Virus record (IMG/VR): IMGVR_UViG_2541047819_000005
Source of the DNA: a virus
Taxonomy: Duplodnaviria > Heunggongvirae > Uroviricota > Caudoviricetes
Reading direction: 5' to 3' (one strand)
DNA: 5,186 nucleotides
Part shown: positions 1 to 5,186 of the stretch, piece by piece
Position numbering within the stretch: the stretch's first letter is position 1
How the letters are laid out: every line of letters starts with the position of its first letter
Made by a program: the position numbers and the translations under genes
The notes under the pieces: generated by a model
What the model saw: the letters and a program-made list of their open reading frames with translations, nothing else
Told to the model about the DNA's origin: nothing
Database searches by the model: none

Positions 1-834
1 GCATGGGCGTCAACGTGGCGCATCCCGCAATTTAAAACGGTTGGTCTGCCGACAATGGGGGCTTACCGTGAACTACGCAAATTGCCTCGCGGCGTCAGCA
101 TTGCTGATGAGTTTGACGAGCGCGTCGAGGCTGCACGCGCCGCCGCAGACAGTGGTGATTTTGCGTTGTATATCAGCGCGCAGGGTGGGGCAAATGTCCC
201 GCGCGATTGTCAGACTGTCAGGGTCGCCCGTAGCCCGTCGGATGACGTTAACGAGTATGAGGAAGAAGTCGAGAGAGTGGTCGGCATTTACGCGCCGCAT
301 CTCGGCGCGCGTCATATTCATATCACCAGAACGACGGACTGGCGCATTGTGCCGAAAGTGCCGGTCGTTGAGCCTTTGACGTTAAAAAGCGGCATCGCCG
401 CGCCTCGGAGTCCTGTCAATAACTGTGGAAAGGTCACCGGTGGTGATACTTCGTTACCGGCTCCCACACCTTCTGAGCACGCCGCAGCAGTGCTTAATCT
501 GGTTGATGACGGTGTTATCGAATGGAATGAGCCGGAGGTCGTGAAGGCGCTCAGGGGCGCATTAAAACACGGGCTGGGAACGCCAAATCGTCAGCAAAGA
601 AACGGAAGCCCGTTAAAACCGCATGAAATTGCACCATCGGCCAGACTGACCCGGCCGGAACGATTGCAAATCACCCGTATCCGCGTTGACCTTGCTCAGA
701 ACGGTATCAGGCCGCAGCGATGGGAGCTTGAGGCGCTGGCGCGTGGGGCAACCGTAAATTATGACGGGAAAAAATTCACGTATCCGGTCGCTGATGAGTG
801 GCCGGGATTCTCAACAGTAATGGAGTGGACATGA
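1..834 (+). CDS. Phage replication initiation endonuclease (P2 gpA-like), C-terminal portion; 5' end lies upstream of the window
   Basis: Frame 1 is open from position 1 to the TGA at 832-834 (the ORF track starts it at the first ATG, 55). GC is high (a sampled 60-nt line is about 63%). It sits immediately upstream of the DUF3850-like ORF and the variable locus, the position gene A occupies in P2-like phages. The assignment rests on synteny; no catalytic motif was verified in this fragment. Confidence 0.55.
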   Translation, partial: AWASTWRIPQFKTVGLPTMGAYRELRKLPRGVSIADEFDERVEAARAAADSGDFALYISAQGGANVPRDCQTVRVARSPSDDVNEYEEEVERVVGIYAPHLGARHIHITRTTDWRIVPKVPVVEPLTLKSGIAAPRSPVNNCGKVTGGDTSLPAPTPSEHAAAVLNLVDDGVIEWNEPEVVKALRGALKHGLGTPNRQQRNGSPLKPHEIAPSARLTRPERLQITRIRVDLAQNGIRPQRWELEALARGATVNYDGKKFTYPVADEWPGFSTVMEWT

Positions 835-1286
835 TGGCAAAAATTCACGAGGTAAAGCTGCACGCAAAATATTTCGACCTTGTGCTGGAAGGAAAGAAAC
901 GCGCAGAGTTTAGGAAAAATGACCGTAATTATGAGCACGGGGACACGTTGATTTTGCATGAATGGGTGCAGGGTGTGTATACGGGGCGAAAGGTTGAAGC
1001 CCGGATAACAGATGTTACTGACCTGTCAGACTGGCTGGAAGATTATGTCTTGCTAAGTATTGAGCTGCTTAATACAGGCGCATATGAGATTGTGAACTGG
1101 AAAGAACTTAGTGAGCGTGGTCTGGTATTCAGAATTAATCATGAAATTATGCATCAGCTCGGCCTTGCTGTTATGTATGAACCAGAGACGGGGATGTCTG
1201 GCGGGGCAATGGTTGCCACGGATGGAGCATGGAACTATTCAGATGAACAGATGGAGCGTGCACAGCAAAACGGGTGGCTTGGATAA
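831..1286 (+). CDS. DUF3850/ASCH-like (PUA-fold) domain protein with a C-terminal extension of about 80 aa
   Basis: The ATG at 831 overlaps the upstream stop (ATGA, 831-834). GGAG at 822-825 gives a Shine-Dalgarno 5 nt upstream. The N-terminal sequence MMAKIHEVKLHAKYFDLVLEGKKRAEFRKNDRNYEHGD matches my recollection of the DUF3850 consensus (KxxxExxxGxKxFExRKNDRxxxxGD). 151 codons, stop TAA at 1284-1286. Confidence 0.6.
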   Translation: MMAKIHEVKLHAKYFDLVLEGKKRAEFRKNDRNYEHGDTLILHEWVQGVYTGRKVEARITDVTDLSDWLEDYVLLSIELLNTGAYEIVNWKELSERGLVFRINHEIMHQLGLAVMYEPETGMSGGAMVATDGAWNYSDEQMERAQQNGWLG

Positions 1287-1339
1287 TGCACAGAATACCA
1301 GGCGAGATACCGCACCATAAAACTAAAAATATCAGGCTG

Positions 1340-1492
1340 ATGGCTATTGTTCAGCGTTTACAGCGGATTATGGTCAACGAAAATCTGACGCCCGATGAGC
1401 TGGTCGGGTGTGCCGAAATAGTCCGGGATAATTACGGGCGGCTTAACTATATCGGTCAGTCCAGAGTTGCGCCACCACCACGCAGACGATAG
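1340..1492 (+). CDS. Hypothetical small protein (about 50 aa); start uncertain (GTG 1274, ATG 1286 or ATG 1340)
   Basis: ORF co-oriented with and just downstream of the DUF3850-like gene. No convincing Shine-Dalgarno and no recognisable motif. Product MAIVQRLQRIMVNENLTPDELVGCAEIVRDNYGRLNYIGQSRVAPPPRRR. Confidence 0.3.
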   Translation: MAIVQRLQRIMVNENLTPDELVGCAEIVRDNYGRLNYIGQSRVAPPPRRR

Positions 1493-1715
1493 AGAACGCC
1501 GCCAGTCGTGAAACTTGTTTTCAGGGCTGGCGGGGTTGAACAACGAGCGAAGCGAGGCGTTAGTTGACAGACATATTTTTACTGCGTTGGTGCCGGTTTT
1601 TAACGGTTGAAAGGAGTTAGGTTGGAGAGCTAACAACTTACAAATATTCAAAAGTAAGCATCCTGTTGCTAACATGAGGTCGATTTTTTATGTGGATGAT
1701 GCAAAAAGGATAGCT
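1493..1715 (+). promoter_or_regulatory. Non-coding leader upstream of the cargo cassette; putative promoter region
   Basis: About 220 bp without a convincing ORF, where GC drops from phage-like to AT-rich. Perfect -35 hexamer TTGACA at 1564-1569 but no good -10 at 17 bp. Alternative weak pairs: TTGAAA 1606-1611 with TAACAA 1631-1636, and TTGCTA 1666-1671 with TATGTG 1689-1694. The exact promoter cannot be assigned by eye. Confidence 0.3.
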
Positions 1716-2447
1716 ATGGATACTATAATCGCTTTTCTATCACTCGCTTTTTTCGTTGCTTTCTTCATCGGGTTAATCAAGCCATCACTGGTGCGAATGC
1801 CAAACCGCAAACGTGCAAGTGCGGTTTATCTCGGAGGAGGTTTTGTATTGAGCATAATTGGTTCAATACTCTATCCAACAGAAAAAAGCCAGCCAGTTGA
1901 TAAAACTGAAACATCAACCGTTGCAGAACACAAAGTCCAAAAAACATTCGAATATGGGGAAAAAACACTCAAGGAATATCGGAACGAGTCAAAGAAAACA
2001 CGACACGATATTGTGAATAGTTACATTGATTTTAAGGAAGTTCCAGCCACCGCGTCAGATGCGTTTTATGCCTGCATGAGTGAGTATACATTTACCAAAG
2101 ATGATGAGTTGAAACTCGGTGATGTTCTTGGGTGGTGCTTTAATGATTATGAAAATGACTCGAATTCACTAAACAATAAAATCAATCTTGATACATTTCA
2201 GAGTAATTTTAGTGGTTGGGATGGTTCTTATCGTCCATTGGAAAAACTAATTAAAGATAATATGAACGATGATTCATCTTATAAACATGTGTCAACGGTA
2301 TATCATCTGGTTTTGAATAAAGACCCGTACGCTATTGTGAAAACTACGTTTCGCGGTACTAATGCTTATGGTGGAGTGGTTAAGCAGACTATAGCTGCGC
2401 GCGTCGACATACGAACGGGAGAGGTTGTATCAATATTAGATAATTGA
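1716..2447 (+). CDS. Cargo gene 1: small integral membrane protein with two N-terminal TM helices and a C-terminal domain of about 190 aa of unknown function
   Basis: ATG at 1716 preceded by AAAGGA (1705-1710), spacer 5 nt. Two hydrophobic segments: TIIAFLSLAFFVAFFIGLI (res 3-21) and AVYLGGGFVLSIIGSILY (res 36-53), separated by a basic loop KPSLVRMPNRKRAS. AT-rich (a sampled line is about 37% GC). 243 aa, stop at 2445-2447. The ORF track's start at 1674 has no Shine-Dalgarno. Confidence 0.75.
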   Translation: MDTIIAFLSLAFFVAFFIGLIKPSLVRMPNRKRASAVYLGGGFVLSIIGSILYPTEKSQPVDKTETSTVAEHKVQKTFEYGEKTLKEYRNESKKTRHDIVNSYIDFKEVPATASDAFYACMSEYTFTKDDELKLGDVLGWCFNDYENDSNSLNNKINLDTFQSNFSGWDGSYRPLEKLIKDNMNDDSSYKHVSTVYHLVLNKDPYAIVKTTFRGTNAYGGVVKQTIAARVDIRTGEVVSILDN

Positions 2448-2457
2448 TTATAAGCAA

Positions 2458-2484
2458 TGAGTGCTGAATGGTTTTCTGCACTCA
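2458..2484 (+). repeat. Intergenic imperfect inverted repeat (hairpin) between the two cargo genes
   Basis: TGAGTGC (2458-2464) pairs with GCACTCA (2478-2484), a 7-bp perfect stem with a further 3 bp of inner pairing and a 5-nt loop. Immediately followed by TATAAAT (2485-2491) and the Shine-Dalgarno AGGTGA of gene 2. Confidence 0.4.
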
Positions 2485-2512
2485 TATAAATATGAAATTT
2501 TTAGGTGATGTA

Positions 2513-3448
2513 ATGGAATATCAACTGGATTTACAAGAGAATGCTATTGATAGTTTTAATGAAGCTTTAGCAAAGTATGAGTTAGGGCAGAGAGGAGAAT
2601 TGCGGCAATATAAATTTGCTATCTTGCATTTGTCACATTTTCTTGAGCTGGTGTTGAAGTTATATATTGTTACAGTAGATGAAAATTTACTGTATTCCGA
2701 TTGCTATAAACAAATAGCTACAAGAGCAAAGCGAGAATCAATCAGTCTTTTAGACGCATATAATAAAATTATCGAGGATGGCGTTGATTTAGGAAGGTTC
2801 ATTGAAGGGAAATCTAGGCCATATACGATAACCTTAGATCAGGCACTAAACTTTGCTAAGTGTGAGAAATGTGGCATAACTGGGGTTGATTTTGTAGATA
2901 TTGATTTTTGTAATGATATAGCTTGGATAAAGAATTTAAGAAATGATATTGAGCATTATCAATTCAGACTTACTCCTAAAGACGCGCGCTTGTGTATTGG
3001 ACGCCTAGTCCGGGGGGTAGCTGAGTTTATTGATATCTTCGATCTTTTTAATCTTGAAGATGAAGTCGGTGCAGATAACTTACAGATATTTCAAACTTTA
3101 GCTGATGAATACTCTCATAGGCTCTCTGAAGCCAAGAAAGAAGTTGAAGAAAGAGAGGCTGAAGCTTTTTATGGGGTTAGGCATAAATTTTATGAATTGG
3201 TCGATTGGAAAGTTTATGAATGTCCTGAGTGTTCTAACGACACAATGATTCCCTCTGATGAGTCTTCTACGGGTTACAAATGCACTTTTTGTCAGAATGA
3301 AGATAGTGATGATATTGATGTTGCTTGCGATTGTTGTGGTGCGCAGGCTCCCAGCAGCGAAATGAGCATTTGGCCAATGGATGATGGTGATGTTGAGTAT
3401 CGTTGTTACTACTGTTCAGGGCAGTATCAGGCAGATAAAGACTTTTAA
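2513..3448 (+). CDS. Cargo gene 2: predicted HEPN-like (Rx4H motif) helical domain protein with two C-terminal CxxC...CxxC zinc ribbons; candidate RNase-type effector
   Basis: ATG at 2513 preceded by AGGTGA (2501-2506). 311 aa. Motif R143-N-D-I-E-H148 (nt 2939-2956) fits the HEPN Rx4-6H signature, with the typical N after R. Acidic/basic coiled-coil-like segment EAKKEVEEREAEAF. Zinc ribbon 1: C237-x2-C240...C257-x2-C260 (nt 3221-3292). Zinc ribbon 2: C272/C274/C275...C298-x2-C301 (nt 3326-3415). Very AT-rich (a sampled line is about 27% GC). Upstream in-frame ATGs at 2468 and 2492 lack a Shine-Dalgarno, and 2468 lies inside the hairpin. Confidence 0.8.
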   Translation: MEYQLDLQENAIDSFNEALAKYELGQRGELRQYKFAILHLSHFLELVLKLYIVTVDENLLYSDCYKQIATRAKRESISLLDAYNKIIEDGVDLGRFIEGKSRPYTITLDQALNFAKCEKCGITGVDFVDIDFCNDIAWIKNLRNDIEHYQFRLTPKDARLCIGRLVRGVAEFIDIFDLFNLEDEVGADNLQIFQTLADEYSHRLSEAKKEVEEREAEAFYGVRHKFYELVDWKVYECPECSNDTMIPSDESSTGYKCTFCQNEDSDDIDVACDCCGAQAPSSEMSIWPMDDGDVEYRCYYCSGQYQADKDF

Positions 3449-3530
3449 TTTGCTGTTAACTGCTAGGGATGAAGTTAAAAATCATAGGGCTCATCGTTAA
3501 TTTATACTCAAATTTGTTTGATTTCTGCAT

Positions 3531-3554
3531 TGCATACAAAAGATGCATTTTTTT
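3531..3554 (+). terminator. Weak candidate intrinsic terminator downstream of the cargo cassette
   Basis: TGCAT (3531-3535), loop ACAAAAG, ATGCA (3543-3547), followed by a T7 run (3548-3554). The stem is only 5 bp and AT-rich, so confidence is low. Confidence 0.25.
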
Positions 3555-3573
3555 GCATGCGTCAGACGTGCTT

Positions 3574-3597
3574 GCTCTGACAGTATATTGTCAGAGC
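3574..3597. repeat. Perfect 9-bp inverted repeat with 6-nt spacer (GCTCTGACA-gtatat-TGTCAGAGC), about 60 bp from cos
   Basis: Read directly: 3574-3582 is the exact reverse complement of 3589-3597. No adjacent T-run, so it looks more like a protein-binding palindrome or packaging-region element than a terminator. Confidence 0.5.
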
Positions 3598-3631
3598 TGG
3601 CGCGAATCTGGATTGTTCGTGCAACTGCATT

Positions 3632-3655
3632 AAAACCGCCCCATGAAGCGGGCGG
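3632..3655 (-). terminator. Hairpin plus T4 abutting cos; putative intrinsic terminator for minus-strand read-through (or structural part of the cos region)
   Basis: Plus strand reads AAAA-CCGCCC-catgaagc-GGGCGG. On the minus strand this is a 6-bp GC stem followed by TTTTAAT. It directly abuts the cos 19-mer. Confidence 0.4.
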
Positions 3656-3673
3656 GCGAGGCGGGGAAAGCAC
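3655..3673. other. cos: P2-type cohesive-end site (cos), 19-nt GGCGAGGCGGGGAAAGCAC, joined as in prophage or circular form
   Basis: Exact match to the 19-nt P2 cohesive-end sequence as I recall it from the literature. Position is consistent: about 160-180 bp from the stop of portal gene Q and adjacent to the variable locus. Confidence 0.7.
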
Positions 3674-3807
3674 TGCGCGCTGGCGGTGGTGCTGATTTTA
3701 TTTTTTCAGCGTCTGAGCGCGTCGTGATGACGTTTATATTGTGCGCCGGGGCGTTGGTGTGTCTGCGGGGTGTTTTGTGCGGTGGTGAGGGCGTGATGAC
3801 GGGGTGT

Positions 3808-3829
3808 AAAAAAGCCGCCCGCAGGCGGC
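3808..3829 (-). terminator. Rho-independent terminator of the P-Q (terminase-portal) operon
   Basis: Plus strand AAAAAA-GCCGCC-cgca-GGCGGC. On the minus strand this is a 6-bp GC stem with a 4-nt loop followed by TTTTTT, beginning 5 nt after the Q stop codon (3835-3837). Confidence 0.7.
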
Positions 3830-3834
3830 GATGT

Positions 3835-4869
3835 TCAGCCGTTGTCAGTGTCCAGTGAGTAGTTTTTAAAGCGGATGACCTCCTGACCGAGCCAGCCGTT
3901 TATCTCGCGGATCCTGTCCTGTAACGGGATAAGCTCATTGCGGACAAAGACCTTTGCCACTTTCTCAATATCGCCCAGCGACCCGACGTTCTCCGGCTTG
4001 CCGCCCATCAACTGAAAGGGGATGCGGTGCGCGTCCAGCAGGTCAGCGGCGCTGGATTTTTTGATATTAAAAAAATCGTCCTTTGTCGCCACTTCACTGA
4101 GCGGGATAATTTTGATGCCGTCTGGCTTTCCCTGTGGGGCATAGAGAAACAGATTTTTAAAGTTATTGCGGCCTTTCGAATTAGCCATGTTTTCGCGGAG
4201 TGAGTCAATGTAATCGCGATCCTGCAATGCGTCGGTGATATACATGATGTATCCGGCATGAGCGCCGTTTTCGTAATACTTGCGGCGGAACAGCGTGGCC
4301 GACTCATTCAGCCAGGCAGAGTTAAGGGCGCTGAGATATTCCGGCAGGCCGTACAGCTCCTGATTAATATCCGGCTCCAGCAGGTGAAACACGGAGCCGG
4401 GCGTGAAAGGTGTCGGCTCGTTGAAGGACGGCACCCACCAGTAAACATCCTCTTCCACACCACGGCGGGTATATTTTGCCGGTGAGGTTTCCAGTCTGAT
4501 GACCTTACCGGTGGTGCTGTAACGCTTTTCCAGAAACGCATTACCGAACACCAGAAAATCCAGCACAAAGCGGCTGAAATCCTGCTGGGAAAGCCACGGG
4601 TGCGGAATAAACGTTGAAGCCAGAATATTACGTTTGACGTAAATCGGTGAGCTGTGATGTACGGCAGCACGCAGGCTTTTTGCCAGACCGGTAAAGCTGA
4701 CCGGTGGCTCATACCATCTGCCGTTACTGATGCACTCGACGTAATCCAGAATGTCACGGCGGTCGAGTACCGGCACCGGCTCACCAAAGGTGAATGCCTC
4801 CATTTTCGGGGCGCTGGCGGTCATTGTTTTCACCGCTGGCTGCGGTGTTTTCCCTTTTTTCTTGCTCAT
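3835..4869 (-). CDS. Q: Phage portal (capsid portal) protein, P2 gpQ
   Basis: 344-aa ORF. Sequence (MSKKKGKTPQPAVKTMTASAPKMEAFTFGEPVPVLDRRDILDYVECISNGRWYEPPVSF...) is near-identical to P2 gpQ as I recall it, and the 1035-bp length matches P2 Q. Shine-Dalgarno GGAG 8 nt upstream. The start overlaps the P stop (TGATG). Confidence 0.93.
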   Translation of the reverse strand: MSKKKGKTPQPAVKTMTASAPKMEAFTFGEPVPVLDRRDILDYVECISNGRWYEPPVSFTGLAKSLRAAVHHSSPIYVKRNILASTFIPHPWLSQQDFSRFVLDFLVFGNAFLEKRYSTTGKVIRLETSPAKYTRRGVEEDVYWWVPSFNEPTPFTPGSVFHLLEPDINQELYGLPEYLSALNSAWLNESATLFRRKYYENGAHAGYIMYITDALQDRDYIDSLRENMANSKGRNNFKNLFLYAPQGKPDGIKIIPLSEVATKDDFFNIKKSSAADLLDAHRIPFQLMGGKPENVGSLGDIEKVAKVFVRNELIPLQDRIREINGWLGQEVIRFKNYSLDTDNG

Positions 4870-5186
4870 CAGTAAAACTCCAGAATGGTGGATGTCAGCG
4901 GGGTGCTGATACCGGCGGTGAGTGGCTCATTTAACAGGGCGTGCATGGTCGCCCAGGCGAGGTCGGCGTGGCTGGCTTCCTCGCTGCGGCTGGCCTCATA
5001 GGTGGCACTGCGTCCGCTGCTGGTCATGGTCTTGCGGATAGCCATAAACGAGCTGGTGATGTCGGTGGCGCTGACGTCATATTCCAGACAGCCACGGCGG
5101 ATAACGTCTTTGGCCTTGAGCACCATTGCGGTTTTCATTTCCGGCGTGTAGCGGATGTCGCGCGCGGCGGGATAGAACGAGCGCAC
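4869..5186 (-). CDS. P: Terminase large (ATPase) subunit, P2 gpP, C-terminal 105 codons; gene continues beyond the window end
   Basis: Open frame runs off the window edge (the track's initial M is an in-frame GTG at the boundary, not a real start). Ends ...TSTILEFY with TGA overlapping the Q ATG by 1 nt, as in the P2 P-Q arrangement. High GC, phage-like. Confidence 0.85.
   Translation of the reverse strand: MRSFYPAARDIRYTPEMKTAMVLKAKDVIRRGCLEYDVSATDITSSFMAIRKTMTSSGRSATYEASRSEEASHADLAWATMHALLNEPLTAGISTPLTSTILEFY

What the first reader, a model, noticed from the sequence alone, without database searches (positions are those of the whole stretch)
1600..3600. AT-rich two-gene cargo cassette in the P2 A-to-cos defence hotspot: candidate undescribed anti-phage system
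Between the replication module (A, DUF3850-like ORF) and cos/Q, where P2 carries tin and old, sits a roughly 2 kb block of much lower GC than its flanks (sampled lines about 27-37% versus about 63%). It encodes two co-oriented genes 65 bp apart: a two-TM membrane protein and a HEPN-like/zinc-ribbon protein. Foreign composition, prophage-hotspot location and a membrane-protein plus predicted-nuclease pairing are all typical of defence or abortive-infection modules. I do not recognise the pair as any described system, though some families, e.g. PD-T4/PD-lambda-type, I could not exclude by eye.
Basis: partly seen in the sequence, partly recalled or inferred. Interest (0 to 1): 0.85.

Follow-up and report, generated by a model that had tools for sequence, protein, structure and literature searches.

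The report
Two independent cargo genes, not a pair
The AT-rich block in this P2-like prophage holds two unrelated stand-alone cargo genes that happen to be neighbours: an uncharacterised membrane-anchored, probably periplasmic protein, and a HEPN-RNase/zinc-ribbon protein from a family already listed as a phage-defence candidate, so it is an ordinary hotspot filling, not a new two-gene system.

Summary
Window 1566-3619 is AT-rich (37.5% GC against 53-55% in the flanks). It lies between P2 gene A/DUF3850 and cos (3655-3673)/Q. It carries two co-oriented genes 65 bp apart: g1 (1716-2447, 243 aa, 2 TM) and g2 (2513-3448, 311 aa).

The "undescribed two-gene system" reading does not hold. g1 occurs in 84 of 5426 complete E. 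coli genomes but is followed by g2 in only one. In 85 P2-like loci, g1 is followed by at least 15 unrelated cargoes, including the autonomous AbiP2, or by nothing. Homology with other E. coli prophages stops at the g1 stop codon. g2 homologues outside P2-like phages never have g1 or any other conserved neighbour, and some sit beside Shedu, Zorya or Lamassu genes. Rousset et al. 2022 already list the genes as two separate single-gene entries, with no sign that either was tested.

g1 is an Enterobacterales-only orphan with an HdeA-like domain, most likely periplasmic. Its function is unknown; superinfection exclusion is my guess.

Verdict: a new member of a known kind, of modest interest.

The parts
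55..834 (+). C-terminal part of P2 gpA (replication endonuclease), cut by the window start. Left conserved flank.
   Evidence: RefSeq annotation of the 99.9% identical GN04171 locus. Cluster c2 is present in 78 of 85 related loci.
834..1286 (+). DUF3850/ASCH + DUF7415 protein (150 aa as annotated; the mechanical ORF runs from 798).
   Evidence: Pfam PF12961 1e-17, PF24187 2e-14, PF04266 2e-10. Annotation.
1286..1492 (+). 68-aa conserved hypothetical protein (phrog_11386).
1495..1563 (.). About 65-bp boundary element with a 7-bp inverted repeat (CCGCCAG...CTGGCGG). It is the last stretch shared with P2, Wphi and Yersinia P2-likes before the hotspot. In S164 and Klebsiella-type loci a copy lies downstream of g1.
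   Evidence: sequence.
1566..3619 (.). AT-rich cargo block (37.5% GC) made of two stacked modules: the g1 module (1566-2448) and the swappable slot (2449-3619).
1716..2447 (+). g1: 243-aa protein with an N-terminal 2-TM hairpin (residues 2-21 and 31-52, with the positively charged loop KPSLVRMPNRKRASA between them). A disordered linker follows, then an HdeA-like helical domain with invariant C120 and C141, then a C-terminal helix plus 4-strand sheet domain. Predicted periplasmic.
2457..2485 (+). Intergenic hairpin (8-bp perfect stem ATGAGTGC/GCACTCAT) at the 5' edge of the g2 cassette. Not statistically exceptional.
   Evidence: -14.4 kcal/mol, z -1.4. No terminator called here.
2513..3448 (+). 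g2: 311-aa HEPN-RNase-like protein. HEPN domain at about residues 1-178, with a variable insert at 56-104. Helical linker 179-230. Zinc ribbon 1 (C237, C240, C257, C260). Zinc ribbon 2 (C272, C275, C298, C301).
2939..2956 (+). Codons for the predicted catalytic Rx4H motif of g2: R143-N-D-I-E-H148.
   Evidence: H148 and I146 are invariant; R143, N144 and E147 are at least 90% conserved in 49 homologues.
3567..3604 (.). Palindrome (core CTCTGACA-GTATAT-TGTCAGAG) at the right end of the slot.
   Evidence: I1; sequence.
3655..3673 (+). P2/P4-type cos 19-mer GGCGAGGCGGGGAAAGCAC.
   Evidence: 1 match, 0 expected. The same string occurs in the P4 sequences of Rousset Table S2. Its identity as the cohesive end is from my own knowledge.
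3835..4869 (-). Portal protein gpQ. Right conserved flank.
   Evidence: Pfam Phage_portal 4e-14. Annotation.
4869..5186 (-). C-terminal part of terminase gpP, cut by the window end.
   Evidence: Pfam Terminase_6C 4e-20.

Best explanation
The block is a stack of two autonomous single-gene cargo modules in the P2 gpA-gpQ hotspot. It is not a two-component system.

g2 (2513-3448) is a stand-alone HEPN ribonuclease-type immunity protein of the DUF3644-HEPN + C-terminal zinc-ribbon kind (PADLOC family PDC-S64, architecture of HEC-08). The proposed mechanism is inferred by analogy with HEC-08, RAZR/PD-T7-4 and other HEPN defences. The protein is made in the lysogen in an inactive state. A phage-derived (or other invading-element) cue is sensed through the non-catalytic parts: the tandem zinc ribbons and/or the variable insert at residues 56-104. 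This switches on the composite Rx4H site (R143/H148). RNA is then cleaved, translation stops, and the infected cell arrests or dies before the phage completes its cycle.

g1 (1716-2447) is a separate accessory gene. It encodes an inner-membrane-anchored protein whose roughly 190-residue C-terminal part (an HdeA-like domain with a conserved Cys pair, plus a small alpha/beta domain) most likely faces the periplasm. My best guess for its role is envelope-level superinfection exclusion or lysogenic conversion, acting on its own.

Shown: gene structure, folds, motif conservation, independent distribution of the two genes, recombination junction, and defence-type neighbourhoods.

Inferred: RNase activity, trigger, abortive outcome, g1 topology and g1 role.
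For: Independence of the two genes:
- Homology with IHE3034, P2_2H4, S164, P2_4A7b and L047 runs through window 1-2448 and resumes at about 3617-3620. The exchange junction therefore sits at the g1 stop codon.
- g1 is in 84 of 5426 complete E. coli genomes; g1 plus g2 is in 1.
- In 77 P2-like loci that hold both g1 and Q, the slot after g1 holds c12 (23), c18 (17), the g2 family (9), c36 (6), c55, c58, c65+c66 and others, or nothing (about 12 loci, with roughly 485 bp between g1 and Q).
- The slot fillers include AbiP2 (PADLOC 3e-162) and PDC-S31, which are single-gene units.
- In Photorhabdus, g1 sits alone beside ogr/gpD.
- g2 homologues in 23 genomes of Gamma- and Betaproteobacteria have no shared neighbour.
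- Homologues at 66-71% identity lie in a Klebsiella conjugative-element cargo region, beside a Pectobacterium filamentous prophage, and beside an RT gene.
- An E. coli paralogue lies in a tRNA-Ser island and on a plasmid.
- g1 is confined to Enterobacterales, whereas g2 is much wider.
- Rousset 2022 Table S5B curates the two genes as separate systems #12 and #126.

Nature of g2:
- AF2 pLDDT 90.5.
- RNxIEH is near-invariant and 8 Cys are conserved.
- 49 of 49 family members hit PDC-S64 (best 6e-32), 16-18 hit DUF3644, and 2 hit HEC-08 weakly.
- Neighbours of homologues include SduA, ZorA, LmuA/B, PD-Lambda-1, mad2 and PDC-S06.
- HEC-08 has a DUF3644 HEPN followed by zinc-finger-like domains, and its defence needs the Rx4-6H histidine.
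- RAZR shows how a zinc-finger/HEPN protein can be activated by phage protein rings.

Nature of g1:
- TM helices and a +5 charged loop.
- Invariant C120 and C141.
- BFVD hits to phage lipoproteins.
- dN/dS 0.05-0.07.
Against: - No experiment exists for either gene. Neither sequence appears in the tested-systems table of Rousset 2022, nor in the held supplements of Vassallo 2022 or DefensePredictor.
- The window protein itself does not reach DUF3644 or HEC-08 at E<=1. Its PDC-S64 match is partial: the best stretch is residues 19-101 of the 326-aa form.
- PDC-S64 is only a candidate.
- In g2 the zinc ribbon 1 is among the most conserved parts and the HEPN insert is the most variable. This is the opposite of RAZR, so a sensor role for the ribbons is uncertain.
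- The g1-g2 junction is collinear at 75-77% identity in Klebsiella-type phages (L079, L101). All 10 contexts shown for the exact E. coli g2 allele contain g1. The adjacency is therefore old within this phage lineage, and a functional interaction cannot be excluded.
- g1 topology rests on the positive-inside rule and on fold analogies. The HdeA match covers 66 residues at 5% identity.
Confidence: 0.72

Rival explanations
1. g1 and g2 form one two-gene abortive-infection system in which the HEPN/zinc-ribbon protein senses infection and the 2-TM protein is the membrane effector, or the reverse.
For: - The genes are co-oriented and 65 bp apart, with no strong terminator between them.
- The g1-g2 arrangement is kept, with its junction, in two lineages that differ by about 25% in DNA.
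- All 10 contexts shown for the exact g2 allele include g1.
Against: - g1 is followed by g2 in only 1 of 84 complete E. coli genomes and 9 of 77 P2-like loci.
- g1 also occurs alone, and with autonomous systems such as AbiP2.
- g2 homologues never have g1 or any conserved partner outside P2-likes.
- The two genes have different taxonomic ranges.
- The bulk of g1 is predicted periplasmic and globular, not a pore former.
Confidence: 0.06
2. g1 is a constant helper that works with whichever cargo follows it. For example, it could be an envelope sensor or regulator that potentiates several downstream effectors, giving a 'constant plus variable' architecture.
For: - g1 always sits immediately upstream of the variable slot.
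- The same set of slot fillers (c12, c18, g2) recurs with both the E. coli-type and the Klebsiella-type g1.
- Several slot fillers are themselves membrane proteins.
Against: - Slot fillers such as AbiP2, and the g2 family, function or occur without g1.
- g1 occurs with an empty slot in about 12 loci, and at a different prophage position in Photorhabdus.
- The pattern is what flanking-homology recombination at a hotspot produces (Moura de Sousa 2026).
Confidence: 0.07
3. g2 is directed mainly against plasmids or other mobile elements rather than phages (Ishtar-like clearance), or it acts as an addiction or competition module for the prophage.
For: - Ishtar proteins are monogenic, with an N-terminal HEPN (DUF4145 or DUF3644) and a C-terminal beta-rich domain, and they clear RP4.
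- g2 homologues ride on an ICE-like region, a plasmid and integrative islands.
Against: - g2-family motifs are absent from the Ishtar homologue table.
- hhalign to a listed Ishtar homologue gives only the RNxIEH motif, with probability 7%.
- HEC-08, which shares g2's HEPN-then-zinc-ribbon layout, is anti-phage.
- The P2 hotspot is dominated by anti-phage cargo.
Confidence: 0.12
4. g1 is a host-fitness lysogenic-conversion factor (for example a tethered periplasmic chaperone-like protein for envelope or acid stress) with no role in phage exclusion.
For: - The best structural matches are the acid-stress chaperones HdeA and HdeB, and YmgD.
- There is no PADLOC hit.
- P2 hotspots also carry non-defence cargo such as toxins and partition systems.
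Against: - The fold match is short with 5-16% identity.
- The position among defence cargo, and the prophage-only distribution, fit exclusion equally well.
- Nothing discriminates between the two roles computationally.
Confidence: 0.3

Closest known systems
PADLOC PDC-S64 (single-gene phage-defence candidate from 'guilt by embedding', Payne et al. 2024 preprint)
   Same: The window protein and all 49 aligned homologues match the PDC-S64 HMM (4e-17; best 6e-32). Like PDC-S64, g2 is a single gene found in or near other defence systems.
   Different: The match of the window protein is partial. PDC-S64 has never been tested. This copy sits in a P2-like prophage hotspot rather than embedded in BREX, DISARM or type I RM.
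HEC-08 (Hma-embedded candidate 08; validated anti-phage, Payne et al. 2024 preprint)
   Same: The order of parts is the same: an N-terminal DUF3644-type HEPN with an Rx4-6H motif, followed by C-terminal zinc-finger or zinc-ribbon-like domains. Both are single genes. The same PDB neighbour (SO_3166 HepT) is found for both.
   Different: Sequence relationship is remote. There is no HEC-08 hit for the window protein, and only 2 of 49 relatives hit at 5.5e-4. The activity of g2 is untested.
RAZR / PD-T7-4 (ring-activated zinc-finger RNase; Zhang et al., Nature 2026)
   Same: A single protein that combines a Cys4 zinc ribbon with a divergent HEPN RNase. It gives a worked example of how such a protein stays silent and is switched on by phage proteins.
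   Different: Domain order is reversed (ZFD N-terminal, DUF4145 HEPN C-terminal). g2 has two ribbons. No PD-T7-4 model appears among the PADLOC hits. [quoted passage not shown]
Ishtar (ist1/ist2, anti-conjugation HEPN proteins of A. baumannii; bioRxiv 2026)
   Same: Monogenic, with an N-terminal HEPN (DUF4145 or DUF3644), a C-terminal beta-rich domain and an RNxIEH-type motif. Found on MGEs and near defence genes.
   Different: No family-level similarity. No zinc ribbon is described for Ishtar. Its target is plasmid RP4.
Rousset et al. 2022 P2-hotspot catalogue, entries #12 ('2 TM', 210 loci) and #126 ('FdhE', 21 loci)
   Same: These entries are g1 and g2 themselves (near-identical sequences). 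This very locus is listed in Table S5A.
   Different: They are catalogue entries only. Neither sequence appears in the table of tested systems, and no function is assigned. The HEPN nature of #126 was not noted there (it carries only the Pfam label FdhE, from the Cys motifs).
Prophage superinfection-exclusion proteins of the envelope (T4 Imm/Sp, P22 SieA, HK97 gp15, Ltp/Llp/Cor lipoproteins), cited from my own knowledge
   Same: g1 is likewise a small prophage-encoded, membrane-tethered protein with its bulk outside the cytoplasm, carried as an accessory gene.
   Different: There is no sequence or convincing fold relationship to any of them. The comparison is an analogy of location only.

Membership tests
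Two-gene defence system (g1+g2 as one unit) | The two genes co-occur across genomes and mobile elements | tested here: not met
   g1 is followed by g2 in 1 of 84 g1-bearing complete E. coli genomes and 9 of 77 P2-like loci. g2 homologues in 23 other genomes, and in 5 further contexts, lack g1.
Two-gene defence system (g1+g2 as one unit) | The pair moves as one cassette (shared recombination boundaries) | tested here: not met
   Among E. coli prophages, homology ends at the g1 stop codon (2447/2448) and resumes at about 3617-3620. Only g2 is swapped.
HEPN superfamily | All-alpha HEPN fold | tested here: met
HEPN superfamily | Conserved Rx4-6H motif | tested here: met
   R143-N-D-I-E-H148. H148 is invariant and R143 is at least 90% conserved in 49 sequences.
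HEPN superfamily | RNase activity | not testable with these tools
   Needs biochemistry.
PADLOC PDC-S64 | Match to the PDC-S64 HMM | tested here: met
   E 4e-17 and 60 bits for the window protein. 49 of 49 homologues match, best 6e-32. The match of the window protein is partial.
PADLOC PDC-S64 | Stand-alone gene associated with defence loci | tested here: met
   No conserved neighbour. Neighbours include Shedu, Zorya, Lamassu, PD-Lambda-1, mad2 and PDC-S06 proteins.
HEC-08 | N-terminal DUF3644-type HEPN | tested here: inconclusive
   18 of 49 family members hit PF12358 (best 2e-7), but the window protein does not at E<=1.
HEC-08 | C-terminal zinc-finger or zinc-ribbon-like domains | tested here: met
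   Seven of the eight Cys positions are invariant or at least 90% conserved; the eighth (C301) varies in some homologues. They form two CxxC...CxxC ribbons with beta-hairpins in the model.
HEC-08 | Match to the HEC-08 HMM | tested here: not met
   No hit for the window protein at E<=1. 2 of 49 relatives hit at 5.5e-4.
HEC-08 | Anti-phage activity dependent on the HEPN histidine | not testable with these tools
   Needs plaque assays with H148A.
RAZR / PD-T7-4 | N-terminal zinc-finger domain followed by a C-terminal DUF4145 HEPN | tested here: not met
   g2 has the HEPN first and two ribbons last. No PD-T7-4 or DUF4145 hit.
Ishtar | Membership of the ist1/ist2 homologue family | tested here: not met
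   g2-family motifs are absent from their Table S3. hhalign probability is 7%, covering the motif only.
Membrane pore or Abi effector (for g1) | Protein made mostly of TM helices, or a cytoplasmic activation domain | tested here: not met
   g1 has only a 2-TM hairpin at the N-terminus. About 190 residues form soluble domains with periplasmic-type folds and a conserved Cys pair.
Known defence families (for g1) | Hit to any PADLOC, Pfam or NCBIfam model | tested here: not met
   Zero hits. Only phrog_3403, 'unknown function'.

The most novel reading that the evidence does not exclude
g1 founds a new class of prophage-encoded, inner-membrane-tethered periplasmic exclusion or immunity proteins (HdeA-like plus small alpha/beta domain). 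It would act alone at the cell envelope, for example against genome entry of competing phages. It is present in about 1.5% of complete E. coli genomes and across Enterobacterales P2-like prophages. Alternatively, it could potentiate the variable cargo that always follows it.
Probability: 0.25. Interest if true: 0.55.

Novelty: new member of a known kind. Interest (0 to 1): 0.3.

Why it matters
The practical value is in what it rules out. Anyone cloning 1493-3600 as "one system" would be testing two unrelated genes at once.

g2 is a clean, compact E. coli representative (311 aa, confident model) of the HEPN-then-zinc-ribbon proteins. That group has one validated relative (HEC-08) and one mechanistically solved analogue (RAZR). 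Finding the g2 trigger would show whether phage-protein-driven activation applies beyond RAZR to a different HEPN and zinc-ribbon arrangement.

g1 is one of the commoner P2-hotspot genes with no assigned function (210 loci in Rousset's survey). Its predicted periplasmic location points to a different level of action from most hotspot cargo.

The locus also illustrates modular swapping at the P2 hotspot, with a junction at a stop codon.

Tried and rejected
- PADLOC, Pfam and NCBIfam scans of g1 gave nothing. A PDB sequence search with the g1 profile gave nothing.
- A profile search of the 5.8-billion-protein set with the g1 alignment showed no remote relative among the 120 of 200 hits listed; all listed are about 240 aa and mostly from Enterobacterales.
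- A BFVD fold search for g1 gave only weak lipoprotein-like hits. The afdb50 library was unavailable.
- A PDB sequence search with the g2 profile gave only chance zinc-finger hits, and no RAZR chain.
- I checked whether the alternative genes after g1 are diverged g2 relatives. They are not: no BLASTP similarity.
- I checked whether g2 is Ishtar. An A. baumannii g2 homologue carries accessions with the same prefix and in a similar range to ist1 (XZW64796.1, XZW67221.1), but it is not ist1 or ist2, and the family is not in their homologue table.
- I looked for g1 or g2 in the supplements of Vassallo 2022 and DefensePredictor, and in the tested-systems table of Rousset 2022. Both are absent. The supplements of Moura de Sousa 2026 are not held.
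- The intergenic hairpin 2457-2485 was considered as a terminator or regulator. It is not significant (z -1.4) and has no T-run.
- Rfam found no RNA family in the window.
- Literature searches for 'PDC-S64', 'orf97' and the P2 'TO region' gave nothing useful.
- Model coordinates are not exposed, so I could not measure the C120-C141 distance in g1.


Full report
**1. What is in the window**

The window is the replication-to-packaging junction of a P2-like prophage. E. coli GN04171 (NZ_CP095520) is 99.9% identical over 1500-3650 and is annotated as follows:
- replication endonuclease (gpA)
- DUF3850 protein
- a 68-aa hypothetical protein
- a 243-aa hypothetical protein
- a 311-aa hypothetical protein
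- portal
- terminase

Pfam confirms DUF3850/ASCH+DUF7415 (834-1286), Phage_portal (3835-4869, - strand) and Terminase_6C (4869-5186, - strand). The P2/P4 cos 19-mer lies at 3655-3673. P2, Wphi and the Yersinia P2-likes share only window 1500-1565 with the queried stretch, so the variable region starts at about 1566. Rousset et al. 2022 describe the gpA-gpQ interval as the P2 defence hotspot where P2 itself carries tin and old.

**2.

GC content is 37.5% for 1566-3619, against 52.8% and 55.3% for the flanks.

Two co-oriented genes lie in the block, 65 bp apart:
- g1 is at 1716-2447.
- g2 is at 2513-3448.
- Both have Shine-Dalgarno sequences and start where RefSeq and all homologues start.
- Both are under strong purifying selection: dN/dS is 0.04-0.08 against Klebsiella-type loci, with saturated dS.

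**3. The two genes are not a unit**

(a) DNA searches. The g1 half of the block is found at 93-97% identity in phages P2_2H4 ('Orf97'), 9W, S164 and P2_4A7b, and in many E. coli genomes. The match always ends at window 2434-2448.

Pairwise BLASTN shows homology with IHE3034, P2_2H4, S164, P2_4A7b and L047 through 1-2448, resuming at about 3617-3620. The swapped segment is therefore g2 with its own 65-bp leader and about 170-bp trailer. The left junction sits at the g1 stop codon.

(b) Counts. g1 is in 84 of 5426 complete E. coli genomes. The full block is in one.

(c) Context of g1. I examined 85 P2-like loci: 80 from IMG/VR, the window and four annotated records. In 84 of them g1 directly follows gpA and a small gene (DUF3850 or another). 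In the 77 loci that also hold Q, the slot between g1 and Q contains:

| Slot content | Loci |
|---|---|
| 205-244 aa 2-TM protein (c12) | 23 |
| 260-266 aa protein (c18) | 17 |
| g2 family | 9 |
| unrelated 311-aa protein (c36) | 6 |
| proteins of 429, 297, 301, 313 or 518 aa, or a two-gene set | a few each |
| nothing (about 485 bp to Q) | about 12 |

These proteins are unrelated to g2 by BLASTP.

PADLOC identifies the 518-aa filler as AbiP2 (3e-162). It identifies the 301-aa filler and the Serratia 322-aa protein as PDC-S31. These are single-gene units.

In Photorhabdus, g1 sits alone at the other end of a P2-like prophage, next to ogr and gpD.

(d) Context of g2.
- A pattern scan of one genome per species found 23 full-length homologues (36-67% identity) in Halomonas, Alteromonas, Shewanella, Vibrio, Psychrobacter, Sulfuriferula, Methylobacter and others.
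- All-against-all BLASTP of the ORFs within 6 kb found no neighbour family shared by more than two loci, and none resembling g1.
- Homologues at 66-71% identity lie in three further settings: among TraG/DtrJ conjugation genes with a PIN protein and an Eco57I-type methylase in Klebsiella, beside a Zot/secretin filamentous prophage and toxin-antitoxin genes in Pectobacterium, and beside a reverse transcriptase in a metagenome.
- A 305-aa E. coli paralogue sits in a tRNA-Ser integrative island and on plasmid pMTY18781-4.

(e) Taxonomic range. g1 is limited to Enterobacterales. g2 spans Gamma- and Betaproteobacteria.

(f) Prior curation. Rousset et al. 2022 list this locus (NZ_KE699798) in Table S5A. 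In Table S5B they curate g1 as single-gene system #12 ('2 TM', 210 loci) and g2 as single-gene system #126 ('FdhE', 21 loci). Neither sequence appears in their table of tested systems.

The counter-evidence is limited. The g1-g2 junction is collinear at 75-77% DNA identity in some Klebsiella-type phages. The exact E. coli g2 allele was always found next to g1, in 10 of 10 contexts shown, all the same prophage type. This shows that the adjacency is old within one phage lineage. It does not show that the genes depend on each other. The c12 and c18 fillers show the same trans-lineage pattern.

**4. What g2 is**

Forty-nine homologues align over the full length.

| Feature | Residues |
|---|---|
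| Invariant or nearly invariant, N-terminal helices | N10, D13, S14, E17, K34, F35, E45, K49 |
| Rx4H motif | R143-N144-x-I146-E147-H148 |
| Zinc ribbon 1 | C237, C240, C257, C260 |
| Zinc ribbon 2 | C272, C275, C298 (C301 less conserved) |

By sequence, the window protein matches only PADLOC PDC-S64 (4e-17) and, weakly, a CARF-HEPN model over the motif. Across the family:
- 49 of 49 hit PDC-S64.
- 16-18 hit DUF3644 (PF12358), which Anantharaman et al. 2013 place in the HEPN superfamily.
- 9 hit PDC-S19.
- 2 hit HEC-08 weakly.

PDC systems are untested candidates found embedded in BREX, DISARM and type I RM systems. [quoted passage not shown] It protects against phages, and the histidine of its Rx4-6H motif is required.

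Among 120 neighbours of g2 homologues, matches at E<=1e-5 include SduA (2 proteins), ZorA (2), mad2 (2), LmuA, LmuB, PD-Lambda-1 and PDC-S06. Some copies therefore sit in defence islands.

**5. How g2 probably works**

Shown: a HEPN fold with an intact, conserved catalytic motif fused to two conserved zinc ribbons; a single-gene mobile unit; a defence-type neighbourhood.

Inferred: it is an RNase held inactive until an invader is sensed. Activation leads to RNA cleavage and translation arrest, that is, abortive infection.

The best-worked analogue is RAZR (PD-T7-4). This zinc-finger/HEPN protein is non-toxic alone. It assembles around rings of phage portal or Erf-like proteins and then cleaves RNA non-specifically. 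g2 is not a RAZR family member:
- The domain order is reversed.
- There is no DUF4145 or PD-T7-4 hit.
- The variability pattern differs. In g2 the insert at residues 56-104 of the HEPN domain is the most variable part and is absent from the roughly 275-aa homologues, while ribbon 1 is among the most conserved. In RAZR the zinc-finger domain is the most variable part and sets specificity.

Specificity in g2 may therefore lie in the insert or the C-terminal tail. The ribbons may bind a conserved ligand or mediate assembly.

An anti-plasmid role like that of the Ishtar HEPN proteins cannot be excluded, but g2 is not in that family.

**6. What g1 is**

g1 has no hit in Pfam, NCBIfam, PADLOC or PDB sequences. 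Its only match is phrog_3403, 'unknown function'. All relatives are about 240 aa.

The alignment and model (pLDDT 80.8) show:
- two TM helices, residues 2-21 and 31-52, joined by a loop with five Lys/Arg
- a disordered linker, residues 56-73
- a helical domain, residues 85-147, with invariant C120 and C141
- a helix plus four-strand sheet, residues 173-241

By the positive-inside rule (established knowledge), the loop is cytoplasmic and the C-terminal 190 residues are periplasmic.

This is not the anatomy of a pore-forming Abi effector. I propose a stand-alone envelope function. Superinfection exclusion and host-fitness conversion are roughly equally likely and cannot be separated computationally.

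**7. Comparison with known systems, and novelty**

- g2 is a new, untested member of a known kind: a stand-alone HEPN RNase with zinc ribbons, in family PDC-S64, with the architecture of HEC-08.
- g1 is an uncharacterised but already catalogued hotspot gene.
- The pair is an accident of hotspot stacking. This fits the reports that many P2 hotspots hold more than one system and that cargo is swapped rapidly by recombination.

**8. Verdict**

Interest is modest at 0.3. The most novel reading still open is that g1 is a new periplasmic exclusion protein or a general helper for slot cargo.

Noticed in passing
window 1495-1563; L002 3972-4036; L064 and L068 5747-5815: A roughly 65-bp element with an inverted repeat (CCGCCAG...CTGGCGG) marks the left edge of the hotspot and is shared with P2 and Wphi. 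In S164 a second copy lies just downstream of g1. In Klebsiella-type loci the only copy lies downstream of g1. The g1 module can therefore sit on either side of it. It may be a recombination joint or a transcription signal.
   Followed up: partly
L081 5786-7339 (- strand), downstream of a g1 homologue: A 518-aa reverse transcriptase matching PADLOC AbiP2 (3e-162) occupies the same slot as g2. L094 and Serratia L115 carry PDC-S31 candidates there.
   Followed up: yes
L088 5821-6759 (- strand): Another slot filler (313 aa) carries an RNDNFHEA motif (Rx4H) and may be a further HEPN protein. Its C-terminus resembles the sequence printed just before entry #12 in Rousset Table S5B. It has no PADLOC hit.
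   Followed up: partly
Slot after g1 in 40 loci (clusters c12 and c18; e.g. L002 4047-4694, L005 5060-5842): The two commonest partners of g1 are themselves uncharacterised membrane proteins. c12 is 205-244 aa with an N-terminal 2-TM hairpin. c18 is 260-266 aa with a C-terminal TM helix. Neither has a PADLOC hit.
   Followed up: partly
window 2468-3448 and cluster members P0251, P0253 and P0254: Some E. coli strains (e.g. HVH 69) carry g2 split into 152-179 aa pieces. PHROGs accordingly has separate families for the two halves (phrog_22563 and phrog_25835) as well as for the whole protein (phrog_20824). This suggests occasional pseudogenisation.
   Followed up: no
window 3567-3604: A 38-bp palindrome (core CTCTGACA GTATAT TGTCAGAG) lies between g2 and cos, at the right edge of the swapped segment. 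Its function is unknown.
   Followed up: no
window 834-1286: The gene after gpA fuses a DUF3850/ASCH (RNA-binding-type) domain with DUF7415. In Klebsiella-type relatives an unrelated 190-aa protein (c4) takes its place, so this position is also variable.
   Followed up: partly
L113 7001-7918 (E. coli Es_ST80) and L114 6001-6918 (plasmid pMTY18781-4): A 305-aa paralogue of g2 (65% DNA identity over the N-terminal half) is found in 23 complete E. coli genomes. It lies in a tRNA-Ser integrative island with RepL and H-NS-like genes, and once on a plasmid.
   Followed up: partly
L030, L032 (Acinetobacter) and L031 (Rheinheimera), about residues 222-301 of g2: The zinc-ribbon part of g2 alone matches at 51-54% identity in proteins whose N-terminal part does not match. 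This suggests the double ribbon is a module reused with other domains.
   Followed up: no

Follow-up and report, generated by a model that had tools for sequence, protein, structure and literature searches.

A Predicted Ortholog of Phage 186 Orf97 as a Candidate Envelope Exclusion Protein in a P2-like Prophage

Between the replication gene and the portal gene of a P2-like Escherichia coli prophage lies a gene for a small membrane protein, and the locus raises the question of what such a protein does and whether it acts alone or together with the gene that follows it. The DNA analysed here (the window, 5186 bp) is the right-hand end of a P2-like (Peduoviridae) E. coli prophage, running from gpA through cos to the portal gene, and along its entire length it is 98.5% identical to E. 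coli GN04171. A first-pass annotation had read the gene at 1716-2447 (gene 1) as a membrane protein that might be a superinfection-exclusion factor, or else the sensing or membrane-disrupting partner of the next gene (gene 2).

Identity of gene 1 and its phage 186 counterpart

The main features of the window are as follows.

55-834, + strand: replication endonuclease gpA, C-terminus
834-1286, + strand: DUF3850/ASCH protein, also with DUF7415
1286-1492, + strand: 68-aa hypothetical protein
1706-1710, + strand: Shine-Dalgarno-like AAGGA, read from the sequence, 5 nt before the ATG at 1716
1716-2447, + strand: gene 1 coding sequence, predicted phage 186 Orf97 ortholog (PHROG 3403), from RefSeq, BLASTP, PHROG and dN/dS
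2513-3448, + strand: gene 2, 311 aa, WP_004099450.1, from RefSeq, with a PADLOC PDC-S64 match (4e-17)
3655-3673, + strand: cos, the exact P2 19-nt cohesive-end sequence (DNA search, 0 mismatches, 0 expected by chance)
3835-4869, - strand: portal gene Q

The start of terminase gene P lies on the same strand as Q, opposite to gene 1. The 19-nt query used to locate cos is the P2 cohesive end of the P2 literature. Gene 1 had been described as lying next to cos, which is a loose statement, because cos is found ~1.2 kb downstream with gene 2 in between. The DUF3850/ASCH and 68-aa genes (834-1492) belong to the conserved backbone, being present in ~375 E. coli genomes, and are not variable cargo.

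Gene 1 occupies the same slot, from the replication gene to cos, as tin, old and the retrons Ec67 and Ec86, and like them it is AT-rich relative to the backbone. According to the title of a 1996 paper by Dodd and Egan, Ec67 and Ec86 reportedly replace DNA between cos and a terminator of a 186-related prophage. That paper is cited for a cos-proximal hotspot of foreign genes (PMC5694545), and the gpA-gpQ interval has been described as a P2-like hotspot that carries tin and old in P2 and many anti-phage systems elsewhere (PMC9122126). The locus table of the same study includes the exact four-gene locus with WP_004099447 and WP_004099450, labelled 'hypothetical', and gene 1 is not among the hotspot systems validated there by Rousset et al. 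2022 (PMC9122126). A 2026 paper on P2/P4 hotspots does not mention the gene. Of the 2251 genomes with a match to this window, 88 contain gene 1, a minority of P2-like prophages.

The interval 1716-2447 (+ strand) is a real 243-aa gene plus stop, not a chance ORF. The RefSeq coding sequence WP_004099447.1 covers the same 1716-2447 in the 98.5%-identical GN04171 prophage, and the ATG at 1716 is the start shared by the PHROG 3403 profile and all homologs. The ORF listing extends this frame to 1674-2447; the alternative start at 1674 (257 aa) was rejected, as it has no ribosome-binding site and the homologs stop short of it. The short minus-strand ORFs over gene 1 (1688-1810 and 1777-1968) found no support.

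A BLASTP comparison of gene 1 with phage 186 Orf97 (NP_052294.1) gave 77% identity over 243/243 aa without gaps (E = 6e-148), and the two genes are 74.5% identical as DNA (blastn, phage collection). The PHROG 3403 profile, labelled 'unknown function' in PHROGs, matches gene 1 from position 1 to 243 of 243 with E = 3e-146. The dN/dS ratio is 0.07 against 186 orf97 and 0.11-0.18 within E. coli, showing that gene 1 is under strong purifying selection, while its GC content is 38% vs. 46% for 186 orf97. A word search returned 159 homologs, nearly all of 243 aa, across Enterobacterales, and a profile search of 1.84 billion representatives extended the set to 2957 relatives, counted as cluster representatives. 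By these comparisons, gene 1 is almost certainly the ortholog of phage 186 Orf97.

The GenBank record of phage 186 carries a note on orf97 stating that 'expression from plasmid blocks 186 infection'. The same record lists orf97 second in the LexA-controlled operon p95-tum-t95a-orf97-t95b, with only a terminator and then cos beyond it. Orf97 equals the gene 1 product in length (243 aa), TM hairpin, basic loop, Cys pair and C-terminal signature, and both genes lie in the same orientation between replication gene A and cos/portal in Peduoviridae. The arrangement is shared more widely, as orf97 lies between gene A (or tum) and the portal gene Q in 11 of 16 Enterobacterales loci (L006-L021), at ~0.5 to 3.4 kb from the portal gene in the other Enterobacterales. 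However, the copy studied here lacks the p95 promoter, the LexA box and tum that accompany orf97 in 186; it sits to the right of a conserved boundary element, in the variable slot, whereas 186 orf97 sits to the left of it; and a further cargo gene separates it from cos, where 186 has none.

Through this 77%-identical, co-linear ortholog with a recorded block of infection, the superinfection-exclusion reading of the first-pass annotation gains support from sequence comparison. The reading preferred here, with a probability of roughly 0.6, is that gene 1 encodes an Orf97-type exclusion protein which would block infection at the envelope. No account of a mechanism turned up in full-text literature searches on orf97, 186 and superinfection exclusion. 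Thus, as judged from its homology, gene 1 is a new copy of a known and mechanistically unexplained phage-exclusion gene.

Predicted topology and fold

The product of gene 1 was divided into the following segments using Kyte-Doolittle hydropathy (19-residue windows), an alignment of 43 homologs and an AlphaFold2 (AF2) model.

1722-1778, + strand: TM helix 1, ~residues 3-21 (Kyte-Doolittle peak 2.69; AF2 helix 2-21)
1779-1820, + strand: basic loop, residues 22-35, predicted cytoplasmic (charge count +5/0)
1821-1877, + strand: TM helix 2, ~residues 36-54 (Kyte-Doolittle peak 1.81; AF2 helix 31-52)
1878-1949, + strand: variable linker, ~residues 55-78, probably disordered (pLDDT <50 at 57-72; alignment stretch of variable length and low conservation)
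1950-2204, + strand: helical subdomain, ~residues 79-163, HdeA-like predicted fold (Cys120 at nt 2073-2075, Cys141 at nt 2136-2138)
2205-2444, + strand: C-terminal alpha+beta subdomain, ~residues 164-243 (a single helix packed against a 4-stranded antiparallel sheet)

Hydropathy and charge count thus confirm the earlier description: a pair of hydrophobic helices enclosing a basic loop, with a large soluble domain after them. Only two residues precede TM helix 1, and ~189 residues follow TM helix 2. The loop KPSLVRMPNRKRASA between the helices contains 5 basic and 0 acidic residues. TM helix 1 ends in a conserved AF(I/V)xGLIKP motif, in which F16, G19, L20 and P23 are invariant among the 43 aligned homologs; in the loop, P23, V26, M28 and R31 are invariant in the same alignment, and K22, P29 and S35 nearly so. 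The loop is the best-conserved part of the N-terminal region, exceeding the TM helices themselves, and this high conservation suggests from the alignment that the anchor may do more than tether the protein.

In the soluble domain, Cys120 and Cys141 are invariant in the 43-homolog alignment and, in the AF2 model, each lies seven residues from a helix-loop-helix turn, on opposite sides of it. Among distant cluster representatives, both cysteines are present in 72, neither in 25 and a single one in 2. Such joint presence or absence is what a disulfide bond would produce, and disulfides form in the periplasm. The segments that precede the soluble module in its relatives are informative as well. 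In some relatives the module follows a lipoprotein signal peptide (e.g., LVGC, LAGC or VIAC) or an ordinary signal/anchor segment, and in others a cytoplasmic zinc ribbon with one TM helix. A lipobox or at least one hydrophobic segment precedes the module in 131 of the 150 best representatives, the rest of these 150 being mostly fragments or just under the threshold.

The N-terminal hairpin of the gene 1 type, recognised by the motif AF(I/V)xGLIKPS, is a mobile anchor in its own right. Its fusion partners in Bacillota and Bacteroidota are a pair of Lipoprotein_Ltp domains (3.5e-31), DUF4352, a ComEA-type HHH_3 domain and, in another case, a long region ending in an Orf97-type C-terminal alpha+beta domain, all of them extracytoplasmic. 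In these fusions (loci L025-L029, Bacillota and Bacteroidota, with matches at ~5001-5230), the loop motif outlasts the helices in conservation. Taken together, the loop charge, the covariation of the cysteines, the signals and anchors of the relatives and the hairpin fusions, all computational, support a periplasmic location of the soluble domain. The topology first proposed, with the loop in the cytoplasm and the C-terminal domain outside, is therefore backed by four independent computational lines.

The AF2 prediction, made with the 43-sequence alignment, reached a pLDDT of 84 overall and of 92 over residues 74-243, and it consists of the TM hairpin, the linker, a helical subdomain at ~residues 85-163 and an alpha+beta subdomain whose helix and sheet span ~residues 173-242. 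The alpha+beta subdomain resembles the cystatin/NTF2 fold in the model and is a widely distributed module that is also found alone. No enzyme fold is apparent in the model. Neither subdomain has a Pfam model, and gene 1 as a whole finds no match in Pfam, NCBIfam or PADLOC; a Pfam scan of ten distant relatives recognised only unrelated N-terminal domains (zinc ribbon, bPH_3) and left the shared module unmatched. The earlier statement that the soluble domain has no recognisable motif thus holds for these databases, but the 43-homolog alignment reveals a conserved signature, FSGWDGSYRPLEKLIK..MNDDSSYKH...FRGTNAYGG, in addition to the invariant Cys pair.

The predicted helical subdomain shows a weak likeness, at the level of the modelled fold only, to HdeA/HdeB/YmgD, Tai4 and Rap1a, which are small periplasmic all-helical proteins. 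Tai4 and Rap1a are T6SS amidase-immunity proteins. The sequence identity of gene 1 to this group is 5-16% with no profile match, and, unlike all of them, the helical subdomain of gene 1 is predicted to be membrane-tethered and fused to a second, alpha+beta subdomain. This fold similarity, weak as it is, is one of two points in favour of a different function, namely that gene 1 is a lysogenic-conversion envelope factor, either a tethered HdeA-like chaperone or stress protein, or a Tai4/Rap1a-like inhibitor of periplasmic toxins or peptidoglycan hydrolases. The other is that family members also occur outside prophage slots, i.e., next to integrases, next to ogr/gpD in Xenorhabdus and as an orphan between glnH and dps in Enterobacter asburiae. 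A conversion factor of either kind is nevertheless considered quite improbable, and exclusion at the envelope is kept as the preferred function.

In Xenorhabdus innexi (L018 4209-4836), the orf97 homolog lies at the other end of the P2-like element, by ogr and gpD, and a Gp49-like/HTH pair (HigB/HigA-type, toxin-antitoxin-like) is directly upstream of it.

Expression signals and the following gene

The segments flanking gene 1 contain three further features.

1493-1563, + strand: double-hairpin element, ~70 nt, left edge of the cargo slot (backbone homology ends at ~1563-1567)
1666-1715, + strand: leader homologous to the 186 t95a-orf97 leader (blastn to 186 starts at query 27 = 1666)
2457-2485, + strand: hairpin just past the gene 1 stop, no U-tract (-14.4 kcal/mol, z = -2.1; not called by the terminator scan)

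The stop codon of the upstream gene marks the start of the double-hairpin element, which consists of a 17-bp hairpin and a second small hairpin, with no U-tract. The backbone common to P2-like prophages that lack gene 1 runs to ~1563-1567, which is the end of this element, and the element is kept in 186 and at other loci (L002 5840-5912; L006, L009, L031). The element follows orf97 in 186 and its close relatives, whereas here it precedes gene 1; gene 1 has thus moved into the variable slot in this lineage. The segment that aligns with 186 extends upstream of the ATG by only ~50 bp, its left end falling in a degraded t95a terminator; the t95a hairpin has a fold energy of -24.1 kcal/mol in 186 vs. 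-16.2 here. The double-hairpin element could be a stabiliser of mRNA 3' ends or a recombination junction; Rfam and tRNA scans returned nothing significant, and the element has no Rfam family. The sequence at its 3' end (GCGAGGCG) is similar to that at the start of the cos 19-mer. The hairpin at 2457-2485 is at most a weak terminator, or none.

The window contains no Tum homolog, and a search for LexA boxes gave none close to gene 1: one-mismatch matches to CTGT-N8-ACAG occur only at 1235 and 4652, which is chance level. Gene 1 thus lies outside a LexA-repressed tum operon, a trait that belongs to the 186 operon and does not define the family. A sigma-70 scan called no promoter in 1493-1715, and the best candidates found by eye are weak (TTGCTA-17-TATGTG at ~1665-1693 and TTGAAA-18-TAACAA at ~1607-1636). 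Gene 1 may be reached by read-through transcription from the early operon, or it may have a weak promoter itself.

The timing of expression bears on who would benefit from the protein. In 186, orf97 belongs to the SOS-induced p95 operon together with the antirepressor gene tum and so is made at induction, not in stable lysogeny; orf97 directly follows the early replication gene A in several Enterobacterales loci (L012, L014 and L017), and no independent promoter was detected in the window. These points fit a role in which gene 1 serves the progeny of its own phage at lysis or induction, as T5 Llp does, by stopping virions from injecting into induced or lysed cells, instead of defending the lysogen. 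However, the SOS context has been lost in this prophage and gene 1 sits in a slot that usually carries lysogen-expressed defence genes. A service to the phage's own progeny is thus rather unlikely here, and it would in any case be the same envelope block with another beneficiary, i.e., a variant of the preferred exclusion reading.

The shared transcript of tum and orf97 in 186 has a second possible meaning, that gene 1 acts with Tum in prophage induction or antirepression. A study of the Salmonella BTP5 prophage describes tum and orf97 as genes that 'function as an antirepressor system' (PMC5322425). However, in the 186 record only the Tum products are given an antirepressor role, most of Orf97 is predicted to be periplasmic and so could not contact the CI repressor, and this copy and many others occur without tum. 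A joint action with Tum is extremely improbable for these reasons, and a block at the envelope is again the reading to be followed.

The most immediate alternative to a protein acting alone concerns gene 2. It encodes a protein with an R-x4-H motif (RNDIEH, residue 143), five CxxC motifs of C-terminal zinc ribbons; its PDC-S64 match is N-terminal, and a CARF-HEPN profile matches weakly. The two genes are adjacent and co-oriented, separated by 65 bp and similarly AT-rich (38% GC for gene 1, 37% for gene 2), and defence systems with TM partners occur in the same hotspot (PMC9122126). The locus could therefore be read as a two-gene abortive-infection system, with gene 1 as the membrane effector or sensor of a HEPN-like zinc-ribbon protein, on the strength of this arrangement and of the PDC-S64 match and R-x4-H motif.

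The distribution of the two genes argues against such a pairing. Of 5426 complete E. coli genomes, 88 carry gene 1 homologs, which are chromosomal in every case, whereas gene 2 occurs in a single one of the 5426 and accompanies gene 1 in 1 of its 88 genomes; a tblastn search of the phage collection with gene 2 returned no match. In sister E. coli prophages, homology ends at the gene 1 stop codon or within its last few dozen bases, and the place of gene 2 is taken by genes for proteins of 260 aa (L003 2559-3341), 218 aa (L004 2537-3193) and 224 aa (L005 2608-3282), which are unrelated to gene 2 and to each other. In 186, nothing follows orf97, which blocks infection by itself according to the GenBank record. 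In PADLOC naming, PDC-S candidates are single-gene candidates. Moreover, the C-terminal domain of gene 1 is predicted to be a folded periplasmic binding module, not a pore-former.

The occurrence of gene 1 without gene 2, and with unrelated neighbours in its place, shows that gene 2 is an independent cargo gene and not part of the function of gene 1. The partnership suggested by the first-pass annotation does not survive the absence of gene 2 from 87 of the 88 genomes and from phage 186, with other genes following elsewhere, and a joint abortive-infection system is very unlikely. By its motifs and profile matches, gene 2 looks like an independent HEPN-type single-gene defence candidate, and the two genes are to be regarded as separate test subjects. 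The 260-, 218- and 224-aa genes are themselves candidate hotspot cargo; their products have no Pfam or PADLOC match, and TM helices are predicted at the N-terminus of the 218-aa protein, with one at the C-terminus of the 260-aa protein.

Exclusion at the envelope

In the preferred exclusion reading, the N-terminal helical hairpin would anchor the gene 1 protein in the inner membrane, with the N-tail and the C-terminus outside and the loop in the cytoplasm, and the flexible linker would hold out into the periplasm a binding module of two subdomains, stabilised by a disulfide. On the basis of its homology to 186 Orf97, the protein would render the cell refractory to 186/P2-type phages, and it would do so alone, without gene 2. 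The lack of an enzymatic fold, together with a position at the periplasmic face of the inner membrane, makes binding or obstruction the most likely mechanism. The module may bind stoichiometrically either to a genome-delivery component of the incoming phage or to a host envelope component used by it, so that infection would be stopped at or just after adsorption. The block of infection by the ortholog is borrowed here from annotation, and the blocked step, the binding target and the timing of expression are inferred.

Several known exclusion proteins offer a functional and architectural comparison. T4 Imm and Sp, P1 Sim, P22 SieA, HK97 gp15, lactococcal Sie2009 and Ltp of Streptococcus thermophilus phage TP-J34 are small, encoded by phages or prophages and membrane-anchored, as gene 1 is predicted to be, and in all of them, as in the gene 1 model, the functional part is extracytoplasmic and has no enzymatic domain. 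Sim, Imm/Sp, Ltp and Sie2009 work by the same principle as that proposed for gene 1. The ortholog of gene 1 blocks infection alone, as envelope-acting exclusion proteins do, and for Ltp there is a further link in the Bacillota protein in which a gene 1-type GLIKP hairpin is fused to Ltp-family domains. However, no sequence or fold homology of gene 1 to Imm, Sp, Sim, SieA, gp15, Sie2009 or Ltp is detectable, and the likeness is one of function and architecture only. Within these bounds, gene 1 is an ordinary prophage membrane exclusion factor and not a new kind of system.

With this assignment, a 'hypothetical protein' of the P2 hotspot becomes a named gene with a phenotype recorded for its ortholog. 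The orf97 phenotype dates from the 1990s (1996) and was lost from annotation, so that RefSeq, Pfam, NCBIfam, PADLOC and PHROGs all give the function as unknown. As the periplasmic module is one of a large, uncurated family, a mechanism for Orf97 would annotate thousands of envelope proteins.

A broader and more tentative proposal, which we regard as unlikely on present comparisons, is that the ~3000 clusters of relatives (50% identity; Proteobacteria, Bacteroidota and Bacillota; no Pfam model) might form an envelope-tethered binding class that intercepts phage genome delivery, with Orf97 as its founding member. The parts exchanged within such a class would be the anchor (GLIKP hairpin, lipobox or zinc ribbon with TM helix), the HdeA-like subdomain and the cystatin/NTF2-like subdomain. 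The proposal jointly includes a shift of gene 1 from an SOS-induced operon to a constitutive defence slot; if it were true, a function of self-exclusion at induction would have been turned into lysogen defence in this prophage.

Two observations on relatives concern a further domain type. In Enterobacter asburiae TN152 (L015 5001-5732), an orf97 homolog with ~52% identity stands as an orphan between glnH and dps; neither gpA nor a portal gene lies within 5 kb of it, and it adjoins a divergent gene for a bPH_3-SHOCT protein. In the distant relative P0141, a bPH_3 domain is fused to the N-terminal side of the same TM-plus-soluble module. These cases suggest that the orf97-type module is recurrently associated with bPH domains.

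Follow-up and report, generated by a model that had tools for sequence, protein, structure and literature searches.

The question raised by this locus is what the last gene ahead of the cos site of a P2-like prophage does for the element that carries it. Our analysis of the window, i.e. the whole stretch of 5,186 nucleotides from the IMG/VR virus record IMGVR_UViG_2541047819_000005 (Caudoviricetes), suggests that this gene, referred to here as gene 2, is probably prophage cargo: an immunity gene that stands alone and works through a single protein, which would be a HEPN RNase that aborts infection on cue. Both flanks of the interval containing gene 1 and gene 2 are those of a P2-like (Peduovirus) prophage, and between these flanks the GC content drops from ~55% to ~35%, the low-GC stretch containing gene 1 and gene 2. 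The locus is organised as follows:

55-834, left flank: 3' end of gpA (replication endonuclease; phrog_91, 'nicking at origin of replication')
831-1286, left flank: DUF3850/ASCH gene; a small ORF is also found on this flank
1716-2447, same strand as gene 2: gene 1, predicted membrane protein, low GC, 65 bp from gene 2
2449-3613, plus strand: gene 2 cargo cassette, GC ~35-40%, with flanks common to other P2-like prophages
2513-3448, plus strand: gene 2 CDS, 311 aa, encoding a HEPN domain, a linker helix and two zinc ribbons
3655-3673: P2 cos, 19 nt, GGCGAGGCGGGGAAAGCAC, with none expected by chance
3835-4869, minus strand, right flank: portal gene Q (gpQ), Pfam Phage_portal
right flank, minus strand: terminase ATPase gene, its end only

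The initial annotation had placed the gene 2 ORF at 2513-3448, and this placement was borne out. The same CDS is annotated in RefSeq (WP_004099450), a Shine-Dalgarno-like AGGTGA (2503-2508, plus strand) lies 4-5 nt ahead of the ATG at 2513, and the homologues of gene 2 begin at the methionine encoded there; an in-frame ATG further upstream, at 2468, accounts for the 326-aa version of the protein present in some records. Gene 2 is the final gene ahead of cos. The gpA-gpQ interval adjoining cos is a known hotspot of defence and diversity in P2-like phages, occupied by old and tin in P2 itself (Rousset et al., 2022, PMC9122126), and gene 2 has the hallmarks of its cargo: it sits between gpA and gpQ, beside cos, in a region whose content differs between prophages, with alternative cargo at the same site in other P2-like prophages. 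When the window was compared by blastn with prophages bearing other cargo, homology stopped at position 2448, one base past the gene 1 stop, and restarted at 3614-3620, and these breakpoints delimit a gene 2 cassette of 1.17 kb. The nucleotide similarity between gene 2 and a copy from Klebsiella is narrower still and ends at the ends of the CDS. A tblastn search of the 50,697 phage records of INPHARED gave 0 matches, indicating that no sequenced phage isolate in that collection carries gene 2.

The protein encoded by gene 2 divides into the following parts:

2513-3040, plus strand: HEPN domain (aa 1-176), with helices H1 7-26, H2 32-55, H3 130-147 and H4 155-175
2645-2659, plus strand: E45-x3-K49 (E45-L-V-L-K49), an Ex3[KR] motif in helix 2, putative auxiliary active-site residues
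2696-2896, plus strand: helical, variable insert that separates core helices 2 and 3 (aa 62-128), ~30 aa shorter in short-form homologues
2939-2956, plus strand: R143-N-D-I-E-H148, catalytic motif of the Rx4H type, closing helix 3 at its C-terminal end
3041-3202, plus strand: variable charged linker with one long helix (aa 187-219)
3203-3310, plus strand: zinc ribbon 1 (C237, C240, C257, C260), with strands in the AlphaFold2 model
3311-3421, plus strand: zinc ribbon 2 (C272, C275, C298, C301), with a variable loop (aa 281-300)

The R143-N-D-I-E-H148 motif lies exactly where the initial annotation had put it, and we agree with the caveat given there that so short a motif makes a poor argument when taken alone. 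Indeed, when the residues of the gene 2 protein were shuffled, Rx4H turned up in 22% of the shuffles, Rx4-6H in 53% and R[NDH]x3H in 3.6%; because Rx4H is so frequent by chance, the RNase motif alone is weak evidence. Four or more CxxC pairs, on the other hand, were seen in just 0.1% of the shuffles, so that the clustering of the cysteines is not due to chance. Conservation provides a stronger argument for the motif. A search of 5.8 billion proteins yielded 128 clusters of gene 2 homologues, which belong to the Gamma- and Betaproteobacteria and reach as low as 37% identity, and 47 homologues (down to 38% identity) were aligned to represent the family. N144, I146, E147 and H148 are invariant in this alignment, R143 is present in 46 of the 47 sequences, and E45 and K49 in every one (47/47). 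An exhaustive profile search covering 1.84 billion representatives, at the 50% identity level, returned 952 representatives of the family with E<=1e-3, of which 319 reach E<=1e-10. Among the matches listed, 93 of the 99 full-length representatives keep R-[polar]-x3-H, mostly as RNxIEH, while exactly four CxxC pairs are found in 70 of these 99 and three in another 19. The conservation of both the motif and the cysteines across the family indicates that the observation is real and that these residues are under strong selection.

The predicted structure points in the same direction. An AlphaFold2 model built from the family alignment (mean pLDDT 89.9, pTM 0.79) has a helical N-terminal domain (residues 1-176), a helix at 187-219 and six short strands between residues 245 and 297 that bear the four CxxC pairs. 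A confident model thus reproduces two features proposed in the initial annotation, namely an N-terminal stretch of some 170 aa that is helical throughout and a charged, coiled-coil-like linker, the latter as the long charged helix. HEPN domains are characterised by a four-helix bundle, frequently with an insert between helices 2 and 3, by an Rx4-6H motif that ends helix 3 and runs into a loop, by a polar residue (N/D/H) following the arginine and often by an Ex3[KR] motif in helix 2 (Anantharaman et al., 2013, PMC3710099). All of these are found in gene 2: the bundle, the insert at 62-128, an R143-H148 motif that terminates helix 130-147 just ahead of a loop (148-154), the polar N144, and E45-x3-K49 in helix 2.

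The AlphaFold2 model shows a HEPN-type bundle, but no PDB entry was matched by the whole chain in Foldseek with E<=0.001; the weak matches recovered were to Csm6, AbiV and HepT, and about 40 C-terminal residues matched locally the zinc-binding ribosomal protein L24e and a zinc finger (Rim2). A phmmer search of PDB sequences returned nothing above noise (C2H2 fingers, ArsD). The gene 2 protein itself had no significant match in Pfam or NCBIfam and none at E<=1 to Pfam DUF3644 (PF12358), whereas many of its relatives match HEPN families. Of the 47 relatives, 25 match DUF3644 (best E 2e-7), 7 HEPN, 5 HEPN pEK499_p136 and 3 HepT-like, and several already carry the PF12358 label; DUF3644 is ranked as a HEPN family (Anantharaman et al., 2013, PMC3710099). 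Taken with the homology to HEC-08 described below, the bundle, the active-site hallmarks and the matches of the relatives support the assignment of the N-terminal domain of gene 2 as a HEPN domain with an intact constellation of conserved active-site residues.

The two four-cysteine clusters at the C-terminus consist of the pairs CPEC (237-240) and CTFC (257-260), and CDCC (272-275) and CYYC (298-301). Their positions had been given correctly in the initial annotation, and the conservation check proposed there shows that the ligands are retained across the 47 homologues: seven of the eight ribbon cysteines (C237, C240, C257, C260, C272, C275 and C298) are invariant, and for the eighth, 31 sequences use C301 and 14 a shifted C295. 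The strands of the AlphaFold2 model, the local Foldseek matches and the cysteine conservation together support the double zinc ribbon. The two ribbons differ in variability. Ribbon 1 equals the catalytic core in conservation (column entropy 1.30 bits, compared with 1.25-1.36 for the HEPN core helices), and its SSTGYKCTFCxNEES stretch is among the most conserved of the protein, whereas ribbon 2, at 1.92 bits (2.11 without the cysteines), is as variable as the helix 2-3 insert (1.98 bits) and the linker helix (1.96 bits). The gene 2 protein has a fifth CxxC, C117-C120, that had escaped the initial annotation; it was considered as a third zinc site and rejected, C117 being a cysteine in just 12 of the 47 homologues.

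The closest validated relative of gene 2 is HEC-08, a 366-aa protein of E. coli ECOR52 (WP_150698383.1) that combines a DUF3644-type HEPN domain with zinc ribbons, in E. coli cuts the plaquing of two or more phages by orders of magnitude, and loses its defence function upon mutation of the motif histidine, H128 (Payne et al., 2024, doi 10.1101/2024.01.29.577857). We took the HEC-08 sequence from Table S2 of that preprint and assembled its family (267 clusters, of which 32 were aligned for the profile), whose members are mostly mis-named hsdR. Comparison of the two families with hhalign gave a probability of 94.6% (E 7.3e-8, 241 columns), in an alignment that extends from helix 1 through both ribbons. 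In it, E45/K49 of gene 2 lie opposite E56/K60 of HEC-08 and R143/N144/H148 opposite R123/N124/H128; of the eight CxxC pairs in HEC-08, the first four are aligned with the four in gene 2. Both are single genes whose product has a DUF3644-type HEPN domain at the N-terminus, followed by a helical linker and C-terminal ribbons, and neither family shows any variation in the catalytic E/K and R-N-x3-H. They differ in that HEC-08 has eight CxxC pairs, amounting to 16 invariant cysteines and four ribbons, compared with eight ligand cysteines and two ribbons in gene 2, in that the helix 2-3 insert is longer in gene 2, and in their genomic setting, HEC-08 being located in Hma/type I R-M loci and gene 2 in the P2 gpA-gpQ hotspot. 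The identity between them is below 20%. The homology emerges from profile-profile comparison only: BLASTP gave no significant match between gene 2 and HEC-08, phmmer-type searches do not join the two families, the gene 2 profile run against the single HEC-08 sequence aligns helices 1-2 only, and gene 2 does not match the PADLOC HEC-08 HMM at E<=1 (HEC-08 itself scores 1e-173). The profile-profile homology, together with the two rather than four ribbons and the lack of an HMM match, leads us to place gene 2 as a distant homologue and not as a member of HEC-08; as judged from these alignments, it is a distant relative with the same layout.

The best match of gene 2 among the PADLOC models is to PDC-S64 (E 3.6e-17, 60 bits), but it is partial, being split into three stretches, the best of which covers positions 3-87 of the 339-position model. 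Relatives of gene 2 match PDC-S64 with E values reaching 7e-28, and HEC-08 matches it with E 3e-8, from which we conclude that the HEPN N-terminal domain is common to all three. The PDC models are candidates defined through guilt-by-embedding in BREX, DISARM and type I R-M loci (Payne et al., 2024, doi 10.1101/2024.01.29.577857); our literature search found no paper naming PDC-S64. The PADLOC Csx16 HEPN model also gave a weak match, to exactly residues 139-172 of gene 2.

Three further HEPN families invite comparison. RAZR (PD-T7-4) carries a Cys4 zinc-finger domain at its N-terminus and a DUF4145 HEPN domain at its C-terminus; by itself the protein is non-toxic, and it becomes active on binding ring-forming phage proteins, with the zinc domain acting as the phage-protein sensor that sets specificity and the geometry of the oligomer activating the HEPN domain, whereupon it cleaves single-stranded RNA non-specifically in an abortive form of defence (Zhang et al., Nature 2026, PMC13017515). 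Like RAZR, gene 2 joins a Cys4 domain of the zinc-ribbon type and a single HEPN domain in one polypeptide, but the domain order (HEPN, then ribbons) is the reverse, and while variability in RAZR is greatest across its entire zinc domain, in gene 2 it is confined to ribbon 2 and the insert, ribbon 1 being highly conserved. Identity with RAZR was rejected on account of this reversed order and since gene 2 matches neither PADLOC PD-T7-4 nor Pfam DUF4145; we regard RAZR as a mechanistic analogue of gene 2 and no more. The Ishtar proteins (ist1/ist2) are likewise monogenic, with an N-terminal HEPN domain (DUF4145 or DUF3644) and an RN(x)IEH motif; they cause loss of RP4 with little killing, act on plasmids and not on phages, and occur in defence contexts, integrons and P4 satellites (bioRxiv 10.64898/2026.07.06.735840). 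They are proteins of 170-260 aa with a Cys-free alpha/beta C-terminal domain, unlike the 311-aa, ribbon-bearing gene 2 protein, and hhalign joins them to the gene 2 family over just 15 columns of the motif region with a probability of 9%. With this difference in architecture, the absence of gene 2 family accessions from the Ishtar homologue list (Table S3) and the lack of a match of the ist1/ist2 primers to the A. baumannii homologue locus, Ishtar was rejected as an identity for gene 2. Finally, the EC042_2821/DUF3644 family has been described as 'HEPN fused to ZnR' (Anantharaman et al., 2013, PMC3710099). Gene 2 differs from it by having no REase or wHTH domain, and its Pfam model is matched by 25 of the 47 gene 2 relatives but not by gene 2 itself.

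Gene 2 is likely to act as a trigger-activated abortive RNase. In the mechanism that we favour, the HEPN domain would be the ribonuclease, and its active site would consist of R143, N144 and H148, where helix 3 ends, together with E45 and K49 from helix 2. Two copies of the protein would pair, as in other one-HEPN proteins, so that their two Rx4H motifs make up one composite, metal-independent RNA-cleaving site, whose products, as expected of HEPN RNases, would bear 2',3'-cyclic phosphate ends. The C-terminal half, i.e. the long helix and the two Cys4 ribbons, would keep the nuclease silent in uninfected lysogens and make it respond to an infection cue. Contact with this cue may fall to the two variable parts, i.e. 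ribbon 2 and the helix 2-3 insert, and the conserved ribbon 1 may have a constant role, for example in RNA binding, dimer contact or autoinhibition. Once activated, the enzyme would cut cellular and/or phage RNA, translation would stop and the competing phage or mobile element would fail, to the benefit of the resident prophage. We infer the RNase activity, the dimerisation, the autoinhibition, the sensor role and the abortive outcome alike. The assignment of the sensor is uncertain, because ribbon 1 is conserved like the active site, unlike the zinc domain of RAZR; ribbon 2 and the insert would be the likelier specificity surfaces. A more specific version, possible though unlikely in our estimation, is that gene 2 encodes a compact, RAZR-like pattern-recognition RNase of inverted layout, in which ribbon 2 and the insert dock on an oligomeric phage or P4 protein and ribbon 1 clamps the RNA. 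Docking would then bring the HEPN domains of several copies into catalytic geometry. If this were true, assembly-templated activation of HEPN domains would be a convergent, recurrent solution, and P2 prophages would be armed against the structural or recombination proteins of their rivals.

The proposal of a stand-alone immunity gene has to be weighed against readings that give gene 2 a partner. Gene 1 neighbours gene 2 on the same strand, with 65 bp between them and a low GC content in both, as might be expected of a two-gene system in which the membrane protein senses envelope events and signals to the cytoplasmic RNase. However, gene 1 is present in 84 of 5,426 complete E. coli genomes and gene 2 is missing from 83 of these, strain GN04171 being the one that has both (hundreds more contigs with gene 2 are found in draft assemblies). 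Elsewhere gene 1 precedes unrelated ORFs or, in Photorhabdus, stands alone beside ogr, and tblastn detected it at 0 of the 11 other gene 2 loci examined. Furthermore, the recombination junction falls exactly after the gene 1 stop codon, and the C-terminal domain of gene 1 is predicted to be periplasmic (HdeA-like fold, invariant Cys pair, positive-inside topology). The two genes as one system were rejected on the basis of co-occurrence and topology, and we give the idea very little credence; gene 2 is a self-contained single-gene unit, independent of gene 1. Its homologues have varied neighbours, though of a defence or mobile-element character that speaks for an immunity role: the Klebsiella homologue (71% identical) lies on an ICE, where a PIN gene and a type IIG R-M system are found next to it, that of Pseudomonas (58% identical) adjoins Cap4-nuclease/SMC (Lamassu-like) genes, that of Roseateles HamA-helicase (Hachiman) genes and that of Acinetobacter an Mrr-like gene, and three plasmids carry further homologues. 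We also think it improbable that gene 2 is the toxin of an addiction module stabilising the prophage, with gene 1, the small ORF or an RNA from the cassette tail as the antitoxin. The cassette does possess structured non-coding tails, but neither the window nor the homologous loci yielded an antitoxin-like gene (MNT, RnlB/Dmd-like) of the kind that accompanies HepT-MntA (type VII) or RnlAB-type toxins, and no small neighbour is conserved across the 11 loci; gene 1 occurs alone or with other cargo, the similarity to the Klebsiella copy does not extend past the CDS, and RAZR sets the precedent of a ZnF-HEPN protein that is non-toxic alone (PMC13017515).

Other readings keep gene 2 alone and change what it does or what it acts upon. 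It seems highly doubtful that the protein is a non-catalytic HEPN regulator of prophage or host genes using the ribbons as its DNA- or RNA-binding part. Zinc ribbons often bind nucleic acids, and there are HEPN domains that have no enzymatic role (KNTase C-terminal domains, MtlR; PMC3710099), but such domains typically lose Rx4-6H (PMC3710099), whereas the R/N/H and E/K residues are kept in the families of both gene 2 and HEC-08, and the defence conferred by HEC-08 requires the motif histidine. A rather unlikely variant, in our view, retains the same enzyme and directs it against plasmids or satellites (e.g. P4-like), perhaps through degradation of replication-primer or other RNAs of the element, as proposed for Ishtar. 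The RP4 loss with little killing caused by the Ishtar HEPN proteins (10.64898/2026.07.06.735840), the gene 2 homologues on the Klebsiella ICE and the three plasmids, and the fact that the hotspot adjoins cos, the sole region common to P2 and P4 (PMC9122126), all favour such a target; it is disfavoured by how little Ishtar shares with gene 2, namely the 15-column motif region, by the Cys-free alpha/beta C-terminal domain of the Ishtar proteins and by the anti-phage function of HEC-08.

The stand-alone immunity gene that we favour overturns nothing established and would not surprise a specialist. The HEPN-plus-zinc-ribbon architecture has already been described in HEC-08, the candidate PDC-S64 and EC042_2821/DUF3644, and both the fold and the hotspot are likewise known. 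The interest of the gene 2 family lies in its being a large, uncharacterised branch of the one-protein immunity genes of this architecture, in which the two-ribbon form appears to be the common form and HEC-08 a four-ribbon, enterobacterial offshoot. Since current defence finders catch this branch partially, a dedicated model would improve the annotation of P2 hotspots and defence islands. In addition, the small size and self-contained nature of the gene 2 protein make it convenient for studying how a single HEPN domain is switched off and on.

The cassette also contains predicted RNA structure on either side of the coding sequence:

2457-2485, plus strand: hairpin between gene 1 and gene 2, with 12-nt arms (92% complementary) and a 5-nt loop
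3531-3604, plus strand: two hairpins, among them the palindrome 3567-3604, in the 3' tail of the cassette

An Rfam search gave no match. The intergenic hairpin folds with -14.4 kcal/mol (z -1.8) and could be a terminator or an attenuator. The fold of the region 3446-3620 reaches -49.2 kcal/mol (z -2.4), and the hairpins of this 3' tail may stop gene 2 transcription ahead of cos.

Comparison of P2 prophages showed that their cargo is exchanged at razor-sharp junctions, located at window positions 2448 and 3614-3620, and this sharpness suggests that whole cassettes are swapped at fixed points. The left junction lies one base past the stop codon of gene 1 and the right junction about 40 bp ahead of cos. 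The hotspot itself is preceded, in all the prophages compared, by the same backbone gene immediately upstream. The features concerned, within and around this hotspot, are as follows:

Window 831-1286, + strand: DUF3850/ASCH-DUF7415 gene, conserved in the P2 backbone
Window 3531-3604: two hairpins in the 3' tail of the cassette
Window 3655-3673: exact P2 cos sequence
L017 2317-4632, L002 5960-6742 and L003 5660-6358: alternative cargo of this hotspot, adjacent to homologues of gene 1

The DUF3850/ASCH part of the backbone gene has an RNA-binding-like fold, and the cos sequence is the end point of several phage GenBank records.

The alternative cargo found beside gene 1 homologues includes an AAA_13 ATPase in Yersinia and ORFs of 232-260 aa that have no match in Pfam or PADLOC; these genes are further uncharacterised occupants of the hotspot. 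The hairpin pair in the tail of the gene 2 cassette, which contains the near-perfect palindrome CTCTGACAGTATATTGTCAGAG, has a fold z-score of -2.4 and no match in Rfam, and may serve as a terminator or a protein-binding site.

Many records annotate gene 2 from an in-frame upstream ATG at position 2468, giving a product of 326 aa. This codon sits in the loop of a hairpin (2457-2485), and the N-termini of gene 2 homologues lend no support to its use as a start. In some E. coli strains, such as HVH 69, gene 2 (2513-3448 in the window) is broken into a pair of ORFs, one of 179 or 164 aa and the other of 152 aa, which have also been placed in separate PHROGs (phrog_22563 and phrog_25835). This points to frameshifted copies of gene 2 that are probably inactivated.

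One further ORF accompanies the gene 2 homologue of Pseudomonas:

L007 7035-7391: ORF of 118 aa, downstream of the gene 2 homologue

It shows a weak match to EACC1 (Effector Associated Constant Component 1) and is not conserved elsewhere. Lastly, most NCBI records name the homologues of HEC-08, a validated defence protein distantly related to gene 2, 'hsdR' (HEC-08 family, P0183-P0301). This is an annotation error, which probably arose because these homologues are located within type I R-M loci.

Follow-up and report, generated by a model that had tools for sequence, protein, structure and literature searches.

A P2-like cos site bordering the variable gpA-gpQ locus of an Escherichia coli prophage

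The locus considered here raises the question of whether a 19-nt segment, GGCGAGGCGGGGAAAGCAC, found between two cargo genes and the portal gene Q, forms the cohesive ends of a phage cos site, and of how such a site is related to the variable DNA that it borders. The window, i.e., the whole stretch of 5186 bp that was analysed, had been described in an initial annotation as containing an intact P2 cohesive end at this place. The segment, at positions 3655-3673, is considered here, with a probability of about 0.95, to provide the cohesive ends of a cos site belonging to a P2-like (Peduovirus) prophage, which is inserted in an E. coli chromosome between cpxP and fieF.

The 19-mer is present in the window as a single copy, on the + strand, with exactly the coordinates first assigned to it, and it matches at 19/19 positions both termini annotated in the P2 genome (NC_001895), namely 'cosL; left cohesive end' (1-19) and 'cosR; right cohesive end' (33575-33593); the sequence which the initial annotation gave as the P2 cohesive end is thus the correct one. 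The first 19 nt of P4 are the same 19-mer, and many linear Peduovirus records start exactly at the position corresponding to 3655 of the window, or end at those corresponding to 3654, 3663 or 3672.

A scan of 596 Gb of species-representative genomes for the exact 19-mer returned 38 loci. Conserved cos flanks were found at 33 of them, the majority in Enterobacterales, while the remaining five copies, from Phycisphaerales, Fretibacterium, Sphingomonas, Chloroflexales and Verrucomicrobiia, are flankless, for a chance expectation of about 4.3 in 596 Gb. The occurrence of these five copies in unrelated genomes speaks for the view that the 19-mer may be a G+C-rich match that arose by chance and has no packaging role. 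Applied to the window, this view has a negligible probability: about 4e-8 chance copies are expected in 5186 bp, considering both strands (2 x 5186 / 4^19), no match was found in any of 200 dinucleotide-preserving shuffles of the window, even allowing up to 3 mismatches, and both the flanks and the neighbouring genes match P2 over kilobases. Chance was thus refuted by the shuffles, by flank conservation and by gene context. The partition into 33 flanked and 5 flankless copies also indicates that it is the flanks, and not the 19-mer alone, that prove the identity of a cos, and the window has these flanks. As a side observation, a match to the cos segment 3619-3730 is contained in 2155 of 5426 complete E. 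coli genomes (~40%), and no annotated feature lies under the match in any of the 8 RefSeq records listed.

The conserved sequence around the 19-mer corresponds to the 55-bp core of the cos regions of P2-family phages and P4 satellites, a definition which PMC5694545 and PMC9594776 credit to Ziermann & Calendar 1990 (Gene 96:9), and which was placed at 3626-3680 of the window by our own alignment. It is formed by 29 bp of right-end flank, by the 19-mer and by the sequence TGCGCGC, and its identity is 54/55 with P2, 51/55 with P4 and 49/55 with 186; the only base that differs from P2 is an A, instead of a G, at 3643. The alignment to the P2 genome ends that the initial annotation had proposed was performed by joining the P2 right end, minus the duplicated 19-mer, to the P2 left end and by aligning this junction to the window. 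Homology to the P2 end-joint begins abruptly at 3626 (TGCATTAAAACCGCCCC.TGAAGCGGGCG) and proceeds, in the same orientation, through the 19-mer and the terminator tQ into gene Q; the Q stop codon lies 180 bp from the first base of the 19-mer in the window and 186 bp from it in P2, with a 7-9-nt indel between cos and tQ.

Conservation was then considered on a set of 39 unique junctions, comprising the genomic loci together with P2 and P4. Columns 3619-3680 are mostly at least 95% conserved and, on the Q side, conservation ends 7 bp past the 19-mer; the profile is ungapped and its loci were chosen for an exact 19-mer, which overstates the conservation of the 19-mer itself and may understate that of the distal flank. 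On the other side, an extended right-end flank is found at 3531-3605, consisting of TGCA/TGCAT-rich blocks (3531-3536, 3543-3548 and 3552-3561, around GATGCATTTTTTTGCATGCG) and of a GGCGCG block (3597-3605), all with 60-90% column conservation in the same ungapped set of 39 junctions. These blocks are evident in the right ends of P4 and 186 and in most genomic cos loci, but they are absent from P2 itself, of which the last 29 bp alone align, the old promoter region being located in their place. To the left of the core, the window therefore resembles 186 and P4 and not P2, the sequence between the blocks being one that travels with the cargo.

Taken together, the alignments show a recognisable cos region of about 150 bp, which is asymmetric and extends some 125 bp leftwards from the 19-mer, and this asymmetry suggests that the binding of terminase takes place to the right-end side of the nicks. 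The blocks at 3531-3605, which are 50-125 bp to the left of the 19-mer, may represent a binding region for accessory terminase contacts or for a host factor. A palindrome with perfect 9-bp arms, GCTCTGACA-GTATAT-TGTCAGAGC, is also present at 3574-3597, just upstream of the GGCGCG block, and different inverted repeats occupy the equivalent place in P4 and 186. Rfam and tRNA scans across the window returned no match.

Compared with the other members of the group, the cos of P4 (NC_001609) shares with the window the identical 19-mer, the core and, on the right-end side, the TGCAT and GGCGCG blocks, while that of 186 (NC_001317) has the core and the same blocks in common and a 19-mer that differs at two positions. 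Both depart from the window in the left-end flank and in the neighbours beyond the core, which are gop in P4 and the W portal gene in 186. The identical 19-mer and the 51/55 core might indicate that the site belongs to a P4-like satellite rather than to a P2-like helper, also considering that many of the 33 flanked genomic sites have AT-rich right flanks unlike that of P2/Q and were taken as satellites by their resemblance to P4. In the window, the right flank past the core (TGCGCGCTGGCGGTGGTGCTG...) is instead that of P2/Q and not the gop flank of P4, the site is flanked by gpA and, on the opposite side, by Q and P, and psu, sid, delta and the P4 integrase are all absent. A satellite origin is therefore highly improbable, and it was refuted by the gene content of the window and by the right flank; the site is attributed to a P2-like phage.

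The gene map of the window, in which gene starts follow the RefSeq annotation of the prophage of a relative, E. coli GN04171, supports this attribution. On the + strand, positions 1-834 code for the 3' end of gene A, the replication initiator nickase (last 277 aa; phrog_91, 'nicking at origin of replication'), which is 97% identical to P2 A. This is followed by a homologue of Orf91 (834-1286, +), with DUF3850/ASCH and DUF7415 domains identified by Pfam, which is present in P2, Wphi and the GN04171 prophage and is a semi-variable part of the A-Q interval, and by a small gp92-like ORF (1286-1492, +; phrog_11386), which has 68 aa by the RefSeq start in the relative and is annotated in the GN04171 prophage. 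Two cargo genes come next on the same strand: cargo gene 1 (1716-2447, 243 aa; phrog_3403) and cargo gene 2 (2513-3448, 311 aa), whose product has a putative N-terminal helical HEPN-like domain and C-terminal zinc-ribbon modules. Beyond cos, on the - strand, are found tQ (3814-3829; GCCGCCTGCGGGCGGC followed by TTTTTT), an intrinsic terminator closing the P-Q operon between Q and cos, which aligns with the terminator annotated at 160-181 of NC_001895; the complete gene Q for the portal protein (3835-4869, 344 aa; Pfam Phage_portal, phrog_68, TIGR01540), with the position and strand of P2 Q; and the 3' end of gene P for the terminase large subunit (4869-5186, last 105 aa), identified by Pfam Terminase_6C and by terminase large subunit phrogs. 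The GC content is 55-59% in the backbone versus 32-42% across approximately 1600-3600.

In the window, the right end of P2, which in P2 itself contains A, Orf91, tin and old, is thus joined to the left end. Several statements of the initial annotation agree with this map: the window does span the joined virion ends, with the right end from A to the cargo meeting the Q/P left end; the cargo is located at the extreme right of the virion map, where P2 carries tin and old; and the two observations that had been named as able to overturn the assignment, a P2 cos different from the 19-mer and a lack of flanking P2-like genes, were not made, the 19-mer being exact and flanked by P2-like gpA, Orf91, Q and P. 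The term 'prophage end-joint', which had been applied to the segment, is correct only in part: the segment is the joint of the virion DNA ends, but the ends of the prophage are the att sites and cos is interior to it.

A stem-loop overlaps the expected left nick, in which 3636-3641 pairs with 3650-3655; on the minus strand it reads CCGCCCGCTTCATGGGGCGG followed by TTTTAATGCA. It was listed on this strand by the terminator scan, directly downstream of tQ and at the border of two transcription units, so that it could also act as a minus-strand intrinsic terminator that insulates the cargo from P-Q read-through. This additional role is quite doubtful: the full stem of six base pairs is retained in no more than 9 of 38 unique junctions, with no compensatory pattern, the mismatches of 186 fall in the stem, the T-run is short, and tQ already ends the operon 160 bp upstream. 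A conserved hairpin at the left nick was likewise rejected, since the six pairs are intact in 9/38 junctions, which indicates a sequence signal and not a conserved structure.

The genomic source of the window was reached by an exact-protein look-up of Q, which led to the E. coli scaffold KE700774.1 (GCA_000458875.1; locus L050): the window is the exact reverse complement of its last 5186 bp. One edge of the window is the scaffold end, inside gene P, while the other is a run of 1055 N inside gene A (L050 5187-6241). The truncations of P and of A are thereby assembly artefacts and not signs of pseudogenes. Past the N gap, KE700774.1 carries genes for DUF5405, TraR/DksA, DUF2732, RepB, Cox, an HTH repressor and a tyrosine integrase; the integrase is located at L050 9192-10172 and is followed by a 47-nt att core (10288-10334), between int and cpxP, after which the cpxP/cpxR sequence is 100% identical to that of E. 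coli. An integrase, a C/Cox switch and an att core abutting host genes are therefore all found on one contig, as is proper of an integrated P2-like prophage.

The closest complete genome is that of E. coli GN04171 (L003), which shows 3 differences over window 1-3729 (99.9% identical). Its prophage, of 33,421 bp, is delimited at both ends by a 47-nt direct repeat, identical to the att core of the source scaffold, and lies between cpxP and fieF, with a full P2 gene set in the order int, C, cox, A, cargo, cos, Q, P, O, N, M, L, lysis genes, tail genes, D and ogr; cos is interior, 8.8 kb from attL and 24.5 kb from attR. The search for int and att elsewhere in the genome, which had been suggested together with the assignment, gave therefore a positive result, with cox, C, the integrase and the att core by cpxP on the source scaffold and with both attL and attR in GN04171. 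As for the terminase, the window contains the last 105 aa of P, while full P and M (Phage_term_smal) are present in GN04171 and in the prophages with an identical Q.

The GN04171 prophage also contains an IS21-family element, ISEc12 (istA/istB; L003 32112-35165), which splits a tail gene and leaves cos intact. On this basis the GN04171 prophage is probably defective, and prophages of this kind can be defective and yet retain an intact cos. The same may be asked of the source prophage, whose cos could be the relic site of a defective remnant, or one that is used only when terminase is supplied by a helper: the late genes are not visible, as the scaffold is interrupted within gene P, the closest relative has the insertion just described, and defective P2-like elements were reported to be common (PMC13586616). 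This explanation is nevertheless held to be unlikely, as the core differs from that of P2 at a single, poorly conserved position, Q is a full-length ORF whose exact protein recurs in several complete-looking P2-like prophages, and no frameshift or stop is visible within gpA, Q and P in the window. The cos of the source prophage may be functional at present.

As regards the mode of action, the cos of phage lambda, with its cosN, cosB and cosQ elements, follows the same logic, in that terminase makes staggered nicks within a larger recognition region, leaving 5' cohesive ends, and DNA is packaged from cos to cos; its overhang is 12 nt long and its sequence is unrelated. P2 DNA is reported to be packaged from monomeric circles rather than from concatemers. 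When the present phage grows lytically, its terminase, formed by the gpP large and gpM small subunits, would, by analogy with P2 and 186, recognise cos on circular phage DNA, most probably through the 55-bp core and the weaker blocks at 3531-3605. Two nicks 19 bp apart would then be expected, at 3654|3655 on the top strand and at 3673|3674 on the bottom strand, a geometry predicted from the P2 annotation and from the 186 record. One genome length, from cos to cos, would be packaged into the capsid via the Q portal, and the linear virion DNA would have Q/P at its left end, gpA and the cargo at its right end, and a 5' overhang of 19 nt at each end. After injection the overhangs would anneal and be ligated, which would account for the single 19-mer found between the right-end cargo and Q when the phage DNA is circular or integrated, as in the window.

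The accessory locus extends from the gpA stop codon at 834 to the cos region. Two transcription units terminate there from opposite sides, namely the early A operon and the P-Q operon, which is closed by tQ, and the only hard constraint on the locus would be the total cos-to-cos length. It is reasonable to think, in agreement with the literature and with what the initial annotation had argued, that cargo is tolerated here because the locus lies outside the essential operons and inside the packaged DNA. The tolerance of variation is directly visible in the genomes that were compared, where an identical (100%) 344-aa Q protein is linked to 5 different cargos: a 537-aa uncharacterised protein; an 864-aa SIR2_2 protein; GmrSD together with HEPN and a DNA methylase; an M78 peptidase with a 213-aa protein; and the pair of cargo genes of the window. 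The content between gpA and cos thus varies among elements with near-identical flanking core genes, which is what defines a hotspot. The cos-proximal gpA-gpQ locus was described as such, with 1,650 arrangements in E. coli, by Rousset et al. 2022 (PMC9122126), and P2-like elements with identical core genes were found to carry completely different defences (Moura de Sousa et al. 2026, NAR, PMC13586616). Table S5 of the former study (PMC9122126) lists DUF3850/ASCH + WP_004099447 + WP_004099450 as 'hypothetical + hypothetical'; WP_004099447 and WP_004099450 are the accessions of the cargo proteins annotated for the near-identical GN04171 prophage.

The limits of the variable DNA were determined by comparison with loci that carry other cargos. 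In these, DNA homology to the window halts at 809-826, at the end of gpA (as seen in L046, L047, L048, L051, L012 and L033), and restarts at 3544-3622; no DUF3850 gene was called between gpA and Q in L046, L047, L048 and L051. Homology to the window ends at 1054 in P2 and at 1564-1565 in Wphi and L042, which indicates that Orf91 and gp92 are semi-variable too. The variable interval, Orf91 and gp92 included, runs from about 830 to about 3540-3620. The 19-mer had been proposed as the boundary of the variable locus: the right-hand border is indeed at cos, but the conserved cos region is wider than the 19-mer, so that the family-level boundary of the variable DNA is near 3530.

More recent exchanges can be followed among close relatives. 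L047 and L051 are 100% identical to the window over 1500 nt to the right of cos and diverge from it to the left of 3641 and 3631, respectively, while GN04171 has 3 differences from the window in 1-3729 and 84 in 3730-5186 (~6%). Recent breakpoints are therefore found at 3620-3641 and at about 3730, on both sides of the 19-mer and within approximately 75 bp of it, and the weakly conserved right-end flank (3531-3620) is co-inherited with the cargo rather than with Q. The two modules, A-cargo and Q-P, have had distinct histories and meet at cos. The segment common to all the elements compared corresponds to the cos core extended by about 55 bp towards Q, so that one crossover of each module swap falls in this segment; in the recombination events that exchange modules, one crossover would be located within the conserved cos core or close to it, and the second where gpA ends or beyond.

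A more active role of cos may be tentatively considered, although it is judged rather improbable, namely that it is the engine of cargo turnover, recombination being focused there either by the double-strand ends made by terminase or simply by an island of about 90 bp (3642-3729) that is almost perfectly identical in all P2-like phages. If this were so, every cargo swap should have one of its crossovers no further than about 75 bp from the 19-mer. This expectation agrees with the few comparisons made, in which breakpoints were placed at 3631-3641 and, on the Q side, at about 3730, and with the inheritance of the 3531-3620 flank together with the cargo.

The cargo of the window is itself poorly characterised. 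The product of cargo gene 1 contains two hydrophobic, putatively membrane-spanning stretches near the N-terminus, as read from the sequence, and gave no match in Pfam, PADLOC and NCBIfam; 159 homologues were found, and all those with a source name are from Enterobacterales and are called 'hypothetical'. The gene is common in the prophages of this order, and in other P2-like phages it has other downstream partners. Cargo gene 2 encodes, in the putative HEPN-like domain, the invariant motif R143-N-x-I-E-H148, together with cysteine-rich zinc-ribbon modules at the C-terminus, and the sole match in searches of Pfam, NCBIfam and PADLOC was a partial one, to PDC-S64. Its homologues in Pseudomonas, Acinetobacter and Klebsiella have a nuclease of the Cap4 or Mrr type, or conjugation genes, as neighbours.

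The possibility that the two genes form an obligate pair was rejected, as no cargo-1-like gene is annotated beside the homologues of cargo gene 2 in Pseudomonas, Acinetobacter and Klebsiella, and cargo gene 1 also occurs with other partners; the two genes are thus probably independent. A reasonable guess is that the product of cargo gene 2 is a HEPN-like RNase acting as an abortive-infection effector, and it could represent an uncharacterised single-gene anti-phage effector combining HEPN and zinc-ribbon modules.

With respect to the hotspot of known P2-like phages, including the tin/old region of P2, the locus has the same position between A and Q, by cos, the same low-GC insert and the same replacement of cargos between prophages that are otherwise identical in their core genes. 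It differs from P2, where tin and old have a promoter of their own and lie on the strand opposite to A, in that the window has two uncharacterised genes on the same strand as A. The sequence of cos, its sharing with P4 and the adjacent hotspot have all been published, so that the site is real but ordinary and raises no new biological question; the sole mildly new item is cargo gene 2, with its uncharacterised HEPN-like protein carrying zinc ribbons. The site provides an anchor for annotation, since it places the first base of the virion left end at 3655 and the last base of the right end at 3673, and it marks the right-hand border of the gpA-gpQ accessory locus. Thus, the recognition of cos helps to delimit the cargo genes of P2-like prophages, which are candidates for anti-phage or lysogenic-conversion functions.
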